From: Alphaproteobacteria bacterium | Lineage (GTDB): Bacteria; Pseudomonadota; Alphaproteobacteria; GCA-2731375 | Assembly: GCA_965232515.1 (NCBI GenBank) | Contig: CBDDPY010000002.1 | Span: 5,344,001-5,408,000, forward strand | DNA: 64,000 nt | Reading direction: 5' to 3' | Program-made: the position numbers and the translations under genes | Part shown: in pieces, positions 1-64,000 of the stretch | Layout of the letters: each line of letters starts with the position of its first letter | How positions within the stretch are numbered: the stretch's first letter is position 1 | The notes under the pieces: generated by a model | The model's input: only the letters and a program-made list of their open reading frames with translations | The model's database searches: none | What the model was told of the DNA's origin: nothing

Positions 1-315
1 GCCGGGATGATGATCAAGAACGCGATCGTGCTATTGGACGAGATCAACATCCAGATGGCGGAGGGGCTCAGCCGCTACGACGCCACGATCATGGCGGCCG
101 TCTCGCGCCTGCGGCCGGTGGCGCTCGCCGCCGCCACCACGGTGCTCGGCGTGGTGCCGCTGATCCAGGACCCCTTCTTCGTCGGTCTTGCGGTGACCAT
201 CATGGCGGGCCTCGCCTTCGGCACCGTGCTCACCATGCTGGTCGTGCCGACGCTCTACGCCACGATCTACGGCCTCGCGGCGGCGAAACTGGTCCCGGCC
301 GCCGCCCCGGCGTGA
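1..315 (+). CDS. RND efflux transporter permease (AcrB family), C-terminal fragment; gene starts before the window
   Basis: KNAIVLLD...RLRPVALAAATTVLGVVPL...AVTIMAGLAFGTVLTMLVVP matches the last TM helices of the AcrB family. Confidence 0.9.
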   Translation, partial: AGMMIKNAIVLLDEINIQMAEGLSRYDATIMAAVSRLRPVALAAATTVLGVVPLIQDPFFVGLAVTIMAGLAFGTVLTMLVVPTLYATIYGLAAAKLVPAAAPA

Positions 316-325
316 CGAGTCGAGG

Positions 326-943
326 CTAGCTCCGGGTCGCGACGACGGCGGCGGCGCCGGTCATGACGACGGCGCTGCCGCGGTTGACGGCGCGCAGCGC
401 CCTGGGCGTGGTCAGCAGGCGGCGGGCGCGGCTGGCGCCGGTCATATAGGCTGCCAGCACGCCGATATAGACCACGACCAGCAGCACGGAGAGCTGCAGG
501 AAAGTGCCCATGTCGACGCCGGTCACGTCGATGATGTTCGGCAGCAGTGCCAGGTAGAACAGCATGGTCTTGGCGTTCGCCAGCGCCATCACCAGGCCGC
601 TGCTGATATCGCCCAAACGCCAGGTCCGGCCGGCGGGCGCGTGACCGTCGCCCGCTGCGACCGGCGCGGTCCAAAGCTTGTAGGCGAGATAGACCAAATA
701 AGCCGCGCCGGCCCATTTCAGCGCGACCATGATGTCGTGCATCCAGGTCGCCACCGCTGCGATGCCGAACACGGCGCAGGCTAGCCAGACCACGTCGCCA
801 ATCACCAGCCCGACGGCGAAGGCCAGGTTGCGGGCGCGGCCTTGCGCCAGCACGCGCGCCACCAGCGCCACCATCGACGGTCCCGGCGTTGCGATCGCCA
901 CCGCCAACGCCGCCGCAAAGACCAGAACCGACCAGACTTCCAT
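326..943 (-). CDS. LysE/RhtB family amino acid exporter
   Basis: TPGPS motif, LKWAGAAYLVYLA, ANAKTMLFY; start taken at MEVWS (ORF extends to 1000). Confidence 0.9.
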   Translation of the reverse strand: MEVWSVLVFAAALAVAIATPGPSMVALVARVLAQGRARNLAFAVGLVIGDVVWLACAVFGIAAVATWMHDIMVALKWAGAAYLVYLAYKLWTAPVAAGDGHAPAGRTWRLGDISSGLVMALANAKTMLFYLALLPNIIDVTGVDMGTFLQLSVLLVVVYIGVLAAYMTGASRARRLLTTPRALRAVNRGSAVVMTGAAAVVATRS

Positions 944-1014
944 CACGCCTTTCCCCTCACGTCCGGTCGGAGCTTCGCCCGAGTGCGCCTCGTTGTCCAT
1001 GTCTGTGTCGGTTT

Positions 1015-1101
1015 CTGGATTGCCGGGTCAAGCCCGGCAAAGACGAAATTGGCTATGACTTAAACCAAATTCGTCATGCCCGGACTTGATCCGGGCATCC
1101 A
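1015..1101. repeat. Pair of REP-like palindromes (family A, GTCAT...ATCCA)
   Basis: ctggattgccgggtcaagcccggcaaagac (1015-1044) and gtcatgcccggacttgatccgggcatcca (1073-1101); same family at 4209, 33527 and 58857. Confidence 0.85.
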
Positions 1102-1109
1102 GGGATGCA

Positions 1110-1895
1110 TCAGTGGTCTGCGAGCAATCGGCCCAGGCCGTCGATACGGTCGTCGAGCCCCAGCGTGCGGAGCGCGTGCCAGAGCGTCGCTTGGTTCGAG
1201 GTGACCACGGGCAGGCCGAAGCGGGCTTCCAGATCGGCGATCTGCGGCAGCACGGGCAGGTCGGTGCAGCTGATGAACAGGCCGTCGCAGGCATCCGCCG
1301 CGACAACGCGCGCCGCCAGATCCTTGATCACGTCGGCCGGCACGCGGCAGAGATAGCGGTATTCGTCCGGCGTTTCGCCGATGCCCAGACCCTCGACCGC
1401 CGTCACCGTGAAGCCGTGGCCCTCGAAATAATGCCGTTCGTGATCGTTCAACGCCTGGACGTAAGGCGTCGCCACGGCGAGCCGCTGGATGCCCAGCGCC
1501 CGCAGCGCCGCCAGGATCGCGCCCGTCGTGGTGATCGCCGGCTTAGCGGCGCGGTCCGCCATGTGCCGGCACAGAGCCGTTTCGTCGATCAGCATCGAGC
1601 CGGCCGTGCAGGCATAGATCAACAGGCTCGGATCGGCCGGCGTCAGCATGTCGACGGCGCGGTCGATGTCGGCATGGACCGCGTCCTCGAATCCCGGTGC
1701 CGCGGCGTCGAGATGCAAGGGCGTGCGCATGGTGTGCACGGTCACGCCGGCCGGCGCGAGCCGCGCGAACTCGGCCTCGTTCGTGGTGTTGCTGGGCGGT
1801 ACGATCAGGCCCAGACGCGCCCGCGCGCCATAGATTCGGAACCAGTCGGCCCAGGCCAATATCCGCGGGTTGGCCTCGGCCGTCGTGTCGACCAT
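1110..1895 (-). CDS. Maleate isomerase / Asp-Glu racemase / arylmalonate decarboxylase family protein
   Basis: LGLIVPPSNTTNE, YACTAGS, ATPY, FISCTDL, PVVTSNQA; both catalytic Cys positions present. Confidence 0.88.
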   Translation of the reverse strand: MVDTTAEANPRILAWADWFRIYGARARLGLIVPPSNTTNEAEFARLAPAGVTVHTMRTPLHLDAAAPGFEDAVHADIDRAVDMLTPADPSLLIYACTAGSMLIDETALCRHMADRAAKPAITTTGAILAALRALGIQRLAVATPYVQALNDHERHYFEGHGFTVTAVEGLGIGETPDEYRYLCRVPADVIKDLAARVVAADACDGLFISCTDLPVLPQIADLEARFGLPVVTSNQATLWHALRTLGLDDRIDGLGRLLADH

Positions 1896-1899
1896 CTTG

Positions 1900-3108
1900 T
1901 CAATCCGGCTCCACGGCCATCGATCGCTCGACCGCGTCGATCATCGCGCTCTTGCGCGCGAACGGCACCAGAAGCGCCGGATCGCCGGCGATCTGCTGCA
2001 TCCGCTCCATATGCGCGCGGCGCTTGGCCGGGTCCGTCTCCTCGATTGCCTGCTTGTTGCTGTGCGTATGCTCCTGCACGTATTCGGTGGCGATGGCCTG
2101 GCGCTGGATGCTGTAGTGGTCCAGCATCCGGTCGGCGTCGGCGCCGTGCCGCAGGATGCGCTCCAGCTTTTGCGCCAGGTTCACCGCGTCGTGGATGCCG
2201 CCGTTCATGCCCATGCCGCCCAGCGGGTTGTTGATATGCGCGGAATCGCCGGCCAGCGCCACACGGCCAACGCGATAGGTCGCGGCGACGCGCTGATGCA
2301 CGCGGTAGAGCGTGCGATGGGCGATTTGGTAGTCGCCGTCCCTGGCGGCGATGCCCTGCAGGCGCCGCTGCAGCGTTTCGTCCGACAGCGCGTCCGCTTC
2401 GGTCGCGTCCGCCGCCACCGGCAGCAGCACCCGCCACAGGTCCGGCACCCGCAGCAGAACGAACCATTCGTCCGGATCGGCCACGTAGTTCACGTAGGCG
2501 AGACCGTCGAAATCCCCGGCGAAGTCGTGCGGCGTGCTGGCGACCAGCCACTGGTCGGGATAGGTGAAGCCCTCGAAGCCGATGCCCAGCGACGTGCGGA
2601 CCACGCTGGAGGCGCCGTCGGCGGCGATCAGATAGTCGCCGGCATGCGTTTCCTCGCCGTCCGGCCCGCGCACCGTGACGCGCACGCCGTCGTCATCCTG
2701 TCTGATGCCGGTGACCGGTCGTGCGAATTGCACCTCGACTTCGGATCTCTCCTGCAAAGCTTCGACGGCGATGCCCGTCAGCTTGAACTGCTCGCATTGC
2801 AGCCGGAAGGGATGGTCGGTCAGGTCCGAGAGGCAGCCGAGGTCGAAGGTGGCGTAGTCGCCGCCGCGGCGGTCGCGGAACTGATAGGTCGGCGCCTTCA
2901 GGCCCATCGCCAGCAGCCGCTCGGTCAGGCCCAGCGGCGCCAGCATGTCGAGCGTCGGCGGATGGAAGGTCGAGGCCCGGAGGTCGAGCGGCAAGTCCGC
3001 CTCGGCCTCGAAAACGGTGACCCGGATACCGGCCCGGGCCAGGATCAGCGCCGCGACGCAGCCGGCCGGCCCGGCCCCGGCGATCAAGACATGGGGTTCG
3101 TTACGCAT
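1900..3108 (-). CDS. FAD-dependent monooxygenase (aromatic hydroxylase family)
   Basis: GAGPAG Rossmann motif, ADGASSVVR, GDSAHINNPLGGMGMNGG; ATG at 3108. Confidence 0.9.
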   Translation of the reverse strand: MRNEPHVLIAGAGPAGCVAALILARAGIRVTVFEAEADLPLDLRASTFHPPTLDMLAPLGLTERLLAMGLKAPTYQFRDRRGGDYATFDLGCLSDLTDHPFRLQCEQFKLTGIAVEALQERSEVEVQFARPVTGIRQDDDGVRVTVRGPDGEETHAGDYLIAADGASSVVRTSLGIGFEGFTYPDQWLVASTPHDFAGDFDGLAYVNYVADPDEWFVLLRVPDLWRVLLPVAADATEADALSDETLQRRLQGIAARDGDYQIAHRTLYRVHQRVAATYRVGRVALAGDSAHINNPLGGMGMNGGIHDAVNLAQKLERILRHGADADRMLDHYSIQRQAIATEYVQEHTHSNKQAIEETDPAKRRAHMERMQQIAGDPALLVPFARKSAMIDAVERSMAVEPD

Positions 3109-3222
3109 TACCGTGTTCCACCACTCGCAGTGGATGTCGTATACAATCGCGCGATGAGTGACAAGCGGGGCAACGGGGCCGGGCCGCAAAACCGGCCCCG
3201 AGCAAAACTGTGGAGGCAGAGT

Positions 3223-4173
3223 ATGAAGCGTAGAACCATGATCATTGCCGGCCTGCTGACGGCGGCGATGGCCGGCGAGGCCGTGGCCCAGACCGTCGGG
3301 CTCGGCTCGACCACGCGGGGCGGCACCAGTCAGATCGGCCGCTCGATCGCGGCCGTGATTTCCGAGCATTCCGGCATGCAGATGCGGCCGCAAGAACTGG
3401 CCAACACGGCCGACTACATGCCGCTGGTGAATGCCGGCGAGCTCGAGTTCGGCATTTCCAACGTGGTTCAGCTCTACTACGCCTTCAACGGCACCGGCAT
3501 GTCGGAAGGCCGGCCGAACAAGGATCTGCGGCTCGCCGCCGTGCTGATGCCGTTCCGGGCCGGCTTCATCGTGCCGAAGGATTCAGCCATCCAGTCCGTC
3601 GCCGACCTGCGCGGCAAGAATGTGCCGATGTTCAAGAAAGGCGCGCTCGGCGACCACGTGGTCCGCGCCTACCTGGCGAACGCCGGCATGACCGTCGATG
3701 ACGTGAAGGGCGTGCCGGTGCCGAATTTCCCGCGCATGTGGGACAGCTTCAAACAGGGCTCGACCGACGTGACCGTCGTGGTGGTCGGCTCGGGCCAGAA
3801 CCGCGAGCTCGACAAGACCTTGGGCGGCGTGCGTTTCCTGTCCTTCGATCCGGCCGCCGACAAGCTCGCGGCCATGCAGGAATGGCTGCCGCAGATGTAT
3901 CTGCTGCCGGTCGAGCCCAGCCCCAAGATCCCCGGCGTCATGGCGACGACCAACGTGATGACCTACGACTACACGTTCTTCGCCCATAAGGACGTCTCGG
4001 ACGAGACGGTCTACGAAGCCGTGAAAACGCTCTACGAGCAGGAGGCCCCGCTCAAGGCCTCGGGCCCGTTCTGGACCGGCTTCACGCCCGGTCGCATGGC
4101 GAACGACGTGAACGTGCCGTTCCACGAAGGCGCCATCAAGTTCTACAAGGACGCCGGCATCTGGAAGCAGTAG
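3223..4173 (+). CDS. TAXI-family TRAP solute-binding protein
   Basis: GGAGG RBS at 3212, signal peptide, IQSVADLRGK, PFHEGAIKFYKDAG C-terminus. Confidence 0.9.
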   Translation: MKRRTMIIAGLLTAAMAGEAVAQTVGLGSTTRGGTSQIGRSIAAVISEHSGMQMRPQELANTADYMPLVNAGELEFGISNVVQLYYAFNGTGMSEGRPNKDLRLAAVLMPFRAGFIVPKDSAIQSVADLRGKNVPMFKKGALGDHVVRAYLANAGMTVDDVKGVPVPNFPRMWDSFKQGSTDVTVVVVGSGQNRELDKTLGGVRFLSFDPAADKLAAMQEWLPQMYLLPVEPSPKIPGVMATTNVMTYDYTFFAHKDVSDETVYEAVKTLYEQEAPLKASGPFWTGFTPGRMANDVNVPFHEGAIKFYKDAGIWKQ

Positions 4174-4208
4174 GGGTGCAGCGGCACCCCGCGAAACCCA
4201 GCCCTTTC

Positions 4209-4291
4209 GTCATTGCCGGGCTTGACCCGGCAATCCAGGACTGCGGCCTCCAATGGGCGCCCTGGATGCCCGGATCAAGTCCGGGCATGAC
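4209..4291. repeat. Inverted pair of REP-like palindromes (family A)
   Basis: gtcattgccgggcttgacccggcaatccag (4209-4238) and ctggatgcccggatcaagtccgggcatgac (4262-4291). Confidence 0.85.
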
Positions 4292-4334
4292 GATGTGGGC
4301 TGGATGTCCAGCGGCCATCTAGGCCACCCCGCGC

Positions 4335-6269
4335 ATGACCCTCGCCGACCGCCACCCATCCGGACCGGCGCCGTCCGGCCCGCTCGCCCGCGTGGCCGAG
4401 CCGGGCATGGCGGGGCTGCTGACGCTGCTCACGATCTTCTGGGCGTCCGGGCTGCCGCTGTGGATCGGCGTGCGGGTCTATGCCGAGCAGATCCTGATCT
4501 CGGTGCTTTGCCTGGCGATGGCGCTCTGCTTCCTTGCCCGCCCGGCCAATCGGGGCGCCGGGCGGCCCAGCGTGCCCTGGTACGACAAGGCGCTCGCCGG
4601 CATCGCCATCCTGTTCGGCATCTACCTCACCTGGCGTTTCCCGGTCCTGGCCGACGAGGTGTTCTACCGCCCGGTTGAGGCCATGATCGTCTCCGCCGTC
4701 GGCCTCGTCCTGCTGCTTGAAGCGCTGCGCCGCGGCGTCGGCTACAGCCTGATCGTCGTGCTCGGTCTGGTCTGTCTCTACGCGCTGTTCTCGGATCAGC
4801 TCGAGGGACCGCTGCAAAGCCGCGCCGTATCGCCCAAGCGCCTGCTCACGTTCATGGTGCTCGACAGCGCGGCATTGGCCGGCGCGGCGCTCTATATCGC
4901 CGTCGCCGTGGTGCTGCCCTTCGTTCTGCTGGCGAAGCTGCTGCTGGCGACCGGCGGCTCGGCGTTCTTCTCCGACGTCTCCTCGGCGCTGCTCGGCCGT
5001 TCGCGCGGCGGTTCGGCCAAGATCGCCATCGTCGCCTCCGGCCTGTTCGGCTCGATCTCCGGCAGCGCCGTCTCCAACGTCGCCTCGACCGGCGGTATCA
5101 CCATCCCGCTGATGAAGCAGGGCGGCTACCGCGCCAGGACGGCGGCGGCCATCGAGGCCGCGGCGTCGACCGGCGGCCAGTTGATGCCGCCGATCATGGG
5201 CGCGGCCGCGTTCCTGCTGGCCGAGAACCTGCAGGTGCCCTATCGCGAGGTCATCCTCGCCGCCCTGATCCCGGCCATTCTCTACTATCTCAGTCTGTTC
5301 CTGTTCGCCGATCTGGAAGCGGCGCGCTCGGGCATCGCGCCGGTCGACGCCGAGCGGATCCCGCCGCTCGGCCGCACGCTGGCCCGCGGCTGGTTCATTC
5401 TGCTGCCCTTCGCGATCCTGATCGTCAGCCTGTTCCAGTTCGGCCTGCCGCCGGAAACCGCGGCGCTGATCGCCGCCGCCTCGCTGGCCATCGTGTCGCT
5501 ATTTCGCACCTATGGCGGCGACCGCCTGCGCCCCGCCGACTATGTGCAGGTGCTGGTCGATACCGGCCGCTCGGCCATCGACATCGTCTTGATCTGTGCC
5601 GTCGCCGGCATCGTCATCGGCCTGTTCTCGCTGTCGGGTCTCAGCTTCGGCCTGTCGTTTTTCCTGGTGCTGCTGGGCAAGACCAGCCTTTGGCTGCTGC
5701 TGGCCGTGACGGCCGTGGTTTGTATCCTGCTCGGCATGGGCATGCCGACGGTCGGCGTCTATCTGCTGCTGTCGACGCTCGCCGCGCCGCCGCTGATCGA
5801 GCTCGGCCTGCTGCCGATGGCTGCGCATCTGTTCGTGCTCTATTTCGGCATGATGTCGATGATCACGCCGCCGGTCGCCATCGCCGCCTTCGTCGCCGCC
5901 AACATGGCCCAGGCCGAGCCCATGCGCACGGGCGTCGAGGCCGTGCGCGTCGCCTGGCCGGCTTACGTGGTGCCGTTCCTGTTCGCCACGGCGCCGGCCC
6001 TGATCCTGGCCGACGACTGGATCCATGTGGTGATCGCCGCCGGCACGGCCGGGCTTGGCGTCTATGCCGTCACCATGGCCATCGTCGGCTATGCCGCGGC
6101 GGCGCTCGGGCCGATGGCGCGCGCCGGGTTCGCCGTGGCCGGCATCGCCCTGCTGCTGCCGCACTCGCTGTTCGACGGCGCCGCCATCGTCACCGCCGCC
6201 GGCTTGGCCGCCGCCGCGGCGCTCTGGTTGCACGCGCGCAGCCGCGCGGCCGTGTCGCGCTCGGCCTGA
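4335..6269 (+). CDS. TRAP transporter fused 4TM/12TM permease
   Basis: GSISGSAVSNVASTG, ASTGGQLMPPIMGAAAF, GMGMPT, MITPPVA; follows the TAXI receptor. Confidence 0.93.
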   Translation: MTLADRHPSGPAPSGPLARVAEPGMAGLLTLLTIFWASGLPLWIGVRVYAEQILISVLCLAMALCFLARPANRGAGRPSVPWYDKALAGIAILFGIYLTWRFPVLADEVFYRPVEAMIVSAVGLVLLLEALRRGVGYSLIVVLGLVCLYALFSDQLEGPLQSRAVSPKRLLTFMVLDSAALAGAALYIAVAVVLPFVLLAKLLLATGGSAFFSDVSSALLGRSRGGSAKIAIVASGLFGSISGSAVSNVASTGGITIPLMKQGGYRARTAAAIEAAASTGGQLMPPIMGAAAFLLAENLQVPYREVILAALIPAILYYLSLFLFADLEAARSGIAPVDAERIPPLGRTLARGWFILLPFAILIVSLFQFGLPPETAALIAAASLAIVSLFRTYGGDRLRPADYVQVLVDTGRSAIDIVLICAVAGIVIGLFSLSGLSFGLSFFLVLLGKTSLWLLLAVTAVVCILLGMGMPTVGVYLLLSTLAAPPLIELGLLPMAAHLFVLYFGMMSMITPPVAIAAFVAANMAQAEPMRTGVEAVRVAWPAYVVPFLFATAPALILADDWIHVVIAAGTAGLGVYAVTMAIVGYAAAALGPMARAGFAVAGIALLLPHSLFDGAAIVTAAGLAAAAALWLHARSRAAVSRSA

Positions 6270-6283
6270 CAGGCGCCGGGCAT

Positions 6284-6826
6284 TCAGCTCGCGAAGCGGG
6301 CGTTCGCTTCGGCGAAGGTGCGGCGGGCCTTCTCCACGTCGAACGGCGCTTCTGTCAGCGTTTCCGGACACCATTCGCTGCGGCCGGGGGCGAAGAAGTC
6401 GCCGCCATAGACATGCAGCGCCGCCGTCATGCGCGGGATCGGGTTGGTGACGGAATGAACCACATCCCGGCCAAGCGCGGCCACGTCGCCACTGCCCAGG
6501 TTCTTGGCACCGGCGGCCTCGATCGAGTCTCCGGTGCGGCGCCAGAAAATGTTGTCCTCGCGTCCGGAATAGATGCCGATCACCGCCCACATGTTGTGAT
6601 TGTGCGGCATCAGCGTCATCAACGGCGCCCAGGCGAAATTCAGGATCGTCAGGTCGGGTCCGTTGTAGAGCGGCACGAAGCCGGCCGCCTCTGGTTCGCC
6701 GAGTGCTGAAATGACGGCGGCCGGATCGGACACCGCCCGCGTCACCACCTCGCGCATGGCGCAGTGGCTGTCATCCTCGGCGCGGGCCTCCCGACAATCC
6801 ACGATAAAGCGTTCTATATCGAACAT
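6284..6826 (-). CDS. Cysteine-dioxygenase-like cupin metalloenzyme
   Basis: PHNHNMWAVIGIYSGREDN, HSVTNP, ALHVYGG. Confidence 0.75.
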   Translation of the reverse strand: MFDIERFIVDCREARAEDDSHCAMREVVTRAVSDPAAVISALGEPEAAGFVPLYNGPDLTILNFAWAPLMTLMPHNHNMWAVIGIYSGREDNIFWRRTGDSIEAAGAKNLGSGDVAALGRDVVHSVTNPIPRMTAALHVYGGDFFAPGRSEWCPETLTEAPFDVEKARRTFAEANARFAS

Positions 6827-6906
6827 GGCTTGACTGCCTTTTCGTTGAGCAGGACACGGCAGGGACGCCCGAGTCAAGTCGGACCGGACGTCCCGCCATT
6901 CAGCGG

Positions 6907-7482
6907 TTACGAAATCTCGACGGTCAGTTCGGCCTCGATCACGACCGGCCGCGAGAGGTTGAAATAGTTCGGCGAGGTCCTGATCACCGTCTCGTGGATT
7001 TCCTGGAACTGCGCCGGCGTGCCGTCGCCCTTGATGCGCACGACATAGCGGATTTTCTCGTAACCGGGCTTGACCGCATCGTCGATGCCCAGGAAGCCGC
7101 GCAGGTCGAGCGCGCCCGTGGTTTCGATCTCCAGCTTCTCCAGCATGATGCCGCGCATGGCGGCGCCGGCGACATAGCCCACCGTGATGCAGGCATTGAG
7201 CGCCGTCATCAGCATCTCCTGCGGGTTCGGCGCGGTGTTGGCGCCCAGCAGCTCCTGCGGCTCGTCGACGATGACGTTGAAGTGGCGCGGGATCTTCTCG
7301 CCGCCGATCGTGTAGTAGTCGATCGTGCTTTCACTGCGGGTCTGGCCCTGCCAGGTCGTGTTCACCTTGAACGAGACGATGCCCTTGGACGGATCCTGCT
7401 CGATCTCGCGGATGACGTCGGTGAGTGCGTCGACGTCGATGCCGTTCACCCGGGTGCCAGCGGTATTCTCTGCGACAGACAT
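6907..7482 (-). CDS. OsmC family protein
   Basis: DEPQELLGANTAPNPQE..ALNAC, LDLRGFLG; the second Cys position is Ser (TSPN). Confidence 0.88.
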   Translation of the reverse strand: MSVAENTAGTRVNGIDVDALTDVIREIEQDPSKGIVSFKVNTTWQGQTRSESTIDYYTIGGEKIPRHFNVIVDEPQELLGANTAPNPQEMLMTALNACITVGYVAGAAMRGIMLEKLEIETTGALDLRGFLGIDDAVKPGYEKIRYVVRIKGDGTPAQFQEIHETVIRTSPNYFNLSRPVVIEAELTVEIS

Positions 7483-7524
7483 GGTCTTCTCCTCGGAGCT
7501 TGGGGTTTGGGTTCCGGTCGGCGG

Positions 7525-8436
7525 TTAGCAGAAGGTCGGCGAGATCTGCTCGATCCGCGCCCGTGCGGCCGGGCTGAGATCGCCCAGCGTCGCCAGGAAG
7601 TTCCGATGCGTCATGCCGGAGCCGAGAAAGGTCCAGCGCAGCGCCTGTCGCTGCACGTCCACGAACCGGCTGCGCTCACTGTCGGTCAGGCGCCGTCCCG
7701 TGGCCCGGGCCAGCGCGTCGAGGTCGAGCGCCACCTGCTGCGTCAGGCCGCTGTCCAGCAGGCGGCTGATTTCGACATATTCGTCGACCGCCTGATCGAT
7801 CTCGTCCGCGCCGCAGGTCTCGGCCAGCGCCGCGATTATCAACGTGTCCAGTCGGGCGTGCTGCGCCTCTTCCATCCAGTGGTGCTTGAGCAGACTGGCG
7901 AACCGCGGATCGAGGGTCTCGTTGTCCTTGACGCTCTCGACATAGTGGCCTTGCGTCATCCATTCGATGTGCAGGATCGTCAGCGCCACCGCCAGCGGAT
8001 GATGCGACAGCACCGCCCGCGCGATCTCCCGCGGCGGCCCGATGACATCGCAGTGCGCGCCGAAGCCGTCCGTGAACGCGACCCGGAACCGGCGGAACAG
8101 GTCGATATGCTTGGCTTCCTCGCTGGCGAAATGCAGGAAGGCGCGGATCCGGCTACTGTCGCCGTGCAGGTGCGGGCGGGCGTGATCCAGCACGAAGGGC
8201 AGGATGAACTCTTCGACCATGCCGAAGGTGTAGAGGTAGCCGTGACCACGGATCTGATTCAGCGTCAGCTTTTCCGCCGCCGTCAGGAAATCGAGCGGCT
8301 CGACCCGGGCCAGCGGCTCCGGCAGGAACGGCTTGCCGAAGTCGAGACGCCTGTCGCCGCCGATGATGTCCTCGACGCGCCAGTGAATGCGCTCGGATGC
8401 GGCGAGCGCGCTGTCGTAGGAATAGGGCAGATCCAT
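7525..8436 (-). CDS. Ferritin-like diiron protein (putative oxygenase)
   Basis: Two ExxH motifs (EEAKH, EEAQH) plus VEE and HIEW; helical. Confidence 0.75.
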   Translation of the reverse strand: MDLPYSYDSALAASERIHWRVEDIIGGDRRLDFGKPFLPEPLARVEPLDFLTAAEKLTLNQIRGHGYLYTFGMVEEFILPFVLDHARPHLHGDSSRIRAFLHFASEEAKHIDLFRRFRVAFTDGFGAHCDVIGPPREIARAVLSHHPLAVALTILHIEWMTQGHYVESVKDNETLDPRFASLLKHHWMEEAQHARLDTLIIAALAETCGADEIDQAVDEYVEISRLLDSGLTQQVALDLDALARATGRRLTDSERSRFVDVQRQALRWTFLGSGMTHRNFLATLGDLSPAARARIEQISPTFC

Positions 8437-8517
8437 GGTGTGTCTCCTTGCCGGCGCCCGCGCGGCGGCCGCCGGCCGTCGTTGAAACCGTTGCGTCGGG
8501 CGCGACGGAACGCGGAC

Positions 8518-8787
8518 TCAGTCGAGGCTAAGGTGACGGTGGTCGCGGCTGGTGCCGTGGGCCACGGATAGGATCTCGGCCCGGTTCAGGCCGATGTCGC
8601 GTAGCTGCCAGTCGCTCAACGCCCGCAGGGCGTCGACGGTTTGTCGCCGCTCTCGCTGCCGTTTTGCCGCCGCGAGCAGGCCTCCGACGGTATCGAGAAG
8701 GTGCTCCAGCGCGTAGAGCGCCGGCAGGTGGGTACGAAACAGAATGGCCGCCGCATGGGACGGCCCGAATGTCGGTTGGCAAGCCAT
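8518..8787 (-). CDS. DUF1127 small protein
   Basis: RRQTVDALRALSDWQLRDIGLNRAEI. Confidence 0.8.
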   Translation of the reverse strand: MACQPTFGPSHAAAILFRTHLPALYALEHLLDTVGGLLAAAKRQRERRQTVDALRALSDWQLRDIGLNRAEILSVAHGTSRDHRHLSLD

Positions 8788-8992
8788 GATTGTCGCTCCC
8801 GTATCGCATGCCGGCCGCTTGCCGGCGGCCTAGACATGGAACCGCGCTGTGGGAATTTGCGTTGGAACCAGCGTGGAATTTGCGGCGCGGAAGCGTTGGA
8901 ATCGCTGGAGAACGGCTGTTTCAACGTGAGCATCGCCTATTTATGGGGCGACGCAGCCCGTTCCTGGGTTGGGCGCGAGACGGGGCCGAGTA

Positions 8993-11900
8993 GTGTTAAA
9001 CTTGCGGTTTTTGGGCGAAATGGAGGTGGCGCAGGACGGCGTGTCGGTGTCTTTGCCGCCGTCGAAGAAGACGCGCGCGCTGCTGGCCTATCTGGCCGTG
9101 ACCGGACGGTCGCACCGCCGCGACCGTCTATGTGGTCTGCTTTGGGACATTCCCGACGATCCGCGCGGCGCCTTGCGCTGGAGTTTGAGCAAGCTGCGCG
9201 CGCTGGTCGACGACGGCGATCTGCGCCGCATTGCCGCCGACCGCGAGAGCGTGTCCTTCCAGGCCGATGCCGTCGAGATCGACGTCTTGAACGTGCGCCG
9301 CCGGCTTGGGCACGGCGTGGACACTATTCCGACCGACGAGTTGACGGCGCTGGCGACCGCGTTCCGGGGCCCCTTCCTGGAAGGCCTCGATCTGCCGGCG
9401 TGTCCCGATTTCCAGGCCTGGTGCGTCGCCCAACGCGAGGACGCGGTGCGCCTGCGGACCCGGCTGCTGGCGGCGCTGGTCGACCGTCTGGCGGAAGCGC
9501 CCGAGGAAGCGCTGGTTCACGCCCGTTCCTGGGTCGAGACCGATCCGCTGAGCCGGCCGGCGCACGGCGCCCTGTTGCGGCTGTTGATCGCGACGGGCCG
9601 CCGCATGGAGGCCGAACGGCAATACGACGCCGGCTGCCGGCTGCTGCGGGAGCTGGCCGATGACGCCGCGGACGAACTGAGCGCCGTGTGGCGGGACCTG
9701 GTGGCGTGCGCGGCGTCGGATGCCGTCGCGGCGTCGACCGCCGAGGGCGCCGCGCCGCTCGCCGCGGCCCGGTCCGAGACCTTGGTCGGGCGTCTGCGCG
9801 AACGGGCGCGGATCTTGGCGGCGCTCGACGAGACGGCGGGTCAGCGCATCGGCCGCGTTCTCCTGTTGTCGGGCGAGCCGGGCGTCGGCAAGACGCGGCT
9901 GCTGGCGGCGCTGATGGCGGCGGCGCGGCAGCGCGACGGCACCGTGCTCGACGGCTGCGCCTACGAGGCCGAAAGCGGCCGGCCCTACGGTCCCTGGATC
10001 GACGCGATCCGCCGCCTGCCGAAGAGCTATGTCGGCGAGACGCTGGGCGGCGACCTGGGTCTGCTGATGCCGGAATTCGGACAGAACGGCCAGGCCGAAC
10101 ACAGCCGCGACCGACTGTTCGGCGCCGTCGCCGAGGTGGTCGCGGCACGCGCCCACAGTGCACCGCCCGTGCTGCTCGTCTTCGACGACATACATTGGTG
10201 CGACGAGGCGTCGGCGGCGCTGTTGCACTACGTGGCGCGGCTGAATCGGCACCGGCCGGTCTTGACCGCGCTGGCGGCCCGCGACGGCGAGCTGCCCGAC
10301 AACGCGCCGGTGCAGCGGGTCTTGCGCGGCCTGCGCCACGACGGTCTGCTCGACGAGATCGCGCTTGGGCCGATGACGGCCGAGGAGACGGCGGAGCTGG
10401 TGCGGACGCTCGATCCGGCCGCCGATGTGGCTCGGGTCTATGCCGAAAGCGGTGGCAACCCGCTGTTCGCGCTCGAGGTCGCGCGGCATGCGCCGCTGCG
10501 GCGCGACGACCTGCCGCGCTCGCTGTCCGAGATCGTGCGCGACCGGATTCAAGGTCTGCCGGCGGAAGCCGGCGACGTGCTGCGCTGGGCCGCCGTGCTG
10601 GGCCAGGCCTTCAGCGTGCGGCGGTTGAGCGCGCTTTGCCCGCTCGACGTCGATGCGCTGATGCAGGCGCTCGAGACGCTGGAGCGGCATGCCCTGCTGA
10701 CCGGGGTCGATGCTGGGCGGCGGCCGGGCGGCGCTTACGCCTTCGCCCACGACCTGGTGCGCCGCGGCGTCTATACCGGGCTGTCGGAGCCACGCCGCCG
10801 GCTGATGCATTGGCGCGTCGCCGAGGCGCTGTCCGCCGCTTCCGAGACCGACGAGGCGGTCGCGGCCGAGATCGCGCACCATGCCGGATTGGCCGGCGAG
10901 GACGCGACGGCCGCGCGCGCCTGCATCGCCGCCGGCCGGCGCTGTTTGCGCCTGTTCGCCAACGGTGAGGCCTATGCGCTGGCGCGGCGCGGCATGCGCT
11001 ATGCGCGTCGGGTTGGTGAGCCCGACAGCGTCCAGCTGTTGCTGGAGCTGAACGACGTCAGCCTGACCGCGCGTCGGACCACACAGATCGAGGATACGGC
11101 GCGGCGCATCGAACGGCTGGCCGAGCAGGCCCTCGACCATGGCAGCGTCGAGCATGCCCGGCTCGGCTTTCACATGGTCTCGACCCTGCGCTGGGAGGGC
11201 GGCGACTGGACCGGCGCCGAACAGCACACCCGGCGCGCCGCCATGATCGGTCGCTCCGGCGATCCCGCGGAGCAGGTGGTGGCGATGGCCGAGACGGCGC
11301 GCTGCCTCGCCATGCTGGAGCGCGATCTCGATCAGGCCGAGGCGCTGCTGCTGGAAGCCGACGCGCTGGCCGGCCGGGCCGGCGTCGAGCCGCCGTCGAT
11401 CCCGTGCGCCCGGGGCATGCTGCGTCTGCACCAGGGTAAGCTGGGCGAGGCCGCCGAAGTGCTGTCCGACGCCCGCGCCCAGGCCCGTCGGGACGGCGAC
11501 CGCTTCGCCGAGTTCCAGGCCATGGAACAGCTCGTGATGCTGGAACTGCAGCGGCCGGACTATGCCGCCGCTGGCCTGCTTGGCGCGGACCTCGTCGCCA
11601 TCGGCGAAAAGCTGCGCGACGGCAGCGAGGCCCCGTTCGCCCATGCCCTGACCGCGCTTGCCCGTTATGGTGAGGGCTGTGCGGACGCGCTGGCCGATCT
11701 CGAAACCGCGCTCGAAGCCCTCAAACTGGCCGACGCCAAGCACCGGCTCGCCTTCGCGCTGACCCGCGCCGCCGGTATCGATTTGTCCCATGGCCGCGCC
11801 GAAGCCGCCCGCGACCGGGCCGCCGAAGCGCTGCGAATTGCCCGCTTGCTGGAGCGGCCGAGCGAGATCGCGCTCGCCCTGGTAACCTCGGCCCGCGCCG

Positions 11901-12043
11901 CCGTTGTGTTGGACGACACCGAGAGGTTTCGGCACGATGCAGCGGCCTTGCACCGGACGGCGCTGCGCGGCGTCTCGGTGCATGTGCGCCGGGCCGCCGA
12001 AGCTCTGCTGAGCGATGCCGGCGGAGGTTTGTGGACGAGGTGA
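8993..12043 (+). CDS. SARP/BTAD-AAA ATPase-TPR transcriptional regulator
   Basis: N-terminal wHTH (LRFLG..KTRALLAYLA), BTAD, Walker A GEPGVGKT, DDIHWCD, GGNPLF; GTG start inferred. Confidence 0.88.
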   Translation: MLNLRFLGEMEVAQDGVSVSLPPSKKTRALLAYLAVTGRSHRRDRLCGLLWDIPDDPRGALRWSLSKLRALVDDGDLRRIAADRESVSFQADAVEIDVLNVRRRLGHGVDTIPTDELTALATAFRGPFLEGLDLPACPDFQAWCVAQREDAVRLRTRLLAALVDRLAEAPEEALVHARSWVETDPLSRPAHGALLRLLIATGRRMEAERQYDAGCRLLRELADDAADELSAVWRDLVACAASDAVAASTAEGAAPLAAARSETLVGRLRERARILAALDETAGQRIGRVLLLSGEPGVGKTRLLAALMAAARQRDGTVLDGCAYEAESGRPYGPWIDAIRRLPKSYVGETLGGDLGLLMPEFGQNGQAEHSRDRLFGAVAEVVAARAHSAPPVLLVFDDIHWCDEASAALLHYVARLNRHRPVLTALAARDGELPDNAPVQRVLRGLRHDGLLDEIALGPMTAEETAELVRTLDPAADVARVYAESGGNPLFALEVARHAPLRRDDLPRSLSEIVRDRIQGLPAEAGDVLRWAAVLGQAFSVRRLSALCPLDVDALMQALETLERHALLTGVDAGRRPGGAYAFAHDLVRRGVYTGLSEPRRRLMHWRVAEALSAASETDEAVAAEIAHHAGLAGEDATAARACIAAGRRCLRLFANGEAYALARRGMRYARRVGEPDSVQLLLELNDVSLTARRTTQIEDTARRIERLAEQALDHGSVEHARLGFHMVSTLRWEGGDWTGAEQHTRRAAMIGRSGDPAEQVVAMAETARCLAMLERDLDQAEALLLEADALAGRAGVEPPSIPCARGMLRLHQGKLGEAAEVLSDARAQARRDGDRFAEFQAMEQLVMLELQRPDYAAAGLLGADLVAIGEKLRDGSEAPFAHALTALARYGEGCADALADLETALEALKLADAKHRLAFALTRAAGIDLSHGRAEAARDRAAEALRIARLLERPSEIALALVTSARAAVVLDDTERFRHDAAALHRTALRGVSVHVRRAAEALLSDAGGGLWTR

Positions 12044-12048
12044 CAAGC

Positions 12049-12960
12049 ATGCCCGAAGCCGAACGCCAACATATCGCGGTTCGCCGCCTGCACCCGTTGT
12101 TCGCCGCCGAGGTCACGGGCGTCGATCTCACGGCGCCGCCCACCGATGCGGTCTTCGCCGAGATCGCCGCGGCCTTCGATGAACATTCGGTGCTGGTGTT
12201 TCCCGGTCAGCGGCTCGACGACAAGCAGCAACTGGCCTTCGCACGCCGCTTCGGCGACCTCGAGGTGCTGCAGAAGGGCGCCATCGGTGAGCGCACGCTG
12301 CTGGCGGGCATCAGCAACGTCGATCCCGAGACCGACGAGATCATTCCGGCCGACGATCCGCGTCTGTTGCGGCAGTACAGCAACGAGCTCTGGCATACCG
12401 ACAGCTCGTTCAAGCGCGTTTCGGCCAGGGCCTCGCTGCTGCACGCCCGAGAGGTGCCGCCGGCGGGCGGCGACACGTCGTTCGCCTGCATGCGCGCCGC
12501 CTGGGACGCGCTGCCGGCAGCGAAGCAACAGCTGTGCAAGGCGTTGGTCGCCGAGCACAGCTTCGCCTACAGCCGCGGGCTGACCGTGAAGGAGGACTTC
12601 CTGACGCCGGAACAGAAGGCCGAGGTGCCGCCCGTGCCGCAGGCTCTTGTCGTCGCCAACGCCCGCAACGGCCGCAAGGCGCTCTACGTCGCCAGCCACG
12701 CCTCGCACATTCTGGGCTGGCCGCGCGCGCGGGGCCGGGCGCTGCTCGACGAGCTGACGGCGCACGCGACCCGGCCCGAGTTCGTCTACACGCACCGCTG
12801 GCGGCAATGGGACCTGGTGATGTGGGACAACCGCGCCACCATGCATCGCGGCAGCGCCTACGACTACCGCCGCCACCGCCGCGTCATGGTCCGCGCCACC
12901 GTCTCCGGCGACGTGGCCACCGTCAGCGCCGACGTGGCGGCGCGCGTGGCGGCAAGCTAA
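12049..12960 (+). CDS. TauD/TfdA family Fe(II)/2-oxoglutarate dioxygenase
   Basis: WHTDSS, GGDTSFA, DLVMWDNRATMHR. Confidence 0.92.
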   Translation: MPEAERQHIAVRRLHPLFAAEVTGVDLTAPPTDAVFAEIAAAFDEHSVLVFPGQRLDDKQQLAFARRFGDLEVLQKGAIGERTLLAGISNVDPETDEIIPADDPRLLRQYSNELWHTDSSFKRVSARASLLHAREVPPAGGDTSFACMRAAWDALPAAKQQLCKALVAEHSFAYSRGLTVKEDFLTPEQKAEVPPVPQALVVANARNGRKALYVASHASHILGWPRARGRALLDELTAHATRPEFVYTHRWRQWDLVMWDNRATMHRGSAYDYRRHRRVMVRATVSGDVATVSADVAARVAAS

Positions 12961-12971
12961 CGGAGGGATCG

Positions 12972-13517
12972 ATGTCCCTGGTGATCGTTGAACGGGAGTT
13001 TCCCGAGCCCGAGCTGTTCGAGGCGATCGACGCGAAGGGCGATAAGGCCGCTTGGTGCTATCAGCTCTATGGCATTCGCTACGACGGCGGCTACTTCGCG
13101 GCCGACAGTCGGAGCATGATCTGCACCTACGAGGCGCCCGATGCCGAGTCCGTTCGCGCGGTACAGCGCCGCTTTGATATGCCGGTGTCGCGGGTCTGGT
13201 CGGCGACGTTCCATCAAGCGACCGATCTTGCCGCCGCCGACGCCGATGCCGTGGCCACGACCGATGTCGTCGTCGAACGCAGCTTCGAGAGCGCCATCGA
13301 CATCGACGCCTTGCAATCGCGGGAGCATGCTGGCCAATGGTGTCTCGACCTGCACCGCGTGCGCTTCGGGCACACCTATCTGGCGCTCGATTGCAAGCGC
13401 ATGCTCTGCCTCTACCGCGCCCCGGACGCCGAATCCGTCCGCACCGCCCAACGCCAGCTCGACATGCCCGTCGACCGCGTCTGGAGCGCCCAGCGCCAGG
13501 AGCCGGTGCCGTGCTAA
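12972..13517 (+). CDS. Tandem DUF4242 (SCO4226-like) domain protein
   Basis: Two internal copies of VER.F...C.Y.APDAESVR..QR...MPV.RVW; GGAGG RBS. Confidence 0.78.
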   Translation: MSLVIVEREFPEPELFEAIDAKGDKAAWCYQLYGIRYDGGYFAADSRSMICTYEAPDAESVRAVQRRFDMPVSRVWSATFHQATDLAAADADAVATTDVVVERSFESAIDIDALQSREHAGQWCLDLHRVRFGHTYLALDCKRMLCLYRAPDAESVRTAQRQLDMPVDRVWSAQRQEPVPC

Positions 13518-13993
13518 CGCCCGCGCGCGTCCGGCAGCGGGGGCAGGCGGCGCGGGACCGGCGATGACTGGATGATCGAGGTGTTGGTCATCGCATAGGG
13601 AATGATGGCGTCGATCAGCGTTTCCAGATCCTCGACCGAACGCACATGCGCCCGCGCGATGAAACAATCCTCGCCGGTGACCCGATCGCATTCGACGATC
13701 TCGGTCCGCGCGTTTAGCACCTCGGCCACCTTCTTGAGCTGGCCCGGGATCGGCCGAATCCGCAGATAGGCGGCGAGCGCTAGGCCCAGCGCCCTCGGAT
13801 CGATCTCCGCCGCGTAGCCCCGGATCACGCCGGCCTCCTCCAGCCGCCGCACCCGCTCCGCCACGCTCGGCGCCGACAGCCCGACAAGGCGCGCCAGCTC
13901 GGCCATGCTTATGCGCGCGTCCCGGGTCAGCGCCTCCAGAATGGCGGTATCCGTCGCGTCCAGCGGGCCGTTTTCGTATCGAAGGCGTTTCAT
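13514..13993 (-). CDS. Lrp/AsnC family regulator
   Basis: LDATDTAILEAL..DARIS, VRRLEEAGVIRGY, RVTGEDCF. Confidence 0.93.
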   Translation of the reverse strand: MKRLRYENGPLDATDTAILEALTRDARISMAELARLVGLSAPSVAERVRRLEEAGVIRGYAAEIDPRALGLALAAYLRIRPIPGQLKKVAEVLNARTEIVECDRVTGEDCFIARAHVRSVEDLETLIDAIIPYAMTNTSIIQSSPVPRRLPPLPDARGR

Positions 13994-14081
13994 TGAAATA
14001 GCTTTCATATCGTAGGGAAATTGGAAATTATCTGTTCGTTCATTTATATCCAAATGCCGTAGCGCCTTTCAATATTCCGGC

Positions 14082-14951
14082 GTGTCGAGTTCGGAAAAAA
14101 TCTTCACCAGGGCCGCGGCGGCGGTGCCGCCCCATCTCTGGTTCGGCGTCAGCGCGGTGTTCCACTATCTCGGCCCGGCTTTCGCCGTGCTGCTGTTCCC
14201 GGCGGTGGGCGTGCTCGGCGTCGCCTGGTTGCGCATCGCGTCCGCTGCCGTGCTGTTCGCGCCCTGGACCCGGCCCTGGCGCACGATCGCCGCTGCGGAC
14301 GGCCGGACGCGGTGGTTGCTGCTGGGGCTCGGGCTCTGCCTGGCGGTGATGAACTGCGCCTTCTATCTGGCGCTCGACCGGCTGCCGATAAGTCTGGTCG
14401 CCGCGATTGAGTTCGTCGGCACCATCGCCGTCGCCCTTTACGGCCTGCGCACGGGGCGCAACCTCGCGGCGCTGGCGCTCGCCGTTATCGGCGTGTTCAT
14501 CCTGATCGACGTCACCTGGTCGAGCGACCCGCTGGGCCTGTTCTGGGCCTTCCTCAACGGCGCGCTGTTCGTCGGCTACATCGCGCTCGGCCATCGCATC
14601 GCCCAAGGCGGCGCCGGCGGCGGCGTGGAACGTCTGGGCGCGGCCATGGCCGTCGCCTTCCTGTTCGTGCTGCCGGTCGGGCTGGCCGAAGCGCTCGCCG
14701 CGTTCACCGCCCCGATGCTGCTGCTGGCCGGCATCGGCGTCGGTATCTGCTCGTCGGTGATCCCCTATATCTGCGACCAGCTCGCCATGTCGCGCCTGCC
14801 GCGGGCCAGCTTCGCCCTGCTGCTGGCACTACTGCCCGCGACCGCCACCATCATCGGCGTCATCGTGCTGGCTCAGATCCCCAGCGCCACCGACATCCTC
14901 GGCATCCTCATGGTCATGGCCGGCGTCGCCCTGCACAAGCCGGCCGGCTAA
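14082..14951 (+). CDS. EamA/RhtA-like DMT exporter
   Basis: About 10 TM segments, AIEFVG, SSVIPY; divergent from the Lrp gene. Confidence 0.88.
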   Translation: MSSSEKIFTRAAAAVPPHLWFGVSAVFHYLGPAFAVLLFPAVGVLGVAWLRIASAAVLFAPWTRPWRTIAAADGRTRWLLLGLGLCLAVMNCAFYLALDRLPISLVAAIEFVGTIAVALYGLRTGRNLAALALAVIGVFILIDVTWSSDPLGLFWAFLNGALFVGYIALGHRIAQGGAGGGVERLGAAMAVAFLFVLPVGLAEALAAFTAPMLLLAGIGVGICSSVIPYICDQLAMSRLPRASFALLLALLPATATIIGVIVLAQIPSATDILGILMVMAGVALHKPAG

Positions 14952-15265
14952 CGGTCATCGTCGAACACGTCATCGAGCCGCTCCTCGATATCGCGGGGCA
15001 GCGCGCGGTGCGAGTCAGGATCGTGATCGTCGCCGTCACGGACCCGACGGGCGCTGCGGAAGATCAGCAGAAATCCCAGCCCCATGACGATCAGGCCCGG
15101 CGCCTCCGGCGGCACCGTCCAGCCGGCCAGTTCGATGACGAGAACCCCGTCGCTACCGAGGATGATCAGCAGCACGCCCGCCAGGAAGAGCGTCAGGCCG
15201 CCAACGGCGTAAGCGAACCTGACCAGCCCGGAGCGTTGCTTCGGCGCATCTTTGTCGTCAGCCAT
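14948..15265 (-). CDS. Hypothetical two-TM membrane protein
   Basis: 105 aa, two hydrophobic segments and an acidic tail; fills the gap between genes. Confidence 0.55.
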   Translation of the reverse strand: MADDKDAPKQRSGLVRFAYAVGGLTLFLAGVLLIILGSDGVLVIELAGWTVPPEAPGLIVMGLGFLLIFRSARRVRDGDDHDPDSHRALPRDIEERLDDVFDDDR

Positions 15266-15412
15266 CCGAAGTCCCCCTGTGCCTGTCATCCGTTGCCCGA
15301 TCGTACCGGTACCAACGACATGACAGCAGTGAACAGGATAACATCCGCCGGTCCGTATTGTGTTTCCCGCGCCGTCAGGCGGCGCGGTCGCGTCTTTTCG
15401 GGGGTCATCTGT

Positions 15413-16285
15413 ATGTCGAGCCGCGGTCACCGGCTTTCGTTTACGCGCTCGCGCACGCTGCTCGGTGTCGGCCTGATGGTCTTCGCCATGCTGATCGTGC
15501 CGCTGGCCGACGGCCTGGCGAAGTATCTGAGCGCGTCCCATTCGCCCGTCTTCCTCAGTTGGGCGCGCTATGCCGCCGGCACGGTGTTCGTGCTGCCGGT
15601 TCTGATCTTCGCGCGCGGCGGTCTGCGCCTGACGCCGGCGCAACTACCGTCCCAGATCCTCCGCACCGTATTCCTGGCCGCCGCCATGACGCTTTACTTC
15701 ATGGCCATTGCCCGGGTGCCGCTCGCCGACGCGCTCGGCGCCTATTTCGTCGCGCCCATCGTCGCCACCGTTCTGGCCGTGCTGGTGCTGCGCGAGCGGC
15801 TGACGCGGCGCAAGGCCGTCGCCGTCGGCCTCGGCTTCGTCGGCGCGCTGCTGGTGGTCCGGCCAAGCGGGGTAATGGATGTCGGCATGGCCTACGCGCT
15901 TGCCGCCGGCCTACTGATGGCGGGTTATCTCGTCGCCACGCGCATGGCGGCGACGACAAGCTCGCCCTTCGTGACGCTGCTCATCCAGTATCTGCTGGGC
16001 ACGCTGCTGCTCACGCCGTTCGCGGTCGTTGCTTGGCGGACGCCGGCGGCCGAGGCGCTGTGGCTGATCCTCGGCATGGGTCTTTTCTCGGCGGTCAGCC
16101 ACCTGGCCTCGATCTACGCCTTTCGCTTCGCCCAGGCCTCGACGCTATCGCCGCTCGTCTATGTCGAGCTGATCTCGGCGACGATCTTCGGCTTCTTGGT
16201 GTTCGGCGATTTCCCGTCCGTGCTGACCTGGGCCGGCATCGCCGTCATTGTGCTCGGCGGTCTCAGCCTGATCGAACGGCGCTAA
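15413..16285 (+). CDS. DMT (EamA) family transporter
   Basis: DGLAKYL, WARY, LVVRP, ASTLSPLVY, FGDFP. Confidence 0.88.
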   Translation: MSSRGHRLSFTRSRTLLGVGLMVFAMLIVPLADGLAKYLSASHSPVFLSWARYAAGTVFVLPVLIFARGGLRLTPAQLPSQILRTVFLAAAMTLYFMAIARVPLADALGAYFVAPIVATVLAVLVLRERLTRRKAVAVGLGFVGALLVVRPSGVMDVGMAYALAAGLLMAGYLVATRMAATTSSPFVTLLIQYLLGTLLLTPFAVVAWRTPAAEALWLILGMGLFSAVSHLASIYAFRFAQASTLSPLVYVELISATIFGFLVFGDFPSVLTWAGIAVIVLGGLSLIERR

Positions 16286-16857
16286 CTGGCGCCGCCGTCG
16301 CTCTCGAGCGCGGCGCCCGTGCGCGCGACGCAGTCCGGGCAGATGCCGTGCGAGATCCGCGGCGTTAAGGGCCCGGCGAACAGGCCCAGCTGACGCACGG
16401 CGACATCGACCTCGACCCAGCCGCGCTCCGGCAGCTCGATCCGGTTGCACCACGAGCAGGCCTTGACGATCTCGTCCGAGCGCGGGGCGGCCGGATCCAG
16501 CAGCGCCACATACGCGCCGGCATGTTCGCGCACGATGGCGGTGTTGATCTCCAGGCCATGGCCGTCGGCCGACCGCACCGACATCTCGAGATCGCGTCGG
16601 ATCCGCGGGCTGTTGCAACGGAACGGCAGCACCGCCTCGGCTTCGCGCGCGCGAACACGATTGAAGATCATGCGTGACAAGGCGACGGTCTCCTGATCGG
16701 CGATGAACCCCCACAGCGACCGACCCAGAACGGCGTCCGGCGTCAGATGCGGCGCGCCGTTGCGCCGCGCGAAGGCCAGCCAATTGTCGCTTACCGCGAC
16801 GATGCGGTCGGCGGCATCGATCCGATACCGCAGCACCGCGCCGTTCCGGTCGGTCAT
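16282..16857 (-). CDS. PAS-like domain protein with C-terminal CxxC...CxxC motif
   Basis: IDAADRIVAVSDNWLAFA (PAS-like), CSWC and SHGICPDC. Confidence 0.6.
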   Translation of the reverse strand: MTDRNGAVLRYRIDAADRIVAVSDNWLAFARRNGAPHLTPDAVLGRSLWGFIADQETVALSRMIFNRVRAREAEAVLPFRCNSPRIRRDLEMSVRSADGHGLEINTAIVREHAGAYVALLDPAAPRSDEIVKACSWCNRIELPERGWVEVDVAVRQLGLFAGPLTPRISHGICPDCVARTGAALESDGGAS

Positions 16858-16902
16858 GCCGCGCATCGTCCGTCGATGTTCGGGCAACCGCGTTGATGTC
16901 GC

Positions 16903-17427
16903 TCAATTACCGCCGACGCGGGCCAGTCGGTCGAGGTCATCCCAAGCCATGCGGATGCCTTCGATCAGCCGGCCGCCGACCGGTTTGCGCGTGCGCGCCG
17001 CCGCGCGGCCGTTCAGGCGTTCATAGAAACGCACCGCGCCGCTGTTCTCGGCGAAGACCCAGAGGGCGGCGCTATGGAACCCCAGTTGCGGCAACCGCCG
17101 CGCGGCCTCCGCCAATAGTCGCTGGCCGATTCCGCCGCCACGGCGGTCGGGATCGACATGCAAATTGTCGATGTAACCGGTGTTGGGATCGTCCGCGTCG
17201 GGCCAAACCGCGATGAAGCCGATGATGGCGTCCTGCTGCTCGGCGACGAGGATCAGGCCGTCCGAATGGTCCCGCGCGAACACGCCACGCCAGTGGTCCG
17301 CCGTCTCCTCCGCCAGCGCGCCGTCCATGTAAGCGTCGTCGACGATGCCGCGATAGGCGCTGCGCCAGCTCCTGACATGCAGATCGGCAATCGCCGCCGC
17401 ATCGGTCACGTTTGCGTCACGTATCAC
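16903..17427 (-). CDS. GNAT family N-acetyltransferase
   Basis: LHVDPDRRGGGIG, LWVFAENSGAVRFYE. Confidence 0.92.
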   Translation of the reverse strand: MIRDANVTDAAAIADLHVRSWRSAYRGIVDDAYMDGALAEETADHWRGVFARDHSDGLILVAEQQDAIIGFIAVWPDADDPNTGYIDNLHVDPDRRGGGIGQRLLAEAARRLPQLGFHSAALWVFAENSGAVRFYERLNGRAAARTRKPVGGRLIEGIRMAWDDLDRLARVGGN

Positions 17428-17531
17428 CTGTTACTCCGTACTGCCGACAACACTGATGAGGCAGCTACGGAACCTAGTGGGGACCCGGCGTCCTGGTCGA
17501 GCGGTTTTTGCCGGCGGCCGCTGCCCTTAGC

Positions 17532-18686
17532 TCACCATTGGTTGTCCATGGGGAACTTGAGCACCCCATAGGGCGGCGATTTCGGCCGCTCGACGATGAT
17601 CTCCGTACCCGACAGGCTGTCCAGGAAGGCGACGACGTCGTCGATCTCGGCGTCCGTCAGGCCGAGCGGCTTGATCTTGTCGGACTTGGTGCCGAACGGC
17701 TCGTCCTCGCCGCCCTTGTTGTAGAATTCGACCACCTCGTGCAGGTCGAAGAACACGCCGTTGTGCATATAGGGCACGGTATAGGCGAGGTAGCGCAGCG
17801 GCGGCGTGCGGAACTTGCCGATGTCGGCGATGTCCTTGGTCGCGCGGAAACGGCCCGGATCGCGGTCGAGATGCAGGTAGGCCGCTTCCTCGTGCCCGGA
17901 CGAGCGCATGCGTTCGCGGAACGCGATCTGGCGCTGGGCATTTTCGGTGAAGGCGGGATTGGTGGGCAGGCCGATATTGTGGAAGTCCTGATCGGTCAGC
18001 AACGGTCCGCCATGGCAGGCGATGCAGCCGGCCTTGCCCTCGAACAGCGCTTTGCCGCGCAGCGCCGCTTCCGACATGGCGTCCGCCTCGCCGCGCATAT
18101 GGCGGTCGAACGGGCTGTCGTCCGAGATGACGGTGCGCTCATACGCCGCGATCGAGGCCAGCGCCTGGTCATAGTTCGGCGCGGCGTCCCAGACCTCCCG
18201 GAACAGGCGGACATATTCCGGGACCTGCTTCATGCGCTCCTCGGCCAGCACCTTCTTCAGGTTGCCGGCGAGCGCGCCCGAGATCGCCGAATGCGCCTGC
18301 GCCTCCATCGTCGACGCCGACGAGGTCCAGAACCAACCCTTGGTCAGATAGCCCGAGTTCACCACGGTCTGCGAGTTGCGCCAGTGCATGGTGCCGGGAT
18401 AGCCGCGGCCGAGGTCGTTGCCGTCACCCCAGCCGAGCTTCGGATCATGGCAGTCGACGCAACCGATCGACCCGTCGCCCGAGAGACGCGCGTCGAAGAA
18501 CAGGTGCTTGCCAAGGGCTATGTTCGCCTCGGTCATCGGGTTGTCCACGGGGATGGGCATGGGCGGCAGTGCGGCCAGCGGTTCGGGGCCCGCGTTGTCG
18601 GCGGCGGCGAACCGGGTGACGGCCAGCGCCGCCAGCGCGGCGAGCGCGATCGCGCCGAACAGGCTGTTGCGAAGACGTCGGGTCAT
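17532..18686 (-). CDS. Diheme cytochrome c peroxidase / MauG family protein (IdrP-like)
   Basis: Signal peptide, LGKHLFFDARLS, CVDCH, CIACH, FRTPPLR, PYMHNG. Confidence 0.92.
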   Translation of the reverse strand: MTRRLRNSLFGAIALAALAALAVTRFAAADNAGPEPLAALPPMPIPVDNPMTEANIALGKHLFFDARLSGDGSIGCVDCHDPKLGWGDGNDLGRGYPGTMHWRNSQTVVNSGYLTKGWFWTSSASTMEAQAHSAISGALAGNLKKVLAEERMKQVPEYVRLFREVWDAAPNYDQALASIAAYERTVISDDSPFDRHMRGEADAMSEAALRGKALFEGKAGCIACHGGPLLTDQDFHNIGLPTNPAFTENAQRQIAFRERMRSSGHEEAAYLHLDRDPGRFRATKDIADIGKFRTPPLRYLAYTVPYMHNGVFFDLHEVVEFYNKGGEDEPFGTKSDKIKPLGLTDAEIDDVVAFLDSLSGTEIIVERPKSPPYGVLKFPMDNQW

Positions 18687-18697
18687 GGGCGCGCTCC

Positions 18698-19459
18698 TCA
18701 CGCTTTCATGTCGAGGGACAGCTCGTGGGTCTCGCCGGCGGCGAACGTGACCTCGCGCGTGACTTCGCCGAGCAGCGGATGCCACATCACGAGCTCGTAG
18801 CTGCCGGGCGGTATGTCGCCGATATCGAAGCGGCCGTCGGCGCCCGTTGCGGCGAGATAGGGGTGGCTGGCGGTGTAGATCCAGGCCGACATCCAGTTAT
18901 GGGCGTCGCAGTCGATCTCGACCACCGTGCCCCGGCGCATCTTGAGGGTCGCCACGTCGGTCTGCCCCGCCGCCGGTTGCGCGATGTTGAACATCGTGCG
19001 CCGGGCCCGGCCGATCTGCTCGTAGGCGTGGATGTTGTGCAGCAGCGGATCGTGATTGACGACCGTGAGATCGGCGCCCTTCGCCGCGACCTGCACGAAC
19101 GGCTGGAACAGACAGGCCTTCTGATCGATCTTCGGCGTGGTCATGCCCGCGTCCCAGGGCTTGCCGGCGGCGACCTCGCGCAGGCCGACGACGCCGTCTT
19201 TCAGCGCGCCGTCATCCGTCACAGTCAGCGGATTCGGATTGACGTCGCCGACGCCGCATATGTGGGAGTCCTTCGAGATCAGCACGGCGTCCTCGGCCGG
19301 CGGCTCGCCCGTAAAGCGCAGGACGCCCGTGAGACGCGCGCCATCTTTCACGTCGGCTTCGGTATAGGCATTGCCGAGGCGCGGCAATCCAACGGCGCCG
19401 AGGGCGACAACAGCACCGCCGGCGAGGATCGCCCGGCGCCGGGTAAACGACTTGATCAC
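18698..19459 (-). CDS. Tat-exported protein with carboxypeptidase-regulatory-like and cupredoxin-like domains
   Basis: TRRRAIL Tat signal, HNIH...CDAHNWM, GRFDIGDIPPGSY; GTG start overlaps the upstream stop. Confidence 0.7.
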   Translation of the reverse strand: MIKSFTRRRAILAGGAVVALGAVGLPRLGNAYTEADVKDGARLTGVLRFTGEPPAEDAVLISKDSHICGVGDVNPNPLTVTDDGALKDGVVGLREVAAGKPWDAGMTTPKIDQKACLFQPFVQVAAKGADLTVVNHDPLLHNIHAYEQIGRARRTMFNIAQPAAGQTDVATLKMRRGTVVEIDCDAHNWMSAWIYTASHPYLAATGADGRFDIGDIPPGSYELVMWHPLLGEVTREVTFAAGETHELSLDMKA

Positions 19460-20211
19460 TGCTTTTCCTCCTGCGAAGCATCCGCTTCGGTTCTGAGCGA
19501 CAAGAGATATTCGGTCAGCGCCCACAACTCGTCGTGGGAGGCCCGTCCCGCGTAGGACGGCATCGGTGAGCCGTCGAGCCCGGTATAGAAGCGCGTCCAG
19601 ATTTCTTCCGGGGAATCGCCGCCCTTGTAGCTGCCGCTCACCAGGCTGGCGGCGAAGGTGCGGCGCCGGTCGTCGCCCTTCATCGTCAACGAGGAGGGGC
19701 CGTCGCCATGGCCCGTTTCGCCGTGGCAGGCGGCGCACTGCAGTCGCTCATAGACCTCACGGCCGAGCGCGATGTCGGCGGTTTCCGGCCGCGGCGGCAC
19801 CGTGACCGGCGTGCCTTCCACATCCATCCAGGCAAACGTGCGCACGACCTCGACCAGCGCCCAGCGATCCTTCTCCGACAGGGCCGCGAAGCTTGGCATC
19901 TGCGCGCCGTTCGAGCCGGCAAGGCCGTGCGTGATCGTGTCGAACAGGTCCCGCGCGGTCGGGAACTGGCCGGTCGGCGTCGAGCGGATCTTGAACACGC
20001 CGAGCGTCAGGTTGCGCGGCCGCTGGGCCAGATACATGGCGCCGGGTCCGTTGCCGTCGCCCTCGACGCCGTGACAGACGGCGCACTCCCGGGCATAGAG
20101 CTCCTGGCCGTGCGCCAGCAGGTCCGGATCGGGCGCGGTATATTGCGCCGCCGCCGGTCCGGCGAGCGCCGCCAAGGCGGCGCCAACCAACAGAATGGAT
20201 GCACGCTTCAT
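19456..20211 (-). CDS. Diheme cytochrome c
   Basis: Signal peptide, CAVCH and CAACH, each followed by an MPS distal-ligand motif. Confidence 0.9.
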   Translation of the reverse strand: MKRASILLVGAALAALAGPAAAQYTAPDPDLLAHGQELYARECAVCHGVEGDGNGPGAMYLAQRPRNLTLGVFKIRSTPTGQFPTARDLFDTITHGLAGSNGAQMPSFAALSEKDRWALVEVVRTFAWMDVEGTPVTVPPRPETADIALGREVYERLQCAACHGETGHGDGPSSLTMKGDDRRRTFAASLVSGSYKGGDSPEEIWTRFYTGLDGSPMPSYAGRASHDELWALTEYLLSLRTEADASQEEKQ

Positions 20212-20224
20212 GGCGGGCCTCCCG

Positions 20225-22837
20225 TCAACCGATGCTGCGTGGAATGAAGGACATGGCGGCATCGACGCTCTTCAGCGGCGTCTCGCCGGCCTTCTCGACC
20301 CGGCCCTTGCCAATCTTGTAGTTGTAGACGGCCGACACCGGATCGGTGACGGCCGAGACGACGGTGTTCGAGTTCTGGCCGGGATAGAACGCATAGGTGT
20401 AGGTGACGCCCGGCGCCACTTCGTCGGTCGGATAGGCGACCAGCGACAGCACGCCCTTGCTCGTGCGCCCGAGCTGGTCGACCACGGCGTCGTTAGTGAC
20501 GTGCACCAGGTCGCCGGCCTCAATCCCGCGGGCCTCGGCGTCGGCGTGGTTGATGAACAGCCAGTTCATCGGCCAGCGCTCGCGGATATAGGGCTTGCGC
20601 AGGTCGTCGTACATGGTCTGCCAGATGTGGTTGATCCGGCCGTTCATGACCCAGAGCTCGTCGCCCCGGGGTTTGAACTTCTCGAAGATCGGCTCGGCGA
20701 TGCGCCAGTCGCCGCGCATGAAGATCGCCCTGCCCGACTTCGTCTTGTACTTGGTGACGTTCCAGTTGTGGTTTTCGGGATCGGTGATCGTCTTGTCGTG
20801 CAGCCGGATCGTGCCGACCAGCTTGCCGTCGACCAGGCGGGCCGGAAGCTGGATGCCCGTGGTCGACAGCGCGCGCAGCTGCTCGTGGGCGGAGAGCCCA
20901 TTGGCGCGGGCGAACGCGATCAGCTTGGTATAGTCGTAATGGCCGCCCTTCGACCGCGCGGCGGCCTCTTCGAAGACTTCGTTGCCGTCCCGCCAGGCAA
21001 AGCCCTCGTAACCCATCTTGGTGGCGATCTGACCGACGATCCACCAGTCCGGCTTCGCGGAGCCGGGCGGATCGTAGAACTTGGAATAGATCCGCAGTCG
21101 CCGCTCGCCCTGCGCCCGGGTCAGGTCGGTCTCGCCCCAGGTGGCGGCCGGCAGGACCAGGTCGACATATTCGGTCAGGTCGTTCGGATAGATCTCCTGC
21201 ACCGCCAGCGCCATGCCGCCGGCATCCATCCGCGCCTTCAGCCGGGCGATGATCTCGTCGCGGTCCAGGCTGTCGACCTGGATCTCATGGCCGCGCGTCA
21301 GACCGTGGATCTTCTCCCGCAACGCCTGGCCCGAGGCCATCGACGTCACCCAGGTATGGCCGATGACATGGCAATAGCGGAGATTGCCTTCCATGGCGTG
21401 CCGGTCGAAATGTAGCGGCAGCTTCTCGCCGGTTTTCTCGCCGGTGATCGGATCGACGAAGACGTCGGTCGACTTCTTTATCGGATAGCCGGCGCCTTTC
21501 ATCATGCCGCGTTGATGGCCGCCGAGACGGCCCAGGATGCGGCCCGGCCGGCCCGAGGCGCCGTTGATCAGCGCCAGCGCCGAATACGAGCTGGTGTTGG
21601 GGAAATTGAACGACCAGTAATTGCCCTTCTCGAGAAAGAACGACGCCTTCGGCCGCAGCTTGCCGCGCGGCTTCGCCAGCATCTCCGCCGCCAGCTTCAG
21701 CTTCCCGGCCGGCACGCCGGTAATCCCGGCGGCCTTTTCCAGCGTGTAGGCGTCGTCCGCCAGGACGAACGCCTTGTAGTCCGCGAACGGGCCGCCATAG
21801 CGCTTGCGGCGCCACGAGGTCTCCTTCGCCATGTCGTCCTCGGACACCGTGTATTCGGCGATGAATTCGCGGTCCTCCCAGCCCTGTTCCAGGATGTAGC
21901 GGGCGATGGCGTTGTTCAAAACGCTGTCGGTGCCGGGCGTCAGCTGCAGGTGCAGGCCGCCCGAGCGCTTGGCATAGGCCGCCGTCGGGCTCTTGCGCGG
22001 ATTGACCTGGATGATCTTCGCGCCGCCCGGCGCCATCCATTCGGTGAACAGGATGGTGTGGTTCTCATACGGGTCCGAGCCCGAGATCATGATGACGTCG
22101 GCATCCGTCACGTCCGGATAGCCGTATGAGAAGCCGTCGACGCCCGCGTCATCGACGCCGGTGGCGTCGTTTGCCGCGGTGTTCTTGTCGTGCTCGGCGC
22201 CGGCCGGCGTGCCGATGGCGCCGTAGGCCCATTTGGTCAGGGCGTAGGTGTTCTCCCAGAACTGGTACGAGTAGTACTTGATGCCCCAGGCCTGCTCGCC
22301 CCAGGTGTCGATGGCGTAGCGGCCGAGCTCGGCCGCGATCGTCGTCGCGTCCTCCCAGGAAATCGCGTGCAGCATGCCGCGCGACCGGACCATCGGCGTT
22401 TGCAGGCGTTCGGCCGTCGGGCGTTTCGGGTTGTAGGGCTTGAGGCCGAGCGTGCCGCCCCGGACCGAGTGGTTGCCCTTGCGGTTCACCGCCGTTTCGC
22501 CGTCCGGCACGATGACGACGTGGTGCGGCTCGCCCTTGTACTGCACGATATTGTGCATGTTCGGGCTGATCCACTTGCCCGACAGCGGCCCCGTCGGGAA
22601 CTGTTCTTTGAAAGCATTTTCGTCCGGTTTCGCGCCGCCCTCGGCGTGATACGGCCAGCGGTAGACCTTGTAGGCGCAGCCGACGATGCAGTACTCGCAG
22701 GCCGTCGGCAGGACGTCGGCATTCGCCGGCGGGACCGGCACCTCGTCCACGGGCACGTCGTAGGTGCCGGTGTCGAGCGACGGCGTTCGCGCCGCCAGCA
22801 GGAACTCGCGGCGTGATTTGTCGGAGCGGTCGGTCAT
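20225..22837 (-). CDS. Molybdopterin oxidoreductase large subunit, AioA/IdrA-like (divergent)
   Basis: CEYCIVGCAY (Cx2Cx3C) with distal Ser in HSVRGG, ENT, EKG, RLGGHQ, LVLPAATWGE, KPDW, NGRINHIWQT; 870 aa. Confidence 0.88.
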   Translation of the reverse strand: MTDRSDKSRREFLLAARTPSLDTGTYDVPVDEVPVPPANADVLPTACEYCIVGCAYKVYRWPYHAEGGAKPDENAFKEQFPTGPLSGKWISPNMHNIVQYKGEPHHVVIVPDGETAVNRKGNHSVRGGTLGLKPYNPKRPTAERLQTPMVRSRGMLHAISWEDATTIAAELGRYAIDTWGEQAWGIKYYSYQFWENTYALTKWAYGAIGTPAGAEHDKNTAANDATGVDDAGVDGFSYGYPDVTDADVIMISGSDPYENHTILFTEWMAPGGAKIIQVNPRKSPTAAYAKRSGGLHLQLTPGTDSVLNNAIARYILEQGWEDREFIAEYTVSEDDMAKETSWRRKRYGGPFADYKAFVLADDAYTLEKAAGITGVPAGKLKLAAEMLAKPRGKLRPKASFFLEKGNYWSFNFPNTSSYSALALINGASGRPGRILGRLGGHQRGMMKGAGYPIKKSTDVFVDPITGEKTGEKLPLHFDRHAMEGNLRYCHVIGHTWVTSMASGQALREKIHGLTRGHEIQVDSLDRDEIIARLKARMDAGGMALAVQEIYPNDLTEYVDLVLPAATWGETDLTRAQGERRLRIYSKFYDPPGSAKPDWWIVGQIATKMGYEGFAWRDGNEVFEEAAARSKGGHYDYTKLIAFARANGLSAHEQLRALSTTGIQLPARLVDGKLVGTIRLHDKTITDPENHNWNVTKYKTKSGRAIFMRGDWRIAEPIFEKFKPRGDELWVMNGRINHIWQTMYDDLRKPYIRERWPMNWLFINHADAEARGIEAGDLVHVTNDAVVDQLGRTSKGVLSLVAYPTDEVAPGVTYTYAFYPGQNSNTVVSAVTDPVSAVYNYKIGKGRVEKAGETPLKSVDAAMSFIPRSIG

Positions 22838-22848
22838 TGTCGCCTCCC

Positions 22849-23445
22849 TCAACCGCGCATCAGCCGCCGGCCTGCGCCGGCCGGCTCCCGAGCGCCGTCG
22901 GCGAAGGCGCCGCCTTCCAGATTGTTGCGCTGGCCGTAGATCAGCCCGATCACGCCGATCGCGACGATGTCGTCGCCGTCCAGCCGCAGGACGATCTGGG
23001 GCAGGTTCTGCGTCGCCTGGGCATGGACGGGAATGCCGCCCTTGGTCAGATCGAAGACCGAGAAGTGCATCGGACACGGCCCCAGTGCCTTGGTGTCGTG
23101 CCGATAGCGCCCGCGCAGCGGACCGCCCATATGCGGACAGAGCGTCGAATAGGCGACGATGTCGCGAGCGGGGCCGACGCCACGGCGCGCCTCCGTGCCC
23201 AGCTTCACCAACAGGTTCGGCTGCTGCTTCAGGGGATAGGCGAAGGCGACCGGCTCGCCCTCGGCCAGCTCGGAAGCTTTCGCGATACGCAGCTCGGGAT
23301 AAATATCTCGGCTGAGGTCGGCCGCGCCGGTGGCCGCCTCGACGATATCGGCCGGCGCGAATGTCGTCGCCAGGGCGCCGCCGGCCACGCCTTTCAATGC
23401 CAGCCTGCGGCCGAAGCAGTAGTCCGATTTCGATTGGTCCGTCAT
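22849..23445 (-). CDS. Rieske [2Fe-2S] small subunit, AioB/IdrB-like, Tat signal
   Basis: GRRLALKG Tat motif, GVGPARDIVAYS, CPHMG, CPMHFSVFD, QATQNLPQ. Confidence 0.92.
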   Translation of the reverse strand: MTDQSKSDYCFGRRLALKGVAGGALATTFAPADIVEAATGAADLSRDIYPELRIAKASELAEGEPVAFAYPLKQQPNLLVKLGTEARRGVGPARDIVAYSTLCPHMGGPLRGRYRHDTKALGPCPMHFSVFDLTKGGIPVHAQATQNLPQIVLRLDGDDIVAIGVIGLIYGQRNNLEGGAFADGAREPAGAGRRLMRG

Positions 23446-23540
23446 GACGCATCCCTCGTTCGTTTGGGTGCCGGTTCGGGGTCGTCGTCCGTTCCGCGCG
23501 CCCGCGATTGCTTCGGCCGAAGGGCCCTGATGCTGCCTAG

Positions 23541-23565
23541 AACGGCGCCTTATCGGGATGGGTTC
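23541..23565 (-). promoter_or_regulatory. Putative ECF sigma promoter for the oxidoreductase operon
   Basis: Minus strand GAAC-ccatcccgataaggcgc(17)-CGTT, about 95 nt upstream of the Rieske start. Confidence 0.6.
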
Positions 23566-23604
23566 GTGACTTTTGTTAACCATGTTCGCCGGCAACGAAG
23601 TCGT

Positions 23605-23629
23605 GAACTCATCGCCGGTCGGGCGCGTT
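23605..23629 (+). promoter_or_regulatory. Putative ECF autoregulatory promoter
   Basis: GAAC-tcatcgccggtcgggcg(17)-CGTT, about 98 nt upstream of the sigma gene. Confidence 0.6.
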
Positions 23630-23726
23630 ATATGTTGCTGGAAACCGTTTCCCGACCGTCGCGCCCACCGGCTGAATCCGGCGTTTTTGGCGCGGCGGTT
23701 TCGTGCGCTGAAAGACGTTTTCGCCA

Positions 23727-24344
23727 ATGCTGGGTTTCACCGAGGCACGCCGCCGAAAGAAGTTCGAAGCGATGACGAAACCGCATCTCGATGCCCTTTA
23801 CCGGACCGCCCGGCGCATGACCGGTCACGCGCAGACGGCCGAGGACGTGGTGCAGGAAACCTGCCTGAAGGCCTATCGCGGTCTCGACGGATTTCAGGCC
23901 GGCACCAATTACGGCGCCTGGTTGTTCCGCATCCTGACCAACACTTGCATCGACTGGCGGCGGCGTCGCGGTATCGGCGAGACCGTCGACCTGCACGCGC
24001 TGCCCGACGCCATGCTGGGCGGCGATGTCGGCTCGGCGACGCAGGACCGGCGCGAGCCCGATCCCGAGGCGCACCTGATGGTGGCGGAGTTCCGCCGCGA
24101 CGTCATGGGCGCCATCGACCGCTTGTCGCCGGAGTTGCGGATGGTCGTGCTGCTGGCCGTGTTCGAGGAGTACAGCTACGCCGAGATCGCCGAGGCCGTC
24201 GATTGCCCGATCGGCACCGTGCGCTCGCGGCTGAACCGCGGCCGCCAGCAACTGCAGGCCGAGCTTTCGGCCTATCGTACCGTCGAGTTGGTCCCGGTAT
24301 CGCCCGACCGGGCGGCCAGGGGCGGAGGCTGTGGCGAGCCATGA
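23727..24344 (+). CDS. ECF sigma-70 factor
   Basis: AEDVVQET, AWLFRILTN, SYAEIAEAVDCPIGTVRSRLNRGR. Confidence 0.95.
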   Translation: MLGFTEARRRKKFEAMTKPHLDALYRTARRMTGHAQTAEDVVQETCLKAYRGLDGFQAGTNYGAWLFRILTNTCIDWRRRRGIGETVDLHALPDAMLGGDVGSATQDRREPDPEAHLMVAEFRRDVMGAIDRLSPELRMVVLLAVFEEYSYAEIAEAVDCPIGTVRSRLNRGRQQLQAELSAYRTVELVPVSPDRAARGGGCGEP

Positions 24345-25288
24345 GCAAGATGACCTGCGAGCAGGTGCGGCAGCGCCTTTTCGACTACCTCGACGGCATC
24401 GGCGAAGCCGGCGAACGCACCGCGATCGCCGCGCATCTCGACGGTTGTCCGGCCTGCACCGCCGAGCTGCGCGCGACCGGCGGGATGGAGAAACGCATGC
24501 GACAGGCACTCGCCGGCGACCGCGCGCCGGACGGCCTTTGGGACCGGGTGATGGCGTCCATCGACGCGGACGACGGGGCCAAGCCGCGCGGCTGGCGCAC
24601 CGGCTGGCCGGCGATGGCCGTGGCGGCGGCGGTCGCCGCCCTGCTGATCGCCGTCGTCGGCCTGATCTCGCTGCCGGGGCAGCAGACGGTGCAGCCGACG
24701 GCGCTGGTGGTCGAGCCGGTGAACGACTTCATCACCTATCGCCTGAGCGGCCGGCCGCTCGACGTCGAAAGCGCCGATCCGGCGGCGCTGGCGCAATGGT
24801 TCAGCGGCAAGACCGAGGCCGGCGTGCCGCGCGATATCCCGGCCCCGGCCGGCTTCCGGCTGGTCGGCAGCCGCCTCTGCTATTTCCTCAACCGCCGGCT
24901 TGCGGCTCTGATGTATCAGTCCGAGGCCGGCTTGCTGTCGCTCTACGTCATGTCCGACCACGACATCGTCATGCCGGAAGCGCGCTTCGACGCCGCCGTC
25001 GGCCGTGCGCTGTCGAGCCATCGCGTCAACGACCACAACAGCCTGATCTGGCGCAACGACGGCCGGGTCTACGTGCTGGTCTCCGACCTGCCCAAACCCG
25101 ACATGCGCCGCTTTCTCGAAGGCATGCAGGCGGCGATGCGGGACGCGCCGGCGGGTTATCCCCGGGTCATGACGACGATGGTGGTCAGCACGACCGGCGT
25201 CAGCGCCAGCGCCGGGATGATCAATCCGGCGAAGCCGAAGCAGGCGGCGGCGAAAATCCACCCCATCACGCCGTTGGCGATGAAATAG
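24341..25288 (+). CDS. Zinc-binding transmembrane anti-sigma factor
   Basis: HLDGCPAC (Hx3Cx2C), single TM, periplasmic domain; ATGA overlap with the sigma gene. Confidence 0.9.
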   Translation: MSKMTCEQVRQRLFDYLDGIGEAGERTAIAAHLDGCPACTAELRATGGMEKRMRQALAGDRAPDGLWDRVMASIDADDGAKPRGWRTGWPAMAVAAAVAALLIAVVGLISLPGQQTVQPTALVVEPVNDFITYRLSGRPLDVESADPAALAQWFSGKTEAGVPRDIPAPAGFRLVGSRLCYFLNRRLAALMYQSEAGLLSLYVMSDHDIVMPEARFDAAVGRALSSHRVNDHNSLIWRNDGRVYVLVSDLPKPDMRRFLEGMQAAMRDAPAGYPRVMTTMVVSTTGVSASAGMINPAKPKQAAAKIHPITPLAMK

Positions 25289-25410
25289 TACTTCGCGTCC
25301 GGCGGACCGAGCAGGGCGTCGCGGAGGAACCAGCCCAGCACTGGGATCCGGCACAGCCATAAAATGGCCGCCGGCGGCCGTGCGCGATCCTCCGCCACGT
25401 CCGCCGCCAT
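25156..25410 (-). CDS. Small hypothetical membrane protein
   Basis: 84 aa hydrophobic ORF (RIPVLGWFLRDAL) directly after the PCuAC stop; overlaps the anti-sigma 3' end. Confidence 0.6.
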   Translation of the reverse strand: MAADVAEDRARPPAAILWLCRIPVLGWFLRDALLGPPDAKYYFIANGVMGWIFAAACFGFAGLIIPALALTPVVLTTIVVMTRG

Positions 25411-25411
25411 G

Positions 25412-25936
25412 TCAGTTGGTCTTGTGCTTACCGTGCGACATGCCGTGCCCGGAATGGTCCATCTTACCGCCGCCCGAACCGCGCGCGCCGACCGGCTCGA
25501 CGTCGAACTCGAGATCGATCGATCCCGCTTTCTCGAAGGTCAGCGTCGCGGTCACCGGATCGCCTTCGACCAGCGGCGCTTTCAGCTGCATGAACATCAC
25601 GTGATAGCTGCCGGGCTTCAGCTCGACGGTCTCGCCGGGCGGAATCTCCAGGCCGGCGGGCAGGCGGCGCATGCGCATCACGCCGTCTTTCATGGCCATC
25701 TCGTGGATCTCGATCTTGCCGGCGAAATCGGCCGCGCCGGCGACCAGCCGGTCGGTCTCGCTGCCCATGTTCTTGATGGTCATGTAGCCGCCCCCGACCT
25801 TGGCGCCGCCGGGCGTCGCCCGCGTCCAGGGATGATCGATCGCCAGCGAACCGATCTTGTAGTCGTGCGCCATCGCGGTCGTGACAAACGCCGAGAGGCT
25901 AAGGGTCAAAGCGGTAAGGATGCGGATATAGGTCAT
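25412..25936 (-). CDS. Periplasmic copper chaperone PCu(A)C
   Basis: HPWTRAT, EIHEM..MRM, LKPGSYHVMF, His/Met-rich tail. Confidence 0.95.
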   Translation of the reverse strand: MTYIRILTALTLSLSAFVTTAMAHDYKIGSLAIDHPWTRATPGGAKVGGGYMTIKNMGSETDRLVAGAADFAGKIEIHEMAMKDGVMRMRRLPAGLEIPPGETVELKPGSYHVMFMQLKAPLVEGDPVTATLTFEKAGSIDLEFDVEPVGARGSGGGKMDHSGHGMSHGKHKTN

Positions 25937-26002
25937 TGCTCACTCCAATCGTCTGATCGACAGGCCAGGGCCGTCCGCGTCGGCCGCGGCGGCGTCGTCT
26001 TG

Positions 26003-26416
26003 TCAGATGGCGTGATTGGAGGGTGGCGCGCGGGCTTCGGCCGTGCTGGTGGCGAGGCGGCCGGCCAGAACGACGCCCGCGGCGGGCGCCAGGACGATCT
26101 GACGGAAGCTCGGCGCCGGCATGGCGGGCAGGGCCACCGGCCCAAGACCGGGCGCCGCGGTCAGCCGGCAGGCCTCGCACTCGGGGTTGTCGATGTCGCT
26201 ATGGCCGCCGGTCAGACCGTTTTGGGTACAAAGGACCGGCGTCGTGCCGTCGGGCAGGGTGAAGGCGCTCAGGTCCGGCGCGGCCTGCGCCGGCCGCGGC
26301 TGATGCCCGGCGACCAGCAGCAGGCTCGCCAGCGCGTAGAGCGCGCTGACCGCCAGCCGGATTTGTCTGTTGCGACACCGTCTCAACATGGGCGCAGCAT
26401 GCCACGTCCGGCGCAC
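26003..26416 (-). CDS. DUF2946-like small protein
   Basis: Hydrophobic N-terminus, LC, CEAC and terminal RAPP; upstream of PCuAC; start uncertain. Confidence 0.7.
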   Translation of the reverse strand: MRRTWHAAPMLRRCRNRQIRLAVSALYALASLLLVAGHQPRPAQAAPDLSAFTLPDGTTPVLCTQNGLTGGHSDIDNPECEACRLTAAPGLGPVALPAMPAPSFRQIVLAPAAGVVLAGRLATSTAEARAPPSNHAI

Positions 26417-26463
26417 AGGTCAAAGATGGTCCGGCCGCTGCGGCATCAGGCCGCACGAAGATC

Positions 26464-27157
<694 letters not shown>

Positions 27158-27165
<8 letters not shown>

Positions 27166-27904
27166 GACCGCTCTCCGGCGCCCGCATGCGCTCGGCCGCG
27201 CCATGGCCCAGATAGGCCTCGATCACCCGCGGGTCGGCGGCGATCTCGGCCGGCGCGCCCTCGGCGATCAGTACGCCGTCGTTCAGCACATAGGTGTAGT
27301 CCGACAGGTTCATCACCGCCTGCATGACATGTTCGATCAGGAAGATGGTGATGCCGCCGGCGCGGATGTCCTTGATCAGCGCGACGATGTCGTCGATCTC
27401 GGTCGGGTTCAGTCCGGCCATGACCTCGTCCAGCAGCAGCAGTTGCGGCTCGGTGGCGAGCGCCCGGGCCAGCTCCAGCCGCTTGCGGCCGGCGACCGTC
27501 AGGCCGTCGGCCGGCTGCTCGGCCTGCGCCGCCATGCCGACGCGGTCCAGCACGGCGCGGGCGCGGTCTGCCGCCTCGCGCCGGTCCGCCGTGCGGTGAT
27601 AGGCGCCGACCATGACATTCTCCAGCGTCGTCAGGCCGGCGAACGGCTGGGTGATCTGGAACGTGCGCACCATGCCGCGGGCGCAGATCCGGTGCGGCTT
27701 CAGGCCGACGATGTCCTGGTCCTGGAAGCGCACGCTGCCCGCGTCCGGTGTCAGGAAGCCGGCGACCATGGCGAATAGCGTCGTTTTGCCGGCGCCGTTC
27801 GGCCCGATCAGCGAGACGATCCGGCCCGCGTCCACGTTGAGGTCGACATTGCTGACGGCGGCAAGACCGCCGAAGGATTTCGACAGGCCGCGAACGTCAA
27901 GCAT
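27158..27904 (-). CDS. livG: Branched-chain amino acid-type ABC ATPase
   Basis: GPNGAGKT, RTFQ, LLLDE, VIEAYLG. Confidence 0.93.
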
Positions 27905-28859
27905 CCTCGGCCTCTTTCGGCCGCGGCCGGCCCTTGAACAGGCCGATCAGGCCGTTCGGCAGATAGCCGATGATGATGATCAGGATGATGCCGTAGACGA
28001 TCAGGCTCAGGCCCGGCGTCTCGATATAGTGCCGCGTCACCTCGTTGACGCCGTGCAGCACGAACGCGCCGATCAGCGGACCGAACACCGTGCCCATGCC
28101 GCCGACGATCGTCACCAGCAGCATCTCCACCGAGGTCGCCACGCCATAGGCGATGGGCGGATCTATATAGAGGAACTTCTGGGCATAGAAGGTGCCGCCG
28201 ACGCCGCCCATGGCGCCCGAGATCATGATCGCGTACATCTTGCAGCGGAAGGCGTTCACGCCCAGGGCTTCGGCCGCGTCCTCGTTCTCGCGGATGGCTT
28301 TCAGATAGGCGCCGAAGCGCGAGCGTTCGAGCCACCATGCGATGGCGAGCGAGATGACCGTCAGCGCCAGGGCGATGTAGTAGTAGCCGGCCGGGTCCTG
28401 GAACTGCAGGCGTGCCAGGCTGGGCTCGTTCTCGATGAAGATGCCGATGCCGCCGCCGGTGAACTCGACCGAGTTGGCCAACACCTTGAAGACTTCCGCG
28501 AACGCCAACGTGATCAGCGCGAAGTAAGACCCACGCAGACCGTATCTGAAGCTGAGAAAACCGACGAAGGCGCCGACCGCGGCGCCGGCGAACAGCGCCG
28601 CGATCATGCCGATCCAGGCGTCGATGCCGAAGGTCATCAGCAGGATCGACGAGGTATAGGCGCCGGTGCCGAAGAACACGACGCTGCCGAACGAGAACTG
28701 CCCGGCATAGCCGCCCAGGATGTTCCAGGACTGGCCCAGGAAGGCGCTTAACAGGATCAGCGTCAGGACGTCGATCACGAAGCGGTCGGCGATCAGCAGC
28801 GGCGCCGCCAGCGCCAGCAGGGCGAGCGCCAGGAGGAACAGGAGGCTGCGCACCGGCAC
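27897..28859 (-). CDS. livM: Branched-chain amino acid-type ABC permease
   Basis: WNILGGYAGQFSFG, YFALITLAF, AIRENEDAA. Confidence 0.92.
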   Translation of the reverse strand: MPVRSLLFLLALALLALAAPLLIADRFVIDVLTLILLSAFLGQSWNILGGYAGQFSFGSVVFFGTGAYTSSILLMTFGIDAWIGMIAALFAGAAVGAFVGFLSFRYGLRGSYFALITLAFAEVFKVLANSVEFTGGGIGIFIENEPSLARLQFQDPAGYYYIALALTVISLAIAWWLERSRFGAYLKAIRENEDAAEALGVNAFRCKMYAIMISGAMGGVGGTFYAQKFLYIDPPIAYGVATSVEMLLVTIVGGMGTVFGPLIGAFVLHGVNEVTRHYIETPGLSLIVYGIILIIIIGYLPNGLIGLFKGRPRPKEAEDA

Positions 28860-28863
28860 GGCG

Positions 28864-29736
28864 TCAGGCCCTGGCGCCGAACAGGCCCGTCGGCCGGAAC
28901 AGCAGGATCAGAATGAAGATCAGCGAGATGCCGATCTGACCCAGGCTCTCGCCCAGATACAGCCCGCCGACGGATTCCGTGATGCCGATAATGAAGCCGC
29001 CGACCAGCGCGCCGACGAAACTGCCCATGCCGCCCAGCACGACGATGGTGAAGGCGATGATGACGAAGACGTTGCCGGTCGTTGGATCGACATAGAACGA
29101 CGGCAGCAGCAGGCAGCCGGCCGCGCCCAGGCAGGCGATGCCGATGCCGTAGCTCAGCGCGAAGACATGCTCGACATTGATGCCGACCAGGCGCGCGCCC
29201 TGCCGCTCCTTGGCGACGGCCCGGATCGCCTTGCCCATGTCGGTCTTCGCCATCAGCAGCCACAGCAGCAGGCAGATCGCCAGCGAGGCGAAGAACGAGA
29301 TCACCTTGGGCAGCGCCAGGAACACGAAGCCCAGGTCGAGCGACTCGTAGGCGTACGGTACGTCAATCGTCTGCTGGTCGGCGCTGAACAGGAACAGCGC
29401 GCCGTTCTCGAACACGATCGCCAGGCCCAGCGTGATCAGCAGGATATTCTGGTCCCGTCCGTGCGCCAGCTTGCCGATGCCCCAGCGATAGAGCGCATAG
29501 CCGAACAGGAAACTGCCCGGCACGACGATGATCAGGGAAACGTAAGGATCGATCCCGGCCAGGCTGAACAGATAGAAAGTGGCGTAGAGCGCCAGCATCA
29601 ACAGCGCGCCGTGCGCGAAGTTGATGATGTGGAGCACGCCGTAGATCAGTGTCAGCCCCAGCGCCACCAGCGCATAGATCGCCCCGAACATCAGCCCGTT
29701 GACGATGGCCGCCGGCATCATGGTCATCGACAGCAT
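28864..29736 (-). CDS. livH: Branched-chain amino acid-type ABC permease
   Basis: LGLTLIYGVLHIINFAHG, VVLGGMGS, RPTGLFG. Confidence 0.92.
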   Translation of the reverse strand: MLSMTMMPAAIVNGLMFGAIYALVALGLTLIYGVLHIINFAHGALLMLALYATFYLFSLAGIDPYVSLIIVVPGSFLFGYALYRWGIGKLAHGRDQNILLITLGLAIVFENGALFLFSADQQTIDVPYAYESLDLGFVFLALPKVISFFASLAICLLLWLLMAKTDMGKAIRAVAKERQGARLVGINVEHVFALSYGIGIACLGAAGCLLLPSFYVDPTTGNVFVIIAFTIVVLGGMGSFVGALVGGFIIGITESVGGLYLGESLGQIGISLIFILILLFRPTGLFGARA

Positions 29737-29752
29737 CGCGCCGCCTTCACGC

Positions 29753-29798
29753 AAAAAACGCCTCCTTCTCCCCTCGGCTTGTCGAGGGGAGAAGGAGG
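29753..29798 (-). terminator. Intra-operon hairpin / terminator after the binding-protein gene
   Basis: cctccttctcccctcg-gcttgt-cgaggggagaaggagg stem followed by a T6 run on the minus strand. Confidence 0.7.
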
Positions 29799-29832
29799 TT
29801 TCGTTGTTGAGATGGAGCTACCCCGAACCCGT

Positions 29833-31077
29833 TCAGGCCTGCGGCCGCGGGAACACCGGCTTGGCCGTGGCGAACTCGGTCGGATAGATGATGTCGACGT
29901 CGCCCTTCAGCGCCTGGATCGAGACGGCGCGCGAGCCCGTGTTCTGGCCGTTGACGAACTTGGTCGGGCCGTACGGCATGATCAGCGGATCGAGCGTGCT
30001 GGTCTCCAGCGCCGCGATCACCGCGTCCTTGTCGGTCGAGCCCGCCCGCTCGAAGGCGTCGTGCAGCAGTCGGATCGAGTTGTAGGCCAGATAGATCTCG
30101 AAGGTGAAGAACTTGCCGTCGGCCTCGACGCGCTTGCGCATGTCCTGGGCCACGCTGGACTTCGGATTGTACCAGTGGTTGACGTCGATCATGTATTCGG
30201 CGACGTCGGGCAGGTCGTTGATGAACTTGAAGTTGAAGCCGCCGCCCAGCACCGAATAGCTGGCCGCGAACTCGATCCGCTGTTGCTTCAGCGTGCGCGC
30301 CAGCAGGACATACTCGCCGGGATAGTTGATCGGCATCACCACGTCGGGCTTCATCGACTTGATGCGCAGCGCGATGTTGTCGAAGTTGCGGGTCGGGTTG
30401 GCGTGCTTGATGGTGTCCAGCACCTCCAGGCCCTGTTCCGGCAGCAGCGTCTGCATCAGCTTCGCGGTGCCGCTGCCGTATTCCGATTCCTCGTGGATCA
30501 CCACGACGGTCTTCGCCGGCGAGCCGGCCGCCTTGTTGATCTGGCCCAGATTGACGGCGGCGTCGTTGGCGATGCGGCCATAGCCGTCGGCCATGCGGAA
30601 CACGTTCTTCAGGCCGCGCCCGACCAGGCGGTCGGAGACGCCGATGTCGATCGAGAAGGGGATGTTGTATTTCGCCGCGGCCGCGGTCGCCGCCAGCCCG
30701 ACCGAGCTTTGATAGCAGCCGGAGAAGGCGTGCACGCCGGCCTCGTTCATCTTCTCGACCTCGGCGGCGCCGATCTGCGGCTTCGCCTGCGAATCGCCCA
30801 GCACGGCTTCCAGCTTCGCCCCGTTCATGGACTTGACGCCGCCGGCGGCGTTGATGTCGTTGATCGCCATCTGACAGCCATAGCGGCACTGCGCGCCGGG
30901 GAAGGCGAGGAAGCCGGTGACCGGATGGATCAGGCCGATCTTGACGCTGTGGCCGTCGGCCCGGGCGACATGCGGAAAGCCGAGGCTGCCGGCCGCCGCC
31001 AGTGCACTTGCGCCGGCCACGAACCGCCGCCGCGAGACGGGCGTTTGTTTGACAGGCTTGCGCGTGTTCTTGCTCAT
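29833..31077 (-). CDS. ABC substrate-binding protein (LivK-like), Tat signal
   Basis: SRRRFV Tat motif, KIGLIHPVTG, INAAGG. Confidence 0.92.
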   Translation of the reverse strand: MSKNTRKPVKQTPVSRRRFVAGASALAAAGSLGFPHVARADGHSVKIGLIHPVTGFLAFPGAQCRYGCQMAINDINAAGGVKSMNGAKLEAVLGDSQAKPQIGAAEVEKMNEAGVHAFSGCYQSSVGLAATAAAAKYNIPFSIDIGVSDRLVGRGLKNVFRMADGYGRIANDAAVNLGQINKAAGSPAKTVVVIHEESEYGSGTAKLMQTLLPEQGLEVLDTIKHANPTRNFDNIALRIKSMKPDVVMPINYPGEYVLLARTLKQQRIEFAASYSVLGGGFNFKFINDLPDVAEYMIDVNHWYNPKSSVAQDMRKRVEADGKFFTFEIYLAYNSIRLLHDAFERAGSTDKDAVIAALETSTLDPLIMPYGPTKFVNGQNTGSRAVSIQALKGDVDIIYPTEFATAKPVFPRPQA

Positions 31078-31175
31078 CGTTGTTCCTCCCTGAGGTCGGT
31101 TATCTGTCGAACGGCGCCCGACTCGCCCTGACTATAGGCCAGCGCCGGATCGGTTCAAAACGGGTTGGGCGGCGC

Positions 31176-32009
31176 TCACTCCGCCGCCGGCAGCCGGGCG
31201 CCGGCGTCCTGGCGGGCGCGGAAGCGGCCGACCGAATGGGCGTGCGCGGCCTGCGCCTTCGCGCTCATCTCGTGATCCAGACGCTGCTCCATCTCGAATG
31301 CCCCCGGCGTCGCCTGGCCGCGCACCAGCAGCGCCGTCGCCCGAGGCTCGCCGTATTGCCGGACGCTCGCCGGGATGTAGCTGATGCCCAGGCCGATGCG
31401 CCGGTCCGGGCCGTCATTGCCGCGCGAGCAATGCACCAGGTTCGTGTGATGCAGCGACATCTCGCCGGCCTTCAGTTCCATCGGCACGCCGGTCTCGTCG
31501 TCGAAGCGGTCCGGGATGCCCTGACCGCGCTTGATCATGTTCCATTGCCCAAGGTCGTCCTCGTGCTCGAACTCGCCCCATTTGTGGCTGCCCGGCAGCA
31601 CGTGCACGCAGCCGCTTTCGACGTTGGCGTCCGACAGCGCCACCCAGGCCGTGACATGCAGCGCCGGCTCCAGGAAGAAATATTTGCCGTCCTGGTGCCA
31701 GCGCACGTAGGCCGGCGTGCCCGGCTCCTTGATCCAGGTGGTCGTGTGGTAGACCAGGATGTCCTCGCCGATCACGTCCTCGACCGCGTCCAGTATGGCC
31801 GGGTGATGCACCAGCGCATCGGCCCATTCGAACAGCAGGTAGGATTTCGACTTTTCCGGGAAGTCCAGCGGATGGCCGATCGCGGCCTCGTGGCGCTCCA
31901 GTTCGGCGCGATAGCGCGCGACCTCGTCCGGCGACAGCACCGGGATCGGCGAATAATAACCCTGCTCCTGATACTGACGGACGGCGTCGGCGGACAACAC
32001 CTTCGGCAC
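31176..32009 (-). CDS. Phytanoyl-CoA dioxygenase family protein
   Basis: WHQD, TAWVALSDA, PGSH, LVHCS..N. Confidence 0.9.
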   Translation of the reverse strand: MPKVLSADAVRQYQEQGYYSPIPVLSPDEVARYRAELERHEAAIGHPLDFPEKSKSYLLFEWADALVHHPAILDAVEDVIGEDILVYHTTTWIKEPGTPAYVRWHQDGKYFFLEPALHVTAWVALSDANVESGCVHVLPGSHKWGEFEHEDDLGQWNMIKRGQGIPDRFDDETGVPMELKAGEMSLHHTNLVHCSRGNDGPDRRIGLGISYIPASVRQYGEPRATALLVRGQATPGAFEMEQRLDHEMSAKAQAAHAHSVGRFRARQDAGARLPAAE

Positions 32010-32125
32010 GACAGTTCCTCCCAGACATGGCGCCTGCCGCGATTATGGCATAGGCTTTTTCCCGTCTCTACTTGCACGCGCCCGGCCCGAAATCGTCGCG
32101 TCGCGCCAGCCAGCCGGAAACCGCC

Positions 32126-33502
32126 ATGACCGCCTATCTCGATCACGTCGCTCAGTTCGCCGCCGAATTTCCAGACGCCGACATCCCCGATGACGTGCGC
32201 GACCATACGCGGCTGGTGGTTGCCGATTGCGTCGCCGCCGTCGTCGGCGGCGCGGCCGAGCCGGAGGTCGCGGCCATGACGGCGCGGCTGCTGCCGGCGG
32301 GGGCGGGCGGCCCGGCCTCGGTGCTGGGCGCCGGGCGCACGGCCGATCCGGCCAAGGCGGCGCTGATCAACGGCACCGCCGGCACGTTTCTCGAGATGGA
32401 CGAGGGTAACCAGTATTGCCGCGGCCATCCCGGCATCCACACCGTGCCCGCCGCCATCGCCTGGGGCCAGGCGCATGGCGTCAGCGGGCCGTCGCTATTG
32501 GCCGCAATCGTCATGGGCTACGAGATCGGCTCCCGCGTCGGCATCGCCGCGAACCTGCGGCCGACCATGCATCCGCACGGCACCTGGGGCGCGGTCTGCG
32601 CCGCGGTCGCGGTCGGGCGGATGGCGGGCTACGACGCCGGCCGCATGCAAACGCTGTTGAACGTCTGCTCCAACATGGGCCTCGCGACCAGCCGGCGCAC
32701 CATGCTCGAGGGCGGGACCGTGCGGAACATCTTCGCCGGCGTCGGCAACCAGATGGGCATCCTGGCGCACGATCTGGTCGAGGCCGGCTTCACCGGCGAG
32801 AACGACGGCCTCGGCAATGTCTTCGGTAAGGTCGTCTCGGAAACCTTCGATGCGTCGGCCATGACCGAGGAACTTGGCAGCCGCTGGGAGATCGCCCGCA
32901 ACTACTTCAAGGGCCATTCCTGCTGCCGCTACAACCACGCGTCATTGGACGCATTGGAGATGATCCTGGCCCAACGCCCCGGCGGCATCCGCGCCGAGGA
33001 GATCGACCGCGTCGAGGTCCAGACCTACTCGCTCGCCGTCGAGCTCGGCGACCAGAGCCCGCGCAACACGCTCGCCGGCAAGTTCTCGGTGCCGTTCGCC
33101 ATCGCCACCACGCTCATCAACGGCAACAGCGGCGTCGCCAGCTTCACCTGGGACGCCATCCGCAACGACGAGATCCAGGCGCTGGCGAAAAAGGTCGAGG
33201 TCCGCGAAGACCCCGCCATGACCGCCAAGATGCCCGACCTCCGCCCGGCCGCCGTCAAGGTGACGTTGACCGACGGCACCGCGTTGACGGCCGCGACGGA
33301 CACCAACAAGGGCGACTGGCAGGACCCCTACACCGAGCCCGAGCTCGCCGAAAAGTTCATGGCCCTCACCACCCGCCGCTGGACACCCGCCGGCGCCCAA
33401 GCCGTCCACGACGAAATCATGTCCCTGCGCAACGCCCCGTCGCTCGACCGACTGACGGCTCTGATCGAAAGCGCCGGCGATGCCACGGAGGCGGTGGCAT
33501 GA
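32126..33502 (+). CDS. MmgE/PrpD family protein
   Basis: AALING..EMDE, GHPG, GYE, YFKGHSCCRYNH, KFSVPF. Confidence 0.92.
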   Translation: MTAYLDHVAQFAAEFPDADIPDDVRDHTRLVVADCVAAVVGGAAEPEVAAMTARLLPAGAGGPASVLGAGRTADPAKAALINGTAGTFLEMDEGNQYCRGHPGIHTVPAAIAWGQAHGVSGPSLLAAIVMGYEIGSRVGIAANLRPTMHPHGTWGAVCAAVAVGRMAGYDAGRMQTLLNVCSNMGLATSRRTMLEGGTVRNIFAGVGNQMGILAHDLVEAGFTGENDGLGNVFGKVVSETFDASAMTEELGSRWEIARNYFKGHSCCRYNHASLDALEMILAQRPGGIRAEEIDRVEVQTYSLAVELGDQSPRNTLAGKFSVPFAIATTLINGNSGVASFTWDAIRNDEIQALAKKVEVREDPAMTAKMPDLRPAAVKVTLTDGTALTAATDTNKGDWQDPYTEPELAEKFMALTTRRWTPAGAQAVHDEIMSLRNAPSLDRLTALIESAGDATEAVA

Positions 33503-33526
33503 CTGGCGGGTCATTGCACGATGGCC

Positions 33527-33616
33527 CTGGATGCCCGTGTCGAGCACGGGCATGACGTATTAGGGTGGTGATAGAGCACCCCTGCCGTCATTGCCGGGCT
33601 TGACCCGGCAATCCAG
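33527..33616. repeat. Pair of REP-like palindromes (family A)
   Basis: ctggatgcccgtgtcgagcacgggcatgac and gtcattgccgggcttgacccggcaatccag (the latter identical to the 4209 copy). Confidence 0.85.
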
Positions 33617-33657
33617 AAGCGGGCCACCTACCGCTCCAATCTGAACGAGGTCGTTTC

Positions 33658-34344
33658 ATGTCCACACCCGGTATCGACGAGAGCGATTACATCCGCGCCT
33701 TCATGACCGAGCGGCCGGTCGATTTCGGCGCGGCCGCGCTGATCGTCGTCGACATGCAATACGCCACCGGACATCGGGACGGCGCGCTCGGCCGGCGCAT
33801 GGCGGCCGAGGGCTCGAACGTCGCCGGCTACCGCTTCGACCGCATCGAGACCAAGGTGGTGCCGAACATCAAGCGGCTGCTGGACGACTTTCGCGCGCGT
33901 GGCGGCGCCGTCGTCTACCTGACCGTCGGCGCGCGCAACCGCGATTGCTCGGACGCGCCGCCGCACATGAAGAAACTGTTCGTGTCATTGGATAATTTCG
34001 AAGGCAGCCGCGACCACGAGATCATCGACGAGCTGAAGCCCGAACCGGGCGAAGCCGTGATCAACAAGACCTCGATCGGCGCCTTTGCGTCGACCGGCAT
34101 CGACCACCTGCTGCGGTCCTTGGGCAAAAGTCAGCTCTACATATCCGGCGTTTCGACCAACATGTGCGTCGACACCACGGCCCGCGAGGCCGCTGACCGG
34201 GGCTACAAGGTAACGCTCATCGAGGATGCCTGCGCCACCACGCACGAAGACCTGCACAACGCCACCATCACCAATTTCCAGCGCCTTTTCGGCCGCGTGA
34301 TCTCGACCGACGACGCGCTGACGGAATTGCAGTCCGGAGCGTGA
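33658..34344 (+). CDS. Isochorismatase family cysteine hydrolase
   Basis: ALIVVDMQ, K, GVSTNMCVDTTAR. Confidence 0.92.
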   Translation: MSTPGIDESDYIRAFMTERPVDFGAAALIVVDMQYATGHRDGALGRRMAAEGSNVAGYRFDRIETKVVPNIKRLLDDFRARGGAVVYLTVGARNRDCSDAPPHMKKLFVSLDNFEGSRDHEIIDELKPEPGEAVINKTSIGAFASTGIDHLLRSLGKSQLYISGVSTNMCVDTTAREAADRGYKVTLIEDACATTHEDLHNATITNFQRLFGRVISTDDALTELQSGA

Positions 34345-34511
34345 GAAAACGTTCGGGGAGGGTACGACCTCCCCGAACGGATCGGCAAAACGCAGAGCGG
34401 TTCCGCGCGAGGCGGAACCGCTCCAGGCCGCGACTGCGGCCCGCCGGCTTATCCGGCGCGCCCGTGCAGGCGCGGACCGTCAGGTCCGCTGCCGTGAGCG
34501 CAAACCACGAC

Positions 34512-35000
34512 CTAAAGGTCCCGCGCCGCGGTGTGCACGATCTTCGGCCAGTTGCCCTCGGCCTTGTCGATGTTGCCGTCGACGTCTTTCAGGAAGGTGG
34601 CGTAGATCTCCTCGTTCAGGTTCAGATACAGCTTGCCATCCTCGATCTTCCACAGATTCGGATCGCCGTCGAACTTCTTGCCGACGGAGACGCCGTAGGC
34701 GCAAAAGCCGCCGTACTGCGGCAGGTAGCGGCCGGGGTTTTGCGCGAAGGCGTCGAGATGCTGCTGGCTGCTGAAGCGGTAGGCGGCGCCGTCATGCACG
34801 TGCACGAACGCGTCCGAGCCGCGCATCGGCTTGCCCACGGTGAAATAGGCGACCGCGTCGTAGCCGTGCAAGGCCAGCGGCGCGCCGCTGATCGACAGGC
34901 CCGGCACCACGTTCAGTTCGTCGGCCGCCTGGGCCGGCGCCGTGGCGCCGATCAGAGCGGCCGAGACAAGGGCGGCGGTAGCGAGTTTCGTAAACAACAT
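34512..35000 (-). CDS. Secreted YHS domain protein
   Basis: Signal peptide, GYDAVAYF, YLPQYGGFCAYG, GKLYLN. Confidence 0.9.
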   Translation of the reverse strand: MLFTKLATAALVSAALIGATAPAQAADELNVVPGLSISGAPLALHGYDAVAYFTVGKPMRGSDAFVHVHDGAAYRFSSQQHLDAFAQNPGRYLPQYGGFCAYGVSVGKKFDGDPNLWKIEDGKLYLNLNEEIYATFLKDVDGNIDKAEGNWPKIVHTAARDL

Positions 35001-35146
35001 AATCGTTCTCCCAACGGTTTCGGTTGCCGCCGGCGGATCGTGCCGGCATGGGCACAGGTTGGGAGAGGGGGCTGATCAGACAAGAAAGAGACATATAATT
35101 GGTCTGAACGGCATCGTCTTCAGGACGATATGCAAAGTAATCTATA

Positions 35147-36079
35147 TCAGGCCGCCTCGCGGCGCACGTCGCGCGGGCTGCGGCCGTAGCGGTTGGCGAA
35201 GGCGCGCGAGAAGGCGGCCGGCGACTGATAGCCGACCCGGGCCGCGACCGCCTGGATCGGCTCGGCGGTGCCGGTCAGCAGCTGCACCGCCTTCTGCAGC
35301 CGGAGATCGGTCAGATAGGCCATCGGCGCCGCGCCCATCAGCGCCTGAAATCGGTCGGCGAAGCGGCTGCGCGACATGCCGGCCGCCGCGGCGAGGCCGT
35401 CGAGCGTCCAGCCCGTCTCGATCTGCCGGTGCATGTGGCCGAGCGCGCGCCCGATGCGCGGGTCGGCCAGCGCCTCGATCATCTTCGCCAAAGCCGGATC
35501 CTGGCCGGCGCAGGCGCGGATCACCTCGATGAACAGCGCCTCCGACAGGCGCATCACCGACGTCGTGAAGCCCGGTTCGCCCGCAAACATCTGTCGTGTG
35601 ATCAGCCGCATCAGCTCGTCGAGCCAGGGCTCCGCCAGCCGCACGTCGGCCGTCACCAGCAGGTGGTCGGGCAGCGCCCTGAGCAAGGCATGGTCGCCGT
35701 GGCCGGCGAAGTCGAAATGGCCGCAGATCAGCTTGGTGTCAGCGTCCGGCCGCGGCTCGCCGCCATAGACGAGCAGCCCGTCGCCGCCATAACCCGCGCG
35801 CTCGAGCACGGTCTCGAGCGGCGCCGGCGCGGCGTCCGGCCGGTCGCTCAAGACATGCGCTGCGCCGTTCGGAATGACGATCATGTCGCCGGGGTTCAAC
35901 GCCACGATATCGCCGTCCTCGCCGATCCGCACATGGCAGCGCCCCTGCACGGCGAGATGAAACCGCGCCGCCCGCCCATAGGCCGGCACCGCCACCGACC
36001 AGGGCGGCGAGAAGGCCGTGCGGAAATAGAGCGTGCCGCGCAGCTGCAGCAGGTCGAGGATATCGCTTAAGGCATCCAT
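35147..36079 (-). CDS. AraC family regulator with Cupin_6 domain (RclR-like)
   Basis: MDALSDIL, GMSRSRFA, VGYQSPAAFSRAF. Confidence 0.92.
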   Translation of the reverse strand: MDALSDILDLLQLRGTLYFRTAFSPPWSVAVPAYGRAARFHLAVQGRCHVRIGEDGDIVALNPGDMIVIPNGAAHVLSDRPDAAPAPLETVLERAGYGGDGLLVYGGEPRPDADTKLICGHFDFAGHGDHALLRALPDHLLVTADVRLAEPWLDELMRLITRQMFAGEPGFTTSVMRLSEALFIEVIRACAGQDPALAKMIEALADPRIGRALGHMHRQIETGWTLDGLAAAAGMSRSRFADRFQALMGAAPMAYLTDLRLQKAVQLLTGTAEPIQAVAARVGYQSPAAFSRAFANRYGRSPRDVRREAA

Positions 36080-36410
36080 TTGCTGATCGTCCCATAGAGC
36101 CAGACGATCAGGTAAGCATTCAGGCGCCGAATTTCGAGTCCGTGCCGCCGTTCGGCAAAGAAATCTCCACGAAACCTCCACGCCGTCTTCAAGCATCGCC
36201 GTTCGCGCCGTCATAGCGTCGGGGCTACCGGTCCACCGTCGGATCGGTCGAATTCCACGGTTTCGGCGGTTCGTTTCGACGCCGAAACAAACGCTCTTTC
36301 ACACGGCGGGGCGTCATCTTGCCGACATTGGCCGCGCGCATCGACCGGGGTTCCGGCGCGGCGCGACGGCAGCACCGCCGGCTCCGACAATTCCACTTCA
36401 GGAGGATGAC

Positions 36411-37469
36411 ATGCCTATCGATCAAGCCAAGCTCGAAGCCTTCGGCGGCCAGATGGTCAACGATCTCGCCGCTGCCTATTCCGGCGTCATGACCAATATC
36501 GGCCACAAACTCGGCCTTTACCGGGCGCTCGCCGGCGCCGGGCCCATGACCTCGGTCGAGCTCGCCGACAAGACCGGCACGCTCGAGCGCTATGTGCGCG
36601 AATGGCTGAACAACCAGGCCGCGGGCGGCTACGTGACCTACGACCCGGCGACGCGCGCCTATACGCTGCCGGACGAGCACGCGCTGATGCTGGCCGATGC
36701 CGACAGCGAGGTTTTCATGGCGCCGGCATTCGACGTCGTCTCCTCGATCTGGCACGACGAGGACATGGTGGCCGAGGCTTTCCAGTCGGGCCGCGGCATC
36801 GGCTGGCACGAGCATGACGGCCGGCTGTTCTGCGGCGTCGAGGCCTTCTTCCGGCCGGGCTACAAGGCGAACCTGACCACGACCTGGATTCCGGCGCTGA
36901 CCGGCGTCGAGAAGAAGCTCTGCGCCGGCGGCCACGTCGCTGACATCGGCTGCGGCCACGGCGCCTCGACCGTGATCATGGCCCAGGCCTATCCGAACTC
37001 GACCTTCCGCGGTTTCGACTACCATGCCGGTTCGATCGAGGTTGCACGGCAGCGGGCCGACGAGGCCGGCGTCGCCGACCGTGTCAGCTTCGAGGTCGCC
37101 AGCGCCAAGACCTATGACGGCGGCGACTACGATCTCGTCTGCTTCATGGATTGCTTTCACGATCTCGGCGATCCCCTGGGCGCGGCCCGGCACACCCGCC
37201 GCCGGCTCGCCCGCGGCGGCACGGTGCTGATGGTCGAGCCGTTCGCCAACGATAACCTCGAGGACAACCTGAACCCGGTCGGCCGGCTCTACTACGCGGC
37301 CTCGACCGCGATCTGCACGCCGAACTCGTTGTCGCAGGAGGTCGGGCTGGGGCTCGGCGCCCAGGCCGGCGAGGCCCGGCTCAGCGACGTGCTGCGCGAG
37401 GCCGGCTTCGGCCATATCCGCCGCGCCCACGAAACCCCGTTCAACATCATCCTGGAGGCGCGCGTCTGA
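36411..37469 (+). CDS. Class I SAM methyltransferase with N-terminal wHTH (Rv2258c-like)
   Basis: ERYVREWL, ADIGCGHG, DCFHD, LGAQAG; AGGAGG RBS. Confidence 0.9.
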   Translation: MPIDQAKLEAFGGQMVNDLAAAYSGVMTNIGHKLGLYRALAGAGPMTSVELADKTGTLERYVREWLNNQAAGGYVTYDPATRAYTLPDEHALMLADADSEVFMAPAFDVVSSIWHDEDMVAEAFQSGRGIGWHEHDGRLFCGVEAFFRPGYKANLTTTWIPALTGVEKKLCAGGHVADIGCGHGASTVIMAQAYPNSTFRGFDYHAGSIEVARQRADEAGVADRVSFEVASAKTYDGGDYDLVCFMDCFHDLGDPLGAARHTRRRLARGGTVLMVEPFANDNLEDNLNPVGRLYYAASTAICTPNSLSQEVGLGLGAQAGEARLSDVLREAGFGHIRRAHETPFNIILEARV

Positions 37470-37502
37470 GCGCGTCCCACGACCCCGAAAGGAATCTTCG
37501 AT

Positions 37503-38219
37503 ATGACTCTTCGCAACAAGCTGCTGGCGACGGCGTTCGTCGCCGGCCTCGCGACGGCGCCGGCGCAGGCCAACCAGTCGGGCTACGACGCGCCGGTCGA
37601 GCTCGACATCACCTTCGTCTTCCACATCGACGACAACCTGCCCGAGCAGGACGTCTTCGTCGAGCGCGGCCGCGGCGCGAACGAGGTCTTCCGCCCGACG
37701 CGCGGCGACCGTGACCTGAACCGGCCGCTCTATGCATCGGCGACGCCGCTGAAGCATCAGCCCTTCGACGCCGACGCGGTCGGCCCCTGGCCGAAAGGCA
37801 AGGCGCTCGGCCTGACGTTGCGTGAATGGCTGCAGGCGGCTGGCGCCGGGCGCTATAGCTGTCGCGACGGCGAGGGCCATATCGCCGTCGACTTCACCGG
37901 CCTGGTGCCCGATGGCGTCTACACCATGTGGCATTACTTCATGGCCTGGCCGCCGACCGAGCCGTTCATCGGCACCTACGACCTGCCGCTCGGCAGCCGC
38001 GACGGCGCGCAGTCCGTGTTCACCGCCGACGCCAAGGGCGACGCCCGCTTCGAGCAGCGGTTCAAGCCCTGTCTGCAGCTCACCGGCGAGCATCTCGCCG
38101 CCGGCCTCGCCATCGCCTGGCACAGCGACGGCAAGACCTATGGCGTGAAGCCGGGCGACTTCGCCACGGTCTCGCACATCCAGCTCTATACCGGCCTGCC
38201 GCAACGCGCCGGCATGTAA
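37503..38219 (+). CDS. Secreted hypothetical protein, paralog 1
   Basis: Signal peptide, AAAGGA RBS; highly similar to 38454-39230. Confidence 0.8.
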   Translation: MTLRNKLLATAFVAGLATAPAQANQSGYDAPVELDITFVFHIDDNLPEQDVFVERGRGANEVFRPTRGDRDLNRPLYASATPLKHQPFDADAVGPWPKGKALGLTLREWLQAAGAGRYSCRDGEGHIAVDFTGLVPDGVYTMWHYFMAWPPTEPFIGTYDLPLGSRDGAQSVFTADAKGDARFEQRFKPCLQLTGEHLAAGLAIAWHSDGKTYGVKPGDFATVSHIQLYTGLPQRAGM

Positions 38220-38229
38220 GGCTGGTCAC

Positions 38230-38281
38230 GGCCGCCGCCGGTCCGGAATCTCCCAGCGGACCGGCGGCGGCCGAATTTTTT
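38230..38281 (+). terminator. Rho-independent terminator
   Basis: ggccgccgccggtcc...ggaccggcggcggcc followed by a T run. Confidence 0.7.
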
Positions 38282-38453
38282 GTGGCCTCACAATTTCGTT
38301 ATCCCGCGCCGGCGCCAGGATCACTCAATTCAACGGTTTCAGGGTTCTTTTCGACGCTTTCACCTACGCGCGCTCCAACGCCGCGTCCCCATGTTGGCAG
38401 CATCGGCGGCGCGCCTCACCCGCGCGTCCCGCAACCCGAAAGGAACCTTTGAG

Positions 38454-39230
38454 ATGACACTTCACAATAAACTGCTGGCGACCGCGTTCGCCGTCGGCGT
38501 CGCCGCGGCCTACGGGGCCGGCGCCACGCCGGCGCAGGCCAACGCCGGCGGCATCGAAGCCACCGCCAAGGCCGCCGCAAAGGCGAAGCAGGCCTACGAC
38601 GCGCCCGTCGAGCTCGATGTCAATTTCGTGTTCCACATCGACAACAACCTGCCGGAACAGGACGTCTTCGTCGCGCGCACGCCCGGTTCGGATCAGGTCT
38701 ACCGGCCAAACGCCGGCGAGCGCGATCTCGACCAGCCGCTCTATGCCGCCGCCAGGAAGGTAAAGCGCGATCCGTTCGACGACGCCGCGGTCGGTCCCTG
38801 GCCCAAGGGCAAGGCGCTCGGCCTGACGCTCAGCGACTGGCTGCAGGCCACCGGCGCCGGGCGCTATACCTGCCGCGACGGCGAGGGTCATATCGAGGTC
38901 GAGTTCGCCGGCCTGGTGCCGGACGGCGTCTACACCATGTGGCACTACTTCGTCGCCTGGCCGCCAACCGACCCGTTCATCGGCGCCTATTCGCTGCCGC
39001 TCGGCAGCCGCGACGGCGCGCAATCCATCTTCACCGCCGACGCCAAGGGCGACGCCCGCTTCGAGCGCCGCTTCAGGCCCTGCCTGCAGCTGACCGGCGA
39101 GCATCTCGCCGCCGGCCTCGCCATCGCCTGGCACAGCGACGGCAAGACCTACGGCGCGCGGCCGGGTGACCTGACCACGGTCTCGCACATCCAGCTCTAC
39201 AGCCGCCTGCCGCAACGTGCCGGCATGTAA
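38454..39230 (+). CDS. Secreted hypothetical protein, paralog 2
   Basis: Same RBS context (cccgaaaggaa), MTLHNKLLATAF; shared LPEQDVFV, AWHSDGKTYG, LPQRAGM. Confidence 0.8.
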   Translation: MTLHNKLLATAFAVGVAAAYGAGATPAQANAGGIEATAKAAAKAKQAYDAPVELDVNFVFHIDNNLPEQDVFVARTPGSDQVYRPNAGERDLDQPLYAAARKVKRDPFDDAAVGPWPKGKALGLTLSDWLQATGAGRYTCRDGEGHIEVEFAGLVPDGVYTMWHYFVAWPPTDPFIGAYSLPLGSRDGAQSIFTADAKGDARFERRFRPCLQLTGEHLAAGLAIAWHSDGKTYGARPGDLTTVSHIQLYSRLPQRAGM

Positions 39231-39302
39231 CGCCGGCCCAGGCCGCCGCCGGGCCGAGTTCTCCTGACGGCCCGGCGGCGGCCGCCATCTCCGAGCTGCG
39301 CT

Positions 39303-39395
39303 AATTCCGGGGACAGTAACCATAACTCCTTCGATTCTGACAAATAATTAGAGTTACTGTCCCCGGAATTAATTTCGGTGACAGTAACTCTAATT
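39303..39395. repeat. Family B repeat triplet (cgg(g/t)gacagtaac core; forward-reverse-forward)
   Basis: Units at 39303-39325, 39346-39370 (reverse) and 39371-39395. Confidence 0.85.
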
Positions 39396-39457
39396 CGAAT
39401 GGCTTCGGCGCGTCGCGCCGGTCGATCGTCGCGGCGCGTCGGGCGCGCAGTTGCTGG

Positions 39458-40336
39458 TTACCGCGGTTCCCAGACCGTGTTGCCGGCGGCCTCGATCGCC
39501 AATCGGACCGGCGCGCTGTGCGGCCGCCCGCCGACGCTGACCAGGCAGATCGTGCGCGAGACCTCGGGCTCGACCAGCGGGCGCGTCGGCAGCGCCGGCA
39601 GGATCGGCAGGTAGGCCGGCATCATCGCGACGCCGAAGCCGGCCTGCACCATGGCCTGCACCCAGTCCTCGCGCTCGCTGACATAACGCACGCTGACCGA
39701 TTCATAGGGCGGCGCCGTGCCGAGCTTCGCGAAGTTCGCGGGAAACTCGCAATGCAGCCGCTTCACATAGGGTTCGCCATCCAGCTCGCGCATCGGCACG
39801 GCCTCCATGGCCTCGAAGCGGTGTCCGGGCGGAAACGCCACCCGATACGGCTCGCGCATCAGCTCCCGCGTCCGCAGGCTGTCGTCATATCCCGGCAGGC
39901 TCATGATGGCGAGGTCGATCTCGCCGGTTTTCAGGGCCTGATCCAGCTCCGCGCAGTGGCTTTCCCAGATCCACATCTCCAGGTCCGGCGCGGCCGCCCG
40001 CAGATTGTCGAGATACTGGATCAGCGGTGTCGCCGGCATGGTTGTCATCACGCCCAGCTTCAGCCTGTCGGCCAGCCGCCGATAGCGTTGGGCCGCCTGC
40101 TGCGCCGCATCGATATTCTGCTGCGCCTCGGCCAGATGCTGCTGCATCAGGCGTCCGAGGTCGCTGAGGCTGATGATATGCCGTTCGCGGCGGAAGAGCG
40201 CGCCGCCGACCTCTTCCTCCAGCGCCTTGATCGCCCGTGTCAATGTCGGCACCGCGACGCCGCAGGCCTCCGCCGCGCGGGTAAAATTCAGGCTGTCGCA
40301 GGCCGTCAGAAAGTAGCGGATCTGACGCGCTTCCAT
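39458..40336 (-). CDS. LysR family regulator
   Basis: QIRYF..NFTRAAE..PTLTRAIKALEEEVGGALFRR. Confidence 0.95.
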   Translation of the reverse strand: MEARQIRYFLTACDSLNFTRAAEACGVAVPTLTRAIKALEEEVGGALFRRERHIISLSDLGRLMQQHLAEAQQNIDAAQQAAQRYRRLADRLKLGVMTTMPATPLIQYLDNLRAAAPDLEMWIWESHCAELDQALKTGEIDLAIMSLPGYDDSLRTRELMREPYRVAFPPGHRFEAMEAVPMRELDGEPYVKRLHCEFPANFAKLGTAPPYESVSVRYVSEREDWVQAMVQAGFGVAMMPAYLPILPALPTRPLVEPEVSRTICLVSVGGRPHSAPVRLAIEAAGNTVWEPR

Positions 40337-40605
40337 CGGTAGACCCCAACGTCACGTTCACCCCTGGCTGCGCGCGGCCGTCCCCATGGCCGCGGCAGAG
40401 ATCTACGCCCGGTTCGCGCAGACATCTTGCACATCATGCAACGAAACGTTGCCTTCGGCGACTCTGTTCGATGCCAACGATGGATGGCATGTATCCGTGC
40501 GAGGCGCGACCCGCGGGGACATGGGCCGTCGTTCGAAAACCGCCAACCCGATCCGGTGGACCGGTGTCCGCCGACAGTATTGACCAAAACCAGGAGATTG
40601 GCGTT

Positions 40606-41376
40606 ATGCGTGGACAGTTGCTCAGCATGGCTGCGGCGGCCGCAATGGTCGCGGCGTCAACATTCGCCACACCGCCGGCGGGCGCCGGCGTGATCACGAT
40701 ATCCGCCCAGTCGGGCGCCAGGGGCACGCTTCAGGACGGCAACGGCGACGGCGTCGTCGACCTCGGAACTTCCCCGGTCGACCAGTTGTTTCAGTCAAGC
40801 ATCCTCGTGCGGACGTTCCCGACCGCCGACATCGACCAGCGCGGCATCGCCGAGTTCAATATCAGCGCCGCCCGCGCGGCGATCGGGGATCCGAGCCTGA
40901 TCACCTCGGCCCGGCTGGTCCTGACCGCCTTCACCGGGCAGACGATAACGCCGCTCACGCCCAACGGCATCTCGATCACGCCGGGCTTCGAGCTGGATCT
41001 CTACGGCTATGTCGGCAACGGCATCATCGATGTCGGCGACTTCGGCCTGGGCACGCTCCTGGCTTCCCAGACGCTCGACGGCTTGAGTGAGGTCGTCACG
41101 TTCGACGCGACCGGCTTCGTCGTGCCGCAAGTCTTGGGCAGCGCCAGCTTCGTCGGCGTCAACCTGCGGACGCCGTTCGACCAGCTCATCGGCGCGACGC
41201 CGTTCGCCCAGTTCCGCACCGGGCCCGACCCGTTCCAGCCCCAATTGATCATCGAATTCGACGATCCGCCACCGCCGCCGACGGCCGACGTTCCGGCGCC
41301 GTCAGCGATCGCCGTCTTTGCGACGGGTTTGTTCGGACTGGCCGTCCTCAACCGCCGCCGTCGCCGGTCGACTTAG
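40606..41376 (+). CDS. PEP-CTERM-type sorting domain surface protein
   Basis: Signal peptide, Pro-rich linker, VPAPSAIAVFATGLFGLAVLNRRRRR C-terminus; AGGAG RBS. Confidence 0.85.
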   Translation: MRGQLLSMAAAAAMVAASTFATPPAGAGVITISAQSGARGTLQDGNGDGVVDLGTSPVDQLFQSSILVRTFPTADIDQRGIAEFNISAARAAIGDPSLITSARLVLTAFTGQTITPLTPNGISITPGFELDLYGYVGNGIIDVGDFGLGTLLASQTLDGLSEVVTFDATGFVVPQVLGSASFVGVNLRTPFDQLIGATPFAQFRTGPDPFQPQLIIEFDDPPPPPTADVPAPSAIAVFATGLFGLAVLNRRRRRST

Positions 41377-41400
41377 ATAGACGGCTTCCAAAGGCTGAAA

Positions 41401-41521
41401 AGTTCCGGGGACAGTAACCATAACTAACGTGACTCCTTCGGATAATTACGGGTACTGTCACCGGAATCAAGTCGAGGCGATCAGGCTGTCCATCTGAATC
41501 ACGGTGACAGTAACCATAATT
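41401..41521. repeat. Family B repeat triplet
   Basis: Units at 41401-41423, 41444-41467 (reverse) and 41497-41521. Confidence 0.85.
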
Positions 41522-41547
41522 CGGCAAGCCGCCACGCGCCAGGCAGG

Positions 41548-42492
41548 CTAGGTCGGCGTCTTGCTTAGAAACGCTTCGATTTCGTGACGGCGGGGCAGGT
41601 CGGCGCCGCGGCGGGCGCAGGTGAGCGCCGCGGCGGCGGTGGCGAAGCGGGCGGCGTCGGTAAGCCGCTTCGCGTCCCAGGGTTCGGCCGCGCCCTCGGC
41701 GCGCAGTGCCGAGAGTAGGGCGGCCTGGAAGGCGTCGCCGGCGCCGACCGTGTCGACGACCTCGACGGATGCCGCCGGCGTATCGACGCGCGTTTCGGCC
41801 GTCCAGACCGTAACGCCCCGCTCCGCTTGCGTGAAGGCGACGGCGCGCGCGCCGCCCGTCAGCCAATCGGCGGCCTGGCGCTCGGGATCGGCGCCGGGAT
41901 AGAGCAGTGCCATATCCTCGTCGCTGATCTTGATCAGGTCGGCAGCCGCCGCGAACAGCGCCACCCGCTCGCGCCAAAGGTCGATATCGGGCTCGACGTT
42001 CGCCCGCACGTTGGGGTCGAGCGAGATGAAGCGCCGGCCCTTCTCGCGCGTCGCCAGCGTGGCAAGCGCATCGGCCGTCGGCGGCGCAACGAGCGCATAG
42101 GACCCGAAATGCAGGCAGTCCGCTCTGCCGAGGTCCGCCGGCAGATCGGCCGCGGTCAGCGCCCGGTCCGCCGCGCCGTCGCCATAGAAGGCGTAGGCCG
42201 GCGCGCCGCCACGGCTCAGGCTGACGAGCCCCAGCGTGGTCGGCGCCGATTTCCGCACGACAAGCCGGTCGGAGACGTTCTCGGCGGCCAGCACGGCGGC
42301 CAGTCGGTCGCCCAGGAAATCCGTCGACAGCCCGGTCAGCAGCGCCGCCGGCCGGCCCAATCGCGCCAGCCCGATGGCGACATTGAACGGCGAGCCGCCG
42401 ACCCGCGCCGACAGCGGCAGCATCGGGCTCGCGGGCGCGACGTCGCCCTCCAGAAAGACGTCGAACAGCGCTTCGCCGCAGACCACGAACAT
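41548..42492 (-). CDS. PfkB family carbohydrate kinase (probable fructokinase)
   Basis: GEALFD, GGSPFNVA, DPNVR, DTVGAGDAF; last gene of the frc operon. Confidence 0.9.
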   Translation of the reverse strand: MFVVCGEALFDVFLEGDVAPASPMLPLSARVGGSPFNVAIGLARLGRPAALLTGLSTDFLGDRLAAVLAAENVSDRLVVRKSAPTTLGLVSLSRGGAPAYAFYGDGAADRALTAADLPADLGRADCLHFGSYALVAPPTADALATLATREKGRRFISLDPNVRANVEPDIDLWRERVALFAAAADLIKISDEDMALLYPGADPERQAADWLTGGARAVAFTQAERGVTVWTAETRVDTPAASVEVVDTVGAGDAFQAALLSALRAEGAAEPWDAKRLTDAARFATAAAALTCARRGADLPRRHEIEAFLSKTPT

Positions 42493-42506
42493 GGAATGCC
42501 CCGCCG

Positions 42507-43291
<785 letters not shown>

Positions 43292-43295
<4 letters not shown>

Positions 43296-44374
43296 GACGA
43301 CACCTTGCGGATCCACTGGTCCATGGCGACGGCGATGATGATCAGCAGGCCGACGGCGAACTGCTGCCAGAGTACGTCGACGCCGCCGAGCTTCAGCCCT
43401 GAGCGGAACACGCCGACGATCAGCGCCCCGATCAGCGTGCCGAGGATCGAGCCGCGGCCGCCGAACAGCGAGCTGCCGCCGATCACCACCGCGGTGATCG
43501 CATCGAGGTTGGCGTCGTAGAAGCTCTGCGGGCTGACCGAGCCGACGCGGCCGATCGCCGCCCAGCCGCCGAGCGCGCAGAGGAACCCGGCGACGCCGTA
43601 AACCGACAGCAGCACCTTGTTCACCGGCACGCCCGAGAGGCGCGCCGCGTCCGGGTCGTCGCCGACCGCATAGACGTGCCGGCCCCAGGCCGTGCGGTTC
43701 AACAGGTACCAGAACAGCGCGAACAGCCCCAGCATCAGGAACGAGCCGAAGGTGAATTGCGCGCCCATGATGCCGACCCGCTCGCCGAACAGCTTCAGCA
43801 CCGGCGCGGCCTGGTCGATGTCCTGGCTGCGGATGGTTTCGCTTTCGGAATACCAGAGATTGAGCGCGTAGAAGATGCTCCAGGTGCCGAGCGTGACGAT
43901 GAAGGGCGGCAACCGGAACACCGTCACCAGCATGCCGTTGATGACGCCGCAAGCCGTGCCGACGGCAAGCCCCAGCGGGATCGCCAGCACCGGCGGCACG
44001 CCCATGATCACGGCCAGCTTGCCCATCACCACTGAGCTCAGGACCATGATGGCGGCGACGCTCAGATCGATGCCGGCGGTCAGGATGATCAGCGTCTGGG
44101 CCACGCCCAGGATACCGATGATCGTCACCTGCTGGATGATCAGCGACATGTTGAAGGCGGAGAAGAAGTTGTTCGCCACCGCGCCGAACAGCAGCACGCT
44201 GACGATCAGCACGATCAGCGGCACCGCCGTCGGGTTGGCGTGCAGGAAATGGTGCAGCCGCTTCAGGGCCGAGACGTCGGACTCCTCGAAGGACGCGACC
44301 TCGGTGGCGCTGTTGTCCAGCGTCTGCTCGAAGGCCTGCGGACCCCGGGCCTCGGGTGTACCGGCGTCGGTCAT
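43292..44374 (-). CDS. frcC: Fructose-type ABC transporter permease
   Basis: ILTAGIDLSV, LPPFIVTLG, ITAVVIGGSSLFGGRG, DQWIRKVS. Confidence 0.85.
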
Positions 44375-44482
44375 GGTCTCGGTTCCGTCTAGGGGAGGTC
44401 AGATTCAGAGGTCAGGTCGAACGGGGTAGGGCCCGCCGCCGCGCTCAGACGCGGCGACGGATACCCCGTGATGCCCTCAGCC

Positions 44483-45529
44483 TCAGCCCCAGCACTTGCC
44501 CAGGCCGTCCTTCGACGACAGCGATGTCAGGCCGCCCACCGGCTCGTCGGTGATCAGCTCGACGCCGGTGTTGAAGAAGTCGAGGCCCGGTGTGTTCGCC
44601 GGCTTATTGCCGGTCTTCGCATATTCGACCACGGCCTCGACGCCCATCGAGGCCATCAGCAGCGGGAACTGCATCGACGTCGCGCCGATCACGCCGTCGC
44701 GCACGTTCTTGACGCCCGGACAGCCGCCGTCGACCGAGACGATCAGCACCTGCTCTTCCAGGCCGAAGGCCTTCAGCGCCTCGTAGGCGCCGGCCGCGGC
44801 CGGTTCGTTGATCGTATAGACCACGTTGATGCCGGGGTCGCGCTGCAGCAGGTTTTCCATCGCCGTGCGGCCGCCTTCCTCGGCGCCGTCGGTGACGTCA
44901 TGGCCGACGATGCGCGGATCGTCCTCGTCGCCGATGTCGTTGGGGTCCTTGAGGTCGATGCCGAAGCCCTTCATGAAACCCTGGTTGCGCAGCACGTCGA
45001 CCGTCACTTCCGATGCATTCAGGTTCAACAGCGCGATCTTGGCGTCTGCCGCCGTGCCGCCCAGCTTGGCCTTGGCCCAGGCGCCGATCAGCTCGCCGGC
45101 CTTGAAATTGTCGGTCGCCAGCGTCGCGTCTGCCGCGTCGATCGGCTGCAACGGCGTGTCCAGCGCGATCACCAGGATGCCGGCCTCGCGCGCCTTCTGC
45201 ACCGTCGGCACGATGGCCGAGGTATCCGACGGGGTAATCAAGATACCGGCCGCCTCGGCCGCGATCAGGCTTTCGATCGCCTCGATCTGCGCCTGGTTGT
45301 CGCCGTCGTACTTGCCGGCGAAGGTGCGCAGCTCGACGCCCATCGCCTCGGCCTTGGCCTTGGCGCCCTCGCGCATCTTGACGAAGAACGGGTTGGTGTT
45401 GGTTTTGGTGATCAGGCCGACGATCGGCTGGTCGCCCAGCGCCGGCGCCGCGGCCGTCACGGCGATCGCGGTCGCGCCGGCGGCGAGCAACGAAAACGCC
45501 TTCGGGAATGCCCTGTTTCGACGAGGCAT
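44483..45529 (-). CDS. frcB: Fructose-type ABC substrate-binding protein
   Basis: [40 protein letters not shown]. Confidence 0.88.
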
Positions 45530-45641
45530 GATGACTCCTCCTCCGTTTCGACGACGCCGATCGTTGTCCTCTCGGCCGGCCCGTCTGGCGGGTCGGTGTC
45601 GGCGTGATGATGGTATCGAAGCATCGCCGCCGCAGGCCTGT

Positions 45642-45672
45642 CAATAAATAAATTAAATTACTTTATTTATTG
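45642..45672. promoter_or_regulatory. Putative ROK repressor operator
   Basis: Perfect inverted repeat caataaataaa-N9-tttatttattg between the divergent frcB and ROK genes. Confidence 0.7.
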
Positions 45673-45725
45673 TGCGCAACCGGCGGCCATGGCATGGTTG
45701 CGTCCATGCAGATGGCCTTGGTTCC

Positions 45726-46973
45726 ATGAGTGATGCCGTCCGGACAGCCGAGAAGGGCGCCGCGAACGGCGTGGGGGCCATGTCGTTCGCCCGCGGCAGC
45801 AACAACAGCGGCGTGCGCCTCTATAACGAACGGCTGGTGCTGTCGCTGATCCGCCGCTCGACGGGGCTTGCCAAGGCCGAGATCGCCCGCCGCACGGGGC
45901 TCACCGCGCCGGCGGTGATGAAGATCATCCGCCAGCTCGAGGCCGACGGCCTGGTCAAGCGCGAGGCGCCGCAGCGCGGCCGGGTGGGGCAGCCCTCGGT
46001 GCCGTTCACGCTCAACCCTGACGGCGCCTTCTCGCTCGGCCTGAAGATCGGCCGCCGCAGCACCGAGCTGGTGCTGCTCGATCTCGCCGGCAATACCCGC
46101 ACGGTCATCGAGCGCTCGTATGCCTATCCCGAGGTCGCGGCCGTCGGCCGCTTCGTCCGCTACGGCATCGATGAAGTGACGCGCGGACTGAACGCCGGCC
46201 AGCGCGCCCGGATCTGCGGACTCGGCGTCGGCATGCCGTTCGAGCTCTGGAACTGGCGCGACGAGATCGCCGCGCCCGACGGTGTGCTGGAAGCCTGGCG
46301 CGACGTCGATGTCGCCGCCGAAATCGGCGCCCATTTCGATCGCCCGGTGCATGTCAGCAACGACGCGACGGCGGCCTGCGCGGCCGAGCTCGCCTTCGGC
46401 GCCAACCGGGATTATCTCGACTACTTCTATCTCTTCATCGCCTGGTTCGCCGGCGGCGGCGTCGTCCTGAACGGCGCGCTGTTTCCGGGCCGCACCGGCA
46501 ACGCCGGCGCCGCCGGCTCGATGCCGGTCGTCGGCGCCAGCGGACGGCCGCAACAGCTGATCCGCGCCGCCTCGCTCTATCCCTTGGAACGCCGATTCGT
46601 GGAGGCCGGCCGCGACCCGACCGCGTTCTGGGACGACGGCCACGACTGGCGCACGCTCGGGCCCCAGCTCGACGACTGGATCGCCACCGCCGCCGCCGCG
46701 CTGGCCCAGGCCGCCGCCGCCGCCGCCGCGGTCATCGACTTCCAGGCCGTCGTCATCGACGGCGCCATGCCGCCGGATATCCGCGCCCGCCTGGTCGCCG
46801 AAACGTCAGCCGCCTACGCCAACCTCGACCGCCAGGGCCTCTCACCGCTCGACATCGCCGAAGGCAGCATCGGCCGCCGCGCCCGCGCCATCGGCGCCGC
46901 CAGCCTCCCCCTCATCGCCAATTTCGAGCTCGACCAGAACCTCCTCTTCAAGCACCAGCCCACCCCCGCCTGA
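45726..46973 (+). CDS. frcR: ROK family regulator (FrcR-like)
   Basis: YNERLVLSLIRR HTH, PFELWNW, NDATAACAAE; divergent from frcBCA. Confidence 0.82.
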   Translation: MSDAVRTAEKGAANGVGAMSFARGSNNSGVRLYNERLVLSLIRRSTGLAKAEIARRTGLTAPAVMKIIRQLEADGLVKREAPQRGRVGQPSVPFTLNPDGAFSLGLKIGRRSTELVLLDLAGNTRTVIERSYAYPEVAAVGRFVRYGIDEVTRGLNAGQRARICGLGVGMPFELWNWRDEIAAPDGVLEAWRDVDVAAEIGAHFDRPVHVSNDATAACAAELAFGANRDYLDYFYLFIAWFAGGGVVLNGALFPGRTGNAGAAGSMPVVGASGRPQQLIRAASLYPLERRFVEAGRDPTAFWDDGHDWRTLGPQLDDWIATAAAALAQAAAAAAAVIDFQAVVIDGAMPPDIRARLVAETSAAYANLDRQGLSPLDIAEGSIGRRARAIGAASLPLIANFELDQNLLFKHQPTPA

Positions 46974-46980
46974 ATGGCCA

Positions 46981-47071
46981 AGTTCCGGTGACAGTAACCA
47001 TAACCCCGACAGTCCATGCGTAATTAAAGTTACTGTCACCGGGTTTAATTACGGTGACAGTAACCGTAATT
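46981..47071. repeat. Family B repeat triplet
   Basis: Units at 46981-47003, 47022-47046 (reverse) and 47047-47071 (aattacggt-gacagta-accgtaatt hairpin). Confidence 0.85.
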
Positions 47072-47097
47072 CGTTTATCAAGGCGTGGACGTCGCGG

Positions 47098-47805
47098 TCA
47101 CCAGTTCTCGCCGTAGGGGCGGATCATCACGTCGAAGGTCCAGGCCGAGCGCGGCTGGTGGGCGATGCGGAAGCATTCCTCGGCGATATCGTCGGGCTGG
47201 CAGAAGAAGTCGTCCGGCTTGCCGGGCAGGCGTTCGCGCATGCGCGGCACGTCGATCACCGCGTCGACCGCCACATAGGCGACATGCACGCCCTTGGGTC
47301 CGACCGAGCGCGCGATCGCTTCGGCCAGCACCCGCTGGGCCGCCTTCGACGGCGCGAACATGGCGAAATCAGACTTGCCGCGATAGGCCGACGTGTTGCC
47401 GGTGCAGATGATGGCGCCGTGCCCCGCCGCCGCCATGTCCGGCACCAGGGCGCGAGCGAGATGCAGCAGCGCCATGGTGTTGATCTGGAAGTTGCGCTCC
47501 AGCACCTCGGGCTCGAGCGTCAGGAAATCGCCGAACGCCCCGCCGACCGCGTTGTGGATCGCCACGTCGGGCGGCCCCATCTGGTCCTTGATCAGCTTCA
47601 GGGTCGCGTTCAGCGCCTCGATGTCGGTCACGTCGCAGGGATAGGCCGTGCTGTTCGGCACATCGGACGCCATGGCGTCCAGCCGTTCCGCCGTGCGCGC
47701 GATCATCGCCACCTTGTAGCCGCCTTCGGCGAACCGCCGCACCAGCGCCGACCCCGTCCCCGGCCCAACCCCCGTCACCACGCAGGTCTTCCGATCGTCC
47801 ACCAC
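47098..47805 (-). CDS. SDR family oxidoreductase
   Basis: TGVGPGTG, HNA, FxxSK variant of the catalytic motif. Confidence 0.88.
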   Translation of the reverse strand: MVDDRKTCVVTGVGPGTGSALVRRFAEGGYKVAMIARTAERLDAMASDVPNSTAYPCDVTDIEALNATLKLIKDQMGPPDVAIHNAVGGAFGDFLTLEPEVLERNFQINTMALLHLARALVPDMAAAGHGAIICTGNTSAYRGKSDFAMFAPSKAAQRVLAEAIARSVGPKGVHVAYVAVDAVIDVPRMRERLPGKPDDFFCQPDDIAEECFRIAHQPRSAWTFDVMIRPYGENW

Positions 47806-47820
47806 CGCCTCCCTTGTCGC

Positions 47821-48462
47821 CTATGTCGGCCGCGCCAGCGCCTGCCGTTCCTGCTCCACCACCTCGCGCACGTAACAGCCTTCGATATGGTCGTTCACGA
47901 GACCCATGGCCTGCATGAAGGCGTAGACGGTGGTCGGGCCGACGAAACGCCAGCCGCGCTTCTTCAGGTCCTTGCTCATGGCTTCCGACGCCGGCGTCTT
48001 GGCGAGCGCGCCCAGCACGGCGCGGGTGAGCTCGGTCGGGCGCTCGTCCGGGCCCGGCTCGTGACGCCAGACATAGGCGGCGAGCGAGCCGCATTCGTCG
48101 CGCAGCTCACGCGCACGCTTCGCGTTGTTGATCGTCGCCTCGATCTTGCCGCGATGGCGGATGATGCCGGCGTCCTGCAGCAGACGCTCGACGTCGGTCT
48201 CGGTGAATTCGGCGACCCGGTCGATGTCGAAGCCGGCAAAGGCCGCGCGGAAGTTCTCGCGCTTGCGCAGGATCGTCAGCCAGCTCAGGCCGGACTGGAA
48301 GCCCTCGAGGCAGATCTTCTCGAACAGCCGCGTATCGCTGGTCACCGGCCGGCCCCACTCGGCGTCGTGGTAGGCGAGATAATCGTCCAGCCCGCCATGC
48401 CACCAGCACCGCGCCTTGCCGTCCGCGCCCGTCAGCAACCCGTCGTCCGCGCCATCCGCCAT
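47821..48462 (-). CDS. tag: DNA-3-methyladenine glycosylase I
   Basis: YHDAEWG, LEGFQSGLSWLTILRKRENFR, FVGPTTVYAFMQAMGLVNDH. Confidence 0.96.
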   Translation of the reverse strand: MADGADDGLLTGADGKARCWWHGGLDDYLAYHDAEWGRPVTSDTRLFEKICLEGFQSGLSWLTILRKRENFRAAFAGFDIDRVAEFTETDVERLLQDAGIIRHRGKIEATINNAKRARELRDECGSLAAYVWRHEPGPDERPTELTRAVLGALAKTPASEAMSKDLKKRGWRFVGPTTVYAFMQAMGLVNDHIEGCYVREVVEQERQALARPT

Positions 48463-48501
48463 ATACGCCCCTCGTTCGTTCGCTTGCCTTAGGTAGGGTT
48501 T

Positions 48502-48587
48502 ACCGCCAAGACGCCAAGACACCAAGGGGCAGGCAATCCGTCCGTCTGTCACGCCGCGTGATCTTGGTGCCTTCGCGTCTTGGCGGT
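48502..48587. repeat. Family C inverted repeat (ccaag 8-nt periodic arms)
   Basis: accgccaagacgccaagacaccaag / cttggtgccttcgcgtcttggcggt; 25-nt arms, 2 mismatches. Confidence 0.75.
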
Positions 48588-48760
48588 GAAATCCCCGCGT
48601 GCCAGCGTCCGCGGCGGTGCCAGATCGGCTATCAATTCGACATTTTCAGAACGATCGAAACGGCCCGGACTTCCGCCATTCTTTTTCCTTGACCGTTCCT
48701 GTGCATGGGGTTGTTCCGCGGTTCCCCGCGCGCGACGCCCCCCCCCCCCACCAAATGGGC

Positions 48761-49633
48761 TCAGTAGGGCACGTCGCCAAGAATGGTGCAGCGGCGGATC
48801 ACGCGCGCCTCGGTCGCGGTGTCGTACTCCGTCGCCCGGTGCTGCAGGCAACGGTTGTCCCAGACCACGAAGTCGCGCGGCCGCCAGCGGTGGCGGTAGA
48901 CGTTGTCGGGCCGGATGGCGAGCCGGTTCAGTTCCTCGACCAGCGGCCGGCCGGCCTCGAACGTCTCGCCGGCGATGTGCGAGGCATGGTCGCCGAGATA
49001 GAGGCACTTGCGGCCGGTCTCGGGATGGGTGCGCACGATGGGCTGGTCGACCGGCGGCACCGCGGCCCGCTGCTCCTCGGTCATCGGCTCGTCGCCGTGG
49101 CGCAGGTTGCGCGAGAAGTCGAGGCTGTGGATCGCCCTCAGGCCGGCGATGCGCTCCTTCATGCCGGCGTCCAGGCCGTCGTAGGCGGCGTACATGTCGG
49201 CATAGTGGGTCTCGCCGCCCGTCGCCGGGATGACCTCGGCATAGAGCATGGTCGCCTGGCCGGTGCGGCGCTGCCAGGAGCCGTCGGTATGCCAGGCGAG
49301 CGTGCCCTTGTCCGGATGCTTGCCCGTGGGCTTGCCGTCTTCGTCAACGTTCGACAGCCGGTAGAGCTCCGGGTGGCCGTCGGCGTGGTACTGGTTCATC
49401 ACATGCACCTGCACCTCGCCGAAGCGACGGGCGAAGTCGACATGGGCCGCCGGCGGCAAGTCCTGATCCCGGAACAGCAGCAGCTGGTAATCGAGAAACG
49501 CCCGGTAGATGGCGGCGAACAGCGCGTCGCTCATCGGCGTCGACAGGTCGACGTTCAGCACCTCGGCGCCGAGCGCCGGCGACAGCGGGCGCAGCTCGAT
49601 GGGGTGATCTGGTTCTGCCCGGGGTTGCGACAT
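48761..49633 (-). CDS. TauD/TfdA family dioxygenase
   Basis: WHTDGS, GGETHYAD, VRTHPETGRK, WDNRCLQHR. Confidence 0.93.
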   Translation of the reverse strand: MSQPRAEPDHPIELRPLSPALGAEVLNVDLSTPMSDALFAAIYRAFLDYQLLLFRDQDLPPAAHVDFARRFGEVQVHVMNQYHADGHPELYRLSNVDEDGKPTGKHPDKGTLAWHTDGSWQRRTGQATMLYAEVIPATGGETHYADMYAAYDGLDAGMKERIAGLRAIHSLDFSRNLRHGDEPMTEEQRAAVPPVDQPIVRTHPETGRKCLYLGDHASHIAGETFEAGRPLVEELNRLAIRPDNVYRHRWRPRDFVVWDNRCLQHRATEYDTATEARVIRRCTILGDVPY

Positions 49634-49775
49634 GATGTCCGGTTCCTCCCACTTCCCATGTTTCCGCAAAGTTGTCATTCCTGCAACGACGTTGACAGGG
49701 TCGGCGCTGACGGTCGAAAACCGGAGGCGAGATCCCTGACATCGAACAAACAACGCCAGCAACGGAGAGAGCGTC

Positions 49776-50585
49776 ATGAGCGAGCGATACGCCAAGTACA
49801 AAGCCTTCGAGATCGACTTCCCCGCCGAGCGCATCCTGCGCATCACCCTGAACAAGCCCGAGACCTATAACTCGCTCGACGCCGACGGCCACCGCGAGAT
49901 CACGAATATCTGGCGCGACATCGACGACGACGAGGACATCTCGGCCGTGATCCTGACGGCCAAGGGCAAGGCGTTCTCGTCCGGCGGCGATTTCGGCATG
50001 ATTGAAAAGAACATGAACGACTATCACGCGCGCGTGCGCGCCTGGAAGGAGGCCCGCGACCTCGTCTACAACATCATCAACTGCAACAAGCCCATCGTCT
50101 CGGCCATCAACGGCGTCGCCGTCGGCGCCGGCCTGGTGGCGGCGCTCCTGGCCGACATCTCGATCGCCGCGCGCTCGGCCAAGATCATCGACGGCCACAC
50201 CCGGCTCGGCGTCGCCGCCGGCGACCACGCGGTGATCAACTGGCCGCTGCTTTGCGGCATGGCCAAGGCCAAGTACTTGCTGATGCTCTGCGAGCCGGTC
50301 GACGGCACCGAGGCCGAGCGCATCGGCCTGGTCTCGCTGGTGGTCGAGGACGACGAGCTGCAGGCGAAGGCCATGCAGATCGCCGAACGCCTGGTGGCAG
50401 GTGCGCCGACGGCGATCCGCTGGACCAAGTACGCGCTCAACAACTGGTACCGGGCCATGGGGCCGAGCTTCGACGCCTCGCTGTCCATGGAGATGATCGG
50501 CTTCTCCAGCGACGAAGTGCGTGAAGGCCTGGCCTCGCACCTCGAAAAGCGCAAGCCCGAGTTCGACCCCAAGTCGCCCCTCTAA
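49776..50585 (+). CDS. Enoyl-CoA hydratase/isomerase family protein
   Basis: [30 protein letters not shown]. Confidence 0.93.
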
Positions 50586-50608
50586 GGCGATCGCGGAGGA
50601 CGGGACCG

Positions 50609-51526
50609 ATGGCGGCGCCCGCGCTGATCGGCGTCGATTGGGGCAGCAGCAGCCTGCGCGCCTTCCTGATCGGCGCCGACGGCGTCCGCCTCGACCACCG
50701 CCGCTCGGATCGGGGCATCCTGAACGTCGCCGACGGCGGCTTCGCGGATGTGCTGGACGCCACGGTCGGCGATTGGCGGCGGGCGGCGCCCGGCCTGCCG
50801 GTGCTGCTGTCGGGCATGATCGGCAGCCGGCAGGGCTGGGCCGAGGCGCCGTACGCCGCCTGTCCGGTCGCGCTCAGCGTGCTCGCGGATCAGTTCCTGG
50901 CCCTCGACGATGGCGTGCATATCGTGCCCGGCCTGTCGGCGGTGGGGCCGGACGGCGTGCATGACGTGATGCGCGGCGAGGAGACGCAGCTCGTCGGCGC
51001 GCTCAGCCTGAGCGGACGCGGCGAGGGCCTGTTCTGCCTGCCCGGCACGCACGCCAAATGGGCGCGGATTGCCGACGAGGCGATCACGGCGTTCCACACC
51101 GCCATGACCGGCGAGGTCTTTGCCGTGCTGCGGGCGCACAGCATCCTGCGCCATGGCATGGCCGAACTCGGCGACCGCGACGCCGACGCCTTCGATCGCG
51201 GGCTGACACGCGCGCGGCAGCCCGGCGGGCTGCTGCATCACCTGTTTGGCGTCCGCGCCGAGGGCCTGTTCGACGCGCTCGGGCCGGCCGCCGCGCCGAG
51301 CTACCTGTCGGGCCTGCTGATTGGCCACGAGCTTTCCGGCATCCGCGACCTGGTCGGCGCGATCGATCGAGTGACGCTGGTCGGGCAGGGCGAACTGATC
51401 AATCTCTATGCCCGCGCGCTTGACGCGGCGGGCGTGCAGGTCGACATGATGGAAGGCGAGACGGCGGCCGAGGCCGGCCTGTGGCGGCTCGCCCGGCTCG
51501 CCGGTCTGGTGGAGGGAGAGGGATGA
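50609..51526 (+). CDS. dgoK: 2-dehydro-3-deoxygalactonokinase
   Basis: DWGSSSLRA, GMIGSRQGW, DVMRGEETQ, PGTHAKW, MTGE. Confidence 0.94.
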   Translation: MAAPALIGVDWGSSSLRAFLIGADGVRLDHRRSDRGILNVADGGFADVLDATVGDWRRAAPGLPVLLSGMIGSRQGWAEAPYAACPVALSVLADQFLALDDGVHIVPGLSAVGPDGVHDVMRGEETQLVGALSLSGRGEGLFCLPGTHAKWARIADEAITAFHTAMTGEVFAVLRAHSILRHGMAELGDRDADAFDRGLTRARQPGGLLHHLFGVRAEGLFDALGPAAAPSYLSGLLIGHELSGIRDLVGAIDRVTLVGQGELINLYARALDAAGVQVDMMEGETAAEAGLWRLARLAGLVEGEG

Positions 51527-52164
51527 CACTCGGCTTGCACGACGCCCTGGCGGCCTGTCCGCTGGTCGCCATCCTGCGCGGCCTGACGCCCGACGAGGCT
51601 TCGCCGGTCGGCGAGGTCCTGCTCGGCGCCGGTTTCCGCATCCTCGAGGTTCCACTGAACTCACCCGAACCGTTGGAGAGCATCCGCCGCCTCAACGCGG
51701 CCTTCGGCGCCAATGCCCTGATCGGGGCCGGCACCGTGCTGTCCCCGGCCGATGTCGCCGGCGTGGCCGAGGCGGGCGGGCGGCTGATCGTCATGCCGCA
51801 CGGCGACGTCGAGGTGGTGCGCGCCGCCAAGGCCGCGGGCCTCCTCTGCGTGCCCGGCTTCGCCACGCCGACCGAAGCCTTTGCCGCGCTGGCGGCCGGC
51901 GCCGACGCGCTGAAGCTGTTTCCGGCCGAGTCCCATCCGCCGGCCGTGCTGAAGGCCATGAAGGCGGTGCTGCCGGCCGATGTCCCGGTGCTCCCTGTCG
52001 GCGGCATCACGCCGCTGAAGATGGCCGACTACTGGCGCGCCGGCGCGGCCGGTTTCGGCCTCGGCTCGGCGCTCTACAAGCCGGGCCTTTCACCGGCCCA
52101 GATCGAAGAGCACGCCCATGCCTTCGTTACCGAATTGCGACATATCCATGACAGCGGTTGCTGA
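51523..52164 (+). CDS. dgoA: 2-dehydro-3-deoxy-6-phosphogalactonate aldolase
   Basis: LVAILRG, EVPLNSP, GAGTV, LKLFPAE, PVGG; coupled to dgoK. Confidence 0.94.
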   Translation: MTLGLHDALAACPLVAILRGLTPDEASPVGEVLLGAGFRILEVPLNSPEPLESIRRLNAAFGANALIGAGTVLSPADVAGVAEAGGRLIVMPHGDVEVVRAAKAAGLLCVPGFATPTEAFAALAAGADALKLFPAESHPPAVLKAMKAVLPADVPVLPVGGITPLKMADYWRAGAAGFGLGSALYKPGLSPAQIEEHAHAFVTELRHIHDSGC

Positions 52165-52194
52165 CCGGCGCGGCTGGGTGTAGATGGTGATTGT

Positions 52195-52707
52195 ATGAAA
52201 GTGGTCCTAAAGATCGTGGGATATGTATTCCTTGCCGTCGTCGCGATCGTCGTGGTCGGCGTGATCGCGACAGCGTTCGTCGGCCGCGAGGGCATGCTCA
52301 GCCTCGTCTTCGGACCGGTCGAAGAGCGCGAGATCGATTTCACCACGCTGCAGAAGACCGACAAGCCGAATCAGTTCCTGGTCTGCCCGCTCGACGTCTG
52401 CGCCGAGACGCCCGATATGGTCGCGCCGGTCTACGAGATGTCAGCCACGGACCTTCGCGACAAATGGCTGGCGATGCTGGCCGAGCAGCCGCGTGTTGAG
52501 CAGATCAGCGCCGACGATGAGAACATGCACTACGACTTTCGCCAGCATACCGAGCTGATGCGGTTTCCGGACACGATCACGGTCCGTTTCATTCCACTCG
52601 GGGACACCCAGTCGACGCTTGCCGTCTACAGCCGGTCGCACTACGGATATTCCGACTGGGGCGTTAATCAAAAGCGCGTGACGGCCTGGCTCGAGTCCCT
52701 GCGGTAG
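52195..52707 (+). CDS. DUF1499 domain protein
   Basis: PN..VCP, MRFPD, YSRSHYGYSDWGVN..RV..W. Confidence 0.85.
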   Translation: MKVVLKIVGYVFLAVVAIVVVGVIATAFVGREGMLSLVFGPVEEREIDFTTLQKTDKPNQFLVCPLDVCAETPDMVAPVYEMSATDLRDKWLAMLAEQPRVEQISADDENMHYDFRQHTELMRFPDTITVRFIPLGDTQSTLAVYSRSHYGYSDWGVNQKRVTAWLESLR

Positions 52708-52896
52708 CGCCGCATCCCCACGATTGTAAGGAATTCCGACACGCGCCGGCGTGTCCGGCGTTAACCATTCTTTATCCCCGGTTTCAGTGACTTCGGCCCG
52801 CAATCGGCCCGAACGGCGGTGATTTGCGCCTGCCGATCTTCAAAAACCTGTCGGGAAAACTTACATGCGTCACAGAATTGTCCCATCGGATCTGCA

Positions 52897-52933
52897 TAAC
52901 TATTTGATATTCAAGAGTTGGCAAGGGTCTTGC
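52897..52933 (+). promoter_or_regulatory. Sigma54 promoter with adjacent IHF site
   Basis: tGGcaagggtcttGC (GG-N10-GC, 52919-52933); reverse strand TATCAAatagTTA (52897-52909) fits WATCAANNNNTTR. Confidence 0.7.
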
Positions 52934-52944
52934 GTTACGTGTGA

Positions 52945-53166
52945 TAATTCTGTGTCATAGAGCATCACACAACGCGACAGTTTGTGTATTTGGGAGGAGG
53001 ACCGGTCGAGAGGCTGGCGTTCTTGGCCACGGTTCGACCGGAAGTGTTTGGTGTCGGCCTGCGTGTCGTATCACGCGTAGCAGGAAGACACCCGTCGACG
53101 TGACTGATGCCCTCTAGCGTCGACGAACTGCGGCGGTCCCAATTATCGGGGCCGCCGCTTTTTTTT
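52945..53166 (+). ncRNA. Candidate structured sRNA, about 220 nt
   Basis: Between the sigma54 promoter and a terminator; successive hairpins; no suitably spaced start codon after GGAGG. Confidence 0.55.
53130..53166 (+). terminator. Rho-independent terminator
   Basis: gcggcggtccc-aattatc-ggggccgccgc followed by T8. Confidence 0.88.
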
Positions 53167-53254
53167 CGTCATGATCGACGTAAGCGCGCGGGCTGGTTGC
53201 GTGCGGCCAACCTGGGCTAGTCTACGTCCACGGGGACGCAGGCGGGGAGGGAAC

Positions 53255-55327
53255 ATGCGGATTCTGTCGCATCGCGAGCGGCCGGTGCATCTCGGTCCCT
53301 ATGCCATGGAGCGCCTGCCGCGGGCGGACGAGGCCGGGGCCATGCCGGCGGTAGCATGGCAGCGGTCCGATGCCGGCGGCGAATGGGCGATCCGCCGGGT
53401 CATGGGCGACTATGCGGCGCTCTATGATTCGCTGCGTGACGGCGCCATCGCGCCGCAGCGGGCGCCGATTTCCCAGGACCCTGACCGGCGGACGCGGGAC
53501 CTGAAGGCGCACTGCTACTTCCTCGACGCCCAGATCGTGGGCACCGCGCGGGTGCCGGCCGACGCCTGGCTCGGCGAGGCGGTGGCCGATCACACGCATG
53601 CCCTCGTCATCGCCATCGAATACGCCAAGGATCCGGCCTCCGGCGCGCCGGGCGATGCCTGGCTGACCGGCTCGCAGGACGCGCGGTCGGACCTGCGGGC
53701 CGGTGAGATCGCCACCATCATGGCCGGCTATGTCCGCCATCTCGGCTACGCCGCGCGGGCTCATTCGGCGACCATGTCCGATGTCGATTTGCCGCGCCTC
53801 GCCGTCGCCGCCGGCATTGCCGAGATCGGTTCCGATGGCGCGCTCCGCAATCCGTTTCTCGGCCGGCGGTTTCGGCTTGCCGCGGTCACCATGGCGTTCG
53901 AGATCGCGGCGGACCGCCCGTTGGCGCCCAGGCGGATCGGCGACGGCTGGCGGGTCTGGGGGCCGGGCTATTGGCTCGGCGCAGGCGGCGCCAAGCCCGG
54001 CTGGCAACGGCTGAACGCGGCGTCGCGACCGCTGCATCTCGGGCCGTATCCCATGGAGAAGATCGACCGAGCGCCCGAGACCACGACGCTGATCACCGAC
54101 GATGTGCCGCGCGTGCCGAAGCGGGCGAACTTCTTCACCCGCTGCCTGAACGGCGACCTCGGCCCGAAGGCCCAGCGCGAACGCAACCGCTTCGCCTTCA
54201 AGACGCCCTACGCCCAGGGCTACATGCCGCTGATCAAGAACCTGGTGCCGATGCAGGATGGTCCGATCGCCGAGGCGGCCGCGTCCGGGACGGACGATCC
54301 GGCGGCCAATGCCAACGACGTCAAGGCCGCCGGCTATTTCCTGGGCGCCGACATGATCGGCATCTGCGAGGCCCCCGCCTTCGCTTATTACTCGCACGAG
54401 CTCGACGGCACGCCGATCGCGCCCTATCACAAATACGCCATCGTCATGCTGATCGATCAGGGCTATGAGACCATGGAGGGCGCGTCGGGCGACGACTGGA
54501 TCTCGGGCGCCCAATCGATGCGGGCCTATATGCGCGGCGCCGAGATCGCCGGCGTGCTGGCGGCGCAGATCCGGCGCCTGGGCTACGGCGCGAAGTCCCA
54601 CACCAACGCCGATTCCGACGTGCTGCACATCCCGCTGATCCTGCTGGCCGGTCTGGGCGAGCTGTCGCGCATCGGCGAGCTGGTTCTGAATCCGTTCGTC
54701 GGGCCGCGCTTCAAGTCGGTGGTGGTGACGACCGACATGCCGCTTGAGCCGGACCGGCCGATCGATTTCGGCCTGCAGGACTTTTGCGACCAGTGCATGA
54801 AGTGCGCCCGCGAATGCCCCTGCGATGCGATCTCGTTCGGCGACAAGATCATGTTCAACGGCTACGAGATGTGGAAGCCGGACGTCGAGAAATGTGTCCG
54901 CTATCGGGTCACCAATCCGAAGGGGTCGGCCTGCGGCCGCTGCATGAAGATGTGCCCCTACAACTCGGAAGGGCTGCTGCTGCATCGCTTGTTTCTGTGG
55001 GCCGCGATCAAGCTGCCGTTCACCCGCAAGTGGATCGCCATCCTGGACGACAAGGTCGGCAACGGCCGGCGCAATCCGGCGAAACGCTGGTGGTACGATC
55101 TGGAAATCGTCGACGATGTGGCGGTATCGCCGCCCTTGGGCACCAACGAGCGCGATCTGGATTTGGACCGTGTTGTCGATCCGGCGAAACAGAAGCTGGC
55201 AATCTATCCCGCCGACACCATGCCGCCGCCGGACTCCACTGAGCCGGTCACGGTGGACAGGAAGGCGGGGTTGCGCCGCGCCGCGGAGGCCGAGAAGGCC
55301 GCCGACGCACGGGCGCGGGTCGGCTAA
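53255..55327 (+). CDS. rdhA: Catabolic (non-respiratory) reductive dehalogenase, NpRdhA-like; cobalamin plus 2x[4Fe-4S]
   Basis: Internal duplication (HLGPY.ME twice), LAGLGELSRIGE, GPRFKS, FCDQCMKCARECP, CGRCMKMCP; no Tat signal. Confidence 0.85.
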   Translation: MRILSHRERPVHLGPYAMERLPRADEAGAMPAVAWQRSDAGGEWAIRRVMGDYAALYDSLRDGAIAPQRAPISQDPDRRTRDLKAHCYFLDAQIVGTARVPADAWLGEAVADHTHALVIAIEYAKDPASGAPGDAWLTGSQDARSDLRAGEIATIMAGYVRHLGYAARAHSATMSDVDLPRLAVAAGIAEIGSDGALRNPFLGRRFRLAAVTMAFEIAADRPLAPRRIGDGWRVWGPGYWLGAGGAKPGWQRLNAASRPLHLGPYPMEKIDRAPETTTLITDDVPRVPKRANFFTRCLNGDLGPKAQRERNRFAFKTPYAQGYMPLIKNLVPMQDGPIAEAAASGTDDPAANANDVKAAGYFLGADMIGICEAPAFAYYSHELDGTPIAPYHKYAIVMLIDQGYETMEGASGDDWISGAQSMRAYMRGAEIAGVLAAQIRRLGYGAKSHTNADSDVLHIPLILLAGLGELSRIGELVLNPFVGPRFKSVVVTTDMPLEPDRPIDFGLQDFCDQCMKCARECPCDAISFGDKIMFNGYEMWKPDVEKCVRYRVTNPKGSACGRCMKMCPYNSEGLLLHRLFLWAAIKLPFTRKWIAILDDKVGNGRRNPAKRWWYDLEIVDDVAVSPPLGTNERDLDLDRVVDPAKQKLAIYPADTMPPPDSTEPVTVDRKAGLRRAAEAEKAADARARVG

Positions 55328-55980
55328 GGGCTCAGCGAGATACCGAGAACGGCTTCGAGGTCGGCAATAGCCTGAGCGGGCTCGCCGACCTTGATCGTCC
55401 GCATGCCCATGGCGCGGGCCGGCTTCAGGTTGATGCCGAGATCGTCCAGGAACACGGCTTCCGTCGGCGCGATCTCGAGTTGCTCGCAGGCGATTTCGTA
55501 GAACCGCGGCTCCGGCTTACGGACGCCAACGGCGCTCGACTCGATGACGGCGTCGAAGATGGTCATGATTTCGGCAATCGCCTGCGCCTTCTCCGGCGTG
55601 CGGGCCATGCCGGGCCCATCGCCCAGCCGGGCGTTGTTGGTCAGGCACGCGGTCTTGAAGTTCGCCGCCACGGTGCGCAAGGCCGCCACCATCTCGGGCC
55701 GCACCTCGCCGGCCAGCAGCTTCAGCACGTCCCGGCCGCTGACCGCGTGGCCCGCCGCCCGCGACTCCGCTTCGAACAGTTCGCAGAAGCCGTCAATGTC
55801 GACCTCGCTGCGTTCCAGCTTGGCCCAGGCATTGTCATGCGCATTGCGGGCGTTCAGCCCGCGAATGAAATCCTGGGGCAGGCCCTTCTCCGCTTCGTAA
55901 TGCCGGAACGCCGCGAATGGACTGGTCAGGATGACGCCGCCGAAGTCCCAGAGGACGGCCTTGATCTCCGCGCCGCTCAC
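55324..55980 (-). CDS. HAD-IA family hydrolase
   Basis: [27 protein letters not shown]; GTG start overlaps the msrB stop. Confidence 0.9.
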
Positions 55981-56417
55981 GCCGTGCGTTCTTTGGCGTC
56001 GGCTTCGGTGTCCGCTTCCGTTTGCGCCGGGTCGAGATCCAGTGAGGCGCTGTTCATGCAGTAGCGCTGGCCGGTTGGCGCCGGGCCGTCTGGAAAGACA
56101 TGGCCGAGATGCGCATCGCAGGTGGCGCAGAGCACTTCCGTGCGCCGCATGAACAGCGAATTGTCCGCTTCCTCGCGCACGGCTTCCGGCGATACCGGCG
56201 CCCAGAAGCTCGGCCAACCGGTGCCGGAGTCGTATTTCGTGTCGGACTTGAACAGCGGAGTGCCGCAGCAGATGCAGTTGTAGGTGCCGGGCGTTTTGTC
56301 GTCCCAGTATTTGCCGGTGAAGGCTCGCTCGGTGTCCTTGCGCCGGGTGACCTGATACTGCTCGGGCGTCAGTTGCGCCTGCCATTCCGCTTCGGATTTC
56401 TGAATCTTGGCCGCCAT
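55977..56417 (-). CDS. msrB: Peptide-methionine (R)-S-oxide reductase
   Basis: [23 protein letters not shown]; two zinc CxxC motifs. Confidence 0.97.
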
Positions 56418-56603
56418 GCTGCTGCTCCCAGGGGAATTCGCTGTGCTTAGACATAGTTTGACAGGCCGTGCCGGGTCAATCGCCGGCCATGCCGGCGCCG
56501 CGCTCACGCAACGTTGATTTGCCACAGGCGGCCTGTCCCTGGCTCTTGACGTAGGATTTCGGCGATGAATGTCCAAGACCAAAAGACAACAGGAGGCGCG
56601 TTC

Positions 56604-57098
56604 ATGAACATCAAAAGCTCAGGCTTTGTTGCCGGCGCCATCGCGGCGGCCGCACTGCTGGCTTCGGCGGCTCTCGCTGAGAAGGGCGAGATGGGGCCGA
56701 CGGTGATCGAATTCACCCAGACCGGCTGCCAGTTCCTGGAGTCGGAAGGCGGCGTCGATCACGGCTACATGCCGATGACGGCCAAGGACTGCAAGACGAT
56801 CAACGCCCAGACCGGTGGCGAGCGCCTGACCAAGTCCGAGGTGCTGACGCTGAAGCCGGGCAAGTACCTGTTCCGGGTGGCGAACCAGGACGTGCCCTAC
56901 GAACTCGGCTTCTGGCTGCGCGAGCACGACTACGACTGGCGGAATCCGCTGCACAAGGTCAGCAAGATTTCGGTCTCGGGCGGCGGCCTGGTTCAGGGCA
57001 AGGTCAACGAATACGAGGTCGAGCTGAAGCCGGGCGAATACCTCTATTCCTGCCCGCTGAATCCGACGCCGAACTATCGGATCAAGGTCGAAGGTTAG
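56604..57098 (+). CDS. Secreted cupredoxin-fold-like hypothetical protein
   Basis: AGGAGG RBS, signal peptide, [18 protein letters not shown]. Confidence 0.6.
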
Positions 57099-57858
57099 CG
57101 CGCATTTCAGCTACGGCGGCGCCAAGCGCGTCGGTGAGAATCCAGGCATCGCCGGAATAGCCGATGAAGTCGAAGCCCTGCGCGTTTCGGGCGATGCCCT
57201 CCCGCACGCTGGCCACGAGTTTCCCGAGCGACCGGCCGTGGATTCGTGCCGCGTCCACCAGACGGTCGACGGCGGCGATGAAGTCGGGATGCTCGAACTG
57301 CTCGGGAATGCCCATGGCAACCGACAGGTCGTAGTGACCGAGCCAGAGTCCGTCGACACCATCGATGGCGGCAATCGCCGCCGCATTGTCGATGCCCTTC
57401 GGCGTCTCGATCTTGGCGAAGTAGCTGGTCTCGGCGTTTGCACGCGCCATCATGGCTGACGTCGGACCGGGAGTGTAGCGGTCGTGCGCGACACGGGCGG
57501 CAACGCCCCGGCGCCCGTCGGGCGCGTACTTCATTTGCGCCAGGAAACGCTCTACCTCGTCGACCGTCTCGACCATAGGCGACATGATGCTGGCCGCGCC
57601 AACGTCCAGTGCCTGGTGCAGGAAGTGCAGATCCTTTGACGGCAGCCCGACGATCACCGGCAGATCGGCAGTGTCGAAATAGGGCAACACGCGCTTGACG
57701 GTCTCGATGCCGAAGCCGCTGTGCTCCATATCGAACAAGGCGAAGTCGCAGGCCGCGCCTTTGAGAATATGGCCGATACCGGGCGTATCGAATTCGACGA
57801 CGAACGTGCCGAACTTCGCCGCACGGCTTTTTGTCAGCGCCTTCAAGGATGCCGCCAT
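57082..57858 (-). CDS. HpcH/HpaI aldolase family protein
   Basis: DMEHS, ALDVGA, KIET, GVDGLWLGHYDLS. Confidence 0.9.
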   Translation of the reverse strand: MAASLKALTKSRAAKFGTFVVEFDTPGIGHILKGAACDFALFDMEHSGFGIETVKRVLPYFDTADLPVIVGLPSKDLHFLHQALDVGAASIMSPMVETVDEVERFLAQMKYAPDGRRGVAARVAHDRYTPGPTSAMMARANAETSYFAKIETPKGIDNAAAIAAIDGVDGLWLGHYDLSVAMGIPEQFEHPDFIAAVDRLVDAARIHGRSLGKLVASVREGIARNAQGFDFIGYSGDAWILTDALGAAVAEMRANLRP

Positions 57859-57956
57859 TGCCGCCTCCGCGCCGGTCGGCGCCGACCGAGTTCCGGAATG
57901 GTTGACCGGGGCGCCGGTGAACGCAAACATTAGTGCATTCAATTTGGAGCCAAGCA

Positions 57957-58847
57957 ATGCTCAGCGACGCCGACGTCGAATTCTATCGCGAGAACGGCTA
58001 CATCGTGGTGCCGGACGTGGTCTCGGCCGAAGAGATCGCGCGGTTGCGCGCCGTCACCGAGGAGATTGTCGCGCAGTCCCGGCAGGTGCGGGAAAATGAC
58101 GACGTCTACGATCTCGAGGACAGCCATGCGCCGGACCGGCCACGGGTGCGCCGGATCAAGACGCCGCACAAATGGCACGAGGCCTATGCCGCGCTGGTGC
58201 GTCATCCCAACATCGTCGCGGTGCTGCGCCGCCTGATCGGGCCGAACATCCGGTTCGACACGTCCAAGCTGAACATGAAGAGCGAGGCCGGCGGCGCCCC
58301 CGTCGGCTGGCACCAGGACTGGGCCTTCTATCCGCATACCAACGATGATCTCTGCGCGACCGGTCTGATGCTGGACGATGTCGGCCTCGACAATGGGCCG
58401 ATGATGGTGGTGCCCGGCAGCCACCGCGGTCCGACCTACGACCATCACGCCGACGGCTATTTCTGCGGTGCGATCAACGACGATACGGCCGAGGCCGAAT
58501 ATCCCAAGGCGGTACCGCTGACCGGCACGGCCGGATCGCTGACCGTGCACCACGTGCGCATCCTGCACGGCTCGGCGCCGAACCGCTCAAACCGGCCGCG
58601 CCGGTTCCTGCTGCATCAGTATCGCGCCGCCGATGCCTGGCCGCTGTTGGGCTTCGACGACATTGGCCAGTACGACGATCTGATGGTCGCGGGCGAAACG
58701 ACCATCGCGCCGCGTCTCGTGCCGACGCCGGTACGCCTGCCGCTGCCGCCGGCGCCGCACCAGGGCTCGATCTACGAGAACCAGCGCGGTCTGGGTGACA
58801 ATGTCCGCATTCCGGACGACGAACCAAAGAGGGCAGAGGCGACGTAA
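57957..58847 (+). CDS. Phytanoyl-CoA dioxygenase family protein
   Basis: WHQDWAFYPHTN, PGSH, HGSAPN. Confidence 0.9.
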   Translation: MLSDADVEFYRENGYIVVPDVVSAEEIARLRAVTEEIVAQSRQVRENDDVYDLEDSHAPDRPRVRRIKTPHKWHEAYAALVRHPNIVAVLRRLIGPNIRFDTSKLNMKSEAGGAPVGWHQDWAFYPHTNDDLCATGLMLDDVGLDNGPMMVVPGSHRGPTYDHHADGYFCGAINDDTAEAEYPKAVPLTGTAGSLTVHHVRILHGSAPNRSNRPRRFLLHQYRAADAWPLLGFDDIGQYDDLMVAGETTIAPRLVPTPVRLPLPPAPHQGSIYENQRGLGDNVRIPDDEPKRAEAT

Positions 58848-58856
58848 CGCAGAACC

Positions 58857-58882
58857 GTCATCCTGGCGAAGGCCAGGATCCA
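58857..58882. repeat. REP-like palindrome (family A variant)
   Basis: gtcatcctggcgaaggccaggatcca; its inverted partner is split by the IS (tggat at 58916-58920 plus cctggcctgcgccaggatgac at 59961-59981). Confidence 0.8.
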
Positions 58883-58920
58883 CTGCCGCGGTTCACCAAT
58901 ACGGCGAAAAGTCGTTGGAT

Positions 58921-59960
58921 GCCCTGAGTTCACAAACGAAGTGCAACACCTTGTGTTGGAGGTGTTGCGATGGGATCCGATTACGCCCAGTTGTCACTGG
59001 AAGAGCGGTGTGAGATTTCCCGCCTTCAAACCGCCGGCCGCTCGATCCGGCAAATCGCGGCAGCTCTGGATCGCGCGCCATCAACAGTCTCTCGCGAACT
59101 GAAACGCAACAGCGGCCGACAGGTCGGCTACAAGCCAGCCTATGCCCAGCAGCAGGCCCGCGCCCGGCGCTGGTCCGGGCCCCGCCTGCAACGCGATCCG
59201 AGCTTGCGCGACCGCGTCCTCGACGGCCTCAAACGCGGCTGGTCGCCGGAACAGGTCGCCGGCCGGCTCGCCCACACCGCCGGCCAACACGTCATCTCGC
59301 ATGAAAGCATCTACCGCTTCGTCTATGCCCAGCTCGCCCGCACCCAGGACTTCCGCTGGCGCCTGCTGCTGCCGCGCGGCAAAAGCAAACGCGGCTGGCG
59401 CGGCCGCAGGGGCGGCAGCCCGGCCAGCTTCATCGCCGGCCGCGTGCCCATCGCCGATCGCCCGGCCGACGTCGACGACCGCACAACCCCGGGACACTGG
59501 GAAGCCGACCTCATGCTGTTCGCGACCTACGGCCAGGCCATCCTCGTCTGCCATGAACGTCTCTCCCGCATCCTCCTCGCCACCCGGCCACCGGGTAAGG
59601 CCGCACAGCCCATCGCAGACCACCTGCACGCCCTGTTCGCCGACCTGCCGCCCGACCTGCGCCAGACCGTCACCTTCGACAACGGCACCGAATTCGCCCG
59701 CCACACCGAACTCCAGCACATCGACATGCAAACCTACTTCTGCGACCCCCATGCCCCCTGGCAGAAGGGCGGCATCGAAAACGCCATCGGCCGCTTCCGA
59801 CGCTTCATCCCCCGAAAGACAAACCTCGACGAGCTCAACCGCCGGCGCCTGCACCAATACCTGCGCGCCTACAACACCACGCCGCGGAAATGCCTTGACT
59901 ACAGAACCCCAGCCGAGGTCTTCATCGAACACCTGTTGCACTTCGAATGTGAATCCACCT
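58921..59960 (+). mobile_element. IS30 family insertion sequence
   Basis: Inverted repeats ttcacaaacgaagtgcaaca (58929-58948) and tgttgcacttcgaatgtgaa (59934-59953), 18/20 match; exact ends uncertain by a few nt. Confidence 0.9.
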
Positions 59961-59980
59961 CCTGGCCTGCGCCAGGATGA
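58970..59980 (+). CDS. IS30 family transposase
   Basis: STVSRELKRN, WSPEQ, GHWEAD, TFDNGTEF, PWQKGGIEN, PRKCLDY. Confidence 0.96.
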   Translation: MGSDYAQLSLEERCEISRLQTAGRSIRQIAAALDRAPSTVSRELKRNSGRQVGYKPAYAQQQARARRWSGPRLQRDPSLRDRVLDGLKRGWSPEQVAGRLAHTAGQHVISHESIYRFVYAQLARTQDFRWRLLLPRGKSKRGWRGRRGGSPASFIAGRVPIADRPADVDDRTTPGHWEADLMLFATYGQAILVCHERLSRILLATRPPGKAAQPIADHLHALFADLPPDLRQTVTFDNGTEFARHTELQHIDMQTYFCDPHAPWQKGGIENAIGRFRRFIPRKTNLDELNRRRLHQYLRAYNTTPRKCLDYRTPAEVFIEHLLHFECESTSWPAPG

Positions 59981-60007
59981 CGTGGTTGGGGGTGCGATGC
60001 CCGGAAG

Positions 60008-60781
60008 TTAGCTAGCCCCGGCCTTGCTCAGCGCCTTCGCGACCTGCTTGATCTGGTGGCCGACGGAGACCGGCATCATCGAGGTGATCTCCAGGTCGCG
60101 GTCCTCGTAGGCGTCGGCCTCGGTATGCTTCCGCCGCCAGTCTTCGATGGCTGCGTCGCGCTGGTGCAGCAGCTGCTCGATCTGCGGCCGGAACAGCACC
60201 AGCATAGCCGTGACCCAACGGTTAGTCGGCCATGACGGCCAGGCATGGTCCATGGCGAAACGGTCGAGCAGCCGGATCACGTCGTCGGCTTCATAGAAAG
60301 ACTCGCCCGTGACCCAGCGGTTGGTCGTGAACAGGTGGGTCGGGAAGCCTTTCTTGTCCATCGAGATCGCGATGAGATGGCTGAGGCGTTCGTCGCCCGT
60401 CGGCCACTCGGCCTCACCGTCGTAGGCGACGGGATCGACGCCGGACGGCATGCCCTTCTGGCGCAGAAACGTATGGAAATGGCCGTGCTCGCCCTGTGCG
60501 CCGCGATGGGCGTGATAGTAGTACTGCGAGTGGGTCTCTTTGTCGTAGACATCGCCCTCGGGATAATGGTCCCACTCATAGAAGGTGCCCTGTCCCTTCA
60601 GCACCTCGCCGACGATGTTGGCGTCCACCTTGGTCAATACCCGATAGCACTCGAGCACTTCCTCGCCGGCCTGCCGCATCGCCGTCAGGCGCGCGACCGA
60701 CAGCTCGTCGAAGAGGGATCTCGGCCGGCTCTTGGCCGCCCCGGTCTCGTTCGCCTGCACGATTTCGATCTGTCCTTCCAT
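60008..60781 (-). CDS. His-rich conserved hypothetical protein (DUF6969-like)
   Basis: WDHYP..DVYD, YYYHAHR, EHGHFHTF, LFTTNRWVTGE; TGATG coupling to the upstream gene. Confidence 0.7.
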   Translation of the reverse strand: MEGQIEIVQANETGAAKSRPRSLFDELSVARLTAMRQAGEEVLECYRVLTKVDANIVGEVLKGQGTFYEWDHYPEGDVYDKETHSQYYYHAHRGAQGEHGHFHTFLRQKGMPSGVDPVAYDGEAEWPTGDERLSHLIAISMDKKGFPTHLFTTNRWVTGESFYEADDVIRLLDRFAMDHAWPSWPTNRWVTAMLVLFRPQIEQLLHQRDAAIEDWRRKHTEADAYEDRDLEITSMMPVSVGHQIKQVAKALSKAGAS

Positions 60782-61632
60782 CACTCCCTCACCAACCTGA
60801 ACCCGATAAGAATATGTTTCAAGGCCTCGGGGCGGGAATGCCGGGCCGCGGGCCGGCAGACGCCGCAGCCGCTGTCGTCCCAGGAACCGCCCTTGACCGT
60901 GTAACGGCCGGCGCCCGCCGCGGTCGCGGTCCACTCGAACACCTGACCGGCCGCGTCGAGCAGGCCGAAGGGACTGGCGCCGTCGGGAAAGCTGCCGACC
61001 GGCATGGTGTCGAAGGGACCGGCGTCGTGGCTGTTCAGCCTCGCCGGTGTGAAGACATCGCCCCAGGGAAAACGCCGCCCGTCCACGCCGCGTGCCGCTT
61101 TCTCCCACTCCGTCTCGCTCGGCAGCCGCCAGGTTTGCCCGGTGCGTTCTGACAGCCAGGCCGCATAGTCCCGCGCGTCGGCGTGGCTGACCAGCACGAC
61201 CGGATGGTCGGCCCGACCCGCCGGCGGTCGGCCGTTTTGCCAGGCGTGACGCCGCGTCCGCTCGAAGGGATGGATCAGGCCATAGCCTTGCCAGACATCG
61301 GGCTGGACATCCGGCGCGCGGTGGCCGGTTTCGGCCACGAAGGCCGCGTACTGGGCATTGGTGATCGGCGTTCGGGTGATCGCGAAGGCTTCCGTCGTGG
61401 CGGTCGCACGAGCCGCCTCGCGGTCGTACCACTTCCACTGCCGGGTCCGAGTGTGTCCGTAAGCCTGCTCGTCCAGGCGATAGCCGGCCTCGCGTTCGAA
61501 GCTGTCGGAACCCATGACGAACGGGCCCGCTGGCACCTCGACCACCGCCGGAATCCCATCGTCGGCCAATGAAGCTCCAGCAAGGCCCAGGCCCAAGATC
61601 ATCAATGCCGGCAAATATCCGCGCACCCGCAA
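60781..61632 (-). CDS. Formylglycine-generating enzyme (SUMF1/FGE-sulfatase) family protein, secreted
   Basis: HPVVLVS, RLPSETEWEKAARG, GQVFEW, KGGSW, CGVCR, IGFRL; start uncertain. Confidence 0.9.
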   Translation of the reverse strand: MRVRGYLPALMILGLGLAGASLADDGIPAVVEVPAGPFVMGSDSFEREAGYRLDEQAYGHTRTRQWKWYDREAARATATTEAFAITRTPITNAQYAAFVAETGHRAPDVQPDVWQGYGLIHPFERTRRHAWQNGRPPAGRADHPVVLVSHADARDYAAWLSERTGQTWRLPSETEWEKAARGVDGRRFPWGDVFTPARLNSHDAGPFDTMPVGSFPDGASPFGLLDAAGQVFEWTATAAGAGRYTVKGGSWDDSGCGVCRPAARHSRPEALKHILIGFRLVRE

Positions 61633-61810
61633 TACCCTTGTTTACACATCGGGCCCAAATCCATCGGCGGCCCGTTCTAAGTATAGGAAGCATCGGCCGT
61701 GCTGCATCGCAGCATCACAGACTGTTGAGTGAACTTGACTGGTCTGCCGGGGGCAAACGTAGTCCCCTTAAACGACCAGAAAATCACAAGTTCTGACAGG
61801 AGGCCGGCTC

Positions 61811-63247
61811 ATGCGAGCCCATCGATCAAAACTGCTTTCAACGACTGTTATCCATATGTGTTTCGGTGCCGGCCTTGCCGCGGGTAGCGCCCTGGCGATG
61901 GCGCAAGCGGCGACGGCGGCGGGCACGACGACTGGGCTTGCCAATCCCGATGCCGTCGCCAAACCGACGGCCGGTCTGATCCGCCTCGCGGCCTGCAATC
62001 CGTGCGCGGCCAAGGCATGTAATCCCTGCGCCGCCAAGGCCTGTAATCCTTGTGCGGCGAAGGCTTGCAACCCGTGTGCCGCCAAGGCCTGCAATCCCTG
62101 TGCGGCGAAGGCGTGCAACCCCTGCGCGGCCAAAGCCTGCAACCCGTGCAGTCCGTGTGCGGCCAAGGCTTGCAATCCATGCAATCCCTGCCGTGCGGCG
62201 GCGGCTTGTAATCCCTGCAACCCGTGCAATCCCTGCAACCCGTGCGCGGGCGGTGCGGCTTCGGTCTCGGCCAAGTGTCAGGTGCCGCGCCTGGTGACAG
62301 CGGCGCTGTGCAACCCGTGCGCGGCCAAGGCCTGCAACCCCTGTGCGGCGAAGGCGTGCAATCCTTGCGCCGCGAAAGCCTGTAACCCGTGTGCCGCAAA
62401 GGCCTGCAACCCTTGCGCTGCCAAGGCCTGTAACCCCTGCGCGGCCAAAGCTTGCAACCCGTGCGCCGCGAAGGCGTGCAATCCATGTGCAGCCAAGGCC
62501 TGCAACCCTTGCGCCGCGAAGGCCTGCAACCCGTGTGCGGCCAAGGCCTGCAATCCGTGCCGCGTGGCCAAGGCCTGCAATCCCTGCGCGGCCAAAGCTT
62601 GCAACCCGTGCAATCCGTGTGCGGCCAAGAAGGCCTGCAATCCGTGCAACCCCTGCGCGGCCAAGGCCTGCAACCCCTGCAATCCGTGTGCGGCAAATGC
62701 CTGCAATCCTTGCAACCCGTGCGGACCTTGCGGCGCGGCCGAGGCGCCGGAGCTGAGCACCGCCGAAGTGCGGGCGGCCTACGACTGCCTGCGCGGCGAG
62801 ATGGTCGCGGGCTATGCCAAGTCGGGCATGCAGACCGCCAGCTTCTACAAGGACTGGGCGATCTACAACTCCCAGCCCTACGTCTCCGACACGCATGGCG
62901 GCCGGTTCGTCAACAACTACACCAATGTCGTCGGCAGCCAGAAGTACGGCAAGTACGAGGACGCCGGCCGCATGCCGGTGGGCGCGATGATGGCGAAGGA
63001 CAGCTTCGTCGTGCGCCCGGACGGCAAGATGGCCTCGGGTCCGTTGTTCCTCATGGAGAAGATGCCGGCCGGCTTCAACAAGGAAAGCGGCAACTGGCGC
63101 TACACCATGGTCATGGCGGACGGCGCCGTGTTCGGCACCACCAACGGCCAGGGCTCGAACAACGTGAAGTTCTGCATCGAATGCCACGCGGCGGTGGCGG
63201 AAGATCAGGACAGCGTGTTCTTCCTGCCGGAGGAGTATCGGAACTAG
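61811..63247 (+). CDS. Cytochrome P460-family protein with a long Cys-rich (CNPCAAKA)n N-terminal region
   Basis: AGGAGG RBS, signal-like N-terminus, repeats, then [29 protein letters not shown] and CIECH near the C-terminus. Confidence 0.82.
61994..62731 (+). repeat. Coding 24-nt tandem repeats (CNPCAAKA) in two blocks
   Basis: 6 perfect peptide units from 61994 and 10 from 62309, followed by NPC expansions; third codon positions vary. Confidence 0.95.
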
Positions 63248-63301
63248 TTGGCGGTTCGGGCGGCTGGATGTACCGGCCGCCCGCCCTGCCGATCACGGGA
63301 G

Positions 63302-63328
63302 AAAGCGGCGTTTCGACGCCGCTTTTTT
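63302..63328 (+). terminator. Rho-independent terminator
   Basis: aaagcggcgt-ttcg-acgccgcttt with T run. Confidence 0.85.
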
Positions 63329-63390
63329 CATTGTCGACGGCGCGGGACAGGTAGACTTCGTCGAACCAAACAACAGACGAGGCCGATGCC

Positions 63391-63999
63391 GTGGCGACTG
63401 TGACGTTCTATTTCGACTGTTCCAGCCCCTGGACCTATCTGGGCTTTCATCGTTTTCTGCCGCTCGCCGACGAACTTGGCGTGACCGTCGACTGGCGGCC
63501 GATCCTGGTTGGCGGCGTGTTCAACACGGTCAATCCCAGCGTCTATCAGAGCCGCGAGAACCCGGTCCCGGCGAAGCAGGCCTATATGCTCAAGGACCTG
63601 CAGGACTGGGCCCGCTTTACCGGTATCGAGATCGTCTGGCCGCCCGGCATCTTTCCGATCAACAGCGTCAAGGCCATGCGCGGCTGCATCCACGCCGACC
63701 GGCAGGGCCGCCTGGTGCCGTTCGCGACGGCGGTGTTCGAGGCCTATTGGGGCGCCGATCGCGATATCGCCAACGAGGCCGTGTTGTCCGAGCTCGCGAC
63801 GACGGCCGGGCTCGATGCCGACGCGTTGCTGGCGGCCATCGCGTCGCCCGACATCAAACAGGCGCTGCGCGAGAACACCGACGAACTGATCGGGCGCGGC
63901 GGCTTCGGCACGCCGACGATCTTCATCGACGACGATATGTATTTCGGCAACGACCGCCTGCCGCTGATCCGCGCCGCGCTTGAACGCGCGGCCGCTTGA
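63391..63999 (+). CDS. 2-hydroxychromene-2-carboxylate isomerase / DsbA-like (GST-kappa) protein
   Basis: FYFDCSSPWTY, WRPILVGG, GGFGTPT, FGNDRL. Confidence 0.9.
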   Translation: MATVTFYFDCSSPWTYLGFHRFLPLADELGVTVDWRPILVGGVFNTVNPSVYQSRENPVPAKQAYMLKDLQDWARFTGIEIVWPPGIFPINSVKAMRGCIHADRQGRLVPFATAVFEAYWGADRDIANEAVLSELATTAGLDADALLAAIASPDIKQALRENTDELIGRGGFGTPTIFIDDDMYFGNDRLPLIRAALERAAA

Positions 64000-64000
64000 G

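Follow-up and report, generated by a model that had tools for sequence, protein, structure and literature searches.

The window analysed here, a stretch of 64,000 nucleotides of alphaproteobacterial DNA, carries genes for a periplasmic molybdoenzyme related to both arsenite oxidase (AioAB) and iodate reductase (IdrAB), and it raises the question of whether this enzyme is a variant of one of these or a separate system, and what it would do. An earlier note on this DNA proposed a distinct AioBA/Idr-like periplasmic redox system under ECF control, a proposal now supported by the separate clade of the large subunit and by synteny in its relatives.

Organization of the locus

The unit comprises five close-set genes on the minus strand (17532-23445), whose products are the two enzyme subunits (Tat Rieske and Mo/[3Fe-4S]), a dihaem cytochrome c, a blue-copper protein and a single di-haem peroxidase. 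These genes diverge from an ECF sigma/zinc anti-sigma pair (23727-25288, plus strand). All seven genes lie where they had previously been placed, with starts now refined from the DNA. Within the operon, neighbouring genes overlap by 4 bases (-4) at the closest and are 13 bases apart at the widest, and their junctions are bridged by RNA-library contigs; the small gaps, the one overlap and these contigs point to co-transcription. No ars or aioXSR-type genes occur among 50 window ORFs scanned with Pfam, as the earlier note had also claimed for the window. These 50 derive from 51 chosen by a GC3 filter, a list in which three of the seven genes of the unit are fused or absent and three others are additional; ORF 7-315 of the list lay outside the scan, and ORFs 27158-27904 and 27897-28859 were inspected as translations only.

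The Rieske [2Fe-2S] small subunit of AioB/IdrB type (22849-23445, minus strand; 198 aa, start and stop from the DNA) has a GRRLALK twin-arginine motif, cluster ligands CPH at 103 and CPMH at 124, a Pfam Rieske match and a TIGR02694 score of 136.5 bits (cut-off 95.65). The molybdopterin large subunit (20225-22837, minus strand; 870 aa) scores 428.9 bits against TIGR02693 (cut-off 359.05) and carries the [3Fe-4S]-type motif C47-x2-C50-x3-C54, with Ser124 at the fourth-ligand position. It matches the Pfam families Rieske_3 "3Fe-4S" (115 bits), Molybdopterin and Molydop_binding, and a PDB search aligns it with the arsenite oxidase structure over residues 30-856 (283 bits). Its database label is "arsenate reductase (azurin) large subunit", i.e. 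arsenite oxidase, and Azonexus IdrA is named likewise by NCBI. With AioAB of Alcaligenes faecalis and Pseudorhizobium banfieldiae NT-26 (PDB 1g8k, 4aay) the system shares fold and cofactor set, the lack of the usual Cys, Ser or Sec ligand motif, and a c-type cytochrome gene after the large-subunit gene. Unlike AioAB loci it has no aioXSR, moeA or ars neighbours, and has instead a peroxidase, a copper protein and the ECF pair.

Phylogenetic placement of the large subunit

The large subunit is 43.9% identical (tblastn) to that of the idrP2P1BA array of Azonexus hydrophilus NCP973, an isolated iodate respirer (PMC13455634), as against 28.0% for Sinorhizobium M14 AioA, from an aioXSR-aioBA locus, and 29.8% for Thermus HB8 AioA. 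Together with its relatives it forms a monophyletic clade, here clade D, with 100% support in each of three trees (FastTree, 163 rows; IQ-TREE LG+C20, 54 rows; FastTree, 65 rows). Clade D is sister to the Idr-type clade with SH-type support of 89-93% (93, 89 and 91 in the same order), and the branch leading to it is long (0.28-0.31). In this phylogeny, an analysis that the earlier note had proposed, the large subunit falls outside AioA and IdrA in all three trees, its own fully supported clade ruling out nesting within either. A forced grouping of clade D with the core Idr group was rejected by the AU test. From its sequence the window enzyme thus appears to be a separate branch, sister to the bacterial iodate reductases. 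The description "AioBA/Idr-like" holds insofar as the system is distinct, but not as to equal closeness, since Idr (44%) is much nearer than Aio (28-30%) and the second sphere is Idr-like; nor does an "aio-type order" distinguish the locus, since idr shares the B-then-A order.

Two clades branch below clades C and D: clade A, with archaeal and other members, and clade B, with members from Chloroflexota and Myxococcota. They probably correspond to the "unknown clade" of Reyes-Umana et al. 2021 (Halorubrum, Dehalococcoidia). The latter is, like clade D, an IdrA relative outside the idrABP1P2 clade, but in that account it is described without nearby peroxidases (PMC8692401).

Active site

Eight second-sphere residues have been named for the NT-26 Aio (PMC10448176). 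Clade D keeps His199, Lys413, Arg447 and His451, and in 51 of 51 rows Asp169 is replaced by Ser, Arg201 by Lys, Glu207 by Asp and Glu453 by Arg; the same four replacements are found in 32-38 of 39 Idr-type rows, varying by position. At the funnel entrance both acidic residues are therefore gone and one is now Arg, changes that would favour anionic substrates, IO3- for example, over the neutral As(OH)3. This second-sphere signature is also common to clades A and B, and so is no proof of iodate reduction. Clade D has, in addition, 19 invariant positions that are rare elsewhere, three of them in active-site segments. Beside the catalytic His its invariant residues include Glu215 (mostly Pro in Idr types), Thr220, located where the Mo ligand is missing, and Phe410 (Asn in Idr types), and these point to altered chemistry. 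All clade-D large subunits inspected also have an N-terminal twin-arginine-like extension, RR-x-F-L-L-A-A-R-T-P-S-x-D, which is missing from the Idr rows set beside them.

Cytochrome, copper protein and peroxidase

The dihaem cytochrome c (19456-20211, minus strand; CAVCH at 43, CAACH at 159; Sec-type signal) matches Cytochrome_CBB3 (78.6 bits) and Cytochrom_C (76.2 bits) and is presumed to be the redox partner of the Mo enzyme. Its stop codon is overlapped by the GTG start of the gene for the blue-copper protein (18698-19459, minus strand), which has a Tat-type signal (TRRRAIL) and three domains, with the cupredoxin domain flanked by a beta domain on the N-terminal side and a CarboxypepD_reg-like sandwich at the C-terminus. 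Curated Pfam cupredoxin models do not match this protein. The best Foldseek matches of its AlphaFold2 model (mean pLDDT 92.3) are cupredoxins (5fc9, E 2.7e-5, TMt 0.72), and the copper ligands H141/C184/H187/M190 are invariant across 48 sequences. It has the cupredoxin fold and the type-1 ligand set His...Cys-x2-His-x2-Met of pseudoazurin, amicyanin and azurin, but differs from such small cupredoxins in its length (253 aa) and its two additional beta-sandwich domains. A search at E<=1e-5 gives 114 members for this small family, and similar clusters in the ESM Atlas carry the automatic name "methylamine utilization protein".

The di-haem peroxidase of the bCCP/MauG superfamily (17532-18686, minus strand; CVDCH and CIACH; PF03150 129.6 bits) matches PDB entries 6e1c (141.5 bits) and 4aal (140.7 bits). 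It is nearest to the IdrP encoded beside idrB: identity is 50.9% with the idrB-proximal peroxidase of Azonexus, against 37.8% with the distal one. Pseudoazurin is a known donor to the Paracoccus di-haem peroxidase. The idea that the locus has its own electron chain stands in that the cytochrome and copper genes belong to the unit, but such a chain is not unique: among eight alphaproteobacterial idrP2P1BA loci a copper-protein homologue occurs in five and a dihaem cytochrome homologue in four. A further copper-protein homologue lies in a Nitrospirales locus ordered CCP-Rieske-Mo-Cupr-CCP.

ECF control

The ECF (group IV) sigma factor (23727-24344, plus strand) matches Sigma70_r2 (67.6 bits), Sigma70_r4_2 (59.8 bits) and TIGR02937 (102.1 bits, cut-off 42.9). 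The membrane anti-sigma factor (24341-25288, plus strand) matches zf-HC2 (39.9 bits) through H32-x3-C36-x2-C39; H32, C36, C39, W153 and W237 are invariant. It is predicted to cross the membrane by one helix, with a zinc-binding anti-sigma domain in the cytoplasm and a conserved alpha/beta domain in the periplasm. In VIA-align 2 comparisons the N-terminus matches MucA/RsiW/RslA (Z 6.2-7.1) and the periplasmic part TM1622 (Z 8.9), MucB (7.5) and RseB (6.8).

Ten GAAC-N16/17-CGTT motifs were observed in the window where 3.3 are expected, a number reached by none of 100 shuffles. Two of them, ECF-type promoter-like and of the form GAAC-N17-CGTT, lie within the 281-bp divergent gap, each facing its own gene: one at 23541-23565 (minus strand), 96 nt upstream of the Rieske start, and one at 23605-23629 (plus strand), 98 nt upstream of the ECF sigma start. 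A matching motif stands upstream of seven of nine ECF genes of the same family. ECF or anti-sigma genes were found in none of 27 Idr- or Aio-type loci examined; the idr arrays of Azonexus and Thiothrix are instead adjoined by two-component sigma-54 genes. ECF control is more usual in stress responses than in respiration.

Conservation and genomic distribution

The gene order of the unit recurs in nine other genomes and so is not a chance pattern; the neighbourhood comparison that the earlier note had suggested thus finds the downstream genes syntenic in relatives. Across the ten clade-D loci, the window included, the cytochrome and the copper protein are present in all, the Rieske subunit in nine, and the peroxidase and an adjacent ECF/anti-sigma pair in eight each; in four the anti-sigma and Rieske genes are contiguous or overlap. 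At the place of the peroxidase one locus (L008) has CtaG-like, COX1 and FixO/dihaem-c genes of a cbb3-type oxidase. A nitroreductase-family gene adjoins three clade-D loci, and another is found in the Hydrogenophaga aio locus.

Three of the nine other genomes also have a canonical idrP2P1BA (ccp-ccp-Rieske-Mo) array, and two of these three an AioA-type gene as well, so that clade D is a third paralogue and not a substitute. No other Idr-type gene was found in the window's own genome. This genome (completeness 96%) encodes NarG (2179.7 bits), and a search of it found no chlorite-dismutase-like gene; nitrate reductase is carried by all five isolated iodate respirers (PMC13455634).

Likely function of the clade-D enzyme

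The closest characterised system is IdrABP1P2 of Pseudomonas sp. SCT, Denitromonas iodatirespirans IR-12 and Azonexus hydrophilus NCP973, which shares with clade D a periplasmic heterodimer of Rieske and Mo/[3Fe-4S] subunits, the small one bearing a Tat signal, the second-sphere replacements, an IdrP1-type peroxidase in the unit and a patchy distribution. The two differ in that clade D has one peroxidase downstream and IdrABP1P2 two upstream, and in that only in clade D are the cytochrome and copper protein always part of the unit. On these grounds clade D could simply be a form of Idr with substrate and role unchanged, in which IdrP2 was lost and another regulator acquired, and the cupredoxin and cytochrome common to alphaproteobacterial idr loci, the host's single Idr-type gene and the reduction of iodate under oxygen limitation by marine aerobic Alphaproteobacteria with idr genes (PMC11445184) would agree with this. 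We nevertheless regard it as rather unlikely, if a serious contender, given the complete idr array retained in other carriers, the long branch, the clade-invariant positions and the N-terminal extension. A true though divergent arsenite oxidase, the reading of the automatic annotation, is very improbable. Both subunits do exceed the NCBIfam equivalog cut-offs, the catalytic His, Arg, His and Lys and the [3Fe-4S] plus Rieske architecture are retained, and the "unknown clade" near IdrA includes proteins of arsenite-oxidising organisms (PMC8692401). However, Idr-type enzymes would pass the same cut-off, as the NCBI name of Azonexus IdrA indicates, while the low identity to AioA, the position outside the AioA clade, the change of four of eight second-sphere residues, the lack of aioXSR/ars genes among the scanned ORFs and the true AioA-type gene in two carriers all argue against it.

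An oxidase of another kind also has to be considered, in which a reduced metalloid, sulfur or nitrogen species in the periplasm would pass electrons through the Rieske subunit, dihaem cytochrome c and copper protein to a terminal sink within the unit, making a self-contained periplasmic chain. In most loci the sink would be the di-haem peroxidase, which turns H2O2 into water, and in one it would be the cbb3-type oxidase. The direction of catalysis has switched repeatedly within this enzyme superfamily, and the cupredoxin azurin is a natural acceptor of arsenite oxidase. Cytochrome c is another such acceptor (PMC10071563). The oxidase genes of L008 are no less compatible with electrons leaving the enzyme for a terminal oxidase than with the reverse, sharing of single genomes with Idr and Aio suggests that clade D should do something else, and the nitroreductase-family genes likewise connect clade-D and aio loci. 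Against this, the nearest characterised relative is a reductase, both acidic AioA funnel residues are replaced as in Idr-type enzymes, the unit has no substrate-specific sensor or transporter, and L008 is one locus in ten; Idr arrays, of a proven reductase, also carry peroxidases, and some of the arrays adjoin oxidase modules, so that an oxidase neighbour is not diagnostic. We consider an oxidase rather unlikely.

The reading that we favour, with about even confidence, is that the clade-D enzyme acts like Idr as a reductase, its substrate being iodate or a related oxyanion of high potential. Judging from the signals, the Mo/[3Fe-4S] subunit would cross the membrane with its cofactor already inserted, carried by the Rieske subunit through the Tat pathway. 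In the periplasm, respiratory-chain electrons would then pass to the dihaem cytochrome c and the blue-copper protein, and from them by way of the Rieske [2Fe-2S] and [3Fe-4S] clusters to the Mo centre, which would reduce the oxyanion, with iodate the leading candidate and a related halogen oxyanion the second. Peroxide, hypohalite or another reactive by-product would be removed by the single IdrP1-like peroxidase, to which the same copper protein probably supplies electrons. The shared promoter motif suggests that both divergent transcription units are switched on by their own ECF sigma, presumably held by the membrane zinc anti-sigma until its periplasmic domain or zinc/thiol site senses a signal.

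In genomes with an idr array a second iodate reductase would be redundant, so that clade D may have a substrate or role other than iodate reduction. The system may serve respiration, an electron sink or detoxification.

Gene organization of the unit

The seven-gene unit proposed in the earlier note is borne out by a gene map built from domain searches and the reading of start sites in the DNA. Five genes run on the minus strand: a Rieske subunit (22849-23445, 198 aa) with a Tat signal (GRRLALK) and the CPH...CPMH motifs expected for AioAB; a molybdopterin large subunit (20225-22837, 870 aa, C47-x2-C50-x3-C54, 115 bits to the Pfam 'Rieske 3Fe-4S' domain); a dihaem cytochrome c (19456-20211, 251 aa, CAVCH and CAACH); a copper protein (18698-19459, 253 aa, TRRRAIL signal) whose GTG start overlaps the stop of the preceding gene; and a di-haem peroxidase (17532-18686, 384 aa). 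Divergent from these enzyme genes, across a 281-bp gap, lie an ECF sigma factor (23727-24344, plus strand) and an anti-sigma factor (24341-25288, plus strand, 315 aa). The G+C content of the region is 65-71%, and it consequently carries many spurious ORFs.

The genes around the unit have ordinary transport and catabolic functions. The claimed absence of ars and aioXSR-type genes holds for the 50 window ORFs under a Pfam scan; the Sinorhizobium M14 control locus, unlike the window unit, which is without aioXSR, reads aioX-aioS-aioR-aioB-aioA-cytC. No mobile-element genes are found directly beside the unit, and an IS-type transposase gene (HTH_38 plus rve integrase core, 58970-59980, plus strand) lies 34 kb from it. 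A PCuAC copper chaperone gene (25412-25936, minus strand, 138.4 bits), convergent with the anti-sigma gene, was considered as a member and rejected, as its homologue is absent from the flanks of loci L004-L012, which encode close relatives of the window large subunit (clade D), and from the other loci searched. It is probably incidental to the unit, and could serve in copper loading. A GNAT gene (16903-17427) and a 201-aa ORF (16282-16887), downstream on the same strand, were likewise rejected as unconserved in the loci searched.

Relation of the large subunit to AioA and IdrA

The large subunit scores above the cut-off of the NCBIfam arsenite-oxidase equivalog TIGR02693 (428.9 bits, cut-off 359.05) and the Rieske subunit above that of the equivalog TIGR02694 (136.5 bits, cut-off 95.65); the model does not separate Idr from Aio because NCBI gives the Azonexus IdrA the same name. 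The [3Fe-4S] motif is present (C47, C50 and C54 with Ser124, plus PF18465). Solved AioA chains match over the entire large subunit at only 283 bits, and identity is 28-30% to characterised AioA and 28-31% to AioA-annotated plasmid genes in a search of plasmid records. Three plasmid records reach 40-44%, one of them the plasmid of Azonexus hydrophilus NCP973, where the homologue sits within a ccp-ccp-small-large array; this strain is among five isolated iodate respirers with idrABP1P2 (PMC13455634).

Among 5.8 billion proteins searched, 565 matched at E<=1e-20, the best 120 of the 565 being listed, and among cluster representatives 131 matched at E<=1e-30. The tree rows were 107 of the listed matches (780-1000 aa), 17 full-length representatives hand-picked from 150, and translated locus genes, leaving out the broken or partial genes of loci L012, L019 and L024. 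Clade D is recovered at 100% support by FastTree on 163 rows (stem 0.31; 51 clade-D rows, 58-100% identical to the window protein), by IQ-TREE under LG+C20 on 54 rows (stem 0.31) and by FastTree on 65 rows (stem 0.28), and its position as sister to the Idr-type clade C is supported at 93, 89 and 91, respectively. Clade C without clade D has 100% support and includes the Azonexus enzyme and all loci that have two peroxidases upstream, as well as Sedimenticola, Vibrio and NC10, which are named in the IdrA clade by Reyes-Umana et al. (PMC8692401). Below C plus D branch clade B (Chloroflexota, Myxococcota) and clade A (archaea and others), and canonical AioA lies far outside A-D.

In all three trees the large subunit falls outside the clade of Sinorhizobium M14, Thermus HB8 and Hydrogenophaga AioA, and is sister to, and outside, the Idr clade, in which the Azonexus enzyme is the sole IdrA of a proven iodate reducer included. 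Constraining clade D to group with the core Idr rows lowers the log-likelihood by 179.7 units (p-AU 2e-96, for 23 rows under LG+G4 and a group chosen after the tree was seen). The large subunit thus nests in neither AioA nor IdrA, and the separateness that the earlier note had held for it stands. The cluster-representative search also listed about 20 long AioA/IdrA-like large subunits (1400-2100 aa). Some of these have C-terminal fusions to unrelated oxidoreductase domains: a flavin amine oxidase in P0132, a planctomycete cytochrome c plus glucose/sorbosone dehydrogenase in P0144, and a LodA-type lysine epsilon-oxidase in P0153 and P0169; the C-terminal part of P0149 has no Pfam match.

Active site and N-terminus

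The eight conserved second-sphere residues listed for NT-26 Aio (PMC10448176) were placed on the window protein via alignments. Four are retained in all clade-D rows, namely His199 (window His216), Lys413 (Lys404), Arg447 (Arg437) and His451 (His441). The other four are replaced in 51/51 clade-D rows: Asp169 by Ser190, Arg201 by Lys218, Glu207 by Asp224 and Glu453 by Arg443. All 7 AioA rows retain D, R, E and E at these positions, and the Ser/Lys/Asp/Arg replacements recur in 32-38 of the 39 clade-C rows, depending on position, and in clade B; clade A has three of the four, with Ala (8/9 rows) or Ser (1/9) at the Arg201 position. Because it is common to clades A and B, the Idr-type second sphere is necessary and insufficient for an iodate reductase. 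Both acidic funnel residues are lost, a change that would fit an anionic substrate. A further 19 positions are invariant in clade D and rare elsewhere, among them Phe410, Glu215, which adjoins the catalytic His, and Thr220, which lies where the Mo ligand is 'missing'.

Residues 1-25 of the window large subunit hold a twin-arginine-like stretch, SRREFLLAARTPSLD, with no hydrophobic region. All clade-D proteins displayed share this N-terminus, RR-x-[FLM]-L-x-A-A-R-[TS]-P-S-x-D without a hydrophobic core, and it is absent from the displayed clade C, clade A and Aio rows. The clade-D stretch could be a remnant Tat signal serving as a chaperone-binding site, as in NarG. P0064, of clade B, is a large subunit with a complete Tat signal.

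Conservation of the unit and comparison with Idr loci

A scan of one genome per species yielded 21 loci, and gene content was counted in 10 clade-D loci with the window included. The dihaem cytochrome and the copper protein are found in all 10 clade-D loci, the Rieske subunit in 9/10, and the peroxidase and the ECF plus anti-sigma pair each in 8/10, so that the downstream synteny on which the earlier proposal depended is kept. The regulator pair is co-directional with the enzyme genes in the other clade-D loci and inverted only in the window; in four loci its anti-sigma gene directly adjoins the Rieske gene or runs into it, and the pair is absent from the flanks of L004. No ECF or anti-sigma matches occur in 27 Idr- or Aio-type loci. 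At the usual peroxidase place, directly after the copper-protein gene, the groundwater locus L008 (12281-17044) carries CtaG/Cox11-like, COX1 and FixO-plus-dihaem-c genes of a cbb3-type oxidase, and L011 carries molybdate-transporter-like genes and moaA. In L012, from a Rhodospirillales MAG (G409:C40:15272-19530), the large-subunit gene, 81-82% identical to the window, is split into four, with TAG and TAA stops; either it is a pseudogene or long-read errors have produced the breaks. Two consecutive ECF/anti-sigma pairs of the same family lie upstream of the enzyme genes in L010 (549-2119 and 2919-4458). A nitroreductase-family gene is found just upstream of the ECF gene in L005 (4561-5181), L007 (4756-5361) and L010 (2158-2778), and in the aio locus of Hydrogenophaga the gene after cytC is likewise a nitroreductase.

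Three RNA-seq libraries of one study (X4, X9, X10) contain contigs 90-99% identical to the region, covering all genes at a word depth of ~1-11. Since the study is of another organism and these contigs extend across 16800-26000, a close relative lives with that organism. Some of the contigs run across the Rieske/Mo, Mo/cytochrome and cytochrome/copper/peroxidase junctions and weakly support co-transcription; flanking genes are covered alike, DNA carry-over is possible, and a contig is no proof of a transcript. A poly-A run (X21) has no reads on the region.

The Idr array idrP2-idrP1-idrB-idrA has two peroxidases, whereas the window unit has one, downstream of the copper protein. Two upstream peroxidases are found in 16 Idr-type loci. 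In the alphaproteobacterial Idr loci fetched, peroxidase genes precede the Rieske-Mo pair in 8/8, with both seen in 7/8 and the contig of L059 ending within the first; 5/8 also have a copper-protein homologue and 4/8 a dihaem-cytochrome homologue. Three idrP2P1BA arrays, L061 (1679-8971), L063 (1378-8096) and L056 (4036-7961 and 13932-16214), stand beside a 'bd-like' oxidase module with a weak Cyt_bd_oxida_I match, several c-type cytochromes, an EB_dh haem domain protein, a HEAT-repeat protein and a copper-protein homologue; L056 additionally has an FGE-sulfatase-like gene.

Copper protein and peroxidase

The 114 relatives of the copper protein at E<=1e-5 are all nameless or labelled 'carboxypeptidase regulatory-like'. 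Its structure model (pLDDT 92.3) has a central domain matched by Foldseek to pseudoazurin, amicyanin and plastocyanin, and H141, C184, H187 and M190 are invariant in 48 sequences. By fold and by this His, Cys, His and Met set it is a type-1 (blue) copper cupredoxin with a putative copper site.

The peroxidase fits the bacterial di-haem peroxidase/MauG superfamily, with two CxxCH motifs (CVDCH, CIACH), a CCP_MauG domain (PF03150, 129.6 bits) and a conserved inter-haem Trp; across 14 sequences W120 and PYMHNG do not vary. The Burkholderia di-haem enzyme 6e1c and classical peroxidases match it with similar scores, and it is filed under neither MbnH nor MauG because it lies below both equivalog cut-offs. 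Its identity is 50.9% to the idrB-proximal Azonexus peroxidase and 37.8% to the distal one.

The ECF sigma/anti-sigma pair

The sigma factor has regions 2 and 4 only and adjoins an anti-sigma factor with a zf-HC2 domain (H32-x3-C36-x2-C39) and one membrane helix, as in ZAS pairs; the sigma stop and anti-sigma start overlap at 24341-24344. The N-terminal domain of the anti-sigma factor is canonical, its fold matching MucA, RsiW and RslA at Z 6.2-7.1. The periplasmic domain is conserved in 35 relatives and gives middling VIA scores against TM1622, MucB and RseB (Z 6.8-8.9); Foldseek returned nothing for it at E<=0.001, the top match being RseB at 1.4e-3. On its model a TM1622/MucB/RseB fold class is plausible, a class that carries no implication of a ligand.

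The window has 10 copies of the motif GAAC-N16/17-CGTT where 3.3 are expected, two of them in the divergent gap, one facing each gene (23541-23565, minus strand, before the Rieske gene; 23605-23629, plus strand, before the sigma gene). A relaxed form lies 86-189 nt upstream of 7/9 ECF genes of the family, matches inside upstream coding sequence being uncounted (window -293, L007 -275, L010 -249, L011 -219 and -204). Only the window and L010 have a separate promoter region for the Rieske gene, and in both the relaxed form also precedes that gene.

Distribution and co-occurrence

Clade-D hosts are marine Alphaproteobacteria, groundwater Proteobacteria MAGs and one gammaproteobacterial MAG, and at least one carrier, Pelagibius sp. 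Alg239-R121, is cultured. An even sample of 400 other Alphaproteobacteria has no clade-D gene, with 14 places at 45-49% (Idr type) and 9 at 30-35% (Aio type), and the gene is absent from the 3 members examined of the window's own family. The window genome has a single Aio/Idr-like gene, the clade-D one; NarG is present, and no NapA above cut-off and no chlorite-dismutase domain is found. Three of the nine other clade-D genomes also have a complete ccp-ccp-Rieske-Mo array in clade C, and two of these three an AioA-type gene as well, one being a Kiloniellaceae genome with D, Idr and Aio. Two of the three are metagenome bins; in the third the copies are on contigs of 1.38 Mb and 0.24 Mb.

Function and significance

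The enzyme has about an even chance of being a reductase of iodate or of a closely related high-potential oxyanion. This reading is favoured because ancestry, active-site charge pattern, peroxidase and electron carriers are held in common with iodate reductase. The cytochrome and the copper protein would feed electrons to the enzyme, and the ECF pair would switch the unit on. A special case of it, a simple second and iso-functional Idr, is rather doubtful, since clade D has a long stem, clade-specific residues at the catalytic His, and members that coexist with a true Idr. A true arsenite oxidase is very improbable, given a large subunit outside the AioA clade, four replaced second-sphere residues and the absence of aioXSR/ars genes from the 50 ORFs. 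An oxidase of some other kind is less likely, yet a serious rival; the cbb3-type genes of L008 speak for it, as does the use of cytochrome c and a cupredoxin as acceptors by arsenite oxidase. Oxidation of iodide to iodate was considered and judged unlikely on redox grounds; the Rieske and [3Fe-4S] centres of the enzyme family lie far below the IO3-/I- couple. These readings overlap.

Tentatively, and at somewhat less than even probability, clade D can be seen not as a second iodate reductase but as a third enzyme that acts on a substrate of its own in cells where Idr and Aio also work. The Idr-like anion-friendly site, the three changed residues round the catalytic His and the coexistence with Idr and Aio mark clade D as a promising source of a new substrate specificity. 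Such an enzyme may reduce another halogen or chalcogen oxyanion or an iodine intermediate; or it may be an oxidase that passes electrons through its private cytochrome and copper protein directly to a peroxidase or a cbb3 oxidase, which, if true, would make a complete periplasmic substrate-to-peroxide or substrate-to-oxygen chain. For a third enzyme of either form the ECF/zinc anti-sigma pair would sense the substrate or a reactive product and turn the unit on.

Literature searches turned up no account of clade D or of ECF control of an Idr-like enzyme, and the supplements of PMC13455634 (Table S2) and PMC8692401 could list members. The unit is a rare case of an ECF/anti-sigma pair wired to a respiratory-type molybdoenzyme. 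What the Idr peroxidases do has been called unclear (PMC11445184), and the copper-protein/peroxidase pair is relevant to that question. By reducing iodate, microbes shape marine iodide, which in turn affects ozone deposition and the fate of radio-iodine. Surveys of idrA count by homology, and clade D, annotated as arsenite oxidase, would be mis-scored either way. Within this enzyme family, every newly found activity has given access to a portion of an element cycle, and for clade D the question of function is directly testable because a cultured carrier exists.

Follow-up and report, generated by a model that had tools for sequence, protein, structure and literature searches.

An Asn-Pro-Cys repeat array attached to a P460-type haem domain is a portable module that co-occurs with DUF6969 in Alphaproteobacteria

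The Asn-Pro-Cys array that precedes the haem domain of a P460-type protein encoded in the window (i.e., the whole 64,000-nucleotide stretch of alphaproteobacterial DNA that was analysed) is a portable module. Indeed, it is borne by a P460 subfamily and by an unrelated cytochrome c of the SoxA/TsdA type, and it also exists by itself in the form of small secreted proteins. In Alphaproteobacteria, the module co-occurs with DUF6969 and, in a subset, also with a secreted, CxxC-bearing protein of the FGE-sulfatase family (hereafter FGE-like). It is probably the marker of an undescribed cysteine-based periplasmic system. As to its function, we tentatively prefer to see in it a multiplied carrier-cysteine arm, accepting the product of the attached low-potential haem, either sulfur species or NO+; this reading is possible and may well prove wrong. 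The features of the locus, in window coordinates, are:

60008..60781, minus strand: DUF6969 protein, 257 aa (PF22308, E 1e-89), without signal peptide
60781..61632, minus strand: secreted FGE-sulfatase-family protein, 283 aa (PF03781, E 5.8e-47), divergent from the P460 gene
61633..61810, no strand: shared divergent intergenic region, with a conserved dyad TCAC-N6/7-(G/T)TGA at about 61715-61729
61811..63247, plus strand: CDS of the Cys-repeat P460-type haem protein, ATG start, 478 aa plus stop
61811..61903, plus strand: Sec-type signal peptide, residues 1-31, identified by eye from sequence
61994..62248, plus strand: repeat block 1, residues 62-146, 6 perfect CNPCAAKA units, then NPC expansions
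62249..62308, plus strand: conserved linker, residues 147-166, holding a KCxVPRL element
62309..62731, plus strand: repeat block 2, residues 167-307, 10 perfect units in a row together with variants
62735..63244, plus strand: P460/c'-beta superfamily haem domain, residues 309-478 (PF16694, AF2, Foldseek, VIA)
62996..62998, plus strand: codon of K396, which lies where P460 proteins have their haem cross-link lysine (profile alignment)
63056..63058, plus strand: codon of E416, aligned with the distal Glu96 of NeP460 in one weak profile alignment
63173..63187, plus strand: haem c attachment motif CIECH, residues 455-459, the sole CxxCH of the protein
63298..63329, plus strand: terminator-like hairpin with U-run, about 50 nt past the stop (folding: -22.1 kcal/mol, z -4.97)

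Read by eye, the signal peptide has a basic N-region, a hydrophobic core and Ala-Met-Ala ahead of the likely cleavage site, and the same reading found in it neither a twin-arginine motif nor a lipobox; as predicted from its sequence, the protein is Sec-exported and periplasmic. A 12-residue motif in its N-terminal part recurs among relatives. The KCxVPRL element of the linker is present in repeat-less relatives too, and its cysteine may pair with the cysteine of the YDC helix. The hairpin downstream of the gene came from folding; a consensus scan returned 0 promoters and 0 terminators.

The N-terminal part of the protein, around 250 residues, is made of two unstructured-looking Asn-Pro-Cys arrays. 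The first-pass annotation had described about 61 cysteines in roughly 245 residues, with blocks of 6 and 10 perfect CNPCAAKA units, and both descriptions hold: residues 62-307 (246 aa) contain 61 cysteines (25% Cys; 65 cysteines in the whole protein), and the two perfect runs start at residues 62 and 167. Together with single units at residues 256 and 279, the perfect units number 18, and the protein carries 33 NPC and 36 CxxC motifs. At the DNA level, Tandem Repeats Finder detects a period of 24 at 61990-62149 (6.7 copies, 80% matches) and at 62309-62611 (12.5 copies, 78% matches). The repeat region is composed of A (75), C (61), P (36), N (34), K (23), and 17 other residues (V, S, R, G, L, Q, T); aromatic, His and acidic residues are absent from residues 62-307. 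As had been noticed, none of the repeat CxxC motifs precedes a His, CxxCH occurring once only, at residue 455. The idea that CxxC is the essential unit did not survive the comparison with relatives: many of them carry one Cys per unit, e.g., NPCAAK or NPCAAKTL, and the core motif is therefore Asn-Pro-Cys. A survey of repeat number in homologs, proposed alongside the first description, gave 18, 16 and 14 perfect units among near relatives.

The shuffling of third codon positions under an invariant peptide, also noted at first pass, is real. Indeed, the perfect units are all unlike in DNA (18/18), with 0, 0 and 8 variable sites at the first, second and third positions, respectively. Pairs of units are on average 0.824 identical, where random synonymous-codon draws give 0.827 +/- 0.010, and neighbouring units are even less similar (0.786). 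In a near-identical strain, represented by contigs of an RNA library (which are no proof of transcription), the CDS differs at 11 sites, 10 of them synonymous, the eleventh being S114N, which converts CSPC into CNPC. Variation restricted to third positions and 10 synonymous differences out of 11 between strains bear out the proposed selection on the repeat protein. It could be feared that the array is an assembly artefact, or low-complexity, untranslated DNA, as the DNA is repetitive and the whole gene is spanned by no single short-read contig. We regard this as hardly credible. Contigs from two public runs together cover 61600-63350 and match it without a single difference, none spanning the whole (61600-62069, 62041-62663 and 62636-63350 in run 1, which may be the source sample of the window's assembly; 62041-62863 in run 2). 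The uniqueness in DNA of all 18 units, the confinement of their variation to third codon positions, and the existence of 339 homologs of the same layout also argue against it.

The assignment of the C-terminal domain to the P460/c'-beta superfamily is confirmed by Pfam, by a profile search of solved structures, and by the fold. Scanned alone, the haem domain matches PF16694 (E 4.2e-09, 37.3 bits for a cut-off of 27), a match that is absent from the Pfam scan of the whole 478-aa protein because the repeats dominate that scan; the sole whole-protein match in Pfam/NCBIfam, Cornifin, is a low-complexity one and was rejected as spurious. Searched as a single sequence, the domain gave no match among solved structures, a profile being required. 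Its AF2 model (pLDDT 96.5) retrieves exclusively P460 or c'-beta structures among the Foldseek matches with E ≤ 0.001 (19/19). VIA gives Z values of 13.0 to 7ead, 12.8 to 9hrk, and 8.7-8.9 to 2je2/8gar, while the best unrelated chain reaches 5.1. The lysine of GAMMAKDSF, which had been placed approximately at the P460 haem cross-link, is K396. In the profile alignment, it falls on Lys78 of the M. capsulatus P460 (9hrk/6hiu) and on Lys70 of the N. europaea P460 (8gar), the cross-link residues being numbered as in Table 2 of PMC11928373; at this column, 7ead has Phe61 and 7s5o has Met79. A Lys occupies this position in 62 of the 69 family members. In PMC11928373, a distal carboxylate is described as needed for NH2OH oxidation, namely Glu96 in NeP460 and Asp102 in McP460. 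One weak profile alignment (E 0.0018) pairs Glu96 with E416, a position at which 61/69 family members have a Glu; Asp102 falls within an insertion of the profile alignment. The late CxxCH of the first description is CIECH and is invariant in the family (69/69). By sequence and fold comparison, the C-terminal 170 residues are a P460/c'-beta-type c-haem domain with its K396 cross-link position occupied, and the glutamate E416 may stand roughly where the catalytic carboxylate lies. In cyclase, caspase and TIR proteins, this haem domain occurs fused at the C-terminus. A literature search, with supplements outside its scope, returned nothing on the combination of Cys repeats with P460, nor on DUF6969, the papers listed for periplasmic repeats did not contain CNPC, and the papers naming PF16694 were unrelated, as judged by their titles and the opening of their abstracts.

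The module is not confined to P460 proteins. Sorted by motif plus reading by eye, the best 120 matches to the repeat region comprise 86 P460-type and 34 SoxA/TsdA-type proteins. In the latter, which are monohaem proteins, the repeats flank the haem on both sides, and the loci of this family found in metagenomes all carry them (16/16). Neighbour scans of 6 of these loci showed a multihaem cytochrome next to the SoxA/TsdA-type gene in 4. One SoxA-type repeat locus has a redoxin beside it. DUF6969, FGE-like and YeeE were found beside SoxA/TsdA-type repeat proteins in 0/16 loci, many of them with short flanks; the partner genes are therefore not universal.

In the window, the five scanned neighbours encode the FGE-sulfatase, DUF6969, an IS30-type transposase, PhyH and a DSBA-like protein. 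The start of DUF6969 overlaps the stop of FGE-like (ATGA). An alignment of 8 loci shows invariant columns T83 C84 A85 C86 and T94 G95 A96 for the dyad of the divergent intergenic region. FGE-like lies next to the repeat gene in 10/10 testable repeat-bearing loci, and it adjoins DUF6969 in 10/10 of these versus 0/3 repeat-less loci. Its C-terminal GCG[VI]C cysteine pair is kept in 31/32 ortholog tails. All its matches against NCBIfam are far under the cut-offs. Among solved structures, its nearest relative is ToxD, whose substrate is a small molecule, and a search of the PDB with its C-terminal 90 aa gave alignments to ToxD, SUMF2, EgtB and PorK, with no true FGE. An analogy with ToxC/ToxD (toxoflavin) was set aside, ToxD being merely the closest solved structure. 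DUF6969 has an invariant His/Glu cluster (H72, H90, H92, E98, H101, H103, H135) and a structure model of pLDDT 90.3. Its fold found no match with E ≤ 0.001 in Foldseek against the PDB, a best Z of 3.7 with VIA-align against 48,161 chains, and in the ESM Atlas DUF6969 clusters only. No copper- or metal-resistance gene was found at the locus or within the 20 kb scanned, and no sulfatase gene among the neighbours or in the same 20 kb.

At the scale of the class, DUF6969 is present in 90 of 401 sampled alphaproteobacterial genomes: in 37/38 genomes with at least 3 NPCAAK-coding patterns versus 53/363 others, counts that are uncorrected for relatedness. All the sampled genomes with a repeat-bearing P460 possess it (29/29), within 3 kb in 15 of them. 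Conversely, 53 of the 90 DUF6969 genomes are without at least 3 NPCAAK patterns, and in 29 of the 54 genomes examined the surroundings of DUF6969 showed no xPC ORF. The FGE-like ortholog is missing from 20 of the 38 NPC-rich genomes. We considered that its presence might track CNPC-type (CxP) arms, which was not borne out, CNPC arms being present in FGE-like-free genomes. Clustering of the genes around DUF6969, blurred by alternative-frame ORFs of GC-rich DNA, made only FGE-like, NPC proteins and Sulf_transp stand out. Of 55 loci, 7 have a YeeE/YedE sulfur-transport gene within 6 kb. In the window's genome, the sole Sulf_transp gene is about 153 kb off, and neither SoxY (PF13501) nor a copper nitrite reductase was found.

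In the reading that we prefer, the arms would be carrier cysteines akin to the SoxY swinging arm, many times multiplied, i.e., nucleophiles tethered to the open-pocket, low-potential haem that they serve. This haem would oxidise a small substrate and a thiolate of the arm would capture the oxidised, electrophilic intermediate, the arm acting as acceptor and buffer. A SoxA-type haem would yield sulfane sulfur or a thiosulfonate on the cysteine; with a P460-type haem, a haem-bound NO+ equivalent would be captured as an S-nitrosothiol, or possibly sulfur would be. FGE-like in the periplasm and DUF6969 in the cytoplasm would act on the arm cysteines by loading, unloading, re-reducing or chemically maturing them. 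There is chemical precedent for such an arm, because SoxXA couples thiosulfate to a SoxY cysteine (PMC6335251) and because P460 chemistry includes nucleophilic attack on the {FeNO}6 intermediate (section 4 of PMC11928373). By analogy with these systems, we infer a carrier role. It is supported by the fact that one Cys per unit is enough for a carrier, whereas a CxxC chelate or a disulfide needs more, by the presence of the module on two unrelated haem families, and by the selection on the peptide, the YeeE link and the conserved partner genes. On the other hand, the window's genome is without SoxY and copper nitrite reductase, with Sulf_transp far away, YeeE is near in merely 7 of the 55 loci, and many DUF6969 genomes are without at least 3 NPCAAK patterns (53/90) or a nearby xPC ORF (29/54). 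Moreover, 30-60 cysteines far exceed the need of a catalytic carrier, CxxC pairs would tend to form disulfides in an oxidising periplasm, the established chemistry of P460 is that of nitrogen and not of sulfur, and the fusion of the haem domain to cyclase, caspase and TIR suggests sensing over catalysis. The wider proposal, in which the array is a new kind of protein-borne acceptor, a poly-Cys swinging arm built into periplasmic haem enzymes belonging to two or more unrelated folds, and in which a metalloprotein, DUF6969, and a copper-type FGE-like would mature or service it in Alphaproteobacteria, is a doubtful one.

The first-pass annotation had offered a metallothionein-like sponge, a thiol/S-nitroso/polysulfide buffer and a repeated substrate for modification. 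The context of the module favours the last two over a plain metallothionein, since it also occurs on a SoxA/TsdA-type haem protein and as stand-alone peptides, is tied to DUF6969 and FGE-like, and has no metal-handling gene beside it. A sponge of periplasmic thiolates would bind Cu(I), Hg, Cd or Zn, with FGE-like (a copper-thiolate fold) and DUF6969 handling or sensing the metal. Such a role would suit a region that is 25% Cys, rich in Lys/Ala/Asn/Pro and without aromatics, as well as the 36 CxxC motifs, the FGE-like cysteine pair kept in 31/32 tails and the His/Glu cluster of DUF6969, and bufferins are secreted Cys peptides that buffer copper (PMC11626156). We nevertheless hold it to be unlikely, as it leaves unexplained both the attachment of the module to two kinds of catalytic haem domain and the sulfur-transport and multihaem neighbours, while the 20 kb scanned hold no copper- or metal-resistance gene and the Pfam and NCBIfam searches gave no metallothionein family, Cornifin being a low-complexity match. 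Alternatively, the repeats could be a substrate for cysteine modification, by DUF6969 in the cytoplasm before Sec export and by FGE-like in the periplasm, the modified groups then doing the work. FGE recognises C-x-P-x-R around its target Cys; CNPC holds the C-x-P core of this motif, and its Cys could become formylglycine. In the Cys-repeat protein, 35 CxP motifs are present and 2 of them are full CxPxR (residues 124 and 247). Two enzyme-like partners conserved beside or along with the repeats, the overlap between the DUF6969 start and the FGE-like stop, and the DUF6969 cluster, in a confident model without fold match in Foldseek or VIA-align, also point this way, and there is precedent for Sec-signal precursors whose cysteines are modified before export (PMC11626156). 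Yet single-Cys NPCAAK arms are without CxP, many CNPC-type arms are found without an FGE-like ortholog (20/38 NPC-rich genomes), the CxxC spacing of the FGE-like cysteines appears unlike that of true FGE, and the small-molecule enzyme ToxD is the closest solved relative. DUF6969 was not found beside SoxA-type repeat proteins (0/16 loci), and the five neighbours scanned include no MNIO or DUF2063 family. Modification is thus not a likely explanation in our eyes.

A further possibility is that CxxC disulfides serve as electron sink or source for the haem, or that they staple the array into a flexible spacer or tether of the envelope, the haem domain being mainly a ligand sensor. P460 haem potentials of -300 to -430 mV (Table 3 of PMC11928373), the C-terminal position of the same haem domain in cyclase, caspase and TIR proteins, and the redoxin beside one SoxA-type locus are compatible with it. 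However, one-Cys units are unable to form disulfides within the unit, and a spacer needs neither a strong conservation of Asn-Pro nor dedicated partner genes; a redox or structural tail appears to us quite improbable.

P460 cytochromes have been studied for hydroxylamine oxidation and for the release of NO and N2O. A large marine P460 subfamily with tens of tethered thiols by the haem would alter the products and partners to be expected. The module, on P460, on SoxA/TsdA-type proteins or as a free peptide, forms with DUF6969 a testable and apparently unstudied periplasmic system, and it offers a first way into the roles of DUF6969 and of one FGE-like branch. If the swinging-arm reading were true, it would amount to an unrecognised periplasmic cysteine chemistry, widespread in marine bacteria, that either relays sulfur or NO or modifies cysteine in a new way.

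Among known systems, P460 (2je2/2je3, 6hiu/9hrk; PF16694) and the cytochromes c'-beta have their fold in common with the haem domain (VIA Z 8.7-13.0), along with a CxxCH near the C-terminus, a Lys at the cross-link position, and a periplasmic export that is predicted here. The roughly 250 residues of Asn-Pro-Cys repeats set the protein apart, no P460 with such repeats being described in the parts of sections 4 and 6 of PMC11928373 covered here or in the literature searched. It also differs by an extra N-terminal helical segment, and its haem domain is 17-21% identical in sequence to the solved P460/c'-beta structures. Metallothioneins likewise combine about 25% Cys with Lys/Ala/Asn/Pro, no aromatics and many CxxC. 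The present protein has no match to their families, is predicted to be secreted and is fused to a haem; its regular Asn-Pro-Cys unit, at times with one Cys, is unlike the CxC/CC patterns of metallothioneins. With aerobic formylglycine-generating enzymes, FGE-like shares the PF03781 domain, and its C-terminal loop holds two conserved cysteines. The copper-binding pair of true FGE appears to be more widely spaced than the CxxC of FGE-like. The candidate substrate offers mostly the CxP core (35 occurrences) and only 2 of the CxPxR motifs found in sulfatases.

Bufferins (BufA, with MNIO/DUF692 and DUF2063) are also Cys-bearing, periplasmic proteins with a Sec signal, encoded beside a cytoplasmic metalloenzyme of formerly unknown function (PMC11626156). 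Precursor families and enzymes are other ones, the partners here being DUF6969 and FGE-like. In SoxYZ/SoxXA, a Cys on a flexible peptide takes a sulfur substrate by way of a c-type haem enzyme (PMC6335251), and the repeat module is found fused to a SoxA/TsdA-type cytochrome domain. SoxY has no homology to the arm, which is without any family match, and SoxB, SoxCD and SoxZ were not found at the Cys-repeat P460 locus. SoxY has a single carrier Cys, against tens here, where carrier and haem are fused. The comparison with SoxYZ would thus indicate a possible way of working and not membership of a family.

The arm and the haem domain are encoded by a single gene.

61811-63247, forward strand: P460-type cysteine-repeat gene, ATG start, 478 residues

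The protein has 65 cysteines, 61 of them within residues 62-307, in agreement with the approximately 61 in about 245 residues counted in the first-pass annotation, and its consecutive CNPCAAKA units were likewise recovered: the 18 perfect units consist of a run of six, a run of ten and two singles. Within the repeat region, NPC occurs 33 times and CxxC, counted with overlaps, 36 times; the sole CxxCH is located at residue 455, late and outside the repeats as had been claimed. This region is devoid of aromatic, histidine and acidic residues, and no family in Pfam or NCBIfam matches the module. Using Tandem Repeats Finder, we detected period-24 arrays with a DNA identity of just 78-80%. Over the perfect units, 8/8 third codon positions vary and 0/16 first and second positions do, which bears out the shuffling of third positions noticed earlier. 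Indeed, all 18 units are distinct at the DNA level, their mean pairwise identity is 0.824 (versus 0.827 ± 0.010 for random synonymous codon draws), and adjacent units are the least similar of all (0.786). Thus, with variation at third positions only and identity at the random level, the peptide has been held constant while the identity of the DNA repeats is wholly lost.

The number of perfect units differs between close relatives, i.e., 18 here versus 16 and 14. A near-identical strain, represented by contigs in an RNA library that serve for sequence comparison and are no proof of transcription, shows 11 coding-site differences, ten of them synonymous and the eleventh changing CSPC to CNPC. 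As for the concern that the repeats could be an assembly artefact, contigs of two public runs (one being a possible source sample) tile the stretch with 0 differences, none of them covering it whole; an artefact is very unlikely.

When the whole protein was used as query, the sole family match was a low-complexity one; taken alone, residues 309-478 match PF16694 above the cut-off. A 69-sequence profile recovered solved c'-beta and P460 proteins. The AlphaFold model of the domain is confident (pLDDT 96.5), and all 19 Foldseek matches at E<=0.001 are P460 or c'-beta proteins; using VIA-align, these chains reached Z 13.0 to 8.7, versus 5.1 for the best unrelated chain. In profile alignments, the predicted counterpart of K396 is Lys78 of the M. 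capsulatus P460 and Lys70 of the N. europaea P460, which supports the lysine previously placed at the cross-link position, and this column is occupied by Phe61 or Met79 in c'-beta proteins (residue numbers as given in Table 2 of PMC11928373). This Lys is kept in 62/69 family members. In a single weak alignment, E416 falls opposite Glu96, the catalytic glutamate of the N. europaea P460; 61/69 members carry a Glu in the E416 column.

The haem-domain query matched 339 proteins of 262-837 residues, and the 14 that we inspected all carry cysteine repeats. An exhaustive search of cluster representatives returned 651 relatives, many of them repeat-less and about 200-240 residues long. In four proteins (P0144, P0189, P0244 and P0268), the domain is a C-terminal module preceded, at the N-terminus, by an adenylate/guanylate cyclase, caspase or TIR domain, which suggests that the haem domain of this subfamily can act in ligand sensing outside the cytoplasm. 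The repeats of relatives also vary, with CGAC units, acidic DPC units and one-Cys units such as NPCAK. The window's genome itself encodes a repeat-less paralogue (locus L017, G000:C2:640827-641315) whose haem domain is 40% identical; inspection by eye of the ORFs within 1.5 kb on either side showed no FGE-like or DUF6969 gene. Outside this genome, all 29 best haem-domain matches among the 401 sampled genomes of the class have a cysteine-rich extension.

With the repeat region as sole query, 768 proteins were found. Sorting the best 120 of them by motif and by eye gave 86 P460-type proteins and 34 with a SoxA/TsdA-type monohaem cytochrome domain flanked on both sides by NPC repeats; PF21342 is present in 29 of these 120 (our tally of a precomputed Pfam column). 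All 16 metagenome loci of this second family carry repeats, and a multihaem cytochrome adjoins four of the six whose neighbours were scanned. Judging from its sequences, the arm is a secreted, portable display of cysteines that is under selection; it occurs free as well as fused to catalytic c-haem domains of two unrelated folds. The SoxA/TsdA-type proteins (e.g., P0272, P0273, P0283 and P0311; loci L117-L132) are secreted, and their domain conserves PYPHxVAM and MV[NQ]FC[ML] motifs, which may be axial-ligand sites.

The gene of a secreted FGE-sulfatase-family protein is divergent from the P460-type gene, and its stop overlaps the start of the DUF6969 gene; the rest of the 20 kb scanned encodes ordinary metabolism. 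Surveying the neighbours in homologs, as had been proposed, we used 15 related loci from a species-representative genome collection, two of which are cut off upstream and were left out of the count. Both genes are present at the 10/10 repeat-bearing loci with sufficient flank (DUF6969 being on the opposite side in two), and at 0/3 repeat-less loci is either found. An IS30-type transposase gene (HTH_38 + rve; 58970-59980, forward strand) abuts the operon and separates the 3' end of DUF6969 from the PhyH gene; it looks like a recent insertion, since PhyH directly abuts DUF6969 in the close relative L001. At L002, L003 and L004, an extra small secreted NPC-repeat gene, haem-less and sharing the signal-peptide motif of the fused protein, lies between the FGE-like and P460 genes. 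The divergent intergenic region carries a conserved dyad, TCAC-N6/7-(G/T)TGA (61715-61729), a candidate operator found at eight loci (the window, L001, L005, L006 and L009-L012) whose proteins are only 52-95% identical. After the stop, there is a strong hairpin with a U-run (63298-63329; -22.1 kcal/mol, z -4.97), which the consensus terminator scan missed, as its U-run is base-paired within the stem. Downstream, a DSBA-like thioredoxin-fold gene (63391-63999, forward strand), with no signal peptide seen, runs past the window end; a 92%-identical copy is adjacent in L001, and copies at three other loci are 31-32% identical and 1.4-4.8 kb downstream.

Genomes carrying each element among 401 genomes of the class, the window's included (counts uncorrected for relatedness)
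DUF6969 over cut-off: 90 genomes (one, G240, flagged unpublished)
P460 subfamily: 58 genomes
At least three NPCAAK-coding patterns: 38 genomes (reversed control pattern: single matches only)
FGE-like ortholog: 33 genomes

Likewise uncorrected for relatedness, DUF6969 is present in 37/38 NPC-rich and 32/33 FGE-like genomes, and the P460 subfamily in 28/33 of the latter. Within 6-kb flanks of DUF6969, a small stand-alone secreted NPC-repeat protein is encoded at 10/40 loci, in varied orientations, and the fused P460 form at 3/40; an xPC-repeat ORF is within reach in 25/54 genomes and not in 29/54. DUF6969 (257 aa; 60008-60781, reverse strand) has no signal peptide and seven invariant residues (H72, H90, H92, E98, H101, H103 and H135). 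Its structure was modelled with confidence (pLDDT 90), and the fold had no PDB match by Foldseek or VIA-align (top Z 3.7). Our literature searches, supplements aside, returned no work dealing with DUF6969, with cysteine repeats in P460 proteins or with CNPC repeats; DUF6969, present in 90/401 sampled genomes, is unstudied. The FGE-like protein has ToxD as its closest solved relative, and its NCBIfam matches are all far under their cut-offs; its GCG[VI]C pair is kept in 31/32 ortholog tails, some of these loci sharing a genome.

What does the arm do? A metal sponge is a rather unlikely answer. A substrate for cysteine modification, either FGE-like or comparable to the bufferins as described in PMC11626156, has similarly limited chances, and a redox or structural tail appears quite improbable. 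The most likely reading, which we hold tentatively, is that of an arm of multiplied carrier cysteines, onto which the haem would drive oxidative conjugation and whose servicing or maturation would fall to DUF6969 and the FGE-like protein. Several observations count against this carrier arm: neither SoxY nor NirK was found in the window's genome; only 7/55 loci have a YeeE/YedE gene for sulfur transport within 6 kb; tblastn found no DUF6969, FGE-like or YeeE gene at the 16 SoxA/TsdA-type metagenome loci, many on short contigs; and the cysteines far exceed what a catalytic carrier needs. The carrier arm is supported by two precedents: SoxXA puts thiosulfate on a cysteine of SoxY (PMC6335251), and the {FeNO}6 intermediate of P460 is a target of nucleophile attack (PMC11928373).
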